Source: a virus
Lineage: Duplodnaviria; Heunggongvirae; Uroviricota; Caudoviricetes
DNA: 45,793 bases
Direction: 5' to 3' (one strand)
Virus record (IMG/VR): IMGVR_UViG_3300032287_000839
Coordinates: 1 to 45,793 of that record
The notes under the pieces were generated by a model. That model worked only from the letters and a program-made list of their open reading frames with translations. It was not told the DNA's origin and searched no databases. The translations under genes and the position numbers were made by a program. Position 1 is the first letter of the stretch, and every line of letters starts with the position of its first letter. Below, piece by piece: positions 1-45,793 of the stretch.

Positions 1-564
1 AGAGAATGGAATACGTTCACCAGACTTGGTCTTTATACCGAGAGTCACTTGGTTCTTCCAGTTATCCTCAATTCTCTGCCATCTCCAATATTCAGGAATA
101 AAATTCAATCCCTTGTCTATCTTGTCCGTAATAAGTTTTATATCTGGTGCATTCAAACCAGCAATAATGTTTTGAGAGTTCTCATCGAATGTGGCTCCCC
201 ATGCTGTATAGCTTGCCTCAATAACGGACTTAGCAAAACGTCTAATACCTAGAATAACCAAGCCCTTCTTTTCTTGTTGGGCTCTATCAATTTCGTTTGT
301 TACTAACCACTCGTTATCTCTCAGTAAAGGATTAGCATATTTCTGTGCGATCCTTCCACTACTATCTATGACATCCACCTCTGTATGCCAGATGTTCAGA
401 TGCCAATATAAAAAGGGGTTGATATATACACCCCCCATCATAGCTCCATTTAGACATAGTTCTTTGTGAAACTCAAAAAATTCATGATACTCCTCTGACT
501 CTTTATCAGGAAGTCTTTTTTGGTTTATGAACCAGTCCTTATAGTCTATATTATGTAGTTCCAT
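1..564 (-). CDS. terL: Terminase large subunit, N-terminal part (runs off the window; absent from the ORF track)
   Basis: Hand-translated from ATG at 564: MELHNIDYKDWFINQKRLP...YINPFLYWHLNIWH...NPLLRDNEW...KGLVILGIRRFAKSVIEASY...; open to base 1; RRxxKS Walker-A-like motif of terminase ATPases; TAATG overlap with the upstream gene. Confidence 0.8.
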   Translation of the reverse strand, partial: MELHNIDYKDWFINQKRLPDKESEEYHEFFEFHKELCLNGAMMGGVYINPFLYWHLNIWHTEVDVIDSSGRIAQKYANPLLRDNEWLVTNEIDRAQQEKKGLVILGIRRFAKSVIEASYTAWGATFDENSQNIIAGLNAPDIKLITDKIDKGLNFIPEYWRWQRIEDNWKNQVTLGIKTKSGERIPFS

Positions 565-896
565 TATTTTCTCATCTTTAAGAAGCGTTCAGCTTGGCCA
601 CCTAATTCCCCTTTACCTCTCACCTCCACCTTTGCTTCTTCCATACTTCTTAACTTATCTACCACCTCCACTAAGGCTAAGTAGTTTTTCATTGTCTCTT
701 GTACAAACTTACCCTGAGCTTCAATGCTAGCAATCACCATTGGTAACATTCCTCCCTTAGCTGTAGGTTTCCACTCAATCCTATCTTTCAATTCATGCAG
801 TGGGTTTGCATCTACATAAGCTTTCCATGAGACAAGCTGTGACTCAGCCCATTCAAGCTCTGTATTTATATATGTAGTTTTTTTAATAGTCGCCAT
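564..896 (-). CDS. Hypothetical protein immediately upstream of terL (possible terminase small subunit)
   Basis: 110 aa helical ORF coupled to terL; function inferred from position only. Confidence 0.6.
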   Translation of the reverse strand: MATIKKTTYINTELEWAESQLVSWKAYVDANPLHELKDRIEWKPTAKGGMLPMVIASIEAQGKFVQETMKNYLALVEVVDKLRSMEEAKVEVRGKGELGGQAERFLKMRK

Positions 897-1167
897 CTGA
901 ATCTTCTTCTTTTAGTATATTATCTAAGTCCATTCCCTCTTTAATGATCTTATCGATCTCTGATTCATCTAGATGAGGGACATCCATCTCAATCTCACTC
1001 TTATACTTATCTAAAGCAAAGGCAATTTCTTTATCAGTCATTCCCCATATATCTCCATAGTCTGCTAAAGCTGTAGCTAAGTGTCTTCCCAAGTTGTATG
1101 TAGGGAAGTCTTTATGTAGTTCTTGTAGAATATGAAGAGCCTGTTGGTATTGGTCTTTTTTACTCAT
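883..1167 (-). CDS. Hypothetical protein
   Basis: 94 aa ORF in an overlapping operon. Confidence 0.75.
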   Translation of the reverse strand: MSKKDQYQQALHILQELHKDFPTYNLGRHLATALADYGDIWGMTDKEIAFALDKYKSEIEMDVPHLDESEIDKIIKEGMDLDNILKEEDSDGDY

Positions 1168-1171
1168 CGTA

Positions 1172-1435
1172 TTATATTAATTCATCTAAATCTTCTTTAG
1201 ACAATTTTTGATTCAAATAGTCTTTTACATCTAACGGAGGAATATCTTCAAAGTTTTCTTCAGAGCCCTCCATCATATACTCAGATGTAAAGGATATAGC
1301 CATCTTATCACTTTCAGAATTTGTGATTCCTGTGATGTCGATATAATCCACACCCTTATTATACAGTTCCATTAGAATGTCTATAAACCCATCCAATGGA
1401 ATCTTCCTAATGCTTACTTGTTCGTTATTTTCCAT
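1172..1435 (-). CDS. Hypothetical acidic protein
   Basis: 87 aa ORF in the operon. Confidence 0.75.
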   Translation of the reverse strand: MENNEQVSIRKIPLDGFIDILMELYNKGVDYIDITGITNSESDKMAISFTSEYMMEGSEENFEDIPPLDVKDYLNQKLSKEDLDELI

Positions 1436-1724
1436 GAACTTCCTTTTTTAATTGTTCTTCCTCTTCTTGGGAGGAAACTACGGCTTTCCATTTATTAAGA
1501 GGACATGCACAAGAAAGACATTTAGTCTTTGCTGCTAGCGTACATCCACACTCTGTACAATGTACATCTGGTCTTACAGACTCATGTTTTGTAGATATGA
1601 ATTCACATTCCTCACAGATAGCCATTCTTTCTTTTCCAACCTGTTGGATATGTTCTTTCATATCAGCAGCTGGGAATAGATTGTTTTTCCAGCCCTCGTA
1701 TATCTGGGAGAAATTAATCTTCAT
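1425..1724 (-). CDS. Cys-rich putative zinc-binding protein
   Basis: CEEC, CTECGC, KTKCLSCACPLNKW. Confidence 0.7.
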   Translation of the reverse strand: MKINFSQIYEGWKNNLFPAADMKEHIQQVGKERMAICEECEFISTKHESVRPDVHCTECGCTLAAKTKCLSCACPLNKWKAVVSSQEEEEQLKKEVHGK

Positions 1725-2067
1725 ATGTAATTTTGGTTTTAAGTTCGTTGATGGTTATATTGGCCTTGTCTATCGTCACCTGGGAAGACCTCTTCTTCTG
1801 ATCTGTAGACATTGGGTCTGCAATGATCTTTTCCATGGCTCCTATCTTAGCGTTCAATTGCTCCATCCTTTTTGTAGCCTTCTTCTGGTTAAAGAAGAAC
1901 TTCCCAAATCCAGCTATCTCCACACTGTTATTTAAATCCATAGCCTCGTTGGCTGACTGAAACTGGTGGTTAATCACTGCCTCTATCGTCTTCTCACTTG
2001 TCAACATCTTCACAGCTAACGTCCTAACCAAGAAGTCCTTGACCGACATGCTCACTGGCTTATCCAT
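1714..2067 (-). CDS. HU/IHF-like DNA-binding protein
   Basis: TIEAVINHQF...NNSVEIAGFGKFFF matches the HU signature V.I.GFG.F. Confidence 0.75.
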   Translation of the reverse strand: MDKPVSMSVKDFLVRTLAVKMLTSEKTIEAVINHQFQSANEAMDLNNSVEIAGFGKFFFNQKKATKRMEQLNAKIGAMEKIIADPMSTDQKKRSSQVTIDKANITINELKTKITYED

Positions 2068-2416
2068 GCGTTACATTTATTTGTAATGTAATGTCCTTAT
2101 CGAAGTTGAGCACAATGATTGGATTGACCTTCACCTTTGTACCGTCCTTTATAAACACCCCTATACGCTTAAGCTTACTAATCATATTGTTTATTGTGGG
2201 AGGACTGCTTTTATACTTCTCACAGAATTCTGAACGTATGTTAGCATAACTGATGTTACCCTTAATAGCTGTAAAGGCTATCAATTGTATCTCTCTAGGT
2301 GTAAGACCAAGATTGTTAACAGCTGACAACAAGCTATAATACTTCTCAGCTACACCAAAGCTATCTTCTAGCTGTGTCTTGAGCTTCTGTACAATAATGT
2401 TGTTGGTCTTTTCCAT
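2060..2416 (-). CDS. Hypothetical protein, possible winged-HTH
   Basis: 118 aa; LTPREIQLI...PTINNMISKLKRIGVFIK...KVKVNP; first gene after a promoter. Confidence 0.6.
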   Translation of the reverse strand: MEKTNNIIVQKLKTQLEDSFGVAEKYYSLLSAVNNLGLTPREIQLIAFTAIKGNISYANIRSEFCEKYKSSPPTINNMISKLKRIGVFIKDGTKVKVNPIIVLNFDKDITLQINVTHG

Positions 2417-2428
2417 ATTTAATTAATA

Positions 2429-2459
2429 CAAAGGTAGGTGTATTCTGTTGATTAACAAA
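2429..2459 (-). promoter_or_regulatory. Bacteroidetes sigma-ABfr-type promoter for the leftward operon
   Basis: Minus strand TTTG-N19-TACCTTTG, 12 nt before the ATG at 2416. Confidence 0.75.
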
Positions 2460-2543
2460 TAACTATTCTTATTATTGTTAAACTTATTGCTATATTATGC
2501 TTTATTTTTCCCAATTACATATAATAGAATATCTTTCTCAAAG

Positions 2544-2564
2544 CCCCCCCTTGTATTCCCCCCC
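2544..2564 (-). repeat. G7-N7-G7 tract (C7-TTGTATT-C7 on the plus strand)
   Basis: Seen directly; unusual in an AT-rich intergenic region. Confidence 0.8.
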
Positions 2565-2870
2565 AAAAATCTGTATAATATCTGACACTACCAAATTTAT
2601 TTTTAAATGTAAAGGGATAGCTTGACCAAAAATTTTTTTCAAAATTAGGAAACCTCTTATATTGATGGGAGGGGAGACCACTCCATATCACAACCCCCTG
2701 TGCAAGTTGGGAGGTTGGGGCTATCCCCCAGGCTCTTGGCTGAAGAGGTTGGATTACAATTAGGCAATTGAGAAAAGAAAATTGCCACACCCTCTCGTAA
2801 CCCTTCCTAGCCCAGTCATAACCCTTTCAAAATATTAGATAATTTATTCATAATCAAAAACCAAAACAAA

Positions 2871-3290
2871 ATGGCTCTAAATTTCAAGGTGCGTGAAGCA
2901 CAAACAACAGTAAATGCCACATCATTAGGCACAGTAGCTAACGCAGTAGGTAAAGGTGGAAGCGTAGACTTCATACCTTCTAACTTAACTTCTACAGACA
3001 GAAGGTTAGTTGTTATCCTTAAGAAGGCAGACGGTACACAAGACCAAGTGATTTGTTCTCAAGCTGTTAGCGATGCTTTCAGAAGTAAAGAAATCACATT
3101 GAACCAATTATTAGGGTTCGAAATTAAAGAACAAGTTAGTTCAGCAGGCGAATTGTACAACCAAATCAATATGCCAAGTTCTAACACAGGCTTAATCAGC
3201 TACTCAGTTGATAACATCGCTGTTGAAGAGTTCAAAGTAGAAGCTCTTACAGAAGATAAGATTAAGAATTTAATCTCAGTAAGCTTGTAA
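2871..3290 (+). CDS. Hypothetical protein, first gene of the rightward block
   Basis: 139 aa ORF with A-rich leader, followed by a hairpin. Confidence 0.85.
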   Translation: MALNFKVREAQTTVNATSLGTVANAVGKGGSVDFIPSNLTSTDRRLVVILKKADGTQDQVICSQAVSDAFRSKEITLNQLLGFEIKEQVSSAGELYNQINMPSSNTGLISYSVDNIAVEEFKVEALTEDKIKNLISVSL

Positions 3291-3300
3291 TTCATTGAAT

Positions 3301-3328
3301 AACAGGTGGTTAGTAATAGCCACTTGTT
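3301..3328 (+). terminator. Hairpin after the first rightward gene
   Basis: AACAGGTGGTTA-GTAA-TAGCCACTTGTT followed by ATTCTTCTTT. Confidence 0.55.
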
Positions 3329-3363
3329 ATTCTTCTTTAATTAGTTCATCATATTATATATAT

Positions 3364-3390
3364 GGGTGGGCTGTCAGGCTTTAGGGTGGG
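3364..3390 (+). repeat. GGGTGGG direct repeat, potential G-quadruplex
   Basis: GGG-T-GGG-N13-GGG-T-GGG. Confidence 0.7.
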
Positions 3391-3406
3391 AAAAAACACT
3401 GACAAT

Positions 3407-3422
3407 TGTTCCACGTGGAACA
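3407..3422. promoter_or_regulatory. parS: parS centromere-like palindrome (ParB-binding site)
   Basis: Perfect 16-bp palindrome TGTTCCACGTGGAACA matching the bacterial chromosomal parS consensus, in non-coding DNA. Confidence 0.8.
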
Positions 3423-3538
3423 TTTTATGTATATAAAATAGTAGGTGTGTCATCAATCCCTGGTATACAGGCTTTAAACAACATTCATCATCTATGCTAT
3501 AGCAATACAATATATATAGCATTAAAATCTACAATTAT

Positions 3539-3748
3539 ATGAAGAAGACATTCTTTCTCTCTATAGTATTATTAAGTTTAGTCTTTGTTATGGGCTTAGT
3601 AATAGGTCGTGTATACATGCCTCAATACGATATGCCTGAAGAGTTTAATACAGAGACTATTAGTAAGGATAGACTAAATCCTACACAGCTAATGGTTGTA
3701 TATGATGATAAGTCAGGTAAATACCTATTTGAATTCATGGATCAATAA
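3539..3748 (+). CDS. Small membrane-anchored protein
   Basis: N-terminal hydrophobic stretch. Confidence 0.7.
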   Translation: MKKTFFLSIVLLSLVFVMGLVIGRVYMPQYDMPEEFNTETISKDRLNPTQLMVVYDDKSGKYLFEFMDQ

Positions 3749-3773
3749 TACATACACACACAAATAACCAATT

Positions 3774-3866
3774 ATGAAAAACTTATTTAACCACGAGGAT
3801 GATGCATATGCAATTGTATTAATCCTCATTATAGCTCTTGGTTGTACATTAGGAGCTTTGATATAG
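3774..3866 (+). CDS. 30 aa hydrophobic peptide (MKNLFNHEDDAYAIVLILIIALGCTLGALI)
   Basis: Hand-translated; typical A-rich ATTATG start. Confidence 0.5.
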   Translation: MKNLFNHEDDAYAIVLILIIALGCTLGALI

Positions 3867-3970
3867 CCTTATTATATATCTCTTTAGCTATTAGCCTTTA
3901 GCGTGCCAAAGGTAGAGATATATTAAAGATAGTATGCACCAGTTGCATATTGTTTGTTTTTAATCATAAC

Positions 3971-4003
3971 GCACCTACATTCTCTATGTGGGTGCCTTTT
4001 TTT
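3971..4003 (+). terminator. Rho-independent terminator
   Basis: GCACCTACAT-TCTCT-ATGTGGGTGC followed by a T7 tract. Confidence 0.75.
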
Positions 4004-4044
4004 ACACAACACATTATTAATCAATCATTTAACAACACTTATTT

Positions 4045-4293
4045 ATGAAAAAATTTGAATTATACATAGCAATAGCTATATTTATCATCACTACGTTCCT
4101 TATTATTACTATACCAATGTCATTTGAGTATTCTAATGGACTATTGGCATTAGTTTGTTTTATCTCTGCTGCAGGTTATATTGCAGGCTATTTAGTATTA
4201 GAAAACTATTTGTCTAGACATGAAATGCACCATTATTTCAAGGGATTTGATGATGCAACATCATTATATGCACATCGTCCAAAACAACATTAA
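4045..4293 (+). CDS. Small membrane protein with two predicted TM segments
   Basis: Two hydrophobic segments. Confidence 0.7.
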   Translation: MKKFELYIAIAIFIITTFLIITIPMSFEYSNGLLALVCFISAAGYIAGYLVLENYLSRHEMHHYFKGFDDATSLYAHRPKQH

Positions 4294-4305
4294 TATAGCA
4301 ATAAT

Positions 4306-4446
4306 ATGAAGACAGTACAATTAACACCAAACGAATTCTATATATTTAAGCAGATTGCCAAGTTTAAATATATAATAGAACTTATTAAACATCAGCAGGT
4401 ATTTGTTACAGCTGATATCAACGAATTGTCCAAGTTGGGTTATTAG
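4306..4446 (+). CDS. 46 aa hypothetical protein (MKTVQLTPNEFYIFKQ...)
   Basis: Hand-translated; fills the gap before a terminator. Confidence 0.6.
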   Translation: MKTVQLTPNEFYIFKQIAKFKYIIELIKHQQVFVTADINELSKLGY

Positions 4447-4460
4447 GCAATGTGTGTGGG

Positions 4461-4496
4461 TAGAGCTCAGATATAATGTCTGGGCTCTATTTTTTA
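4461..4496 (+). terminator. Rho-independent terminator
   Basis: TAGAGCTCAGA-TATAATG-TCTGGGCTCTA followed by a T tract. Confidence 0.75.
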
Positions 4497-4517
4497 TTTA
4501 TCATTAAAAACTAACAT

Positions 4518-5051
4518 ATGTTTATATTAGGCAAATTAGTATTTCAATCTTACGTACCAAGTGAGTTTGAAAAAGGCATGCTATTCTTAAGAAGAATAAG
4601 CATGGTAAAGGTGAGAACACTTATAGAATATAATGAGGTGTTTGAACTAAAAGAGATTCCAAGAGATATAGAGTCATTTGTATTAATCAATGGTTGGCCT
4701 GTTGCTCCATTTATATTTAGTATAACAGCTAATCCTGATTCATTTGCTGATCCATTAGCTACACCAGACCAATTAGGTTGGTTTGATGAGGGTGAACATT
4801 CTGATGAGCTTCGAGATGTAAATATTAAAGATTATAACTATATATTAGAAGAACAAGATGGATATATAGAAATCGAAGTTGATGCATTTATAGATGAAGA
4901 TGATGAGGAAATAGTTACACCAACATTATATATGGATAAAGTGACTATTAGAATACCAACAGATGAAGAGTATTACGATGAGGATGATGAGGATTATGAT
5001 GATGAAGAAGAAGACTGGGATGATATGGATGATGAACCAGAAGAAGATTAG
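4518..5051 (+). CDS. Highly acidic early protein
   Basis: D/E-rich throughout; C-terminus DEEYYDEDDEDYDDEEEDWDDMDDEPEED. Confidence 0.85.
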   Translation: MFILGKLVFQSYVPSEFEKGMLFLRRISMVKVRTLIEYNEVFELKEIPRDIESFVLINGWPVAPFIFSITANPDSFADPLATPDQLGWFDEGEHSDELRDVNIKDYNYILEEQDGYIEIEVDAFIDEDDEEIVTPTLYMDKVTIRIPTDEEYYDEDDEDYDDEEEDWDDMDDEPEED

Positions 5052-5074
5052 ATAATATTTAAATTAAATAACAT

Positions 5075-5320
5075 ATGAAAAATGTATTAGAATTACTATT
5101 TAAGGACAAAGCTCCTGAAGATAGACCAAAGATTTGTGTAATACGTACACAATCTACTGTTACACCTGAAGAGCAATTAGACTACCAAGAATGGGCTGCC
5201 ATTAATAGAGTTGGTATTGCTATTGAGCAAAGGGAAGGAATATATAATGGTCAATCTATGATGCAACTATGGGATCAAGATAGACATATGGACTATTATA
5301 AGAAATTAAAAATTAGTTAA
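5075..5320 (+). CDS. Hypothetical protein
   Basis: 81 aa ORF in the operon. Confidence 0.75.
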   Translation: MKNVLELLFKDKAPEDRPKICVIRTQSTVTPEEQLDYQEWAAINRVGIAIEQREGIYNGQSMMQLWDQDRHMDYYKKLKIS

Positions 5321-5321
5321 T

Positions 5322-5891
5322 ATGCCTAATTTATTACCTGAAACATATATACACAGAGATAATAAACATTTAGTGAGACAATTAATCTTTAAAGAGATAT
5401 ATGATAACTATTTGAAATATAAAGCTATTGTTGGATTAGGTGGACCTGACATTAACTCATATTGTGAACAGCTCTATAAAGCTGGAATCAAAAAGATTGA
5501 AATATGGGAGAATGATCAGGCCACAGCTAATAAACAAGCTAGATTTATTAAATATCCTGTTAGAATGAGATTTGGTGATGTACTAGCTGCTAATCCAGAT
5601 AAGATTAATACATTATATGATCTTGATTTTACGATAACAGTGAAGAACTTACATCAACATATATCCAAGTTTAAAGATAATTTCATTATGACATTCTCTG
5701 GTAGACTAAAAGGTGGGATTGAACGCATAATATATGAGTTCTTTTATGTACGTAATGAGAGTATATATTCTATTGTAGAGAAGCATAAAGATGGAATACC
5801 ATATAAATCCATTACAACAACTAGAGGCAGATATATGTTTGTCCCTTATTATGACACAACACCAATGTGTTGTATAGCTAAAATTAGATAA
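5322..5891 (+). CDS. Putative degenerate SAM-dependent methyltransferase-fold protein
   Basis: IVGLGGP, IEIWEND, FGDV and YDLDF occur in Rossmann MTase motif order I-IV. Confidence 0.45.
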   Translation: MPNLLPETYIHRDNKHLVRQLIFKEIYDNYLKYKAIVGLGGPDINSYCEQLYKAGIKKIEIWENDQATANKQARFIKYPVRMRFGDVLAANPDKINTLYDLDFTITVKNLHQHISKFKDNFIMTFSGRLKGGIERIIYEFFYVRNESIYSIVEKHKDGIPYKSITTTRGRYMFVPYYDTTPMCCIAKIR

Positions 5892-5909
5892 CAATTAAAA
5901 TAAACACAC

Positions 5910-6134
5910 ATGGCAACATTAATCGATTCAAGCAGAAATTATTCGCACTTAGAAGTGCTATCTTACACAGCTGATGTAGCTGTTGATAAGTTTATTGAAG
6001 CAGTCTATAGATTATCTAGACTAGATGCTTCTAAAAGGTTGATAATCAAGGATGGTAGATATATGTACACACCTTCAGATGAGTACAATAATATACCAGG
6101 CAAATTAATTAGATTTAAAAACTACAAAAGATGA
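5910..6134 (+). CDS. Hypothetical protein
   Basis: 74 aa ORF. Confidence 0.7.
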   Translation: MATLIDSSRNYSHLEVLSYTADVAVDKFIEAVYRLSRLDASKRLIIKDGRYMYTPSDEYNNIPGKLIRFKNYKR

Positions 6135-6265
6135 TTTATTTAGTTATCTTTGTGTTACTAAGCATCATTGTATGGTTGTCCTATGAATTTAATAGGGCAC
6201 CATACATGGATGATGATGGTAACATAATTAAAAAAGACAAAAATGATGATTCACGAACTAGTTAA
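6131..6265 (+). CDS. 44 aa membrane-anchored peptide (MIYLVIFVLLSIIVWLSYEF...)
   Basis: Hand-translated; ATGA overlap with the previous stop. Confidence 0.55.
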   Translation: MIYLVIFVLLSIIVWLSYEFNRAPYMDDDGNIIKKDKNDDSRTS

Positions 6266-6467
6266 TCCAATTGATGTAGAAACACCATTAGGACACGGTA
6301 AAGCAATAGCTTGGTTAGATTATGGAAGTCAAGTTAACACTGTATGGAAAGTTGTACTTTACGAAAATGGTATGGTGAGAAATTTCTACGATGATGATGT
6401 ATTTGTTTACCCTAATAAAATGGACGGAGGTGCAATTCATACAAGCTTCAACAATAAAGACATCTAA
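6243..6467 (+). CDS. Hypothetical phage protein
   Basis: 74 aa; VETPLGHGKAIAWLDYG. Confidence 0.7.
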   Translation: MMIHELVNPIDVETPLGHGKAIAWLDYGSQVNTVWKVVLYENGMVRNFYDDDVFVYPNKMDGGAIHTSFNNKDI

Positions 6468-6581
6468 TGAACCAATAACTGATATACCAGAAGGATATCA
6501 TGTTAAAAAGATCAAAAAGAAGTATTACTTAATCAAGACAACTGTCATTGAATTAGAGTATCCAATCAAAAAATCTAGTAA

Positions 6582-6770
6582 ATGAATAATTACGAAATTA
6601 AACAGTCTGCAATATTGCAGATGGAAATAGATTATTTACGTGATCAGCTAGCTAAATATAAGCAAGAAAATACAGAGCTTAAAGAAAAACTAGACAAACG
6701 TAGAAGAAAGACAGGCACGAAAGTGTATTCAATCATTATTAAACAAGAAGAACATGCAAGATTATCTTAA
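6582..6770 (+). CDS. Coiled-coil hypothetical protein
   Basis: Heptad-like LQMEIDYLRDQLAKYKQENTELKEKL. Confidence 0.65.
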   Translation: MNNYEIKQSAILQMEIDYLRDQLAKYKQENTELKEKLDKRRRKTGTKVYSIIIKQEEHARLS

Positions 6771-6924
6771 ATTTTGTTGGGATTCGTTAATCCACCCAGA
6801 AAGACCAGAATATATATTAGCACCAATACAATTGATATTGTTTGCTATATTTTGGTATTTTGCTATTAGCGTGACAATTGATCTTTATAAATACAATAAA
6901 TACATTAAAAATGGCAAAAAGTAA
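6754..6924 (+). CDS. 56 aa membrane peptide (MQDYLKFCWDSLIHP...)
   Basis: Hand-translated; overlaps both neighbours. Confidence 0.5.
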   Translation: MQDYLKFCWDSLIHPERPEYILAPIQLILFAIFWYFAISVTIDLYKYNKYIKNGKK

Positions 6925-7186
6925 ATCAAATCCTATTCAAGGATATTTCTTTATGAGTGTTACAAATGGTGAATTGAGTGTTGATTGCACAGGTGATTCT
7001 GATGTATTGTCTGCAGCATTTGCTACACTTATCATTAGTAAAGAAAAGAATGAAAAGGGTGTACAGCAAATATTAGCTAATGCAGTGGCAATAGCTGCTG
7101 AACATTTAGCTGCAAAAGAGAAATATGTTTCTAAAACAGCTAAAAAAGTGGCTAAAACACCTACAAAATCAGTAAATAAGAAATAA
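6911..7186 (+). CDS. Hypothetical protein with a basic tail
   Basis: Likely start MAKSKSNP at 6911 inside track ORF 6878..7186. Confidence 0.7.
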   Translation: MAKSKSNPIQGYFFMSVTNGELSVDCTGDSDVLSAAFATLIISKEKNEKGVQQILANAVAIAAEHLAAKEKYVSKTAKKVAKTPTKSVNKK

Positions 7187-7196
7187 ATTTCTAATT

Positions 7197-7418
7197 ATGA
7201 GATGGGAAATAAAAAGACAAGAAGAACCAAAGCCAGGTGATGTTAGATTTAAAACTAGATTTGCTTGGTTACCAACACGTGTTCTTAGTAAAATAACTAT
7301 GACCGATCACATGATGTGGTTACAATTATATGTTGAAGAACAAGAATACATTAGAAGTGTACATCATAATGAAATAGTATCAGAATGGCACACTGTATCT
7401 AAAACTATACATATATAA
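7197..7418 (+). CDS. Hypothetical protein
   Basis: 73 aa; KTRFAWLPTRV. Confidence 0.7.
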   Translation: MRWEIKRQEEPKPGDVRFKTRFAWLPTRVLSKITMTDHMMWLQLYVEEQEYIRSVHHNEIVSEWHTVSKTIHI

Positions 7419-7624
7419 TGGAGACATATATAAATGAAGCTGATATTTTGGTTAGTATCAAGAAGCATCGAGATAGCTTGTCATATGATGAGCTATTCGA
7501 TGTTGAAATAGAAACTAGCAAAATGAAACTCAGTGATAAAACTAGAGAAAAGCTTAAAAATAAACCTACAGCCTCACAAGTGAGAATGAAGAGATATGGT
7601 ATGCATAAAGCTAAAAACAAATAA
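7418..7624 (+). CDS. Hypothetical protein
   Basis: TAATG coupling. Confidence 0.65.
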   Translation: METYINEADILVSIKKHRDSLSYDELFDVEIETSKMKLSDKTREKLKNKPTASQVRMKRYGMHKAKNK

Positions 7625-7627
7625 CCT

Positions 7628-7876
7628 ATGAAAAAATATATAAACGCTATTCTTACATTAAGTTCTGTGCTCGTGTTATTTTATATAATATATGACCAGC
7701 ACAAACAAATTAATAAATATAAAGAAATGGAAAAGAGCATGGAAGTTTTACAAACTGACTCATTTCAATTTCACTTGATGGCTGATAGATATGCTATTGC
7801 GTTAGAATTATTGAGAGAACAAGATAGTGTAGCTGCAGCTAAGTTTGAACATATACTACAACAAGAAACTGAATAA
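7628..7876 (+). CDS. Membrane-anchored coiled-coil protein
   Basis: N-terminal TM segment. Confidence 0.7.
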   Translation: MKKYINAILTLSSVLVLFYIIYDQHKQINKYKEMEKSMEVLQTDSFQFHLMADRYAIALELLREQDSVAAAKFEHILQQETE

Positions 7877-7878
7877 TT

Positions 7879-9831
7879 ATGAATGTACTCATCTATGATA
7901 TAGAAACAATGCAGGAGCTGTTTCTAGTTTGCATATATAATCCTAAGACGAACGTAATGCATGAGTTCCAGGTGAGTAAGAACACTAATCAATTGGATGC
8001 ATTTGTTAGATTCACTGAACAGTATGATGAATACTATTGGGTGGGCTATAACAATCTACGCTTTGATAGTCAGGTGGTTGAATGGATCATTAGAACTCAT
8101 CAGGAATGGCATGAAATAGGTGCTCTTGAAGTTACCGCTATGATAGCTCAGAAGGCTGCAGATGTAATACATGATGCTAATTATGATGTATTTGCTGAAT
8201 ATAGAGAGGATTGGTTGCATAACAAACAAATAGACTTATTCAAGGTGAATCACTATGATAATAAGAATCGTAGAGTGAGCCTGAAGAGATTAGAGTTTGA
8301 GATGGATCTCCAGAATATAGAGGAGATGCCTATTCATCACACTAAAACTGATATGACAGATAATGAAATAGCATTAACTATTGATTACTGTCATAATGAT
8401 GTATTGGCTACCTATGAGTTCTACAAGATAACTACAGGTGATACAGAACATCCACTATATAAAGGTAATAATCAAATAGAGCTCAGACAAGATATATTTG
8501 ATGAGTTTGGCATTCCGTGCTTAAACTATTCTGATAGTAAGATTGGTGATGAGATGATCAAAAAGTATTATTGCCAAGAGAAACGTATAAACTATGCTGA
8601 TCTACCTAAGAAAGGATATTTCCGTAAGGAAGTTAAAGCAAAGAATTGTATTGCTGACTATGTAGTATTCCAGACACCAGAGCTGCAAAAATTCTTAAAA
8701 CATATAAAGAAGCAGATATTCACAATGACTGATGATTTTAAAGAGTCATTAGAGTTTAAGGGTAATGTGTATACATTTGCCAAGGGTGGATTACACACAG
8801 AAAATAAACCTAAAATATTTGAAGCTGATGATGACACTCTTATTGTGGATTGGGATGTATCTTCTTATTATCCTGCCATTATTATCAACAATGGTCGCTA
8901 TCCTGCTCATCTTGGTCCTGAATTTCTCAGAGGTTATAAACAGATGTTTGAAAAGAGACTCGAACTTAAACCTTTGGCTAAGAAAGATAAGAAAATCAAA
9001 GGTATTGTGGGTGCTCTTAAGCTTGCTGTTAACTCTGTGTATGGTAAGTCTAGTGATATGCAAAACTGGATATATGATAGACAACTAACTATGTTCACCA
9101 CTATTACAGGTGAATTGAGTCTATTGATGTTGATAGAAGCATATGAACTTAATGACATAAACATCATATCAGCTAATACAGATGGTGTTACTATTATGGT
9201 GACAAAGGATAAAATAGATAAAATGCATGAGATAAACAAATGGTGGATGGAGCTTACAAGCTATGAGCTTGAGCGTACAGACTACCAGAAGATTATCTTT
9301 AGCACAGTTAATGACTATATAGCAATTAAAACAGATGGAGAAATTAAAAAGAAAGGTGACTTTCTCACGGATTTTGAGTTACACAAAAATAAGAGTGCTC
9401 GTATTGTTCCTATTGCACTGGAGCATTGGTTTGTTAATGATGTGCCTGTGGCTGATACCATTCATAATCACACAAATATATATGACTTTTGTCTCAGGCA
9501 GAAAGCAAGTAAAGACTTTCATTATGAAGGACACAGCAAGGATAGTAAAACCATCTACAATAAACTTATCAGATATTATGTAAGTAACACTGGTGAGAAA
9601 CTACTGAAGGTTAAGAATCCTGAATGTCAGTCTAATGCTGCAGATGTTAGTCAGGTGGAAGCAGGTGATTGGGTGATGCATGTATGTAATCATCTAAAGA
9701 AAGATCACCCTCTTGACAACATTAATCACGCATATTATATAGAGCGTGCTGAGCGTATTGTACATAAAATACAGCTTGAAGGGAAGAAAAGAAAAATTAT
9801 TGTTAACCCTAATCAAATGACATTATTCTAA
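7879..9831 (+). CDS. polB: Family B DNA polymerase with 3'-5' exonuclease
   Basis: ExoI YDIET; motif A WDVSSYYP; motif B KLAVNSVYGK; motif C SANTDG. Confidence 0.93.
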   Translation: MNVLIYDIETMQELFLVCIYNPKTNVMHEFQVSKNTNQLDAFVRFTEQYDEYYWVGYNNLRFDSQVVEWIIRTHQEWHEIGALEVTAMIAQKAADVIHDANYDVFAEYREDWLHNKQIDLFKVNHYDNKNRRVSLKRLEFEMDLQNIEEMPIHHTKTDMTDNEIALTIDYCHNDVLATYEFYKITTGDTEHPLYKGNNQIELRQDIFDEFGIPCLNYSDSKIGDEMIKKYYCQEKRINYADLPKKGYFRKEVKAKNCIADYVVFQTPELQKFLKHIKKQIFTMTDDFKESLEFKGNVYTFAKGGLHTENKPKIFEADDDTLIVDWDVSSYYPAIIINNGRYPAHLGPEFLRGYKQMFEKRLELKPLAKKDKKIKGIVGALKLAVNSVYGKSSDMQNWIYDRQLTMFTTITGELSLLMLIEAYELNDINIISANTDGVTIMVTKDKIDKMHEINKWWMELTSYELERTDYQKIIFSTVNDYIAIKTDGEIKKKGDFLTDFELHKNKSARIVPIALEHWFVNDVPVADTIHNHTNIYDFCLRQKASKDFHYEGHSKDSKTIYNKLIRYYVSNTGEKLLKVKNPECQSNAADVSQVEAGDWVMHVCNHLKKDHPLDNINHAYYIERAERIVHKIQLEGKKRKIIVNPNQMTLF

Positions 9832-10007
9832 TGGGAAAGTCACATTTTAAAATAGCAGCTGATTTTGTAATAGATCATTGCATAGATAGAGCATTAAGAA
9901 ATCCTAAAGACTCAGATTATTATTGGGCTTATGTAAACTTTTTTACTGAGATTAATGGTAAATTTGATCAGGATAAGTTTGATGAATATATATTAAAAAG
10001 AATCTAA
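9831..10007 (+). CDS. 58 aa hypothetical protein (MGKSHFKIAADFV...)
   Basis: Hand-translated; TAATG overlap with the polymerase stop. Confidence 0.6.
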   Translation: MGKSHFKIAADFVIDHCIDRALRNPKDSDYYWAYVNFFTEINGKFDQDKFDEYILKRI

Positions 10008-10008
10008 C

Positions 10009-10269
10009 ATGTTAATACAAGCACAATCACTCGAAGGTAGAAGATTCTATGTCCATGCATGGGATATGAGTATGACTAGTAGAAGATCATATGAACCAAA
10101 ACTAATGCAGGTTGTAGAAGATAAAGGTGACACATGCGTTATTGCTGAAATTAAAGATGATAAACCCTCTGTACATTTCAGAAAAGAATGGACTAGAGAG
10201 GTAACAGAAAAAAATATAAAAGGTTACCCAGCATATAAACATATTAACGGATATCAATTAACATTATAA
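10009..10269 (+). CDS. Hypothetical protein
   Basis: 86 aa ORF. Confidence 0.7.
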   Translation: MLIQAQSLEGRRFYVHAWDMSMTSRRSYEPKLMQVVEDKGDTCVIAEIKDDKPSVHFRKEWTREVTEKNIKGYPAYKHINGYQLTL

Positions 10270-10523
10270 TGGGAAAGATCAATAGAGAAAATATAGCTGA
10301 TCACTTGGTAGATTACCAATTAGGAATGATTGGTAAATCTACACAAGAAGCCCACATGACAAAGGAGTGGTACAACAAATGGACCATGACACAAGAACAA
10401 CACGATCAGTTCAAAGCTTATGCATTACCTCTGTTAAAGAAGGTATTTAAATGCAACAAATCAAGAGCTGAGAGCACATTTGATTGGTTCGATCTTGAGT
10501 TTGGTCTTCGTATTAAAAATTAA
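10269..10523 (+). CDS. Hypothetical protein
   Basis: 84 aa; TAATG coupling. Confidence 0.75.
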   Translation: MGKINRENIADHLVDYQLGMIGKSTQEAHMTKEWYNKWTMTQEQHDQFKAYALPLLKKVFKCNKSRAESTFDWFDLEFGLRIKN

Positions 10524-10534
10524 AACACACAATT

Positions 10535-11095
10535 ATGGGAGCATGTCAATTTGAAGTAAGAAGTACTGGTAAAACAGCACAGGAAGCATATAACAGAGCT
10601 TGTGAAGTAGCTGAAGATGAGTATGGTCATCAAGATGGCTATAATGGTACAATTAGTACTACTCATGGATTTAGAGATGAAACAGAATTATATAATAGAA
10701 GCAAGTTTAAAAATGTTGATGCATATATATCTGATAGATTCAATAGTCATAATATGAACAAACGTGATTGTTCAGCTATATGTGTTATACCACCTAAAGC
10801 TAACACTAACAAAACTAAGTCTCAAGTAGAGCACATAGTTACACCAGGTACAAAGAAATGGATACTTAAATACTTTGTATATTCTGGTCGTGATAGTTAT
10901 ATTGGTTCTTATCTAACTAAAGGAGAAGCTGTTACAAAAGCTAGAGCACATACAGAAAAGACAACAGACTCTACATATATAACAATGGAGAAGGTATTAG
11001 ATAAAGCTAACAAAACTGTAGCTAAGATTACATATAAGAAATCTACAACAGAAAGAGATGGTGAGTGGATATTCTTTGGTTATGCTGCAGAATAA
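10535..11095 (+). CDS. Hypothetical phage protein
   Basis: 186 aa; YGHQDGYNGTIST...WIFFGYAAE. Confidence 0.8.
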   Translation: MGACQFEVRSTGKTAQEAYNRACEVAEDEYGHQDGYNGTISTTHGFRDETELYNRSKFKNVDAYISDRFNSHNMNKRDCSAICVIPPKANTNKTKSQVEHIVTPGTKKWILKYFVYSGRDSYIGSYLTKGEAVTKARAHTEKTTDSTYITMEKVLDKANKTVAKITYKKSTTERDGEWIFFGYAAE

Positions 11096-11106
11096 AAAAT
11101 AAAACT

Positions 11107-11286
11107 ATGAAAGAATTTATTCTTGGATACGAAAGTTCAGATTCTATTAATTTAACCTTATATCCTGATAAAAAAACAGCATCATACGAGAGCGAAGAAT
11201 GGTGTGAAGTTAAAGCTGAAACAGTTGAAGAAGCTATGTCAATGTACGAAACAACATTTTTAAAAATTAAATCAGAAACAAAATGA
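11107..11286 (+). CDS. Hypothetical acidic protein
   Basis: Likely start MKEFILGY at 11107. Confidence 0.6.
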   Translation: MKEFILGYESSDSINLTLYPDKKTASYESEEWCEVKAETVEEAMSMYETTFLKIKSETK

Positions 11287-11603
11287 GTGAAAAATTACAA
11301 GTGTTGTACTTTAGTGCACCATGGTGTGGTCCATGTAAAGCCTTTGGACCAGCGTTTAATGAAGTGGTAGCTGAGTTTGATGATATCGATGTACAAAAGA
11401 TAAACATTGATGAAGACTCTCAGTCTGCTGTTAAACATGAAGTGACTAGTATCCCTACACTTATATTTAAAAGAGGGGATAATGTCGTTTTTAAAACTAA
11501 AGGTTTAATAAGTAAAAATCATTTAAAAGACCTGATTAAATTATACAATGGCACTAAGACCAATGAGCACCAGGGACATATCCCTGAACAAACTACCGAG
11601 TAA
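11283..11603 (+). CDS. trxA: Thioredoxin
   Basis: FSAPWCGPCK active site; cis-Pro motif SIPTL. Confidence 0.95.
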   Translation: MSEKLQVLYFSAPWCGPCKAFGPAFNEVVAEFDDIDVQKINIDEDSQSAVKHEVTSIPTLIFKRGDNVVFKTKGLISKNHLKDLIKLYNGTKTNEHQGHIPEQTTE

Positions 11604-11820
11604 AAATATACTGAATTCAACATTAGTTACACAAGTGGAGATTATAGAAAATGGTGTCCTTAAATATTATAATTGGGATGCTAGATCTAAAGTTGTTGTA
11701 ATGATTGAAGACACAGGTAGAGTTTTAAGAATTTACGTTAATCACAATAAAAATCAAGAAGATGCCAGACATATCGATGTGCAAGGGGGGGAGTTGCTTA
11801 TTAAGGCTGAATTGCCATAG
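11548..11820 (+). CDS. Hypothetical protein
   Basis: 90 aa; start uncertain because it overlaps trxA. Confidence 0.55.
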   Translation: MALRPMSTRDISLNKLPSKNILNSTLVTQVEIIENGVLKYYNWDARSKVVVMIEDTGRVLRIYVNHNKNQEDARHIDVQGGELLIKAELP

Positions 11821-12013
11821 ATACACAGCCACTCCTGAAGAACTAGACCAATCATATTTTTCAGAGCCACCATATAAATTAGATTTCATGTTTGATGATA
11901 ATCATGATGGATTTGGTATTGCAACAGTAGGTTGTGCTTATTTTTGGAATAACAAAAAATATGAGAATGAAAGACCTGGAAATAATAGAGGATTGGGAGA
12001 GGGAATTTCTTAA
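11762..12013 (+). CDS. Cys-rich phage protein
   Basis: MPDISMCKGGSCLLRLNCHRY...CAYFW. Confidence 0.7.
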   Translation: MPDISMCKGGSCLLRLNCHRYTATPEELDQSYFSEPPYKLDFMFDDNHDGFGIATVGCAYFWNNKKYENERPGNNRGLGEGIS

Positions 12014-12167
12014 AGATTTTGTATATTTGCATGAAGAAGGACAGGATCTTAGTGATAAGATAAATCAAGAACTAAACAGACAGCCTGCTCAGATTATTGT
12101 GATAGACAGAGATAATATATTAGACAAAAAGACACATGAAACTAGACATTACAGTTTACCATTTTGA
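11961..12167 (+). CDS. Hypothetical protein
   Basis: Likely start MRMKDLE at 11961. Confidence 0.6.
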   Translation: MRMKDLEIIEDWEREFLKDFVYLHEEGQDLSDKINQELNRQPAQIIVIDRDNILDKKTHETRHYSLPF

Positions 12168-12762
12168 GGAGATATTAAAGGCTGGTTACAGCCTAGATAT
12201 AATATATTTCCTAAAATTAGTTGAGGAAGGTACAGATGCTACAGCTCTGTGTGACAATCCAAAGATGAGTGTATTGTGTCAAACATTAAGAAGAAAAGGT
12301 TTACTAACAGAAAACTTTAAACTTACGCTTATTGGTAAATCAGTATTAGGATTTCTAGATGAGGAAGGTACACCAGAAACTAAATTAGTTAAGAAGAAAC
12401 AAGACTCTAACGATTTTGATGAGTGGTGGAAGACTTATCCAGGCACTGATACATTTACCCATAAGGGTAAGGACTTTACAGGAACTAGAAGCATGAGAAT
12501 GAAGAAAGATGACTGTAAAGCTAAGTTTAATGCTATTCTTCAAGAAGGAGAATACACAGTTGATGAATTGATCGCAGCACTAAAATACGAAGTGCTTCAG
12601 AAGAAAGAGAATTCATATGCTAGCAAGACTAACAAGCTTAGTTATATGCAGAACTCTCTAACTTATTTGAATCAGAGAACATTTGAACCATTCATTGAAT
12701 TGATTAGAGAAGGTAAAACAATTGAGGAAAAACCAATTATTAAAGGAGGAACAGACATATGA
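12136..12762 (+). CDS. Replication-associated protein (possible initiator or helicase loader)
   Basis: FDEWWKTYP motif resembles phage replication initiators; directly upstream of the helicase. Confidence 0.5.
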   Translation: MKLDITVYHFEEILKAGYSLDIIYFLKLVEEGTDATALCDNPKMSVLCQTLRRKGLLTENFKLTLIGKSVLGFLDEEGTPETKLVKKKQDSNDFDEWWKTYPGTDTFTHKGKDFTGTRSMRMKKDDCKAKFNAILQEGEYTVDELIAALKYEVLQKKENSYASKTNKLSYMQNSLTYLNQRTFEPFIELIREGKTIEEKPIIKGGTDI

Positions 12763-13820
12763 GTTTTGAACATTTAAAAAGAGAAGTACAAGCAGGATTA
12801 GATGGTAGAAATAATGGTATCCCTATGGGCTTTGATAGGCTTAATAGATATATAGGTATCAGGAAGTCTATGTATACACTAATAGGTGGTCTTACTGGTT
12901 CTGGTAAAACTTCCTTTGTAGATGATGCATATGTCTTGAATCCATTTGATTGGTATATTGGTCAGAAAAACCCAAAGATTAAGCTTCGTATCATATATAG
13001 ATCAATGGAGCGTAGCAAAACATATAAGCTTGCTAAATGGGTGAGTAGAAAGATATTCCTAGACCAAGGAATAATAGTTCCTGTTCCTAAGTTATTAGGC
13101 TGGACTGATAAAATGACTAAAGATGAGCACGATTTGTTCTTAATGTATGAAGATTACATGGGACAGATGAATGATGTCATTAGCATTATTGATGGTCCAG
13201 AGAATGCTGTAGGTATTGCAAAAGAGCTTAAAGCACATGCTCTTGAGAATGGTAGCATAGAACAATTGGATCAGTATAACAAGGTTTATGTTCCCACCAA
13301 TGAAAATGAATTAACTATTGTTGTTATAGATCACATTGGTCTATTGAAGACTACACAAGCTCAGCCTACAAAGAAACAGGCAATTGATAAAATGTCTGAT
13401 GAATTGAGATATGCAAGAGACTTTTATGGATACACACCAGTAGTGGTAAGTCAGTTTAATCGTGACATATCTAATCCTATTAGGATTAAGAATGGTGATG
13501 TAGAACCACAACTAGAGGATTTTGCAGACAGCTCATCAACACAAAATGATGCTGATGTGGTACTAGCCTTATTTGATCCTATGAGATATAAGGTGGAAGA
13601 CCCATCAGGATATGATTTAAACAAACTCAGAGATGAATATGGTGCTAAGTATTTCAGATCTCTGAGACTTATAAAGAATAGCTACGGAGAGGATGATATC
13701 AGAATAGGTCTAGGTTTCTTAGGCCAGATTGGTATGTTCAAAGAATTACCAAAGAGAAAAGATATAACTGATGCAGACTATGATTCCGTATTAAACAAAA
13801 CATTTTTCTTAAATAAATAA
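12759..13820 (+). CDS. dnaB: DnaB-like replicative helicase
   Basis: Walker A GLTGSGKT; VVIDHIGLL; SQFNR; P.L.D...S...ADVVL. Confidence 0.9.
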   Translation: MSFEHLKREVQAGLDGRNNGIPMGFDRLNRYIGIRKSMYTLIGGLTGSGKTSFVDDAYVLNPFDWYIGQKNPKIKLRIIYRSMERSKTYKLAKWVSRKIFLDQGIIVPVPKLLGWTDKMTKDEHDLFLMYEDYMGQMNDVISIIDGPENAVGIAKELKAHALENGSIEQLDQYNKVYVPTNENELTIVVIDHIGLLKTTQAQPTKKQAIDKMSDELRYARDFYGYTPVVVSQFNRDISNPIRIKNGDVEPQLEDFADSSSTQNDADVVLALFDPMRYKVEDPSGYDLNKLRDEYGAKYFRSLRLIKNSYGEDDIRIGLGFLGQIGMFKELPKRKDITDADYDSVLNKTFFLNK

Positions 13821-13821
13821 C

Positions 13822-14028
13822 ATGAGAATAACAAACAAGGTGTATAACACCTTACCAAATAAAAAAGCAAAGTGGTGGCAGGTAGTTCTGATACCAACAA
13901 TTGCTATCATGAATAATGTTGAAAAGCATGATCCGTATATAGCCATCAATTTTGAATGGTTATTTTGGTCACATACAATTATTATACAAAATGACCCAAA
14001 AGAACAACACCCTTACGCTACGAGATAA
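13822..14028 (+). CDS. Hypothetical protein
   Basis: 68 aa ORF between the two helicases. Confidence 0.6.
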   Translation: MRITNKVYNTLPNKKAKWWQVVLIPTIAIMNNVEKHDPYIAINFEWLFWSHTIIIQNDPKEQHPYATR

Positions 14029-15085
14029 GAGGCAGCAAGAGTTTGCTGATATATTTTTAGAGCATGGAGAGTTTGGTATTCTAAACTTATGTCCAAGGTT
14101 TGGTAAGATATATACAACTATTAACATCCTGGAGAAAATGGATGATGATATTAGTATTCTTATAGCCTATCCTGATTTAAAGATTAAAGCAGCATGGGAA
14201 GCAGATTTTGAGACAAGAGGATATAATAATCCAAACATCACTTACACCACTCATTTGTCTATCAAGAAGCATACAGAGGCTCAATATGACCTAGTTGTGC
14301 TTGATGAGATACATTTGCTCTCTGAAGCACAAATAGAGGCTGTAAAGGAGCTAAAATGCGTTAGTGTACTTGGTTTAACTGGTACATTATCTAGTGATAC
14401 AGAAAGAACTCTCAATGAAGAGTTAAAACTATGTGTATTGGCTGAATATACCATCGATCAGGCTATTCAGGAAGGAGTTATTGTTGATTACCAAATCACT
14501 GTAGTTCATGTACCATTAGATAGAGTTAAAAAGAACAACTATAAAGGTAAATGGAAAACAGAGAAAACTCAATTTGATGCCTATGGTTGGGTGATTAATA
14601 AAATGATGGCTACAGGTAAAGACACTATGTTCTTACGTCTGGCCAGAATGAGAATCATCCAGAATAGTTTAGCTAAGTTAAATAAGACAAAGGATCTACT
14701 AAAGAAACACGCTGATGAGCGTATTCTTGTATTCTGTGGTATTACCAAAATAGCAGACAAACTAGGAATTCCTTCGTACCACAGTAAATCTGATGATAGA
14801 GAAGTTTTTCGAGAGTTTGCTGATGGTAAAGGTAATCACCTAGCTGTTGTAAAGATAGGTAATACTGGTGTAACATATAAACCACTTAACCGTGTGATAA
14901 TCAATTACTTTGATAGCAATGGTGAAAACCTAGCACAAAAGATTAATAGATGCATGGCTATGGAATACAATAATCCAGACAAGAAAGCACAAATATATAT
15001 AGTGTGCTCCACAGAAGAAGTGGAAATAAAGTGGCTTAAGAAAGCACTAGAATTTTTTGATCAAGATAAAATTAAATACAGATGA
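13991..15085 (+). CDS. Superfamily 2 (DExH) helicase
   Basis: LCPRFGKI (motif I), LDEIH (II), LTGT (III), NTGV...QKINR (V/VI); likely start 13991. Confidence 0.85.
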   Translation: MTQKNNTLTLRDKRQQEFADIFLEHGEFGILNLCPRFGKIYTTINILEKMDDDISILIAYPDLKIKAAWEADFETRGYNNPNITYTTHLSIKKHTEAQYDLVVLDEIHLLSEAQIEAVKELKCVSVLGLTGTLSSDTERTLNEELKLCVLAEYTIDQAIQEGVIVDYQITVVHVPLDRVKKNNYKGKWKTEKTQFDAYGWVINKMMATGKDTMFLRLARMRIIQNSLAKLNKTKDLLKKHADERILVFCGITKIADKLGIPSYHSKSDDREVFREFADGKGNHLAVVKIGNTGVTYKPLNRVIINYFDSNGENLAQKINRCMAMEYNNPDKKAQIYIVCSTEEVEIKWLKKALEFFDQDKIKYR

Positions 15086-15294
15086 GAGTAGAATTAGTAG
15101 AAGAAATTAAGTATGATGGAGAACCTTGGTATGTTGTTAAAATTGATGGTAGTTACTTTAAGGGTACAGGCAACAAACTCAATGCAGAGAAGCATTACAA
15201 CGATATAATTAATGACCCAAGTATTATAAAAACTAAGGAAAATATTTTGAAATCTCAAGAAATTGATGTACCTTCGGAGGAACAAAACAATTAA
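15082..15294 (+). CDS. Hypothetical protein
   Basis: 70 aa; overlap-coupled. Confidence 0.7.
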   Translation: MRVELVEEIKYDGEPWYVVKIDGSYFKGTGNKLNAEKHYNDIINDPSIIKTKENILKSQEIDVPSEEQNN

Positions 15295-15297
15295 ACT

Positions 15298-15969
15298 ATG
15301 GCAAGTAAGCTTATTGGGATTGTAGGCCCCACTGGTACAGGAAAGTCCACATCAATCAAACATTTAGATCCTAAAGAAACGTACATTATCAATGTTGCTA
15401 AGAAGGAATTACCTTTTAAAGGAGCAGAGAAATTGTACAATGCGGAAGCAAAGAATTATAAGGAAGTAGATGATGCGATTGAAATCACAAGATTGTTAAA
15501 AAACATATCTGAGAAAGCACCACATGTTAAAAACATTATCATTGAAGACTCTAATTACATTATGGGATTCAATATGATAGCTAAAGCTACAGAAGTTGGT
15601 TATACCAAGTTCACATTAATGGCTAGAGATATGGTGGAATTATTCAGAGAAGCAAGAAGATTACGTGATGACTTAAAGGTGTTCTATTTCACACATCCTG
15701 AAACTATTGAAGATGGTGGTGAGATTATAGGATACAAGATTAAGACAGCAGGTAAGTTAATTGACAATCAAATAGTATTAGAAGGTTTATTAACCGTGTG
15801 TTTGTATACACATGTTGAAGACACTAAAGATGGTTCAGCTACATATCATTTCTTAACTAATCGTTTTAGAAAGTATCCAGCTAAGAGTCCAGATGGAATG
15901 TTTGCAGATGTTAAAATTCCAAATAATCTACAATTAGTTGTAGATACAATAGATGAGTATTATAAATAA
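15298..15969 (+). CDS. AAA ATPase (AAA_24/Sak4-like recombination protein)
   Basis: GPTGTGKST; IIIED; precedes the SSB-like gene. Confidence 0.8.
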   Translation: MASKLIGIVGPTGTGKSTSIKHLDPKETYIINVAKKELPFKGAEKLYNAEAKNYKEVDDAIEITRLLKNISEKAPHVKNIIIEDSNYIMGFNMIAKATEVGYTKFTLMARDMVELFREARRLRDDLKVFYFTHPETIEDGGEIIGYKIKTAGKLIDNQIVLEGLLTVCLYTHVEDTKDGSATYHFLTNRFRKYPAKSPDGMFADVKIPNNLQLVVDTIDEYYK

Positions 15970-15994
15970 ATCACAATAATCAAACTTAGAAAAC

Positions 15995-16870
15995 ATGAGT
16001 ACAATCGGTGGAAAGAAAAGAGAACAAAGCAGTGCTTCATCTGCAGACTTTACCAAGAAGGTAGGTCTATTTGAAGCAGAAGTAGTAGCAGTTAATCCTA
16101 ATGCTGAAGAGTATAAGGATATCTTAGGCATGGAGCTTAAGGAAGATAGCAAAGCTACAGAGTATCTAGGCACTAGTCAAAATGGTAACAAAACATTACG
16201 TATTGACTTTTGGTTAGAAGAAGTAAAAAGTAAGGAAAAGTTCAAAGTGACATTCTTCTTAGAAGATCTTGTTAAAGAGAACAAAGACAACACTAAGAAA
16301 CAATATATCAATGCTGTTGGTATGTGTTCTTGGGCTGATGATCCTAACAATTTATATGAGTGGTTCACTAATAGAGAATACCGTCCAGCATTTGTGGGTG
16401 AAGAAGATTTATACAACTTCTTACGTACATGGTTAGGTAATCTTGACTTACGTGATGCTGAATCTACATTAGAAATTGAGTGGAAGAAGCTCATGAACGG
16501 TAATGTTAGAGATATCAAGCAATTGATAGGTGGTGAGTTTGTTACAAATGTTATTGCATTAGCTACAATTAAGTCTGTTATCAAAGATGGTGACACTAAA
16601 GAGTATCAAGCTGTGTACAACAAAGCATTCTTACCTGCATACACTTTAAAGAACTTCAGACTATTAGATTATAGCAACAATAATGTACTAAGTGCATTAC
16701 GTGCTAAGAAATCTAAAGAATTGAAACCTCATGAGCGTTTTGTAATTAATATTACAGGTGAATATGGATGTAAAGATTTCTATACATTCAAAGACTTAAA
16801 AGATTATAATCCAGATGATAATCTGGTAGCATCTGATAAGGTGATTGCTGATGATGATAGTGACTTTTAA
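15995..16870 (+). CDS. Putative single-stranded DNA-binding protein
   Basis: Acidic C-terminus ending DDDSDF; position after the AAA ATPase. Confidence 0.6.
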   Translation: MSTIGGKKREQSSASSADFTKKVGLFEAEVVAVNPNAEEYKDILGMELKEDSKATEYLGTSQNGNKTLRIDFWLEEVKSKEKFKVTFFLEDLVKENKDNTKKQYINAVGMCSWADDPNNLYEWFTNREYRPAFVGEEDLYNFLRTWLGNLDLRDAESTLEIEWKKLMNGNVRDIKQLIGGEFVTNVIALATIKSVIKDGDTKEYQAVYNKAFLPAYTLKNFRLLDYSNNNVLSALRAKKSKELKPHERFVINITGEYGCKDFYTFKDLKDYNPDDNLVASDKVIADDDSDF

Positions 16871-16888
16871 ATTGTCCTCCCTCCATAA

Positions 16889-16923
16889 AAAAAGCCCTCA
16901 TCAGTAAAATGGTGGGGGTTTTT
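16889..16923 (+). terminator. Hairpin with A and T flanks (terminator)
   Basis: AAAAAGCCCTCATCA-GTAAAA-TGGTGGGGGTTTTT. Confidence 0.65.
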
Positions 16924-16934
16924 AATTTTAACAC

Positions 16935-17939
16935 ATGATTAACGGTAAAAGAAAGATTAAGCTAACTCCAGAGGCTATCTTAGACAAGATTAGTGAGTAT
17001 GATATATTTAGATATTATATGCCTGATCATGATTGGAAGCTCAATAAAGTTACTTATTCCCCCTTCAGAACAGAAAACAATCCTTCATTTGTTATTGGTA
17101 ACAAGAGAGGATTCATATCATTTATAGACTTTGCAGACACAAATAAGCGTGGTAACTGTTTTGATTTTGTTAAAACATTGTTTAACCTAGCTACATTTGA
17201 TGATGTATTGAGACTAATTGATAGAGATTTCAATCTTGGTATCACCACTGGTAAGTATACAGATGACTATAAGAAAATAACTTCTTCTTATAAACAGCCT
17301 GAACTTGAAAAGAGATATTCTTTTATTCAAGTGACCACTAAAAAGTTCACAAAAAGTGAACTTGATTATTGGTCCACATATTACCAGGATATACAAGACC
17401 TTAGAGATAACAATGTCTATTCTATTAAAGATGTCTATCTAAACAAGTCTAAGTTTGTCATGCCAGACAATGAACTTAGATTTGGCTATCTATATGAAGG
17501 ACAGTATTGGAAGATATACAGACCATTTGCTGATAAAAAGCAGAAATGGATGCCCAATAATGTTCCTATTACATGTATGGATGGTAAAGATGATGTAGTT
17601 AATTGCAAAACTGCTTTTATCAATAAGAGTAAGAAGGATTATATGGTTATGAAGAAGATATTCCCCTGCTGCTGTGCAGTTCAGAACGAAGGTATTGGTT
17701 GCTTCTCTCATGAGAATGTAGAGTATTTGAAAGCAAACAGCGATACGCAGATACTAAGTTTTGACAGTGATGTTACAGGTGTTACCAATTCTCAGCAGAT
17801 AACTAAGTTATTTGACTTTGGTTATTGTAATGTCCCTAGGAGATATCTTAAAGAGGGAATAAAAGATTGGGCTGATTTAGCTAAAGCCCATGGTTTACAA
17901 GCTATACAAAATCATTTAATAAACAAAAATATTCTGTAA
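16935..17939 (+). CDS. DNA primase (crAss-like)
   Basis: N-terminal YSPFRTENNPSF...FIDFA...GNCFDFV (CHC2-like); TOPRIM-like KSKKD and SFDSDVTG. Confidence 0.8.
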   Translation: MINGKRKIKLTPEAILDKISEYDIFRYYMPDHDWKLNKVTYSPFRTENNPSFVIGNKRGFISFIDFADTNKRGNCFDFVKTLFNLATFDDVLRLIDRDFNLGITTGKYTDDYKKITSSYKQPELEKRYSFIQVTTKKFTKSELDYWSTYYQDIQDLRDNNVYSIKDVYLNKSKFVMPDNELRFGYLYEGQYWKIYRPFADKKQKWMPNNVPITCMDGKDDVVNCKTAFINKSKKDYMVMKKIFPCCCAVQNEGIGCFSHENVEYLKANSDTQILSFDSDVTGVTNSQQITKLFDFGYCNVPRRYLKEGIKDWADLAKAHGLQAIQNHLINKNIL

Positions 17940-18706
17940 TGGAAAATACTTACAGTTCTACAAAAGGTTTGATATTAGGAACAACTCTTCCTGCTCAAAC
18001 AAAAACATATAAGCCTATTGGTCATGGTCAATTAATAGACCTTACATTAGAAGGTATTGAGAAAGCTGGTTTCAAATTAGATAAAGAAACATATTCAGCT
18101 GCTCAGGATGGACAAATTGCTAATGGAAGATATACAATTAGCAATGTTGCAGATAGTGAGATGCAATTACAAATCGGTTGGCAGAATAGCTACAACAAAC
18201 AACTTACAGTTAAGTTTGCTGTTGGTACACGTATCATAGTTTGTCAAAATGGTATGGTATCAGGAGAATATGGTGCATTCAAGAAGAAACATGTTGGTGA
18301 GGTGCAAACCTTAACACCAGCTGCTATTGAAGATTATATCAAAATAGCAGGTGATTCATTCAAGAAGATGCAACAGGAGAGAGAAGCTATGAAGCAAATA
18401 GAAATCACTAGACGTGTGAAAGCTGAATTGATTGGTAGAATGATGATTGAAGAACAATTCATTTGTTCTACACAGTTAAACATCATTAGGAAAGAAATGA
18501 CTAATCCTACACATGATTACGGTGCTCCAGATAGCTTGTGGGAATTATATAACTACACCACATTTGCTATGAAAGAGATACATCCTAGTTTATGGATGCA
18601 AAATCATTCTAAAGCACATAAGTTCTTCAATGAATACAATCAACCAGCAGAGGCTTTAACATTAGAAGAAGCAGGATCAATGTTTAATCAATTATCAATA
18701 TTTTAA
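17939..18706 (+). CDS. DUF932-like phage protein
   Basis: YKPIGH...WQNSYNKQ...GTRIIVCQNGM...KKHVG...SLWELYN. Confidence 0.75.
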   Translation: MENTYSSTKGLILGTTLPAQTKTYKPIGHGQLIDLTLEGIEKAGFKLDKETYSAAQDGQIANGRYTISNVADSEMQLQIGWQNSYNKQLTVKFAVGTRIIVCQNGMVSGEYGAFKKKHVGEVQTLTPAAIEDYIKIAGDSFKKMQQEREAMKQIEITRRVKAELIGRMMIEEQFICSTQLNIIRKEMTNPTHDYGAPDSLWELYNYTTFAMKEIHPSLWMQNHSKAHKFFNEYNQPAEALTLEEAGSMFNQLSIF

Positions 18707-18707
18707 T

Positions 18708-19427
18708 ATGAATTGGGAGAAATTTAAAGAATGCTTTCATGAGAGCTGGCACTTGAAGATGCAACCATTTATTGAGAGCGAAGCTTGTGATAACATCTAT
18801 AAATATCTCAAATCTGAGAGTCAGAGGGGCAAGAAAATTGCTCCTCTCTCACAGAATGTATATAGATGCTTCAAAGAGACCTCATTAGATGATTTAAAGG
18901 TGGTGCTTATGGGCTTTTGTCCATATCACACACTAAAGAATGGAAGTCCTGTAGCTGATGGTTTATTAATGGGTTGTTCTACCACTGGTGTATTACAGCC
19001 ATCATTGGAACAGTTCTACAATGCTATAGAAAGAGAGAACTATGGTGGATTATGTGCTTATTGTGATAAGACTAATCCAGATGTAAGTTATCTGGCTCAC
19101 CAGGGTGTGCTAATGTTTAATGCATCTCTCACTGTAGAGGTGAATAAAGCAGGCTCACACATGGATATATGGGAACCATTCACTAAATATGTCATAGAGG
19201 AGATTCTTAATCCTACAGGTGTACCATTCATATTCTTAGGTAAAGATGCAGGTAGATATGCCAAGTATGTAAATCCATTTAGTTGGAGTTTTACAACCAG
19301 CCACCCAGCATCAGCAAGCTATAAGAATACAGATTGGGAATCAGGAGATGTATTTAAGATGGTAAACAAGGTTTTAAAAGACAACAACAATTTTCAAATC
19401 GAATGGTTAGATGGAACACCATTCTAA
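18708..19427 (+). CDS. ung: Uracil-DNA glycosylase family 1-like protein with an atypical catalytic motif
   Basis: KVVLMGFCPYH (canonical GQDPYH), QGVLMFNASLTV, W..FT, FLGKDA, HPAS. Confidence 0.8.
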   Translation: MNWEKFKECFHESWHLKMQPFIESEACDNIYKYLKSESQRGKKIAPLSQNVYRCFKETSLDDLKVVLMGFCPYHTLKNGSPVADGLLMGCSTTGVLQPSLEQFYNAIERENYGGLCAYCDKTNPDVSYLAHQGVLMFNASLTVEVNKAGSHMDIWEPFTKYVIEEILNPTGVPFIFLGKDAGRYAKYVNPFSWSFTTSHPASASYKNTDWESGDVFKMVNKVLKDNNNFQIEWLDGTPF

Positions 19428-19439
19428 AAAGACACAATT

Positions 19440-19799
19440 ATGTATACAGTTAAACATGGTGGAGACATCCACAGAGGTGATTTAGTGGCAATTTGTCACA
19501 CTAATGATTTTGTTATTGGTATTTATTATGGACAAGGAAGAGGTGGTACATTTCAGTATTACTATCCTGGTAGTGTAATAAGTGCTAAAGAATATTATGA
19601 AAACAGATTATTAAATCATGGTATTGAAAAAGAAGGACCTTTTAGAATTAATAAGCTTTGGAAGTCCTATGTTAATTCACCAAGAGAAACAAGAATCATG
19701 AAATTAAACAGAGAAAACATCACAGATAAACAAACAATAGAACAAATAATAGAAGCAAAAGAAATCTTAAAAGAATTTAACATCGAAGTAAACTACTAA
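19440..19799 (+). CDS. Hypothetical protein
   Basis: 119 aa ORF. Confidence 0.75.
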   Translation: MYTVKHGGDIHRGDLVAICHTNDFVIGIYYGQGRGGTFQYYYPGSVISAKEYYENRLLNHGIEKEGPFRINKLWKSYVNSPRETRIMKLNRENITDKQTIEQIIEAKEILKEFNIEVNY

Positions 19800-19801
19800 T
19801 T

Positions 19802-22156
19802 ATGATCTTAGAAAAACAAACCGAATCACACATCCTCCAAGAAGGAGAATCACAGGAAACTGTGAAAATGTCACTAGACTTAGATTCTGCACAAGTATTG
19901 ATGCAGATGTTAAGTAAGAATTTATATTCTGATGCAATAGGCTCTACTATCCGTGAATGTGCAAGTAATGCACTGGATAGTCATAGAAGAGCTGGAAGTG
20001 ACAAGCCTATTATTGTTTCATTTAAAAGAAACAATCAGGCAAATACATATGAATTTGCTGTTGAAGACTTTGGTATTGGTTTAGATGCAGATGATGTGGT
20101 AAACATTATCAGTAAATATGGTAAATCAACCAAGCGTGACAGTAATACAGAATTAGGTATGATGGGCTTAGGTTTCAAAGCTCCATTAGCTTATTCTTCT
20201 AGCTTTTATTTTGTAGCTAGAAAGAATGGTATGGAACGTAAATATATGATGTATGAAGGAGAGGATACCAATAGTATCGATCTTTTGTATGAAACACCAA
20301 CCACAGAAGATAATGGTGTAAAGGTGATTGTACCTGTAAGCTATGGTGATAGATATAATTTCACTAGAAAGATTAAGGAACAATTAGCTTATTTTGAGAG
20401 TGTTTATTTTGATGTAGATAGTTCTTGGGGAACTGTAGATAATGATTTCACAATACATAGAGCTGAGCATTATCAATATTCTAGCTTAGCTCAGAACAAT
20501 GATATGCATTTGTGTCTAGATAATGTTAGTTATCCAATTGACTGGGAAAAGCTTGGTATTGAAAGAATCAATATGAAGATGGCTTTGAGATTCAGTTTGA
20601 GTGATGGTTTATTCCCTACACCAAACAGAGAAGCTATCAGATATACACAGGAAGCTAAGCAAACGATCATCAATAAGATTATCACTGTAGCTAATGTTTT
20701 CATGGATAAATATAATGAGAACATTACAGAGAAATCTGATATCACTTCTATTCTAGAATTCTATAACGATAGATATAAGTATATGGATGGTTCTATTATA
20801 GGAATTGATGGTAGAATCGATGTAACAAACTTACTTGAGCGTGCTACCACTCCTATGAAACAGCCTAAACTAGAAGGTATAGAGCTATTAGACTTAGAAA
20901 GATTAGCTGAGAGAGGTAAAGATTACTTCTTAGGTGAGTATCAAATTAAGTTTAGATTCAACAATGGTAGATTTAATAGTGGTAAAGGCTACTGGACTAG
21001 TAATTTGAGACCACAAGATTTTGGCGGTAGTCACAATGGTGATATCTATTACTTTGCAGATAGACTTACTAAGACCAAACAAGACTATTTGAGAAGTGTA
21101 TTGGGAAATGACTACAAAACAATTCTATTTGTTAAGAAAGATAAACCTTTTAAACTTAGAACTGGTCACCAGATCGATTATCATACATATTATTCTTTGT
21201 TAAATCTGCAAATCTATCCTAAATCTCAATGGAGACAGCTTATTACAGAGTTTAGACATATAATTAGTCTTTATGAAGCAAGAATGATAGATTGTGATGC
21301 TATTGATATTCCACAAACCTGGACAGATGCTCAGAAAGCTAAGAGAATGAAGGTTCTAGCTAAACCTACAACAGTAAATGGTGTTAAGAAGGTTAGAATG
21401 AAAGGTGAATTCTCTGGTAAGGTGGGTACACAGATGTCAGTAAATATGACTGATCAATATTGTAAGTTTGTTCCTACAACATTCAAAATGGAAGACATCC
21501 ATAAAGCTAGTAAGTTACACGTTTATGCTAAAGAAGCTGATAAGAAAAGACTGGACAAATTATGGTCAGTATTTGAATACCAAGTTAACCTTGTTCTTGT
21601 TGCACAAGCAACCTATGACAACTTACAGAAAGCTGATTTACATAACTGGATAACAATCGATAAATTTATGGAAGGAAAGAACAGACCATATAGAACTATG
21701 GCTACAGAATTCTTAGTAGAAGACTTATGTATAAGCAATAAATATACATTTGATAGAATAGAGTTTGTTAAAGAAATATCTACTGATTTAGCAAATAAGT
21801 TAGAAACTTTAAGAATCTATCACAGAAATAATAACAGAAGTTATGCTAGTGATGAGGTAAAAAATATAATAGTGGAACACGCTAAAGAAAATAACTTGTT
21901 TGATCAAGAAATATATACGATCTATAAACAAGTAAACGAAGTGCTTACCAAATTACCTTTCTTGAATGCAATGTTAGGTAAAATGGGATATGCAATTCGT
22001 CATGACGATAAAGCATTAATGGATGCACTTGTTGATCTCTTTAAGTATCACAAAACAAGAGTTAACTTAGAGCACTACACTCTAAAATTAACTGAAGATG
22101 CTCCATTAGAGCAAGAATTAACAGTAGACACAGTTGAAGAATTACAAACAATTTAA
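19802..22156 (+). CDS. rIIA: rIIA-like protein (GHKL/Hsp90-type ATPase N-terminus)
   Basis: LYSD...IRECASNALDSH; DFGIGL; YGKSTKR; GMMGLGFKAPLAY. Confidence 0.88.
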   Translation: MILEKQTESHILQEGESQETVKMSLDLDSAQVLMQMLSKNLYSDAIGSTIRECASNALDSHRRAGSDKPIIVSFKRNNQANTYEFAVEDFGIGLDADDVVNIISKYGKSTKRDSNTELGMMGLGFKAPLAYSSSFYFVARKNGMERKYMMYEGEDTNSIDLLYETPTTEDNGVKVIVPVSYGDRYNFTRKIKEQLAYFESVYFDVDSSWGTVDNDFTIHRAEHYQYSSLAQNNDMHLCLDNVSYPIDWEKLGIERINMKMALRFSLSDGLFPTPNREAIRYTQEAKQTIINKIITVANVFMDKYNENITEKSDITSILEFYNDRYKYMDGSIIGIDGRIDVTNLLERATTPMKQPKLEGIELLDLERLAERGKDYFLGEYQIKFRFNNGRFNSGKGYWTSNLRPQDFGGSHNGDIYYFADRLTKTKQDYLRSVLGNDYKTILFVKKDKPFKLRTGHQIDYHTYYSLLNLQIYPKSQWRQLITEFRHIISLYEARMIDCDAIDIPQTWTDAQKAKRMKVLAKPTTVNGVKKVRMKGEFSGKVGTQMSVNMTDQYCKFVPTTFKMEDIHKASKLHVYAKEADKKRLDKLWSVFEYQVNLVLVAQATYDNLQKADLHNWITIDKFMEGKNRPYRTMATEFLVEDLCISNKYTFDRIEFVKEISTDLANKLETLRIYHRNNNRSYASDEVKNIIVEHAKENNLFDQEIYTIYKQVNEVLTKLPFLNAMLGKMGYAIRHDDKALMDALVDLFKYHKTRVNLEHYTLKLTEDAPLEQELTVDTVEELQTI

Positions 22157-22166
22157 AAGAAAAAAC

Positions 22167-23687
22167 ATGCTAAGTTTAAAATGGTTTAAAAGTGCGATTG
22201 AACGCACTATTGAAAAAGTAGTAGAAAACAAGATTGAACAAGCGTTTGATCAATTAGATAAAGAAGAGGGAGCAACAGCTCCTTCTTCTCCTACATGGGT
22301 CCAAACATCAACAGCAATTGATGAGTATTTAAATGCAAAACCCTATCTAAACATTAAAATGGTTAATGATACATTGACTATTGTAATGAATGATGGTAGT
22401 ATCGTTACTAAATCTCCTGCAACATCTGATGATTTCAATGCTGCTAGAGACTGTAAAACAGAAGCTTGCTTAATAGATCTTGTAAGCTCTCCAGAAGTGA
22501 GAGAAGAAAAGAGAAAAGCTGAAGCTGCTTATGAAAAAGCAAAAGCTGTTCAAAGAGGTGCTGAGTATTTAGCTACGCTTAAGGAGTTTGAAATGAAAGA
22601 TGGTGCTTTGTACTTAACAGGCATCAATAGAACTCTTCCTCCATTATTAGTAGAGGAATTCTTAGAGGTGGTAGGTAGACACGGTGGTACAGACAATGAT
22701 GAATTCAATGCATTACATAGATTCTTTATGTGGTGTTGTTTGAATCCAAGAGCTGAAGTAGCACATGAGTTATATCGTTTCTTGAGAGAGAATAGCTTTA
22801 GTATCACTAAGCAGGGCTTCTTTGTAGCATTGCGTAATGTGGTTACTCTTCACGGTTCTAATGAGCTTGTACACTTTGTAAGCAATGCTTATAATAAGGT
22901 AAAAGCTGTATGGAAGAAGAAACCAGACGACTATTCAGTGTTCTTAAAGAATGGTGAATATACAATGGTTCATAAATCTGTATTTGAAGAGTTGATTCCA
23001 TGTATACACTGTGATGAGAATGGTAATGTCCCTTGTGATGATTGTGATGATTATGAAGAAGACTTTTATGATGATAGCTGTGAGTGTCCAGAGTGTAATG
23101 GTTCTGGTACAGTGTATAAAAATGATGAGTCTGACTATGGTGAAAATCTTGGTAACTTAACTGAGTTATATCTTGATTTGCCTAATAGAGCAGAGAATAG
23201 ATTTACAGATGATTGGACCAAGACATTTGACATTCGTATTGGTAGACCAGTAAGTATGCCAATGAGTGATTGTAACTGGAGTACACAAGATTGTGCTGCT
23301 GCAGGTTTACACTTCACTAGTGATCAAATTCACTATGTAGGTTGTGGTGATACGAGTGTTCTCGTACTTATCAATCCTATGAAGGTGGTTGGTATTGGTC
23401 AACACAAAGGTAGATGTTATGAGTATTTACCAATTATGACTGTAGCTCGTGAAGAAGCAACAGAAATTTTACACGATCTTGATTTTGATACATTACAATT
23501 AGATGAGTCTTATGCTGTACGTGAGTTAGAAAACCTCGCTGATAAAGCTAAAGAAGGATTCACTGCAGAAGCTAAGAAGTATGATTTCAACTTACCAGCT
23601 TTATCTGCTGTAGAAGTGTATACAATTGTTAAAAGTCTTGATGAAATTAAAGAAGAAATTTCAGGAAGAATCGTAACAATTGATTAA
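22167..23687 (+). CDS. rIIB: rIIB-like protein with a Cys-rich insert
   Basis: Follows rIIA; GFFVALRNV, IRIGRPVSM, CAAAGLHF, LVLINPMKVV; likely start 22167. Confidence 0.8.
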   Translation: MLSLKWFKSAIERTIEKVVENKIEQAFDQLDKEEGATAPSSPTWVQTSTAIDEYLNAKPYLNIKMVNDTLTIVMNDGSIVTKSPATSDDFNAARDCKTEACLIDLVSSPEVREEKRKAEAAYEKAKAVQRGAEYLATLKEFEMKDGALYLTGINRTLPPLLVEEFLEVVGRHGGTDNDEFNALHRFFMWCCLNPRAEVAHELYRFLRENSFSITKQGFFVALRNVVTLHGSNELVHFVSNAYNKVKAVWKKKPDDYSVFLKNGEYTMVHKSVFEELIPCIHCDENGNVPCDDCDDYEEDFYDDSCECPECNGSGTVYKNDESDYGENLGNLTELYLDLPNRAENRFTDDWTKTFDIRIGRPVSMPMSDCNWSTQDCAAAGLHFTSDQIHYVGCGDTSVLVLINPMKVVGIGQHKGRCYEYLPIMTVAREEATEILHDLDFDTLQLDESYAVRELENLADKAKEGFTAEAKKYDFNLPALSAVEVYTIVKSLDEIKEEISGRIVTID

Positions 23688-23722
23688 ATTTGTAGTCCCA
23701 GGGTGTAAAAGCCCTGGGCTAT
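23685..23722 (+). promoter_or_regulatory. TAAATTTG element followed by a GC-rich hairpin
   Basis: TAAATTTG at 23685-23692; CCCAGGG-TGTAAAAG-CCCTGGG; no clear -33 element. Confidence 0.45.
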
Positions 23723-23734
23723 TAAATATTATAT

Positions 23735-24139
23735 ATGATAAAGAAAAACGCTACAAAAAGAAGAGCTAAAATACCTAGATCGAGAAACCCTAAAAGTAGG
23801 AATGCTGGTACAATGACAGAATCTGCTTTCTGGAGTTTTATTAGAAGTGCATTAAGACAAAAGTCTAGATGGTGGAAACCTATTACAGAATGTAAGCTAC
23901 AAGCTAAGCGTGCATATAAAGGAACCAACAAAAGACAGAAGTTCGAATATAAATGTGCTTCATGTAATAACTGGTTCCCAGAAAAGCAAATCAATGTTGA
24001 TCATATAAAACCTGCAGGAAGCTTAAACTGTGCACAAGACTTACCAGGATTTGTAGAACGTCTCTTTTGTGAGATAGATAATCTGCAAGTGCTGTGTGAA
24101 AAATGCCATGATGTAAAAACTAAATTAGAAAAGAAATGA
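23735..24139 (+). CDS. HNH endonuclease
   Basis: CASC...VDHIKP...NLQVLCEKCHDVKT. Confidence 0.88.
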   Translation: MIKKNATKRRAKIPRSRNPKSRNAGTMTESAFWSFIRSALRQKSRWWKPITECKLQAKRAYKGTNKRQKFEYKCASCNNWFPEKQINVDHIKPAGSLNCAQDLPGFVERLFCEIDNLQVLCEKCHDVKTKLEKK

Positions 24140-24384
24140 GTGAAGAAAAACAAGTAATCGTAAGTATCAACAAAAAGCCATCATTCACTGAAATATGGTA
24201 TGAAGGAACTGTTACTTATGATGGTAAAGATTACATGTTCTGGTTGATCAACCCTAGAGGTAAAGATGAACAAGGACGTGAGTATGAAATGGAAGTTAGA
24301 TGGTTCTTTAAACAAGTGCCTATAGAAATTAGGGCAATGAGTGACACAATTATTAATGACTTTAAAGCAAATCAACATGATTAG
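24136..24384 (+). CDS. Hypothetical protein
   Basis: 82 aa; overlap-coupled. Confidence 0.7.
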   Translation: MSEEKQVIVSINKKPSFTEIWYEGTVTYDGKDYMFWLINPRGKDEQGREYEMEVRWFFKQVPIEIRAMSDTIINDFKANQHD

Positions 24385-25420
24385 TGGACAAACTAAGACA
24401 GAAGCTCAATACAGAGCTGTGCAAATGGATAGTTCCTCAAGTTTGAAGGAATTCTCCCAGAATAGAAAGAAGTACCACAAGAAGTACATTCTTAATGAAA
24501 GAGTAGAAGAAGAAGATAATCTAGCTGCTACAATGGGCAGAATTGTAGAAACATTGTTATTAGAACCAGAAGAGTTTGATAACAGATTCCACATGTCTAT
24601 TGTTACTAGTGCACCAACAGGATTGATGTTGGATTTTGTAGAAGCATTGTATAAACATACAGCTGAAGCTACAAATGAAGATGGTGTATTAACTAGAAAC
24701 TTTGAAGAGTTATGCAAAGACGCTTATGTAGATTCAGGATTCAAGATTAAGTTGGATGCTGTTCTTAATAAATTTGTAGGCTCAGATGCTGAAGTGTATT
24801 ACAAAGAGATCCGTGAGGTGAGAAGCAAAGGCTTAACTGTTGTTACAACTAAAGATGTAGATAATGCTACTAAGATTGTAGAAGAGTTAAAAACCAATGA
24901 TTTTACATCTCCAGTTGTAAACTTAGTAAATAGTGCTAGATATTCTATCTATAACCAATTACAGGTTGAAGGATATGATGTATTTGGTCATCTGTTTAAG
25001 TCTATGATGGACAAGATGATTGTAGATCACAATAGCAAAACAGTTCAGGTGTATGACTTAAAGTGTACTTGGTCTGTTGAGAACTTTTATGATGAGTACT
25101 ATTTATATCGTAGAGCATATATTCAAGGATTCTTATATCACAAAGCTGCAGAGTCTTGGGCTAGTGAAATGGGTTATGGAGATTATACTATTCTCTATCC
25201 TAAGTTCATTGTTTGTGATAGCACAAATTATAGTGCTCCATTGATTTATGCAATGTCTGATATTAACATGCAAGATGCTCTTAATGGATTTACGTACAAA
25301 GGAAGAGAGTATCCAGGTGTTGCTTCATTGATAGAAGACCTTCAATGGGCTATTGATAATGACAAATGGAACATCTCTAGAGAAAACTATATTAATAATG
25401 GTGTTGTAAAATTAGGTTAA
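24377..25420 (+). CDS. PD-(D/E)XK exonuclease (RecE/ExoVIII-like)
   Basis: SSSSLKEF; KSMMDKMIVD; YDLKCT; Q...Y motif; likely start 24377. Confidence 0.8.
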   Translation: MISGQTKTEAQYRAVQMDSSSSLKEFSQNRKKYHKKYILNERVEEEDNLAATMGRIVETLLLEPEEFDNRFHMSIVTSAPTGLMLDFVEALYKHTAEATNEDGVLTRNFEELCKDAYVDSGFKIKLDAVLNKFVGSDAEVYYKEIREVRSKGLTVVTTKDVDNATKIVEELKTNDFTSPVVNLVNSARYSIYNQLQVEGYDVFGHLFKSMMDKMIVDHNSKTVQVYDLKCTWSVENFYDEYYLYRRAYIQGFLYHKAAESWASEMGYGDYTILYPKFIVCDSTNYSAPLIYAMSDINMQDALNGFTYKGREYPGVASLIEDLQWAIDNDKWNISRENYINNGVVKLG

Positions 25421-25971
25421 TGGAAATAAAAAAGACCATAACCAGTATATTTATTGTCCCTACGCTGAGTATTGGAAAAGAAAGGCTAATGGACAATGGA
25501 TATATTAATGGTTATATAAAAGATGGTAGAAAAGAAGTTCAATATGAAAGTTGCGTCTATCTTCTTTTCAAACCAGAAAACTTAGATAAGTTTAGAGAGT
25601 TTCTAGATACAGAATATGAACGCACAAAGTCCATAGTTGATGATTATGATTATGAAGATGGATATGTTGTAGTGGTTTATATGCTCAACTCTAAACTCGA
25701 TAAAGATTTTGAACTAATAAAACAAGGTAAATATTCTAAAACTTCTCCAAAGTTTCAGGAAATATTCCCTAAAATTGTTAAACTTAAAAGAAATGGTCTT
25801 TATAGAGATGAAATAAGTCTTCAATACCGTATATTTAACAAAACAGAAGATCTTCGTAAATACTGGGAAGACCTCCTTGATACAGAAATCTCTGAAGATA
25901 TGGAAGTATGGAGTACATTCATTGAAGAAGACGAAACCTTAAACCTTGATAAAATTAAAGAACATGTTTAA
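25420..25971 (+). CDS. Hypothetical phage protein
   Basis: 183 aa; TAATG coupling; GKYSK motif. Confidence 0.8.
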   Translation: MEIKKTITSIFIVPTLSIGKERLMDNGYINGYIKDGRKEVQYESCVYLLFKPENLDKFREFLDTEYERTKSIVDDYDYEDGYVVVVYMLNSKLDKDFELIKQGKYSKTSPKFQEIFPKIVKLKRNGLYRDEISLQYRIFNKTEDLRKYWEDLLDTEISEDMEVWSTFIEEDETLNLDKIKEHV

Positions 25972-26191
25972 CAAAGACATATCAGACAAGCTCACAGAGC
26001 TATATGGAGAAGAGAATGTGATTCTTTTCTCACAAATGGAAGCAACTAGAAACTCATTAATATTTGATGAACTAGCAGCTAATTCATACACTGACATAGA
26101 GGAACACAGTTTTGAAAGAGACTGGTGGAAGCAGAATGCAGAAAGATTAAAGGAATCAAGATTCGAAAAACGTAAAAACATTACACCATGA
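25964..26191 (+). CDS. Hypothetical protein
   Basis: Likely start MFNKDISDK. Confidence 0.65.
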   Translation: MFNKDISDKLTELYGEENVILFSQMEATRNSLIFDELAANSYTDIEEHSFERDWWKQNAERLKESRFEKRKNITP

Positions 26192-26553
26192 ACAGTAAAA
26201 CACTCTTAGAAAACTACCCAAAAGCTGCAGATGTTATTAGACAACATTTTGTAGACAAGCTAGTAGAGTCTTTAAATGATGCTGATTTACCAGATGATTT
26301 TAAAGAATTTGCTAGACAACAAGAAATTGATAACGATAAGATAGCTTCGTTGATAGATTCTCAACCTAGAGGATTATTTGATGTGTTTGATGATCATAAG
26401 ATATTTACACAAATTAGTATAGATATTGAGAACAACTGCTTCAGATGGTCATTTGATGGAGGTAAGGTGGAAAGCAACGATTATGATACAAGAAAAGATG
26501 CTGAAGCGGCAGCTGTAGAAAAGGCATTTGAAATTCTAAATGATAAGCTATGA
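26188..26553 (+). CDS. Hypothetical protein
   Basis: 121 aa ORF. Confidence 0.75.
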   Translation: MNSKTLLENYPKAADVIRQHFVDKLVESLNDADLPDDFKEFARQQEIDNDKIASLIDSQPRGLFDVFDDHKIFTQISIDIENNCFRWSFDGGKVESNDYDTRKDAEAAAVEKAFEILNDKL

Positions 26554-26849
26554 TTTATAACAATGATGTAGATCCAAATGTAACCATGTGGCAGAACGAA
26601 AGTGATCAAGTGGTGCTATCAGTAATTGAGAAGTACGCTAAGCGTAGTGAAGTGGGAATAGCCAAGTATGGTACCACACTAGAAACTAACAACAAGGATA
26701 ACTATCTCAAACATCTACAGGAGGAATTAATGGATGCAACGCTCTATCTAGAGAAGCTTATGACCTTAGATAAGGAAATAACTAAGTTAGTTAGAAATCA
26801 TTCAAATGATGCAGAATTAGGACACAAAATAAGAGAGTTGATTAGATAA
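26550..26849 (+). CDS. MazG-like / all-alpha NTP pyrophosphohydrolase-like protein
   Basis: RSEVGIAKYGTTL...HLQEELMDATLYLEK (EExxD helix). Confidence 0.55.
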   Translation: MIYNNDVDPNVTMWQNESDQVVLSVIEKYAKRSEVGIAKYGTTLETNNKDNYLKHLQEELMDATLYLEKLMTLDKEITKLVRNHSNDAELGHKIRELIR

Positions 26850-26864
26850 TATTTTTCAAATCTC

Positions 26865-26906
26865 TTGGAACTTTAATTAGGGGGTTGTATATTTGCGACC
26901 CCCTAA
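26865..26906 (+). promoter_or_regulatory. Bacteroidetes-type promoter whose -7 box forms the loop of an 11-bp hairpin
   Basis: TTG-N20-TATATTTG; arms TTAGGGGGTTG and CGACCCCCTAA. Confidence 0.7.
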
Positions 26907-26922
26907 AATTTACCCTTTTTAC

Positions 26923-27437
26923 ATGGAAAATAACTGCCCAATTTGTGGAAAAACTAGACAATATAAATCTAAAAGTGGATTTTATAGGGCAAATAAAAAT
27001 AATTTGCCTTGTAAGTCTTGTTCTAACTCATTGAATGCTGGTGGAATTGGTCATGTTTTATACAATGATCAAGGTCAAAGTGTTGTATAGATTGTAAACA
27101 ATTTAAAATTTTAGATGAATATTATGATAACAAAGCTGGAAAAACTTCAGTTTGTAAAGAATGTTCACACAAAAGAGCAAGTAAATATCATAAATCTATT
27201 TATAGATATGCCAAATATGGTATAACTAAAGAACAATTTGATGAACTATTTAAAACTCAAGAAGGTAAATGTCCAATATGTAGAACTGAACTAAAAGAAG
27301 AGATTCATATAGATCATGATCATATAAATGGTCAAGTAAGAGGAATTCTTTGTGGTAAGTGTAACAAAGGATTAGGGCAATTTAATGATAATATAGAATC
27401 TTTAACAAACGCAATTAAATATTTAAAAAATGAGTAA
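26923..27437 (+). pseudogene. Frameshifted endonuclease VII-family (free-standing homing) endonuclease
   Basis: MENNCPICG... stops at 27090; shifting frame near 27076-27080 gives KCCIDCK...KYGITKEQFDELFKTQEGKCPIC...HIDHDHINGQVRGILCGKCNKGLGQFND...KYLKNE*. Confidence 0.85.
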
Positions 27438-29298
27438 CACACAAACAGATTTAGGACTACAGGCATTAAGTTCTATCACAATTTTTAGCAAATACGCTAA
27501 ATATATCCCAGAACTTAAACGAAGAGAGACCTGGGATGAGATAGTAGATAGATATCAGGAGATGATGATTAAGAAGTATCCTAGTCTAGATGTAGCAATC
27601 GTAGAGAGTGCTAAGTTTATCAGAGAGAAAAAGGTGCTACCCTCAATGAGAGCCCTTCAGTTTGCAGGTGCTGCAATGGAAGTGAATAATGCAAGAGGTT
27701 ATAACTGTGCATACTTACCAGTAGATAGTTTATATAGTTTCAGTGAGACTATGTTCTTATTATTAGGTGGTAGTGGTGTAGGTTATTCTGTACAGAAGCA
27801 TCACGTAGAGCAATTACCAGCTATCAAGAAGCAAGAGAACTACAAACAACGCAACTATCTAATTGAAGATAGTATCATGGGATGGGCTGATGCTGTTAAA
27901 GTGTTAGTTAAGTTCTACTTTGAGGGTGGATATAAGCCTAAGTTTGACTTTAGAGCTATTCGCCACAAGGGAGCTAGACTAGTAACAGCTGGTGGTAAAG
28001 CACCTGGACCAGAACCATTAAAGATATGTTTAACACACATTGATGCTATCATGGAGCGTAAGAAAGATGGTGAACAACTATCTCCTTTAGAATGTCATGA
28101 TATCATGTGCCATATAGCTAACTCGGTTCTAGCAGGTGGTATCAGAAGAAGTGCTATGATTGCTTTATTCTCTCATGATGATGAGGAAATGATTACATGT
28201 AAGTATGGCAATTGGTGGGAATTGAATGAACAACGTGGTAGAGCTAATAACTCTGCTGTTCTAGAGAGAGGATCAGTAGGTGAAGAGGAATTCAATGATC
28301 TATGGAAGAGAATTGAAGCTTCTGGATCTGGTGAACCAGGTATCTACTGGACCAACAATAAAGATTGGGGAACTAATCCTTGTTGTGAGATAGGTTTAAG
28401 ACCATTCCAATTCTGTAACTTATGTGAGGTGAATGTATCTGATGTAGTTGATCAAGTGGACTTAAACAACCGTGTGGCTGTAGCATCATTCTTTGGTACA
28501 TTACAAGCAGGATTCACTGATTTCCACTACTTGCGTCCAATATGGCAGAAAACAACTGCTAAAGACGCTCTATTAGGAATTGGTATGACTGGTATAGGAT
28601 CAGGAGAAATCCTTAAATATAACCTAGAACTAGTGGCTAATACAGCTAAAACTGTAAATAGAGACATATCATCACTAATTGGTACCAACGAAGCAGCTCG
28701 TATTACATGTATTAAGCCTTCTGGTACAACTAGTTTGGTGTTAGGTACAGCAAGTGGTATTCATGCTTGGCATGCTCCATACTACCTTAGAACCATGAGA
28801 TTTAATAAGAATGAGGACATAGCTATGTACTTAGAGATTAACCATCCTGAATTATGTGAGGATGATGTTCTTCGTCCTAAGGATACACTATGTGTAAGAA
28901 TTCCTGTTAAAGCTCCTGAAGGATCTATTTTCCGTACAGAGTCTCCATTAGAAACATTAGAGCGTGTTAAGAAGTTCTCTCAAGAATGGATTAAGCCTGG
29001 TCACATTAATGGTGATAACACTCATAATGTAAGTGCTACTATATCTGTTACTGATGAATGGGAAGTTGTAGGACAATGGATGTGGGATAATAGAGAAGTA
29101 TATAACGGTCTATCTGTACTACCTTATTTTGGAGGAACATATAAACAAGCTCCATTTGAGGACATTACAGAAGAGGAATACAATAACCGCATAGCCCATT
29201 TAACATCTGTAGACTTAACCAAGGTGATAGAACAAGATGATTCTGTAGACTTTGGTCAAGTGGCAGCATGTGCAGGTGGTGCATGTGAAATTCAATAA
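27430..29298 (+). CDS. nrdJ: Class II (adenosylcobalamin-dependent) ribonucleotide reductase
   Basis: PSMR, YNCAY, TNPCCEI, FCNLCEV, TCIKPSGTTS, C-terminal CAGGAC; no small subunit nearby. Confidence 0.92.
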   Translation: MSNTQTDLGLQALSSITIFSKYAKYIPELKRRETWDEIVDRYQEMMIKKYPSLDVAIVESAKFIREKKVLPSMRALQFAGAAMEVNNARGYNCAYLPVDSLYSFSETMFLLLGGSGVGYSVQKHHVEQLPAIKKQENYKQRNYLIEDSIMGWADAVKVLVKFYFEGGYKPKFDFRAIRHKGARLVTAGGKAPGPEPLKICLTHIDAIMERKKDGEQLSPLECHDIMCHIANSVLAGGIRRSAMIALFSHDDEEMITCKYGNWWELNEQRGRANNSAVLERGSVGEEEFNDLWKRIEASGSGEPGIYWTNNKDWGTNPCCEIGLRPFQFCNLCEVNVSDVVDQVDLNNRVAVASFFGTLQAGFTDFHYLRPIWQKTTAKDALLGIGMTGIGSGEILKYNLELVANTAKTVNRDISSLIGTNEAARITCIKPSGTTSLVLGTASGIHAWHAPYYLRTMRFNKNEDIAMYLEINHPELCEDDVLRPKDTLCVRIPVKAPEGSIFRTESPLETLERVKKFSQEWIKPGHINGDNTHNVSATISVTDEWEVVGQWMWDNREVYNGLSVLPYFGGTYKQAPFEDITEEEYNNRIAHLTSVDLTKVIEQDDSVDFGQVAACAGGACEIQ

Positions 29299-29300
29299 TT

Positions 29301-29480
29301 ATGGAAAAAAAAGAATTCATAAAGGACGTTGATTACTATCTTGAAGAAGGATTTGTAATATTTACTCAGAAGTACCTAGAGGAAAAAGGAGAGTGCTGTG
29401 GTAATAACTGCAGACACTGTCCATACGATCCTCCAAGGGAAAAAGGTAACACAATAACAGTAAATGATAACAAAAGTTAA
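29301..29480 (+). CDS. 59 aa Cys-rich protein (DUF5522-like)
   Basis: Hand-translated; FT..YL..KGECCGNNCRHCPY. Confidence 0.7.
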   Translation: MEKKEFIKDVDYYLEEGFVIFTQKYLEEKGECCGNNCRHCPYDPPREKGNTITVNDNKS

Positions 29481-29557
29481 CAACGGAAAAAATAATTTGC
29501 ACTTATATGCATAAATATGCATAGATTTGCACTCTGTCTTAGTTCTTTAATTGTGTC

Positions 29558-29595
29558 AGCCCCTGGTATTTCTATACTGGGGGCTTTATTTTTTT
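29558..29595 (+). terminator. Rho-independent terminator
   Basis: AGCCCCTGGTA...TACTGGGGCT followed by TTATTTTTTT. Confidence 0.7.
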
Positions 29596-29657
29596 GTCAC
29601 AATTTCATGGAAATATGCAGAAAGTTTAGTAAATTTGTACGCACAAAACAATTAAAT

Positions 29658-30686
29658 ATGGCTAAAGCAGCAAAAGCTCAGGAGGGCTCTATCTCCAAAT
29701 TTCAAGATGCTCTTGATAAATTAAACAAGGCATATGGTGTAGGCACAGTACTTACACTTGATTCAAAAGACAATGGTGATTATGATGTTATTTCAACAGG
29801 TTCAATTGGATTTGACTATGTTACATTAGGTGTTGGTGGTTTTGTTAAAGGCAAAATGTACGAACTAATGGGCTGGGAAGGTACAGGTAAATCAACTATT
29901 TGTGGTCATGTTGTAGCTGAAGCTCAGAAGAAAGGTAACAAGGTTGTTTATATCGATGGCGAGCATGCTGTTGATAAAAACTATTTTGAAGCTATTGGTG
30001 TTAACACTAGTGAGTTATTAATTGCTCAGCCATCATGTGGTGAGGAAGGTTTTAACATTGCTATGGAAATGATTAACACTGGAGAAGTTGGTTTAATTAT
30101 CATTGACTCTGATAGCTCATTGATTCCTAAGAAGCAATTAGATGGTGAGGTGGGTGATAGCACTATTGGTTACAAATCTAGATTAAACAGTAATGCTTAT
30201 CCAAAACTTAAATCTGCTCTATCTGAACATAATGTATGTCTTATTGTCATTTCTCAGTATAGAGAGAAGATTGGTGTGATGTTTGGTAATCCAACAACTA
30301 CACAAGGTGGTCATGCATTGAAGTTCTACAGTGATTGTAGAATTGAGGTGAGCAAAAGCTTAGCAAAAGATGGTGATGTAAACTATGGTAATATTACCAA
30401 GGTGAAAGCTATCAAGAATAAGATGTGTCCTCCATATCAACTATCTCAGTTTGAGATTGTGTATGGTGTGGGTATTGACAAGCTTGATGAGATTATGACT
30501 CTTATCAATGATCACAATCTTGGTAGAAAGTATGGTAAAACTATGACAATTGGTGAAACTAAGTATGACCTTGATGAATTCAAGAAGATGTTAACTGATA
30601 ACCAGGAGTTTTATGATGATATCAAATCTCAAATTATTAACAAAATCAAAGAAACTAAAATCGAAGAAGATGATAGTGAAATTTAA
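29658..30686 (+). CDS. recA: RecA/UvsX recombinase
   Basis: ISTGSIGFD...LGVGG; GWEGTGKST; YIDGEHA; IIIDS; SQYREKIGVMFGNPTTTQGGHALKFYS; start MAKAAK, preceded by TAAATTTG at 29630. Confidence 0.95.
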   Translation: MAKAAKAQEGSISKFQDALDKLNKAYGVGTVLTLDSKDNGDYDVISTGSIGFDYVTLGVGGFVKGKMYELMGWEGTGKSTICGHVVAEAQKKGNKVVYIDGEHAVDKNYFEAIGVNTSELLIAQPSCGEEGFNIAMEMINTGEVGLIIIDSDSSLIPKKQLDGEVGDSTIGYKSRLNSNAYPKLKSALSEHNVCLIVISQYREKIGVMFGNPTTTQGGHALKFYSDCRIEVSKSLAKDGDVNYGNITKVKAIKNKMCPPYQLSQFEIVYGVGIDKLDEIMTLINDHNLGRKYGKTMTIGETKYDLDEFKKMLTDNQEFYDDIKSQIINKIKETKIEEDDSEI

Positions 30687-31119
30687 AAAGCTTACAGATG
30701 ATGTGAGGATGCCCATTAAGGGCTCTTCACACGCTGCATGTTATGATGTACATGCACACTCTATAGTACACAAAGAAGATGGTAAAGTTGTAGTAGGACT
30801 AGGGTTCAAAACAGAAATACCTAAAGGGTATAGAGGTGTTATCGTTCCTAGGAGTAACTTAACTAAATTCCATTGGGTATTGAACAATTCATTTGGTGTA
30901 ATTGATTCTGATTACCGTGGTGAATGGATGGCCATCTTTACACAAATACCTATATTATTTGGAGACACTTTAGGAACTACAGCATTTCCTTATAATGTAG
31001 GAGATAGAGTGGCTCAAATCTATTTTGAACCTGTACATGAAGTTATACTAGGTATAGTTGAAGAACTAGAGGATTCTGATAGAGGTGAAGGAGGTTTTGG
31101 TTCAACTGGTGTTAAATGA
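30670..31119 (+). CDS. dut: Trimeric dUTPase
   Basis: AACYDV, PRSNL, GVIDSDYRGE, RVAQI, RGEGGFGSTG. Confidence 0.95.
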   Translation: MIVKFKKLTDDVRMPIKGSSHAACYDVHAHSIVHKEDGKVVVGLGFKTEIPKGYRGVIVPRSNLTKFHWVLNNSFGVIDSDYRGEWMAIFTQIPILFGDTLGTTAFPYNVGDRVAQIYFEPVHEVILGIVEELEDSDRGEGGFGSTGVK

Positions 31120-31514
31120 TGACCTGCAAAACCTGTGGTAAAAAGTGTGATGGAGAATATTGTTTTCAACATAAGCCTAGAAAGCCTTTAGCCCCCACTA
31201 AAGGTTTTAAGGTGAAGGTTCCTGAGAAACATCCTATTACTGAGGTGAACCCTATGAAGGATATGTTCTTAAGTATATGGAAGAAAAGACCACATAAATC
31301 AGAAGTTAGTGGAGATTCTCTAGGATCTGAACCCCTATCAACATTCTTTCATCATATTTTACCAAAAAATAAATACTTAAAAGCTGCTTTAGATGAAGAA
31401 AATATCATACTTTTGACATGGGAAGAACATGACCAAGTTGAGAGTGATATTTACAGATTCGAAGAAATTAACAAAAGACGTGAACAATTAAAGAAGAAGT
31501 ATGAAATACATTAA
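31116..31514 (+). CDS. HNH-like nuclease-fold protein
   Basis: CKTC...YCFQH; FHHILPK...ENIILLTWEEH. Confidence 0.6.
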   Translation: MMTCKTCGKKCDGEYCFQHKPRKPLAPTKGFKVKVPEKHPITEVNPMKDMFLSIWKKRPHKSEVSGDSLGSEPLSTFFHHILPKNKYLKAALDEENIILLTWEEHDQVESDIYRFEEINKRREQLKKKYEIH

Positions 31515-31956
31515 ATATATTGTGTTCATAATAGTGCTGGTAGGATCAGCAATAGGTATAAGAATGTTGATACCTGATGCAGCAAAATATCTTACTACTA
31601 AATACCAGTTAGTTACACTTCCTCCAAGCACGTTTGATATAGAGGTGAAAGTGTTAATTACAGATGATACAGCATTTGCTAGAAGTTATGTAATGGAAAA
31701 CCTAGATAGTTCAGTTAGAACTGAAGACTTTGATACAAGAGGTACCACATTTAGTATAGTTGATGGTAAACCTCCTATTATATGGTTTCCATACGAAACT
31801 CCTATAGCAATCATTAATCACGAATTGTTTCATGCCACAGTAAATATAATGAACTGGGCTGGTGTACCTTTAACTGACAGTACAGAAGAAGTGTATGCCT
31901 ATGAACTACAATATCTTACACAGCAATTAGATAACCAAATAAATACAAAAAAATGA
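31501..31956 (+). CDS. Membrane-anchored HExxH (zincin-like) protein
   Basis: N-terminal TM; IINHELFHA...EEVYAY. Confidence 0.6.
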   Translation: MKYIKYIVFIIVLVGSAIGIRMLIPDAAKYLTTKYQLVTLPPSTFDIEVKVLITDDTAFARSYVMENLDSSVRTEDFDTRGTTFSIVDGKPPIIWFPYETPIAIINHELFHATVNIMNWAGVPLTDSTEEVYAYELQYLTQQLDNQINTKK

Positions 31957-32231
31957 GTTTATTCTTTTACACAAGAGAAGTGTTCACATCAGAAGGTGCT
32001 GAACCAAAAATTTACACAGACAGTTTCAACTTAAACAAAGTGATTAGATCTGTACAAATGGAAGACAATAAAGTGTTAGTCTTATTAGATGACTTACACG
32101 AGCGTGCTGAACAAGTACCAGAAGTTAAAAATGGTAAAGTGGTTGGTTCCAAAAGAGAACGTAACACATTCCAAACAGAAATCAACTTACTTAATGAAGA
32201 TGCTATTAGATTTAACAATTTAAATAAATAA
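31953..32231 (+). CDS. Hypothetical protein
   Basis: 92 aa; FNLNKVIRSV. Confidence 0.75.
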   Translation: MSLFFYTREVFTSEGAEPKIYTDSFNLNKVIRSVQMEDNKVLVLLDDLHERAEQVPEVKNGKVVGSKRERNTFQTEINLLNEDAIRFNNLNK

Positions 32232-32234
32232 TTT

Positions 32235-32525
32235 ATGCCTACATTATTAGGAAACAGAATCTACTTAGAATTACCTATGCAAGAGGACGAAAGTAAGTTA
32301 ATTGTAGATGAGAATACAAAAGAAGCATTACAAAGAGAATTGCTTAATAAGATGTCCAAGTTAAAAGTGGTACAAGTTGGTACCATTGTTACAGAAATCA
32401 AGGTGGGGGACTATGTATTAGTAGATCCTGCAGCTATAAACAAAGCTATACTAGTCCCAATCTCTGATGATGGTGAAGAACGTGTAATATTAGTATCTCC
32501 ATTTGATGTAATTCAAATCTGGTAA
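32235..32525 (+). CDS. groES: GroES-like co-chaperonin
   Basis: LLGNRIYLE...KVVQVG...IKVGDYVL. Confidence 0.65.
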   Translation: MPTLLGNRIYLELPMQEDESKLIVDENTKEALQRELLNKMSKLKVVQVGTIVTEIKVGDYVLVDPAAINKAILVPISDDGEERVILVSPFDVIQIW

Positions 32526-32526
32526 T

Positions 32527-33279
32527 ATGAATTATCCATTTATATCATGTAAATGTATAACTTACGGTAGAGTGTCCACGCTTGAGGAGAGTGTTGAATC
32601 TTTCCTCAAGCAGGATTACCCTGCAGATAAGTGTGAGCTCATAATAGTCAATGATTACCCATTACAGACTCTTATGTTCGATCATCCCCAAGTTAAGATA
32701 GTTAACCTATCCGAGACATTTAAAACTATAGGAGAGAAAGAAAACTATGCTACAGAATTATGTCAAGGAGATATAATATGTCAGTGGGATGATGATGATG
32801 TAGCCTTACCAAATCATTTGCAGAATGTAGTTAAATACATGACTGATAAAGTAAACATCATTCACTGGGAAGTAGGAGTGTTATGTCACATTACAGGAAT
32901 TGAACAAGTTGGTTGGATAGGTAACTCTGGTATTGTATTTAGAAAGTCAGCTTGGAAAGCTATAGGAGGACATCCTCTTGAAAATGCTGGATATGATATG
33001 ACATTCATTGAACGTATCAATGCACATGGAGGTAGACTATTTGCTAAACCTCCTAAAGAAGAAGCAAGCTGGTTCTATATGTGGGGCGGTAGAGGTTATC
33101 ACATGAGTGGTGAGGGTACTGACCATCCTGGAAAACTCAACGCTATACAAAGACACAGTGCTCATATTGAAAGAGAAAGAGCCATAGGAAATATACCTAC
33201 AGGAGATGTACATTTAGTACCCAACTGGAAAAATGATTATTCCGAAATGTTAAAAAATTTCATCAATAAAAATAAATAA
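32527..33279 (+). CDS. Glycosyltransferase family 2
   Basis: CITYGR...LEESVESFLKQDYP...ELIIVND; IGEKEN; WDDDD. Confidence 0.88.
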   Translation: MNYPFISCKCITYGRVSTLEESVESFLKQDYPADKCELIIVNDYPLQTLMFDHPQVKIVNLSETFKTIGEKENYATELCQGDIICQWDDDDVALPNHLQNVVKYMTDKVNIIHWEVGVLCHITGIEQVGWIGNSGIVFRKSAWKAIGGHPLENAGYDMTFIERINAHGGRLFAKPPKEEASWFYMWGGRGYHMSGEGTDHPGKLNAIQRHSAHIERERAIGNIPTGDVHLVPNWKNDYSEMLKNFINKNK

Positions 33280-33280
33280 T

Positions 33281-33838
33281 ATGTCTATTAAAGATACACT
33301 ATATGCCATGAGAAGTGGGCATTACAAAAACGGATTAGAAGATTTAATCAACTATGTGAATACGTTCTCTAATACTAAAGAGATGACAATCCTTGAGATT
33401 GGGTCTTATGCTGGAGAATCAACAGAAATGTTTGCTCAAAACTTTAAAAGTGTCATAGCAATTGATCCTTTTATGAATGATTATGATCCAAATGATCCTG
33501 CTTGTAGCTACATGGACTTAACAAATGTCTACAAAACTTTCAGTTCAGTGATATCTAAATACGATAACATAACTCATATTAGAAAAACATCTGATGATGC
33601 TATCAATGAACTTAAAGACACTAAGGTGGACTTAATTTACATTGATGGTTTACATACATACGACCAGGTTAAGAAAGACATTGATAACTATATAGGTTTA
33701 ATCAATGAGTCTGGATTCATTAGTGGTCATGATTATCATTCAGTTTGGCAAGGAGTTGTAGATGCTATACATGAGAAAATAGGTAAGCCTGATACAATAT
33801 TTCAAGACACTAGTTGGATTAAAAAATTAAACAGGTAG
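33281..33838 (+). CDS. Class I SAM-dependent methyltransferase (Methyltransf_24-like)
   Basis: LEIGSYAGES; AIDPF; DLIYIDGLHTY; GHDY. Confidence 0.9.
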   Translation: MSIKDTLYAMRSGHYKNGLEDLINYVNTFSNTKEMTILEIGSYAGESTEMFAQNFKSVIAIDPFMNDYDPNDPACSYMDLTNVYKTFSSVISKYDNITHIRKTSDDAINELKDTKVDLIYIDGLHTYDQVKKDIDNYIGLINESGFISGHDYHSVWQGVVDAIHEKIGKPDTIFQDTSWIKKLNR

Positions 33839-33840
33839 TT

Positions 33841-34383
33841 ATGTTCTTAAATATAATAACAGCTTGCAGTCGTCCTGAGAACTTATTAACTATTTCAAAT
33901 AGTATAAATATACCTAAGGAAAACTATCGTTGGATAGTTGTATTTGATAGTGTTACATTACCTGATAGTAAACTAATACCTGATAACTGTGAGGTTCATA
34001 TGCATACAGACAAAAAAAGTATTGTTGGTAGTTCGCAAAGAAACTTTGCATTAGAACTAATCAGTGATGGGTATGTCTATTCTAATGATGATGACACTAT
34101 AATACATCCAGAGTTGTGGGAAAACATCAAAGATTTAGACAATGATTTCATATCATTCGATCAAGTGTGGACTAGTGGTACACATAGACTATACGGAAAC
34201 ACAATTAAATTAAGTTATGTAGATAATCATAATTTTATTGTACATAGATCATTAGTAGGTGATGAGCGATTTGTTGTAGATAGATATGATTCAGATGGTG
34301 TACTTGCTGAAAACTGTTACAACAGATGTAAAAATCCAAAATATATTCCTAAAGTGCTAAGCACTTACAACGCACTCAGATAA
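33841..34383 (+). CDS. GT-A fold glycosyltransferase (GT2-like)
   Basis: IITACSRPENL; RNFALE; YSNDDDTIIHP. Confidence 0.75.
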   Translation: MFLNIITACSRPENLLTISNSINIPKENYRWIVVFDSVTLPDSKLIPDNCEVHMHTDKKSIVGSSQRNFALELISDGYVYSNDDDTIIHPELWENIKDLDNDFISFDQVWTSGTHRLYGNTIKLSYVDNHNFIVHRSLVGDERFVVDRYDSDGVLAENCYNRCKNPKYIPKVLSTYNALR

Positions 34384-34389
34384 TAATAA

Positions 34390-34415
34390 AAAAGCCCCAT
34401 TAATTTGGGGCTTTT
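34390..34415. terminator. Bidirectional terminator where the two blocks converge
   Basis: AAAAGCCCCA-TTAATT-TGGGGCTTTT. Confidence 0.8.
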
Positions 34416-34416
34416 A

Positions 34417-34575
34417 TTATTTTGATAGTCTCTTTTGTTTAAGAGGCCACATTTTACTTTTCAACCTAAGTTTTGTATCAGCTTCCTTCATATAATTAGG
34501 ATTAGCTTTGCTAGGGGGAGCAACTTTAGGAGCCTTTTTAGGTGTTCCTGATTTCTTTGCTTTACCAGCAGTCAT
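34417..34575 (-). CDS. 52 aa basic protein (MTAGKAKKSGTPKKAP...)
   Basis: Hand-translated; last gene of the basic cluster. Confidence 0.65.
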   Translation of the reverse strand: MTAGKAKKSGTPKKAPKVAPPSKANPNYMKEADTKLRLKSKMWPLKQKRLSK

Positions 34576-34576
34576 G

Positions 34577-35077
34577 TTATTTGCAGCCATACTTACATTT
34601 TTTTACAGTTCCACCTTTTTTCATAGTAGGTTCCATAGAAGCAGCTAAACCACCATATTGCATTTTCTTCTTAGGGGTAACACCTGCTTTCTTCATTGAA
34701 ATTGCTATAGCAGCTTGTTTAGCAGCTTTACCACCCATCTTCATTTTGTGCACACCAGCACCATGTTTAGCAATTACACCACGACCTTTTAATATATCAG
34801 CCTTAGTGATTTTACCATCTTTGTTTAAGTCTGGAAAACTTTTAGCTTTTTTACCACCATTTTGCATTTTGGTTTTAGCAACTTTCTTAGGAGCATAATA
34901 TTTACCTGTACCAGCTGCTTTATCTAATGATTCGTTCACACCTTTTTCCCACTTGTCCATAACTTCTTTCTTATAAAGTTTATTAGTCATTTCACCACGG
35001 ACATATCCTTTAGGTGTAGCTTTAGATTTTTCAACACCACTTTGAGCTTTTTTTACCATTTTTTTAACAGTTGCCAT
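34577..35077 (-). CDS. Lys-rich protein with repeated KxxGG motifs
   Basis: MATVKK; KAQSG, KMQNGG, KMKMGG, KMQYGG, MKKGG; also DLNKDGKITKAD. Confidence 0.85.
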   Translation of the reverse strand: MATVKKMVKKAQSGVEKSKATPKGYVRGEMTNKLYKKEVMDKWEKGVNESLDKAAGTGKYYAPKKVAKTKMQNGGKKAKSFPDLNKDGKITKADILKGRGVIAKHGAGVHKMKMGGKAAKQAAIAISMKKAGVTPKKKMQYGGLAASMEPTMKKGGTVKKCKYGCK

Positions 35078-35078
35078 T

Positions 35079-35882
35079 TTATTTCTTTTTAGAGGTTAAT
35101 TTAATTTTCTTTTCTTGCTTAAGCATAGCAGCTGTAGGTTTCTTTCCAGATCCTTTAGCAGCTCTAATGTTGTCCCATAAACCACGTTGGGAATAAGAAC
35201 CATCAGCACGTTTGATCATTTGCTTACCAGACTTTGCCTTAGCCACTTTACCACCTTTCTTAAGTTGTTTATCTGCTTTTGTTAACATATAACTTCTTTG
35301 TGTATTAAAATGTTTTTTCTCTCTGTCAGTTAGATCTTTTGATTTAACAGAATCAGCAGAACGTGTATTTGCTAAACTATCATTTATTTTCTTTGTTGCT
35401 TTTTCATCTTGATTAGTAGATTTATAAAATCTTAATCCATCATCAGTTTTAAATCTAGAAACTCTAGTCCAATCACCAGTTTGTCTATTTTTAGTAAGAT
35501 GCTCATCTCCTGTAAGAACAGCTCCTTTTCTTTCTTTTTCTGTTCTAACTACACGAAGTCCTGGTCTAGAATCTTTTGTTACTTCCTTACCACTTTGGGC
35601 TTTCTTAACAGCTTTTTTAACTGTCTTACCACCATTTCTTTGTTCTTCCATAACTTTCTTTTCTCTTGGAGTAAGTGTAGAATATCTAACAGAATCTGCA
35701 GAGTTTCTAGATGATAACATATCATTCATATCTCCAGTCATTTGCATATCCTTACTGGTTGATCTGTAATATCTATCTCCAGCGTCTGTTTTGTATTTAT
35801 TTAAACGACTATAGTTACCTTTACTATCTTTAGTAACATAACCACTCTGAGCTTTTTTTGTTGTTTTCTTTACGGTTGCCAT
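35079..35882 (-). CDS. Lys-rich protein with an internal duplication
   Basis: MATVKK; KKAQSG twice; duplicated KTD.G.R.Y.ST...SADSV...LT.REKK unit. Confidence 0.85.
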   Translation of the reverse strand: MATVKKTTKKAQSGYVTKDSKGNYSRLNKYKTDAGDRYYRSTSKDMQMTGDMNDMLSSRNSADSVRYSTLTPREKKVMEEQRNGGKTVKKAVKKAQSGKEVTKDSRPGLRVVRTEKERKGAVLTGDEHLTKNRQTGDWTRVSRFKTDDGLRFYKSTNQDEKATKKINDSLANTRSADSVKSKDLTDREKKHFNTQRSYMLTKADKQLKKGGKVAKAKSGKQMIKRADGSYSQRGLWDNIRAAKGSGKKPTAAMLKQEKKIKLTSKKK

Positions 35883-35883
35883 A

Positions 35884-36195
35884 TTAACAATTCCATTTAC
35901 GAAGTGATTTATTAATTCTGCTATTAGGATCGTTAGCCGTTTTAGCAGATGTGAGTTTTTTCTTCATGCCTGACATTCTAGAACAGAAAGACTTACGTCT
36001 ACCTGCTGCTTTAGAACCAGCTTTAAGTTTGGAAGGTTTAGTAGTAACAGCAGTCTTCAGTTTAGAACCTGGGTTAGCTTTTCTATAAGAAGCTACACCT
36101 TTAGCATTTAAACCTCCCTCTGGATTTTTACCTTCTTTGCGAGTCCAAGCAGGTGTACTACCTCCAGACTTCATAACCTTTTTAACTGTTGCCAT
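35884..36195 (-). CDS. Basic phage protein (DUF6321-like)
   Basis: RRKSFCSRMSG...DPNSRINKSLRKWNC. Confidence 0.8.
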   Translation of the reverse strand: MATVKKVMKSGGSTPAWTRKEGKNPEGGLNAKGVASYRKANPGSKLKTAVTTKPSKLKAGSKAAGRRKSFCSRMSGMKKKLTSAKTANDPNSRINKSLRKWNC

Positions 36196-36587
36196 TATTT
36201 CTTCTTTTTATTGTAATTAGGATTTTCTCTATGCCATTTTCTAACAGAAGCAACACCTTGTTTAACAGTTTTGGCTTTAGATTTCTTAGTGAGGTTAATC
36301 TTGTCCCACTTACCAGCAGGTATTCCTGCAGTGTGATCAACAACCACATCTCCTTTTTTATTCTTAAATACCTTGTGAGTTTGACCACCCACCTTAACAA
36401 CAGTACCACCACTCTTTAATGTACTTCCTGCATATGGACCTTTCTTTTTAATTAATGGACCATTAGGTACAGGAGTGATAGCTCCTTTAATAGGAGAAAG
36501 CGTATCCCCATTTTTAAGTACACGCTTACCTACATAAGCTTCTGCTTTCTGTGGATTATAAACTTTTGTTTTAGGTATTCTTGCCAT
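36195..36587 (-). CDS. Lys-rich protein
   Basis: 130 aa; LKSGG; TAATG coupling. Confidence 0.8.
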   Translation of the reverse strand: MARIPKTKVYNPQKAEAYVGKRVLKNGDTLSPIKGAITPVPNGPLIKKKGPYAGSTLKSGGTVVKVGGQTHKVFKNKKGDVVVDHTAGIPAGKWDKINLTKKSKAKTVKQGVASVRKWHRENPNYNKKKK

Positions 36588-36588
36588 G

Positions 36589-36939
36589 TTATTTACCTTT
36601 TCTAGCTCTGCCCATTGCCTTAAATGTCTTAGCTAACGCTTTTCTCTTAGGAGTGCATGTAGCTTTAGTCATTGGTGTACAATAGCCTTTATGAGCTGGA
36701 TTAACAGCTTTCTGAATCCAATTTTTATCTTTAGCAGTCTTACCACCACTCTTTTGTTTAGGAGTAGATTTACTTGCTTTGATGCTATCTTTTATCTTTT
36801 GTTCTTTAGCCAAGTGCTCTTTAGCAATTTTTGCTGAGTCTTTGCTGAAGTTTTTAAAAGCTGCTCTAATATCAGCCTTGGTAGCACTGTCTGCTTTTAT
36901 ACCTGATTGAGCTTTCTTAACCTTTTTTATAGTTGCCAT
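36589..36939 (-). CDS. Lys-rich protein
   Basis: MATIKK, KAQSG, KQKSGG, NWIQKAV. Confidence 0.8.
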   Translation of the reverse strand: MATIKKVKKAQSGIKADSATKADIRAAFKNFSKDSAKIAKEHLAKEQKIKDSIKASKSTPKQKSGGKTAKDKNWIQKAVNPAHKGYCTPMTKATCTPKRKALAKTFKAMGRARKGK

Positions 36940-36942
36940 GTC

Positions 36943-37326
36943 TTAGTGTTTTTTAGACTTACCACCCATTCTCATTTTTGTAGCACCCAATTGCTTATCT
37001 TTTACTAAAGAAGCTTTACCCTTAGCACCAGCTAATGTTTTCTTTTGAACCTTAGTGTATGCACCTTTAGGATCTACAGGACCTACACGCTTGTTACTAG
37101 CTTTTAAACCAGATAAGCTACCACCATCTTTCATTTTGGTTTTAACCTTAGACTTTTGTTTTTTACTTGCTTCCATCATCGTAGGACTATATTTCAAATC
37201 AGCATAGTTACGAGCAGATTTATCAGAAGTAGATCCCATTTTGCGTTCAGCAAGTCTCTCAGCACTTTCTTTAATAACAGACTTGTAACCTGATTGAGCT
37301 TTTTTTGTTTTTTTAATTGTTGCCAT
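36943..37326 (-). CDS. Lys-rich protein
   Basis: MATIKK, KAQSG, KMKDGG, KMRMGG. Confidence 0.8.
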   Translation of the reverse strand: MATIKKTKKAQSGYKSVIKESAERLAERKMGSTSDKSARNYADLKYSPTMMEASKKQKSKVKTKMKDGGSLSGLKASNKRVGPVDPKGAYTKVQKKTLAGAKGKASLVKDKQLGATKMRMGGKSKKH

Positions 37327-37344
37327 TTTAATATATTTATATTG

Positions 37345-37617
37345 TTATAAACTGTTATTGGAAGCTTCTTTCTCTACTTCTTTAACTTGACCAGCTTCAA
37401 CTGCTCTAGCTAAAGCACCTTGTACAGCATCATGAGCATCCACTGCTAATAAAATACGAGCTGCTTCTTGCGTAGAAATTGTAGAACGTAAAGCATTTAA
37501 TACTAATCCAAAATCTGCTCCACTTAATGTGAATGTGTCATTTGTATTCCAAGTGTATTGCTTTTGAGGATCAAATGTTGGTGTTTCGTTTGCTTGAAAG
37601 TCGATAATTTCTGCCAT
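37345..37617 (-). CDS. Hypothetical protein
   Basis: 90 aa; directly after a promoter. Confidence 0.75.
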   Translation of the reverse strand: MAEIIDFQANETPTFDPQKQYTWNTNDTFTLSGADFGLVLNALRSTISTQEAARILLAVDAHDAVQGALARAVEAGQVKEVEKEASNNSL

Positions 37618-37640
37618 GATTTAATTTTTTGGTTTAACAA

Positions 37641-37672
37641 CAAAGGTATGTATTTCTATGGTATCTACCAAA
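37641..37672 (-). promoter_or_regulatory. Bacteroidetes-type promoter upstream of the basic-protein cluster
   Basis: Minus strand TTTG-N20-TACCTTTG. Confidence 0.75.
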
Positions 37673-37678
37673 TTTATT

Positions 37679-37960
37679 TTATAAGGTGATATCAAATACT
37701 ATAGTTGCTGAACTTTTAATACTTTTAGATAGATCCAGGTGGATCTGCAAGAGGTTATGAAACTTCAATAGCTCTTCTAGCAACATATCATTATACCGTG
37801 GTATAGAAGGTGCTAATCTAAAGTGATAAGAATTAGGATTCTTTGTAATTTCTAATGTAGACAATTCATCTACAGAAGATATAATTCCTTCCAGGTGAGC
37901 AAAATAAGCAAGTTCGTTATCTTGCATCACCTCAGGAAAAAACTTTTTATTTATTTGCAT
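37679..37960 (-). CDS. Hypothetical protein
   Basis: 93 aa; TAATG coupling. Confidence 0.75.
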   Translation of the reverse strand: MQINKKFFPEVMQDNELAYFAHLEGIISSVDELSTLEITKNPNSYHFRLAPSIPRYNDMLLEELLKFHNLLQIHLDLSKSIKSSATIVFDITL

Positions 37961-38364
37961 TAAGACAACGTTAATAAGTATTTAGTTTTAGCTGCTTCTC
38001 CAGATAATGCATCTGCTAAGTTAGCTATGTCATGGAAGTTGTTTGTTTCAGCATAGCTTTTTAAGTTACTAGCAAAGTCCATAAGAGCTGTTACCACTGA
38101 GTTAGCATCTGCAGCACTTAATGCTTCTATTTTAAATACACCAGGACGTTTACCTGTATAACCCATAAGTTTCTCTACCACACCATCTTTGAAATCATGT
38201 ACATAATCGTACAATCCTCCAAGAGCTTGATGTTCTGCATAACTCTTTGTCTGCCAATGTAATAGATGTAATTGCTCATGAAAATAAGTAAGCTTTCCAG
38301 CTACTGTTTCTAAGTTTAGTTCTCCTGATTTCATCATTTCTTCAGGGAATAGTGATTTTGCCAT
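37960..38364 (-). CDS. Ferritin/Dps-like four-helix protein (DUF5856-like)
   Basis: QLHLLHWQTKSYAEHQALGGLYD...D...E..MG. Confidence 0.75.
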   Translation of the reverse strand: MAKSLFPEEMMKSGELNLETVAGKLTYFHEQLHLLHWQTKSYAEHQALGGLYDYVHDFKDGVVEKLMGYTGKRPGVFKIEALSAADANSVVTALMDFASNLKSYAETNNFHDIANLADALSGEAAKTKYLLTLS

Positions 38365-38385
38365 TTTATTTTATATTTAGTTGGT

Positions 38386-39648
38386 TTAACAAGGATTATT
38401 TATAACGTTCGTGAATCCAATTTGCCAGTAGGTTTCTCCACCACACTCAATACTTATGTTTGAGCTTCCACCAGGAACTGTTTTATATTCTACAGAGGTG
38501 GGATCGATAAAGTTTTTAGGTGTACCATCCCAAGCTTCAATATTCAATGCAGTAGCTAGACGATCTATTCTACATGCATATCCTACAGTGTTACCTCCTG
38601 CAAACACAAGTCCTATGATTTTCCAAGTTCCATTGAAGTCAGCAATTAATGCAGACCCAGAATCACCACCAGCAATAGGAAAGTTACAATTGGTACTGTA
38701 TCTAGTGAATCCTATTACATCACTGAATGGAACAAAGAAGAAAAGACTAGTCCAGTTTCCTTGATAGTGAAATCCTGATACATTTATATTTGATCCAACT
38801 GAAAATGTTCTTAATCTACAAGGACCAGGGCCTTTAACACCACTAGTTCTACCAGAGCTGTACAATTCAGGATCGGTTGTTAATAAATCATCAATCTCTT
38901 CTGTTGTAGCAAACTCCATTGGATCTTCGTAGTTTAATCCAAATTGTTTATATGATTCTTCAAAGTCTATCACCTCAGGATCTACAGAACATAAAGCAGC
39001 ATCTAAGTAATTGGGTCCAGACCTAAGCATTGGTACATATCTAATAACTCTACCAATTGATAAGTTTGCTGCAGAAGGTTGAATTTCTCCTGACTGGAAT
39101 GTAGGATCACACAACTCAGCTTCTAAACCCCCAGATATATTTTGATCACTTGTATAGAAAGCATTCTTTACCATTACGTGATTGTTACTAACACCAACTA
39201 ATGCTTGAGTAAAACTGTCTACAGCAATAAATCCTAATGTTCCTACATAGCCTTGAATAAGCCCTGATGCAATAGATACTCCTCCTTTTAGAGGTCTAAT
39301 TGTATTTCTATTAGCAGGAGGTGTGTTAGGATCTTGCCAACTATAACAGTTATTTAAAACTGATGTAGGACATGTAGCTGGAGGACATCCAGGACATGAT
39401 AATAGTTTAACTTCACCCACTTCAAATACATCTGTATTATAAACTGTTCCATCGATTTCTACAGTGCTAGGTAGCAATTGGTCTTCTGGAATCTGATCTA
39501 AAGGTAATTTCTGTTTAACATGAAATACAATAGCTTTCTCATCAGTGTGTTCTCCACCAACTATTTTGAATCCATAAGCCACACCAACATCTTCTGGTGT
39601 AGAGTCAAATAATTCTTTTATTTTATCATTTATAGCTTGCGTTAGCAT
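38386..39648 (-). CDS. Trypsin-like (Nal1-like) serine protease
   Basis: GTLG; His in SNNHV; Asp in LDAAL; SGRTSG; Ser in GDSGS; IIGLVFAG. Confidence 0.85.
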   Translation of the reverse strand: MLTQAINDKIKELFDSTPEDVGVAYGFKIVGGEHTDEKAIVFHVKQKLPLDQIPEDQLLPSTVEIDGTVYNTDVFEVGEVKLLSCPGCPPATCPTSVLNNCYSWQDPNTPPANRNTIRPLKGGVSIASGLIQGYVGTLGFIAVDSFTQALVGVSNNHVMVKNAFYTSDQNISGGLEAELCDPTFQSGEIQPSAANLSIGRVIRYVPMLRSGPNYLDAALCSVDPEVIDFEESYKQFGLNYEDPMEFATTEEIDDLLTTDPELYSSGRTSGVKGPGPCRLRTFSVGSNINVSGFHYQGNWTSLFFFVPFSDVIGFTRYSTNCNFPIAGGDSGSALIADFNGTWKIIGLVFAGGNTVGYACRIDRLATALNIEAWDGTPKNFIDPTSVEYKTVPGGSSNISIECGGETYWQIGFTNVINNPC

Positions 39649-39659
39649 ATTTTTATTTT

Positions 39660-40208
39660 TTAATATACATCATATTTTACAAACACTGTGTTAGTTCCTG
39701 GTGCATCTCCAGGTATAATGTCATATTTTACAAAGACAGTATTGACTAAACTATCTGGATTAATTGTAGTTGTTGTACTTGTTGTACTGGTAGTACTTGT
39801 TGTTGTGCTACTAGTAGTAGAGGTTGTTGAGGTGGTTGATGTGGTTGAACTAGTAGTTGTACTAGTTGTGCTAGTAGTTGTACTACTGGAAGTGCTAGTC
39901 GTAGTGGTTGTTGTTACACCTTTATAAACAGCATCTATTTCTATCCACCCTGTTCCACTATTAGCATCTAAAGGTTCTCTTCTTTGAATCACAAGACTAC
40001 TAGGAACCACTCTACCAAACATGTCTAATCTAATAAAGGCCCTAAGGACATTTCCATTAGTGCCTGTTGTGTTAGAACCAAGAACATTAGACACAGCTAC
40101 CCAATTACCGTTTCTTGGTCTAACTGGGCTTATGATAGGACCCCCAGCAACAATTCTGCCCTGGGAGTCATATCTAACATAAGCTGTATTTCCGTTTCTT
40201 CCTAACAT
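39660..40208 (-). CDS. Thr/Ser-stalk protein with two AYVRYD-type domains
   Basis: Run of about 50 consecutive T/S residues; NTVFVKYD twice at the C-terminus. Confidence 0.8.
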   Translation of the reverse strand: MLGRNGNTAYVRYDSQGRIVAGGPIISPVRPRNGNWVAVSNVLGSNTTGTNGNVLRAFIRLDMFGRVVPSSLVIQRREPLDANSGTGWIEIDAVYKGVTTTTTTSTSSSTTTSTTSTTTSSTTSTTSTTSTTSSTTTSTTSTTSTTTTINPDSLVNTVFVKYDIIPGDAPGTNTVFVKYDVY

Positions 40209-40238
40209 TAATTAGATTTACTCTGTTTTATTTATTTA

Positions 40239-40688
40239 TTAGCAAGAGAGTAAAGATAGTACACCACCAGCATTAACTAAAAGTCTAGTCATACCTTGAG
40301 AAATTACATATCCTTCTGTTACAGGAACAGTTAATCCGATATTTGTGAAGATTGCAACTCCTGGTGCTAATGTTGGTGAAGCTGAATAGAACGTGATTTC
40401 CCCTTCTGTAGTGGTACTACATGCATCCTCTGCATTTGCCCAAAAATTTCTAGTAAATGTTCCTGAACCTGAGGTTGTAGTTGTTGATGTTGTGCTAGTT
40501 GATGTGCTTGTAGAACTAGTTGATGTAGTTGTTGTAGTTGGTGGAATGTATTCACAACATTCTGATATTGCAATTTCTTGCCATTTTCCTACTGTAGGTT
40601 TCTTTCTTCTAAAGATAAGACTACCTGCAACTACTCTGTTACTACCATCGTAGCGAACATAAGCTTTTAAGTTTTGATTGCTTCCCAT
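40239..40688 (-). CDS. Thr/Ser-stalk protein, paralogue of 39660..40208
   Basis: KAYVRYDGSNRVVAGS; T/S run. Confidence 0.8.
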   Translation of the reverse strand: MGSNQNLKAYVRYDGSNRVVAGSLIFRRKKPTVGKWQEIAISECCEYIPPTTTTTSTSSTSTSTSTTSTTTTSGSGTFTRNFWANAEDACSTTTEGEITFYSASPTLAPGVAIFTNIGLTVPVTEGYVISQGMTRLLVNAGGVLSLLSC

Positions 40689-40708
40689 AATTTTAATTTT
40701 TAATTAGG

Positions 40709-41758
40709 TTAATAGTTTAGGTTATATTTGTTTTTTAATTCGATCAATTTTGTTACATAGTAGTGTGTACCATGTTTCTTTGCATTCTCATCATTTAAGA
40801 CAACTTGCATGTGTGTATCTCTGAAAGGATCTTTACCTGTATGATAAGCTCCTTTATAGAAAGCTGGATAACTTCCCATATTTTGTTGAGTTATACCAGC
40901 ATTATGAAACAATCCAAGTCTTTCAACCTTCTCTATAGAATCTGATGCCCAAGAGAATTCCATTTCAGGAATGTTTTTAGTTTCAATATCTCTCAACCAA
41001 AGGTTCCATAACACAGCCCACATATCTGCACACCAGCTTTGAAATCCTTTATCTTCACTAGCAAAGAATTGCCCATTTATATGTTGAAGATATTTACGAA
41101 TGATGATACAATCATTCATCACCTTGTGCCAAAACTTAGCATCTACATTCTTTAAGAAGTATTGAGCTCCTCCAGAATGATCGTTGTTAGCTTCAGCTAT
41201 TTCTCTAGAGATACCTATTAAGCTTGTAAGCTCAGCAAGTACGTCTCTAGTTTTGTATTCTTCCAATTTATCAGCTTTTACCTGATGTATTTTACTATCA
41301 AAATATGTAGCATTTATGTAGCTGTTTGTATCAGAAAGATAACATATATCATCGTTGATATACTCATCCACATTAAATTTATCTGTAAATAGAATATCAC
41401 AGTCACAGTAGAACACTGCTTTAGCACTCATCTCAGGATGATCCTGGAAATATCTCATTAATACATATGGACGTAGAACAGGAATATAAGTTCCTAGATG
41501 TTGGCTAACATCTCCACCATCCTTGTAATAAGCAAATTGTGCTTCTGGATATAAATCTTCTATCTTTTGCCATTTGTCACTCTTCTCTCTGAAGCTAGGA
41601 GTGTACACAAGTACAATAGCTTTGTCTGAGTGACCAATTTCTTTTAAACTTTCTAACCATGCATGAACCTGCCAAGTATAGTAAGTATCATCTGGCTGAG
41701 CGGCTACAAATCTTAATTCTTTACTCATATTATATAGTTGTTGGTTTATATCTATCAT
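40709..41758 (-). CDS. GT-A glycosyltransferase resembling HPAT/SERGT protein O-glycosyltransferases
   Basis: YYTWQ; YIPVLRPYVL; DxD motif YCDCD; GGAQY; WCADMWA. Confidence 0.6.
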   Translation of the reverse strand: MIDINQQLYNMSKELRFVAAQPDDTYYTWQVHAWLESLKEIGHSDKAIVLVYTPSFREKSDKWQKIEDLYPEAQFAYYKDGGDVSQHLGTYIPVLRPYVLMRYFQDHPEMSAKAVFYCDCDILFTDKFNVDEYINDDICYLSDTNSYINATYFDSKIHQVKADKLEEYKTRDVLAELTSLIGISREIAEANNDHSGGAQYFLKNVDAKFWHKVMNDCIIIRKYLQHINGQFFASEDKGFQSWCADMWAVLWNLWLRDIETKNIPEMEFSWASDSIEKVERLGLFHNAGITQQNMGSYPAFYKGAYHTGKDPFRDTHMQVVLNDENAKKHGTHYYVTKLIELKNKYNLNY

Positions 41759-42323
41759 CTCTTTTTAAAATAGGAGTGGTGTTAGATCTCCAACTTTTTC
41801 CATATATAATCTGCCTTATAATTGATAAACTAACACCTATAAGTTCAGAAACTTCTTTTGTGGTTTTTCCTGAGTTATATAATTCTTTAAGAATAGTAAC
41901 TTTTTCATCTGTAAGAGTAGCTCTACTATTTCCTTCACCTGCTCTACTAGGTTGTAATCCTAATTTATAAGCATGTAATTGATTTTCTGAATTAGTAACC
42001 CACTCAAGATTTACAACACTATTATCAGTTTTTATACCATTAATGTGATTTATTTGAGTATATCCTTCAGGCTTTATTAAGAAAGCACTAGATACAAGTT
42101 TGTGAACTAATCTAGTATGAGTTCCATTTTTACGAAGCCTAACTTCAGGATATCCCTTTTTATTAAGCATCTGTTTCATTTCTTGTCCTCTAGTCAATCT
42201 AAGCCCACTTCTACCTTGTTTAAGTCTATCTATTCCTCTAATTTTACCAAGACTACTTGCCTGATATCCATCAAAGTCAGGAATATTTCTCCATTCTTCA
42301 CAGATAAATTTTAAATCCTTCAT
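41730..42323 (-). CDS. NUMOD4-HNH homing endonuclease
   Basis: EEWRNIPDFDGYQASSLGKIR (NUMOD4); VHKLV...INHINGIKTDNSVVNLEWVTNSENQLHA; C-terminal HTH. Confidence 0.92.
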   Translation of the reverse strand: MKDLKFICEEWRNIPDFDGYQASSLGKIRGIDRLKQGRSGLRLTRGQEMKQMLNKKGYPEVRLRKNGTHTRLVHKLVSSAFLIKPEGYTQINHINGIKTDNSVVNLEWVTNSENQLHAYKLGLQPSRAGEGNSRATLTDEKVTILKELYNSGKTTKEVSELIGVSLSIIRQIIYGKSWRSNTTPILKRDDRYKPTTI

Positions 42324-42351
42324 ATGTAGTTTTTGTTGGTTTGTTTTACTT

Positions 42352-42720
42352 TTATGGAGCTATAGTAGTAGTGGTGGTTGTTGTAGTATGAGAATCTATA
42401 CAAGGTTGACAATCACTAGGAGTGTCCCATACATATTCAATAGTTCCAACATCTTCAGGACCTGTTGCTGCATCTACAATAAACCAACATTCAGGAGTGG
42501 CATTATTAACAATAGTACCTTCTGCTAATGTACCAGCACCAGTGTATTTAATTACATGGTATTCCATTCTCTCACAACCAGCTACATTATAATAAGTTGC
42601 AGTCTGTGGAGCAATTACAACATTACCTGCCACTTGTGTTAATATTTCTAATTGTTTAGAGATTTGCCAAAGCAAATTAGCTTTTTGACTCCATCCTATT
42701 TGTCTACTTGGTATTGCCAT
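42352..42720 (-). CDS. MAIPSRQIGW-family protein with a poly-Thr tail
   Basis: N-terminal 30 aa shared with 42762..43418. Confidence 0.8.
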   Translation of the reverse strand: MAIPSRQIGWSQKANLLWQISKQLEILTQVAGNVVIAPQTATYYNVAGCERMEYHVIKYTGAGTLAEGTIVNNATPECWFIVDAATGPEDVGTIEYVWDTPSDCQPCIDSHTTTTTTTTIAP

Positions 42721-42761
42721 TTTATTTTTTACTTTAATATTTACTTAACCTTTTATTTATT

Positions 42762-43418
42762 CTAACAAGCTGTCTTGTTTGATAATTCACCAGGATTAAC
42801 AGCTCCAACTGTATAACTAAACCCACCATAAGAAAAATAAGTATTACTTGTAAATGGAGTGGCAAGTGTTGGTGAGGTGTACAATATCGTTCCGTTATCA
42901 AATGCTGTACCACAAGCAACAAAAGCATTAAATACAGAACTACCTGTACAAGCGTCTCCTTGAGATACGTCAGAAACTAGACCACCTCCAATGTAACTAA
43001 CGCTTTGGAAACCGAATATGCCATCAATTCCTGTAGCTCCGTAACTATATTTACCAGTTGTATTAAAATATGTTTGACCCAATTCTACTTCAATTGTTAA
43101 TGATGTATCCGTATATAATTGGGTTCCAATAGTTAATACAGAGTCTGCTGAGTAATAGTTACTAGGACTAACTGGTCCAGTTAGACAATTTGCAGTTTCT
43201 GTACTAGTAGAACCTAATGAGTAAGTATAATAACCAGGAAAAGTTGTTGTTGTACTTGTTGTGGTGCTTGTTGTAGAGCTAGTAGAGCTAGTGGTTGTGG
43301 TGGTTGTATTACCATTAATGTTGTATACAACCCTAGTAAGGTATTCTAATTGTTTAGATATCTGCCACAAAAGATTCTCTTCTGTTCCCCAGCCTATCTG
43401 TCTAGATGGAATTGCCAT
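42762..43418 (-). CDS. MAIPSRQIGW-family protein with a Thr/Ser stalk and beta-rich C-terminal domain
   Basis: MAIPSRQIGW...NLLWQISKQLE; T/S run. Confidence 0.8.
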   Translation of the reverse strand: MAIPSRQIGWGTEENLLWQISKQLEYLTRVVYNINGNTTTTTTSSTSSTTSTTTSTTTTFPGYYTYSLGSTSTETANCLTGPVSPSNYYSADSVLTIGTQLYTDTSLTIEVELGQTYFNTTGKYSYGATGIDGIFGFQSVSYIGGGLVSDVSQGDACTGSSVFNAFVACGTAFDNGTILYTSPTLATPFTSNTYFSYGGFSYTVGAVNPGELSNKTAC

Positions 43419-43420
43419 GA

Positions 43421-44578
43421 TTAATATGTTTTATTTAGTATAAATATATCGCTGTATATGTTGTTTCCTGTAGATGCAGATCCCCATTCAACTGTTATGT
43501 CTAATGTATTAGAAACTGTTGTGTCAAATGTTGTGTTGTTCACTACATTAAATCCAAATCCTTGAACAGAAGCATTGTTAGTTTTTGTGTAATGAAAACT
43601 ACCTAATGATACAATAGATGCTACACCAGCACCTCCAATTTGTCTAATAGTGAAATCAACATTCAAAGACCATATATCATCTGTAACAGCACTTCCAAGG
43701 TTTTGTAAACCACTATCTAGAAGAAGAACAGCTCCTGTCCTCATTCTAATTCTTATAGTTTGATTATTTGTAGCGTTAATAACACCACCAAGAATTGCTC
43801 TAAAAGAATCACCAACACTAAAACCATTAGCAGGAACACTCAATGTACCCACTCCTGATCCAATAATTGTTGTTTCAGCTGTTGTATTTGTAACAATAGT
43901 ACTGTTGGCTGTTTGAGAATATAATCCATACACCACAGGTAAAGGAAGTACAGGAGAAGTTCCTGAAGAGCCACTGGTACCTGCTGTACCTGAAGTTCCA
44001 GCTACACCTTGTATGCCTTGCACTCCCTGAGGACCTTGCAATCCTGATGTTCCTGATGAGCCATTAGCTCCAGATGTACCAGAAGAACCATCTCCTCCAG
44101 CAGCACCTTCTAAGTTAACTGTCCAAGAAGAATATGTTCCACTTCCTATCACTGTAATAGGAGGACCAATAACTAATGCACCTGTACCAGCATTATAACT
44201 TACAACACTACACACTTGATGATTATTTACATCATAAGTGATGATTATATCTTGAGCTGGTGTATAAGCTAAACCAGTTTCAACAGTTAATGTTGTAGAT
44301 GTTCCTAATGTAAATTCTGTAGTTGATGTTGTTCTATATCTATCACCAGCAGCACCAGAACTACCAGATGTTCCAGCTGAACCAGCCACACCTTGAGTAC
44401 CTTGTGTACCTTGTACACCTTGAGGACCAGTTTGTCCCACTGCTCCATTGATACCAGAAGTACCAGAAGTACCTGATGTTCCAATATTGACAAAATCATC
44501 TAGATTTAACCAACCTTCGTACCCATCACATGGATTACAAATTTCTCTCCAGAATCCTGGTTTTATAAAAGTAGGCAT
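43421..44578 (-). CDS. Collagen-like fibre protein (putative virion fibre)
   Basis: Two G-X-Y tracts (GTSGTSGINGAVGQTGPQGVQG...); beta-rich intervening and C-terminal domains. Confidence 0.8.
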   Translation of the reverse strand: MPTFIKPGFWREICNPCDGYEGWLNLDDFVNIGTSGTSGTSGINGAVGQTGPQGVQGTQGTQGVAGSAGTSGSSGAAGDRYRTTSTTEFTLGTSTTLTVETGLAYTPAQDIIITYDVNNHQVCSVVSYNAGTGALVIGPPITVIGSGTYSSWTVNLEGAAGGDGSSGTSGANGSSGTSGLQGPQGVQGIQGVAGTSGTAGTSGSSGTSPVLPLPVVYGLYSQTANSTIVTNTTAETTIIGSGVGTLSVPANGFSVGDSFRAILGGVINATNNQTIRIRMRTGAVLLLDSGLQNLGSAVTDDIWSLNVDFTIRQIGGAGVASIVSLGSFHYTKTNNASVQGFGFNVVNNTTFDTTVSNTLDITVEWGSASTGNNIYSDIFILNKTY

Positions 44579-44594
44579 AGAAAAAATTAATGTT

Positions 44595-44624
44595 CAAAGA
44601 TATGTTGTTTTTTACTATAAGCAA
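44595..44624 (-). promoter_or_regulatory. Bacteroidetes-type promoter
   Basis: Minus strand TTG-N19-TATCTTTG, 16 nt before the ATG at 44578. Confidence 0.7.
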
Positions 44625-44671
44625 TGAGGTTTCCAAAATTGGTATAACCAAATTGATTATAATTAAATTGA

Positions 44672-45793
44672 TTAGAGATTCACCTTACTACCCACCACAG
44701 CAAACATTAAAACAGGTATGCTTGGGTTAGTGCTTACACTAGTCTTAAGTCCTGTGTTAAACTTAAATCTTTTGGTGATTGAGTAGTCTATATTGAAGCC
44801 TGTAAGGAACATCATATCTTCACTTACTGTAAAGGTTTTATCCTTTGTTCCATAAGTTACAGGGCTCCCAGAGATATATAGGTCAGGAGATATAGTCAAT
44901 CTTCTATTAATGCTAAACGGTTTAGTGTAAAACATTAATAATGAATGAGTTGTAGTGTATTGTTTTTCGTTAGCACCATAGCTTGCAGAGGCTACACTGA
45001 TTGTAGCATTAGCACCTGCAACACCCCATTTCCCCATAGGGAATATCTTAGCGTATGTTACAAACCCAAACAAATTACCAAAGGCATATGCTATTGTGCC
45101 ACCATAATTAGTTATGTTGTCAAGTTTTCCTTGATCATTCATATTCATCACTGTGTATCTTCCTGATAGAGCAAACTGTTTTAAGTTGCTCCACACCATA
45201 CCAGTTACTCCCCAGCTCACATCACCTGCCATAGATGTTTGTGATATACCTGAGGTAGCTATAAGTTGTATTGAGTTGTCTAATGTTTGTCCTCCTGTAA
45301 GATCAGAGTTGAATAGTATAGGGTTCATCTTAGCTTGAGACTTACCTCCACCTTTACCACCTGACTTACCCCCTCCCCCCTTGCTCTCAGATTTAGATTC
45401 TGATTTTGATTCTCCTGATGAGCTAGAAGATTCTGATCCACCACCACCATCACCTCCTGAAGCTACAGCACTTGAGGCTGCAGAGGATGCAGCAGAACCA
45501 GCTGCTGAACTAACAGCACTTCCTACAGCTGATGAGACAGCAGTTGCTGTAACAAGTGTAGTAGTTTGTGTTGTTTGAGCCACTGAGCACGGAGATAATG
45601 CTTGCTGTTCTTTGTAAACTTGATTGATCCAGGTTTGGAAAGCCCCACTATAAACATCACTAGCTGTAAAAGCTTTAGATTTATTATAAAAAACAATAAC
45701 GGTAGAGCCAGTAAGAGGTATAGAAAAAGTGCTCGTAACTTTAGTACAAGGGTCTGTAAAGGTTTGTATAAGAGTTTGAGAATACGCATATAC
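44672..45793 (-). CDS. Putative outer-membrane beta-barrel protein with a Ser/Gly/Ala linker (5' end outside the window)
   Basis: Frame open to base 45793 (VYAYSQTLIQTFTDPC...); alternating amphipathic strands ending VVGSKVNL. Confidence 0.6.
   Translation of the reverse strand, partial: VYAYSQTLIQTFTDPCTKVTSTFSIPLTGSTVIVFYNKSKAFTASDVYSGAFQTWINQVYKEQQALSPCSVAQTTQTTTLVTATAVSSAVGSAVSSAAGSAASSAASSAVASGGDGGGGSESSSSSGESKSESKSESKGGGGKSGGKGGGKSQAKMNPILFNSDLTGGQTLDNSIQLIATSGISQTSMAGDVSWGVTGMVWSNLKQFALSGRYTVMNMNDQGKLDNITNYGGTIAYAFGNLFGFVTYAKIFPMGKWGVAGANATISVASASYGANEKQYTTTHSLLMFYTKPFSINRRLTISPDLYISGSPVTYGTKDKTFTVSEDMMFLTGFNIDYSITKRFKFNTGLKTSVSTNPSIPVLMFAVVGSKVNL

Follow-up and report, generated by a model that had tools for sequence, protein, structure and literature searches.

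The stretch of DNA analysed here (the window) comprises the first 45.8 kb of a 109,793-bp IMG/VR record whose completeness is estimated at 95%. Its gene content points to a crAss-like phage of Bacteroidota, uncultured and from fresh water, which has a giant virion RNA polymerase (vRNAP). The window encodes a family-B-like DNA polymerase, a DnaB-like helicase, a primase-like protein and thioredoxin; no tRNAs were found in it. The element under study, a 16-bp palindrome of the parS type, lies about 0.6 kb to the right of a strand switch that separates a block of leftward genes from the rightward early and replication genes. The cumulative GC skew, calculated with the genome taken as a circle, reaches its minimum at ~2.9 kb, some 0.5 kb from the palindrome, and marks a possible origin of replication. 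The features of this segment are:

1714..2067, minus strand: HU/IHF-like DNA-binding protein (PF00216, E 2.9e-6; phrog_379), its gene adjoining that of m118
2060..2416, minus strand: m118, a conserved winged-helix DNA-binding protein, among the first genes of the leftward block and a rival candidate for binding the palindrome
2417..2870, no strand: divergent non-coding control region, the position (class B, see below) of the parS-type site in most relatives
2609-2626, plus strand: 18-bp motif GTAAAGGGATAGCTTGAC (GTAAAG-N6-CTTGAC), in the control region
2627-2639: A5T7 box, within the control region
2664-2700: non-coding block GATGGGAGG...CACAACCCCCTG, strongly conserved and in the same place in nearly all relatives
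2871..3290, plus strand: 139-aa gene without family match, followed by a strong terminator (3297-3332)
3364..3390, plus strand: direct repeat GGGTGGG-N13-GGGTGGG, just 5′ of parS and part of its class A context (see below)
3407..3422, no strand: parS TGTTCCACGTGGAACA, exact chromosomal type, single copy, with a core kept in relatives
3422..3439, no strand: AT-rich inverted repeat ATTTTAT-N4-ATAAAAT, abutting parS

The palindrome TGTTCCACGTGGAACA is intergenic, being placed between the plus-strand gene 2871-3290 and a small plus-strand ORF (3539-3748). It is perfect over its 16 bp and agrees with the parS consensus TGTTNCACGTGNAACA at 16 of 16 positions. The first-pass annotation had described it in these terms, as a lone copy in non-coding DNA with no par gene in the window, and the description holds for the genome at large. 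Over the full 109,793 bp of the record, TGTTNCACGTGNAACA is matched by TGTTCCACGTGGAACA alone and the 14-bp parS core is likewise single-copy, while six-frame searches of the 95%-complete genome for ParB_N, HTH_ParB, ParA-type AAA_31 and tyrosine integrase were all negative. The site does not sit at a chimeric junction with host DNA, an eventuality raised at the first annotation, as the phage genes on its two sides (m118, m117 and, where present, p139 on the left; p177 and the DNA polymerase gene at a greater distance on the right) are syntenic in relatives. Zero blastn matches to the parS region were obtained in the GenBank phage collection, Rfam gave zero matches above chance over positions 2300-4600, and promoter scanning yielded scores no better than those of shuffled sequences. 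The product of the 139-aa gene had zero matches in the ESM Atlas.

Conservation of the site was investigated in 80 loci fetched from the 344 polymerase relatives present in IMG/VR, plus five loci reached via the 139-aa gene. The core GTTNCACGTGNAAC has exactly one match in 15 of 21 related records, against 0 of 21 for the reversed control; base composition predicts ~0.003 core matches per genome. Among records at least 90% complete, a single exact match is found in eight of nine; the complete relative G001 has zero exact sites genome-wide. The more relaxed pattern GTTCC-N4-GGAAC has one or two occurrences in each genome, within non-coding DNA that lies 0.4-1.1 kb to the right of the gene for the winged-helix protein. 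Most relatives carry their site in the same early non-coding region, which is without a site in ~40% of them. A phylogenetic tree of the polymerase (31 distinct loci) shows the exact 14-bp core to be dispersed (window, L003, L035, L037, L042 and L047).

Within the early region the site occupies two contexts that are unrelated to each other. In class A, represented by the window, L082 and L042, it follows two GGGTGGG boxes; alignment places these boxes 5′ of the exact site in both L082 (site at 5519) and L042 (1962), and the adjoining ATTTTAT-N4-ATAAAAT repeat is only partially conserved in L082. In class B it is found 5′ of two conserved elements, a AAAATTTT box and a C-rich block. The window lacks the class B palindrome within 2417-2870, though the motifs that flank it persist. 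The 139-aa orphan gene is present in some relatives only; in L082 a parS-type site stands on either side of it (4733 and 5519), an arrangement that resembles a cassette inserted between repeats.

Other recurrent motifs populate the control region. In all the relatives that have it (L002-L084), the motif GTAAAG-N6-CTTGAC, with CTTTAC in some of them, lies on the plus strand at 0.2-0.6 kb to the right of the m118 gene; it is often paired, with copies 32-33 bp apart, and is a candidate promoter element or m118 operator. The block GATGGGAGG...CACAACCCCCTG comes after the AAAATTTT box plus C-tracts; by analogy with RNAs reported between g004 and g006 of phage phi14:2, an abundant early-phase non-coding RNA may begin there. 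Several relatives share a further palindrome, TGTTCACG-N4-CGTGAACA, which is found 90-390 bp 5′ of the parS-type site (L006:2870, L021:5257, L044:1840 and L084:4268), and its arms resemble parS half-sites short of one base.

Some lineages without an early-region site carry one within coding DNA. This is the case of GGTTACACGTGAAACA in the major-head gene of G002, G004, G008, G012 and G019, and of AGTTTCACGTGAAACC in an SPFH-like gene of G018. The exact 16-mer is also found at positions 552-567 of L182, a fragment of a relative with ~40-78% protein identity over the structural genes, inside a fibre-like gene (40% identity) where it encodes LFHVEQ; the source phage has LAIVEE there. The coding copies are asymmetric at N5/N12, so that no clean hairpin can be formed while the ParB consensus is still satisfied. 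The capsid copy encodes the peptide MVTRETG as does the source phage, from which it differs by two synonymous codons. Drift of the codons to this copy has a probability of about 0.02 to 0.3 per lineage, and the capsid-gene copies go back to one or two independent events. That capsid-gene and early-region sites complement each other in their distribution is no more than suggestive, as two synonymous codons suffice and the events are so few.

One account of such an element is a chance match or a scrap of host DNA captured without function. Its being a single copy, the large number of windows that had been screened, and the presence of a parS match with up to three mismatches in 12 of 100 shuffled sequences speak in its favour. 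Palindromy by itself is indeed unremarkable, the genome having three perfect palindromes of 16 bp where Markov shuffles have 3.1. The half-site GTTCCAC is modestly enriched (21 occurrences; 13±3.4 expected) and is split 17:4 between the strands, probably through a codon effect; GTTTCAC shows no enrichment genome-wide. The exact 16-mer is a different matter: base composition predicts ~1e-5 occurrences per genome, which bears out the initial claim that chance was an unlikely source. In IMG/VR it was found in at least 120 contigs, compared with three and three contigs for two composition-matched palindromes, one being the 16-mer read backwards and the other having shuffled arms around the retained CACGTG centre. 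It is therefore the identity with parS, and not palindromy, that is unusual, as shown by the count of three palindromes against 3.1 and the rarity of the matched controls. The site has moreover been kept across relatives whose flanks cannot be aligned, where the control is absent, and the DNA flanking it in the source phage is not host-like. Conservation and controls effectively refute this account, to which we attach a very small probability.

The viral contigs carrying the exact 16-mer extend well beyond the family. Thirty large IMG/VR records were inspected, 17 of them at least 90% complete and many with direct terminal repeats; none of the 30 encodes a ParB_N domain. Among the matches listed, 40 of 111 viral sites are intergenic, as compared with ~10% of non-coding DNA, and the rest are in coding sequence. 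The excess of the 16-mer and its ParB_N-less carriers indicate that orphan parS sites of host type recur among phages.

The exact 16-mer is widespread in bacterial chromosomes, many of them from Bacteroidota. In five Bacteroidota genomes it forms tight clusters of two to five copies, and the reversed control matched once, in G024; the clusters were found in Flavobacterium soli, Chitinophaga, Daejeonella and metagenome-assembled genomes of Chitinophagaceae/Flavobacteriales. Each of the four cluster-bearing genomes searched encodes one canonical ParB (300-324 aa). At the level of the phylum, which is that at which the comparison with host parS was made, the variant carried by the phage is thus the one found in clusters in genomes that encode ParB.

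A comparison with host parS variants, as envisaged when the site was first noticed, gave agreement over part of the palindrome. The bacterial set consisted of 120 loci of 8 kb around the exact site, with 270 sites having up to two mismatches. Half-site position 1 (with C, G or A) accounts for 60 of the 85 bacterial mismatches, and C-to-T changes at position 8, which give ATGT or ACAT centres, for 13. Relatives of the phage vary in a similar way: position 1 is G, C or A, the centres ATGT and ACAT occur, and the outgroup clade (L056) has the symmetric T/A variant GTTTCACGTGAAAC, altered exactly at the N positions of the consensus. The parS-like tolerance seen in relatives thus covers position 1, N5/N12 and C8T. 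Four or five lineages depart from it. In L005, the L017/27/28 clade, L064, L044 and L084 the arms GTTCC/GGAAC are intact but the centre is TTGT/ACAA, TTAT or ATAT, and none of these centres was found among the 270 bacterial sites. The TTGT centre alters the A at half-site position 7, which, according to work by Jalal et al. in 2020, reportedly separates parS from the Noc site. TTGT variants retain one GTTCCAC half-site, and some ParBs bind this half-site alone (PMC7022226); the intactness of the other arm is left unexplained. Intact arms around TTGT-type centres are the main observation for which ParB binding does not account. A hairpin would be consistent with them, and so would a dimeric protein other than ParB with contacts confined to the arms.

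The dimeric protein could be one of the phage itself, m118 for instance, in which case the palindrome would be an operator controlling the divergent early/middle promoters and its identity with parS would be coincidental. The m118 gene adjoins the non-coding region, the site stands amid other conserved regulatory motifs, and the GTTCC/GGAAC arms outlast the centre in several lineages. An AlphaFold model of m118 (pLDDT 80) has as best Foldseek matches winged helix-turn-helix regulators of the Zur, ArsR/SmtB and MarR types, with weak E-values; the predicted fold would thus resemble that of repressors which bind palindromes as dimers. There is no sequence match to m118 in the PDB, and m118 and m117 are not paralogues. 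However, the recognition helix of m118 is invariant in 20 of 20 aligned relatives, including those whose region has no palindrome, and GTAAAG-N6-CTTGAC is a separate candidate target for the protein. An operator would have to match the host centromere by chance when matched palindromes are ~40 times rarer in viral contigs, and it explains neither the asymmetric coding copies nor the same 16-mer in unrelated ParB-less phages. We consider this role improbable, though more plausible than the others set against ParB binding.

A hairpin or cruciform could serve as a weak terminator or attenuator, as an origin element, or as a hairpin promoter for the virion RNA polymerase of the kind known in phage N4. 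The last role would be attractive, given that gp66 prefers single-stranded templates, transcribing ssDNA (preprint 10.1101/2020.03.07.982082), and that no early promoters are known for crAss-like phages. Such roles would suit an element located where the early region starts, 0.5 kb away from the minimum of the GC skew. Conserved arms around four variable central bases are what a stem-loop would show, L056 displays a compensatory change from C-G to T-A, and the consensus scan flags a terminator-like element with TTTTAT after the palindrome. The fold of the single-stranded DNA is nevertheless weak (-4 kcal/mol, z -1.3), 24 of 200 shuffled sequences folding equally well, and the T-run is not conserved, being absent in about half of the relatives; the role of intrinsic terminator was rejected on these grounds. 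The true terminator of the region, whose stem (3297-3332) ends 75 bp 5′ of parS, has an energy of -10.6 kcal/mol and a z of -6.2. In addition, ~40% of relatives have no such element in their early region, and phi14:2, crAss001, crAss002 and DAC15 are without it; this is hard to reconcile with an essential promoter or origin, and an N4-type hairpin promoter was discarded for this reason. Relative to one and the same block 3′ of it, the centre is found in either orientation (TTGT and ACAA). The identity with parS would once more be coincidental. A structural role of this kind appears even less likely than an operator. Neither of them explains why the sequence is that of the host centromere.

In our assessment the palindrome is probably a working loading site for the ParB of the host. 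This reading is the best one given the match to the parS of the host phylum, the lack of par genes, the conservation in relatives and the excess in viral genomes; since most relatives keep the site and the phage has no partition genes of its own, recruitment of host ParB is its most likely use. After DNA injection a host ParB dimer would recognize the site and close around the DNA as a CTP-dependent clamp. ParB could then spread over the neighbouring few kilobases, which include the divergent early control region and the possible origin. The resulting complex might couple the phage DNA to host ParA-driven positioning and/or to SMC loading, so that growing cells would retain, place or partition phage genomes that are not integrated. 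Another possibility is that ParB, by spreading, might damp the adjacent early promoters.

The borrowing of host ParABS had been proposed in the first-pass annotation with reference to carrier states of crAss-like phages. That proposal is supported in part, by the match to the parS of the host phylum, by conservation, by the lack of par genes and by the excess of orphan parS in viral contigs. The further downstream roles raised there, titration of host ParB and a resemblance to self in the face of SMC-type defences, are speculative, as are carrier-state segregation and SMC recruitment. The connection with crAss carrier states is weakened because the cultured crAss-like phages crAss001, crAss002, DAC15 and phi14:2 have no parS-like site within one mismatch; the site offers no explanation of the carrier state in cultured gut members of the group, which are without it. 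For the source phage and its relatives we see a host-driven carrier state as a tentative extension, less likely than ParB loading as such. The borrowed centromere would load ParB next to the origin and early promoters, the phage genome would be silenced and/or partitioned by host ParA/SMC, and selection would maintain exactly one parS, even within a capsid gene. If host ParB does load on these genomes, a group of Bacteroidota phages that look lytic would gain a simple, testable handle on persistence, localization or silencing of early genes without lysogeny genes. One 16-bp site, its centre variants and the relatives that lack it provide natural material for a clean experiment.

Compared with bacterial chromosomal parS, the phage site has the same 16 bp and, apart from the TTGT-type centres of several lineages, its relatives show the same tolerated variation (position 1, central CpG and N5/N12). 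The sampled Bacteroidota chromosomes have clusters of two to five sites with the cognate parAB on the same replicon, whereas the phage has one orphan site. Phages P1 (ParAB-parS) and N15 (SopAB, with dispersed centromeres) offer a likeness in extrachromosomal maintenance via a centromere-like site, but they encode their own ParA/ParB acting on their own, non-chromosomal sites; the source phage encodes neither protein. Phage N4 (PMC4496689) shares with it the injection of a phage RNA polymerase and a short inverted repeat where the early region starts. The N4 hairpin promoters are essential and present in several copies, while the element studied here can be absent from relatives, forms a weak fold and is identical to the host centromere; there is, in addition, no relationship between the vRNAPs of N4 and crAss-like phages.

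The closest counterpart is the virulent Bacillus phage phi29. Its genome carries five parS sites and is segregated into the prespore by host Spo0J (PMC2731898). Phi29 and Nf, as described by Meijer et al. 2005 and summarized in the same paper, are likewise non-temperate, without ParA/ParB and with parS identical to that of the host, so that the principle of a host-type parS in a virulent phage was already known from phi29. Judged by its predicted gene content, the source phage would fit the same pattern, having a host-type parS yet neither parA, parB nor integrase. An orphan parS in Crassvirales or Bacteroidota phages was not found described in the literature, which does not prove that no description exists. 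In phi29 host ParB (Spo0J) acts on the phage genome, as it would in the source phage. Phi29 is a small protein-primed podovirus of a spore-former, with five sites whose role is prespore entrapment; the source phage is a 110-kb crAss-like phage with one site, from non-sporulating Bacteroidota. Because these hosts do not sporulate, the downstream use of the site must differ from the spore entrapment of phi29. The at least 40-fold excess of the 16-mer and its ParB-less carriers suggest that borrowing of the host centromere is a recurrent phage strategy that reaches beyond phi29.

Follow-up and report, generated by a model that had tools for sequence, protein, structure and literature searches.

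A phage HPAT/SGT1-like glycosyltransferase coupled to poly-Thr proteins, candidate initiator of a virion O-glycosylation system

The glycosyltransferase (GT) encoded at 40709-41758 probably initiates a virion O-glycosylation system whose targets are Thr/Ser tracts. We put the probability of this reading at roughly 0.75 because of the fold, the catalytic motif, the distribution of the family and the repeated genomic coupling of the gene to poly-Thr proteins. A widespread and previously undescribed sugar-coating of phage particles is likely. The window, i.e. the whole stretch of DNA that was analysed (45,793 nucleotides), comes from a crAss-like phage with a genome of 110 kb, and its relevant features are the following:

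39660..40208, minus strand: 182-aa protein, candidate acceptor
40239..40688, minus strand: 149-aa protein, candidate acceptor, directly downstream of the enzyme gene
40709..41758, minus strand: HPAT/SGT1-like GT-A glycosyltransferase (phrog_4417), assigned by fold, invariant DxD and phrog_4417 profile match
41730..42323, minus strand: HNH/NUMOD4 homing endonuclease (NUMOD4 E = 6.9e-13, HNH_3 E = 3.2e-8, phrog_59)
42352..42720, minus strand: 122-aa protein ending TTTTTTTT-IAP, candidate acceptor
42762..43418, minus strand: 218-aa protein, candidate acceptor
43421..44578, minus strand: collagen-like fibre protein (Pfam Collagen E = 4.1e-15 and tail-fibre PHROGs)
32527..33279, plus strand: GT2-family glycosyltransferase, candidate glycan extender (PF00535 E = 5.5e-12)
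33281..33838, plus strand: Methyltransf_24 methyltransferase, candidate sugar O-methyltransferase (PF13578 E = 5.4e-16)

The enzyme ORF spans 349 amino acids and contains the four motifs listed for it in an earlier note on this DNA, which are located at residues 26-30 (YYTWQ), 91-100 (YIPVLRPYVL), 117-121 (YCDCD) and 242-248 (WCADMWA). Translation probably starts at M11 (position 41728), giving 338 amino acids, as it does in most homologs. The profile of phrog_4417, a family annotated as 'function unknown' and numbering more than 2000 relatives, is matched with E = 4.9e-52 (residues 16-319 on positions 2-275 of 293). The enzyme family comprises 764 clusters at 50% identity and is under purifying selection; a tblastn search with the enzyme matched 77 phage records. 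In an alignment of 68 sequences, with relatives 29-47% identical to the query, Y91, D119 and D121 are invariant, and the two DxD residues stay so in 15 further sequences. Other invariant residues are Q240, H285 and K302, and several Tyr residues (Y147 and Y334 besides Y91) are invariant throughout the family. No transmembrane segment was found in the enzyme (highest 19-residue Kyte-Doolittle mean 0.7); it is therefore predicted to be a soluble, cytoplasmic phage enzyme and not one of the Golgi type.

Concerning the fold, the AF2 model (pLDDT 96.2) is that of a GT-A glycosyltransferase, in which the DxD follows the strand 114-118. A structural search, one of the checks proposed in the earlier note, returned peptide-hydroxyl glycosyltransferases at all of ranks 1-9 in Swiss-Prot, each of them SGT1 (GT96) or HPAT (GT95), with E from 1.3e-11 to 2.9e-7 and TM of 0.48-0.63. 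HPAT-like entries also dominate ranks 5-30 of the AFDB clusters once the enzyme's own family is set aside, and in the ESM Atlas the closest named clusters have PF23452 (HPAT). Among PDB structures, Foldseek matches alpha-1,3-GalT, GTA/GTB, glycogenin and UGGT at E of about 1e-6, and VIA-align gives Z of 12-14 for Skp1 alpha-galactosyltransferase (13.9), glycogenin (13.7), GlyE (12.4), LgtC, UGGT and LARGE1. These neighbours are retaining GT-A enzymes, several with protein acceptors, and the enzyme is structurally similar to the retaining GT-A clan (GT6, GT8, GT24-like); no DNA- or lipid-acting enzyme is found near the top of the fold matches. The HPAT/SERGT-like character suggested in the earlier note is thus borne out by the fold and not by the Pfam HPAT model: the enzyme has no Pfam match, HPAT included, at E up to 1, only two of the 68 relatives match PF23452, weakly (E = 0.012), and a six-frame PF23452 search of the genome gave no match, as was also the case for the controls. 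It is therefore the structure that connects the enzyme to peptide O-glycosyltransferases, and similarity of fold does not determine the acceptor.

All ORFs of 39660-44578 are present on the minus strand, so that the enzyme gene and the genes with T/S runs are co-located and co-oriented, as had been claimed. The runs comprise 50 residues in the 39660-40208 product, 23 in 40239-40688, 8 in 42352-42720 and 22 in 42762-43418; lengths of 50, 22, 7 and 22 had been given before, of which the first and the last hold. Thr and Ser codons are mixed in the runs, which are therefore not DNA microsatellites. T/S runs occur in four of the enzyme gene's six neighbours, as against about 9 of the roughly 150 genes of the genome (hypergeometric p about 9e-5), and this clustering exceeds chance. 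In 40 of the 42 close relatives, an ORF with a T/S run has been retained no more than 4 kb from the GT.

Looking at each flanking protein separately, the 182-aa protein has two copies of an AYVRYD-type motif, its 50-residue run and a short repeat-containing C-terminus, and a homolog is found in 14 of the 42 relatives. The 149-aa protein, with an N-terminal AYVRYD..GR.VAG motif, the run and a 76-aa C-terminal domain, has a homolog in all 42. The 122-aa and 218-aa proteins have an N-terminal motif in common (MAIPSRQIGW..LLWQISKQLE) and homologs in 36 and 35 of the 42 relatives, respectively; in the latter protein this anchor motif is followed by the run and a 160-aa C-terminal domain, and in a structural search viral Ig-like or fibre proteins came up only as weak leads. 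For the four small proteins no homolog of known function was found in Pfam, PHROGs or the structural search; they may sit in the virion. The HNH/NUMOD4 gene separates the enzyme gene from the T-tailed gene at 42352..42720, which would be directly upstream of the enzyme gene were the insertion absent; Thr-tailed mini-genes of 63-68 aa lie 4-10 nt upstream of the GT in relatives. An HNH/NUMOD4 homolog was detected in only 9 of the 42 close relatives, so the gene looks like a mobile insertion within the cluster and no functional part of the glycosylation system. The collagen-like protein, correctly recognised in the earlier note as a T/S-rich fibre, contains two T- and S-rich G-X-Y blocks and is by homology a virion tail fibre; its role as a glycosylation acceptor is pure speculation.

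The same coupling is found in other phages. The GT gene adjoins a poly-Thr-protein gene in eight named phage lineages and nine metagenomic ones, usually with the poly-Thr-protein gene followed directly by the GT gene. The GTs are 25-60% identical between lineages, and every poly-Thr partner that could be identified is a virion protein (head, tail or other). In phiFL1A, bIL285, phiCTP1, Semele, RQ1, MA9V-3 and R3.3 the GT is directly behind a head, tail or T/S-run gene; the Thr tract is on that upstream protein in all of these except bIL285, where it is found on the major tail protein instead. The Thr tails of most Firmicutes carriers are found at capsid and tail-tube C-termini.

A blind scan of IMG/VR was made for (ACN)9, i.e. 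poly-Thr-coding DNA, with (GAR)9 (poly-Glu) as the control. The GT was found at 9 of 118 (ACN)9 loci and at none of the 120 controls (Fisher p = 0.0015); in all nine cases it is on the same strand and abuts the 3' end of the tract-bearing ORF. These nine GTs are 27-34% identical to the 40709-41758 product and at most 60% identical to each other, and the proteins upstream of them include major tail (tube) proteins and one virion structural protein. The other 109 poly-Thr loci have no member of the enzyme family within the stretch fetched: either poly-Thr can do without this enzyme or its gene is more distant. In a small matched comparison (2 vs 6) of homologous head and tail proteins, in which the GT-negative phages include same-genus relatives of R3.3, both GT-positive phages (phiFL1A and R3.3) have Thr tails and none of the six GT-negative ones does; the Thr tail alone tracks the GT, the remainder of the protein being conserved in both groups of phages. 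No (ACN)7 tract was found in five GT-less Crassvirales genomes, compared with nine matches in this genome. The pairing of the GT with T/S-rich genes, offered earlier as a check by co-occurrence, therefore recurs in diverged phages, in the blind scan and in the matched comparisons.

Elsewhere in the genome, outside 39660-44578, the structural block contains at least five further T/S-run proteins; the T/S-run proteins of the genome include an 1830-aa virion structural protein and another with a tail-fibre-like C-terminus. Besides the GT2 and Methyltransf_24 genes, GT4-GT9 genes are present, and the genome has a GT9 heptosyltransferase-like domain. Domains of the same kinds are fused to HPAT-like domains in homologs: GT2 in P0206 and Methyltransf_24 in P0128 and P0160. 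Relatives of the enzyme are also fused to GT6, O-FucT and PF11397 GlcNAc-transferase domains.

Based on these observations, we infer a mechanism, including its acceptor, donor sugar, retaining chemistry, the role of the other enzymes and the biological pay-off. The enzyme would be a metal-dependent GT-A with DxD and an invariant His, possibly retaining as its fold neighbours are, and would move the first sugar from a nucleotide sugar to Thr/Ser hydroxyls of the poly-Thr/Ser tracts that structural and decoration proteins of the phage itself bear, while the particle assembles or earlier. These tracts may serve as genetically encoded glycosylation tags; some are C-terminal tails, and others link small domains or form stalks running from an N-terminal anchor to a variable tip. 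The GT2, Methyltransf_24 and GT4-GT9 proteins would probably extend and methylate the glycan, the product would be mucin-like, glycan-clad virion stalks and tails, and the pay-off might be shielding, protease resistance, stiffening or adhesion. We consider it somewhat better than an even bet that poly-Thr is a portable tag, read by one initiating family (phrog_4417), and that Firmicutes, Bacteroidota (including crAss-like) and probably other phages use the two together to cover their capsids, tails and fibre stalks with mucin-type O-glycans. If true, virion glycosylation in mycobacteriophages would be joined by a second system of far wider distribution, one that parallels, in viruses of prokaryotes, the extensin glycosyltransferases of plants and algae and may share ancestry with them.

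Other roles for the enzyme are conceivable. It is unlikely that it glycosylates phage proteins off the runs (at other residues, on the collagen-like fibre or on itself in the manner of glycogenin), with the runs being flexible linkers that co-occur in surface-exposed decoration modules. The best PDB fold matches include glycogenin, a self-glycosylating enzyme with Tyr as its acceptor, the family has invariant Tyr residues and the fibre gene is adjacent; however, it is the Thr tail alone that tracks the GT in homologous head and tail proteins, and in Firmicutes carriers, phiFL1A for example, no collagen-like gene adjoins the GT. An acceptor in the host envelope (teichoic acid, LPS, capsule or lipid carrier), with the poly-Thr neighbours sharing a role at the host surface, is a distinctly poor prospect. 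Many GT8-type fold neighbours, e.g. LgtC and WbbM, do act on LPS or polysaccharide, this genome has the heptosyltransferase-like domain, and phages are well known to encode glycosyltransferases by which the host serotype is changed (summarised in PMC12619734). Yet the GT lies within late structural operons directly behind a head or tail gene, and does so in Gram-positive and Bacteroidota phages alike, whose envelopes are completely different; moreover, its nearest structural relatives are peptide-hydroxyl transferases, it has no membrane anchor, and gain and loss of the Thr tail follow it.

That there is no glycosylation at all, the runs being unmodified spacers and the enzyme inactive or of unrelated role, is very improbable. 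Secreted proteins of bacteria and phages often have Ser/Thr-rich linkers, and the searchable literature yielded no biochemical glycan evidence for any of these phages; against this stand the invariance of the catalytic DxD and other residues across such divergent lineages, the purifying selection on a large family and the statistical strength of the positional coupling. Least probable by far is the glycosylation of phage DNA bases against restriction, as by the T-even glucosyltransferases. DNA-hypermodifying phage glycosyltransferases are widespread (cited in PMC12619734), but no member of the thymidylate-synthase or hydroxymethylase families, which would make a hydroxymethyl base, is encoded in the genome, the GT gene is found in structural and not in nucleotide-metabolism modules, and no DNA glycosyltransferase is among the top fold matches. 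Initiation of O-glycosylation on the Thr/Ser tracts is thus the reading we prefer.

Compared with known systems, the best named structural matches are the plant and algal SGT1 (GT96) and HPAT1-3, RDN and PLENTY (GT95), which have the GT-A fold with DxD in common with the phage enzyme. These enzymes modify hydroxyls of extended peptide tracts with a repetitive sequence (Ser-Hyp4 in extensin). The phage enzyme does not reach the Pfam HPAT threshold, and the identity is only 10-13%; the GT95/GT96 proteins are Golgi enzymes with a type II membrane anchor, whereas the phage enzyme has no N-terminal anchor, and its presumed acceptor is poly-Thr and not Hyp/Ser. Glycosylation of virions has also reportedly been found in mycobacteriophages (Che8 and relatives) by Freeman et al. 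in 2023. There, glycosyltransferases encoded by the phage, together with methyltransferases, reportedly modify capsid and tail-tube subunits at their C-termini (summarised in PMC12619734 and PMC13313380), the same termini that bear the Thr tails in most Firmicutes carriers. However, poly-Thr tracts are absent from the Che8 capsid and tail proteins, which end in ...KTGS and ...SDGS, no member of the enzyme family was found when the complete Che8 record was searched with the profile (E up to 1), and no Mycobacterium phage is among the tblastn records matched. The hosts are Actinobacteria for the Che8 type and Bacteroidota and Firmicutes here, and the direct adjacency of the enzyme gene to a presumed acceptor gene is a further difference. 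The glycosylation of serine-rich-repeat adhesins (GtfA/B, GlyE and other GT8) resembles the proposed system as a cytoplasmic O-glycosylation of long Ser/Thr-rich repeats for which dedicated GT-A enzymes are used, and GlyE is a fold neighbour of the phage enzyme; however, that glycosylation is part of a pathway by which cells export adhesins, and it is initiated by a GT-B pair. No sequence relationship of the phage enzyme to these glycosyltransferases was detected. Finally, A064R of chlorovirus PBCV-1 is a virus-encoded cytoplasmic GT-A which glycosylates the major capsid protein and is a fold neighbour at Z 10.9, within the range of generic GT-A similarity; PBCV-1 is a eukaryotic giant virus and A064R is in a different GT family.

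The parent viral contig is a single sequence of 109,793 bp with a completeness of 95% (CheckV), and the window covers its first 45.8 kb. A plus-strand replication block (DNA polymerase, helicases, primase, RIIA/B, ribonucleotide reductase and a UvsX-like recombinase) is followed by a long minus-strand block, which contains the terminase, portal, major head protein, collagen-like fibres and giant proteins of up to 3808 aa. The closest named relatives of the portal are found in Crassvirales and in Flavobacterium or Cellulophaga phages (~25% identity); as judged from these matches, the phage is a distant crAss-like phage from the environment, with a probable host in the Bacteroidota. The earlier note had described a glycosyltransferase-like ORF surrounded by genes with pure Thr/Ser runs and a collagen-like fibre, and all the ORFs named there are present. 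The gene cluster is as follows:

39660-40208 (-), small T/S-run protein
40239-40688 (-), small T/S-run protein
40709-41758 (-), the enzyme (GT), 349 aa
41730-42323 (-), HNH/NUMOD4 homing endonuclease
42352-42720 (-), small T/S-run protein
42762-43418 (-), small T/S-run protein
43421-44578 (-), collagen-like fibre

The T/S runs of the four small genes are 50, 23, 8 and 22 residues long, with mixed codons, and the collagen-like nature of the fibre is confirmed. The homing endonuclease gene separates the enzyme gene from the upstream T-tailed gene; as it is detected in only 9 of 42 close relatives, it has probably been inserted as a mobile element. Other T/S-run proteins of the genome include one whose C-terminus is tail-fibre-like and a virion structural protein of 1830 aa, in which there are five runs. 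Looking at the N-terminal motifs, the four small proteins (window 39660-43418, minus strand) form two paralogous pairs (MAIPSRQIGW..LLWQISKQLE; AYVRYD..GR.VAG, the latter found twice in the 182-aa protein). In their C-terminal parts the four are unrelated, and close relatives differ in the set, which resembles an exchangeable cassette with anchor, stalk and tip modules. When the C-terminal domain of the 218-aa protein (42762-43418) was searched in the Atlas, the leads were weak, to viral Ig-like or fibre proteins.

Several other proteins of the genome are also worth describing. The 420-aa protein at 38386-39648 (-) matches the PHROG ‘protease’ annotation (E = 1.7e-18) and Pfam NAL1_N, the plant NARROW LEAF 1 serine protease domain (E = 6.2e-7), which is the second plant-named family in the gene block of the HPAT-like enzyme (HPAT: hydroxyproline O-arabinosyltransferase). 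The 134-aa protein at 37960-38364 (-) matches DUF5856 (E = 1.5e-14), and by the look of its sequence it may be a ferritin/Dps-like protein with four helices. At 35884-37326 (-) there are four small proteins in succession that are very rich in lysine (103, 130, 116 and 127 aa); two start with MATIKK.KKAQSG and the others have similar basic leaders, so that they look like paralogous basic proteins, possibly DNA-binding or packaged internal ones. The gene run at window 44672-45793 and genome 45838-50094 (-) has N-terminal leaders resembling signal peptides (MKQFILTLIVVVLLPVYAYSQ, MKYLIVIGCLLFSGVVNSQ, MKKLLLLVTIFQSIVTFSYAQ); its first protein contains an Ala/Ser/Gly-rich low-complexity region and then an apparent beta-rich domain, and the leader-bearing proteins may be phage-encoded secreted or outer-membrane proteins. 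Outside the window, at genome 98551-99690 (-) and two genes from the major head protein, there is a 379-aa protein of extreme conservation that is also abundant in metagenomes: among its 3617 relatives, the top 120 share at least 83% identity with it, and nearly all of these have a length of exactly 379 aa. Its conserved C-terminal tail is TSTTSTTTT.WPSTSTTTTLIP. It has no PHROG or Pfam match, and a profile search against the PDB returned nothing. An Atlas lead to the crAss001 auxiliary capsid protein had a score of only 0.86, and a PF25650 search gave it no support; the AlphaFold2 model of the 379-aa protein is unusable (pLDDT 38) because the alignment is too shallow.

The enzyme belongs to phrog_4417, a family of unknown function (E = 4.9e-52), and members of the family are labelled hypothetical or uncharacterized in public databases. 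A single-sequence search for related loci finds close relatives alone, and neither single-sequence nor profile searches against PDB chains gave anything meaningful. A word-seeded search places 2163 clusters at 90% identity within reach, and an exhaustive search gives 764 clusters at 50% identity. The family is carried by 77 phage records, mostly of Lactobacillus, Enterococcus, Staphylococcus, Lactococcus and Clostridium phages, with one Chryseobacterium phage. Nine residues are invariant in the 68-sequence alignment: Y91, D119, D121, Y147, Q240, F268, H285, K302 and Y334. No hydrophobic segment was found in the enzyme, and it should therefore act in the cytoplasm.

The AlphaFold2 model of the enzyme is very confident (pLDDT 96.2, pTM 0.92). 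Among Swiss-Prot models, the nine top fold matches are all HPATs or SGT1, the peptidyl-serine alpha-galactosyltransferase (TM 0.48-0.63), with GT8 enzymes next (TM ~0.42-0.47). In the AFDB clusters, three unannotated members of the enzyme's own family come first, HPAT-like entries then dominate, and DUF7164 and GT8 come after; in the ESM Atlas, the closest named clusters carry Pfam PF23452 (HPAT). The solved-structure neighbours are retaining GT-A enzymes: GT6, GT8 and UGGT, and also a Skp1 alpha-galactosyltransferase, glycogenin, GlyE (serine-rich-repeat glycosylation) and a chlorovirus capsid glycosyltransferase. The resemblance to HPAT and SGT1, which the earlier note had drawn from motif order, is thus right at the level of structure; membership of GT95/96 is not established. 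The ORF has no match in Pfam, and by the HPAT model there it is not a member of that family.

The main result is the coupling of the enzyme to poly-Thr, which is seen along four independent lines. In every named lineage examined, the enzyme gene adjoins the gene of a head, tail or T/S-run protein, mostly directly 3' of it, and poly-Thr tracts are found nearby on proteins which are virion proteins wherever they can be identified.

Table. Poly-Thr tracts and position of the enzyme gene (GT) in named phages
Enterococcus phiFL1A: major tail protein ends T5ST6SST7QASSK, head protein ends T5KPT5KPT7QG; GT is the next gene after the tail protein
Lactococcus bIL285: GT after the head protein; tail protein ends T9RHD
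Clostridium phiCTP1: tail tube ends T5NAPIT6V; GT next
Lactobacillus Semele: two T-rich proteins directly upstream of GT
Staphylococcus RQ1: tail protein ends ST7P; overlapping (T7-VAP)n frame
Chryseobacterium MA9V-3: two T/S-run genes upstream of GT
Lacticaseibacillus R3.3: GT after a head protein ending T6KAPT5SSHA

Concerning RQ1 (locus L086, 14229-14931), the overlapping ORF in the other frame encodes (T7-VAP/EP/QP)n and then an acidic tail, and the major tail protein ends in ST7P; a programmed frameshift may give some tail subunits a long poly-Thr extension.

For the reverse test, IMG/VR was scanned blind for DNA encoding nine threonines, which gave 118 loci. A family member is present in nine of these (E below 1e-54) and in none of 120 poly-glutamate control loci of equal total length (Fisher p = 0.0015). 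In all nine, the GT gene shares the strand of the tract-bearing ORF and directly adjoins its 3' end; the nine enzymes are 27-34% identical to the window enzyme and at most 60% to each other. Among the proteins encoded upstream of these GTs are major tail (tube) proteins, in which poly-Thr linkers connect a C-terminal series of ~85-residue domains, and one large virion structural protein. Seven IMG/VR loci (L088, L114, L159, L169, L179, L180 and L203) have large proteins upstream of the GT with poly-Thr runs every ~85-95 residues, the last run ending 67-84 residues before the C-terminus in six of them (107 in L180). This regular spacing suggests strings of small domains, probably Ig-like, joined by Thr linkers.

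Homologs of the phiFL1A tail protein (50-60% identity) share the motif ...PGE(T)TG(D/E)(Y/F)... and diverge after it. A Thr tail follows the motif in both GT-positive phages (phiFL1A, R3.3) and in none of the six phages in which the GT is absent genome-wide (Javan47, 315.6, Javan570, cIP1, phiJL-1, Bassarid). The homologous head proteins have the identical pattern, with a Thr tail only where the GT is present, and R3.3 differs from phiJL-1 and Bassarid, phages of the same genus, in the Thr tail and the GT. No (ACN)7 tract was found in five GT-less Crassvirales genomes (494 kb); the genome of the window has nine matches, all on the coding strand. Within the phage's own clade, at least one T/S-run ORF is found at most 4 kb from the GT in 40 of the 42 relatives with enough flanking DNA, and some relatives contain mini-genes of 63-68 residues with terminal Thr tails, 4-10 nt upstream of the GT.

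Further candidate pathway enzymes are encoded in the genome:

32527-33279, GT2
33281-33838, Methyltransf_24, directly behind the GT2 gene
genome 52598-54778, GT4-GT9 fusion

Elsewhere, HPAT-like domains of the family are fused to Methyltransf_24, to GT2 and a methyltransferase, to GT6, or to O-FucT and a PF11397 GlcNAc-transferase; these fusions link the activities to one pathway. In the structural module of Firmicutes carriers such as phiFL1A, the HPAT-like enzyme is the only one of these, which fits an initiating, peptide-recognising transferase with optional extension enzymes. In the proposed mechanism, the enzyme, a soluble DxD/His GT-A transferase which is probably retaining, would take the first sugar from a nucleotide sugar and transfer it to the Thr/Ser hydroxyls of the poly-Thr/Ser tracts, in the cytoplasm and before or during assembly; other phage enzymes would then extend and methylate the glycan. 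As the tracts would form tails, linkers or stalks, the outcome would be glycan-clad surface appendages, probably stiffened and protease-resistant. The general O-glycosylation system of Bacteroidota is periplasmic and uses the motif D-(S/T)-(A/I/L/V/M/T), and the host system is unlikely to reach these proteins.

Of four alternative readings, glycosylation of DNA is rejected, because the genome contains no hydroxymethylase-type gene and the position of the enzyme gene speaks against it. Acceptors in the host envelope are also disfavoured, since phages of Gram-positive hosts and of Bacteroidota share this gene arrangement and since the Thr tails come and go with the enzyme. Placement of the sugar on other sites of the same proteins was considered as well, as was the absence of any glycosylation. 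The finding itself is real, and its interpretation as virion O-glycosylation is well supported computationally.

If the family has the role that its context implies, glycan coats on capsids and tails are carried by many more phages, among them dairy and gut phages of lactic acid bacteria, environmental crAss-like phages, and the types of Enterococcus and Staphylococcus phage that are considered for therapy. Such coats would matter for the immunogenicity and clearance of phages used in therapy, for virion stability and protease resistance, for adhesion to mucus or host glycans, and for how mass-spectrometry and cryo-EM data on virions are interpreted. A large family of ‘hypothetical proteins’ (>2000 clusters at 90% identity) would also gain a function, glycosylated virion proteins could be predicted from sequence by a simple rule (a poly-Thr tract plus this enzyme), and a minimal pair of enzyme and tag would be available with which glycosylated proteins could be engineered in bacteria. 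Several carriers were isolated on named hosts or are prophages in sequenced strains, and the prediction is therefore directly testable.

Descriptions of virion glycosylation so far concern mycobacteriophages, in which it weakens recognition by antibodies; this is the nearest described phenomenon. As summarised in PMC12619734 and PMC13313380, the modification sits at the C-termini of capsid and tail-tube subunits. Che8 differs from the phages described here: it has no member of the enzyme's family, and its proteins have short ...KTGS and ...SDGS ends without poly-Thr. The literature searched contained nothing joining phages with HPAT/SGT1-type enzymes or poly-Thr tails. Compared with the known system, the putative virion O-glycosylation would rely on another enzyme family and on a distinctive poly-Thr acceptor tag, and its host range would be much wider.
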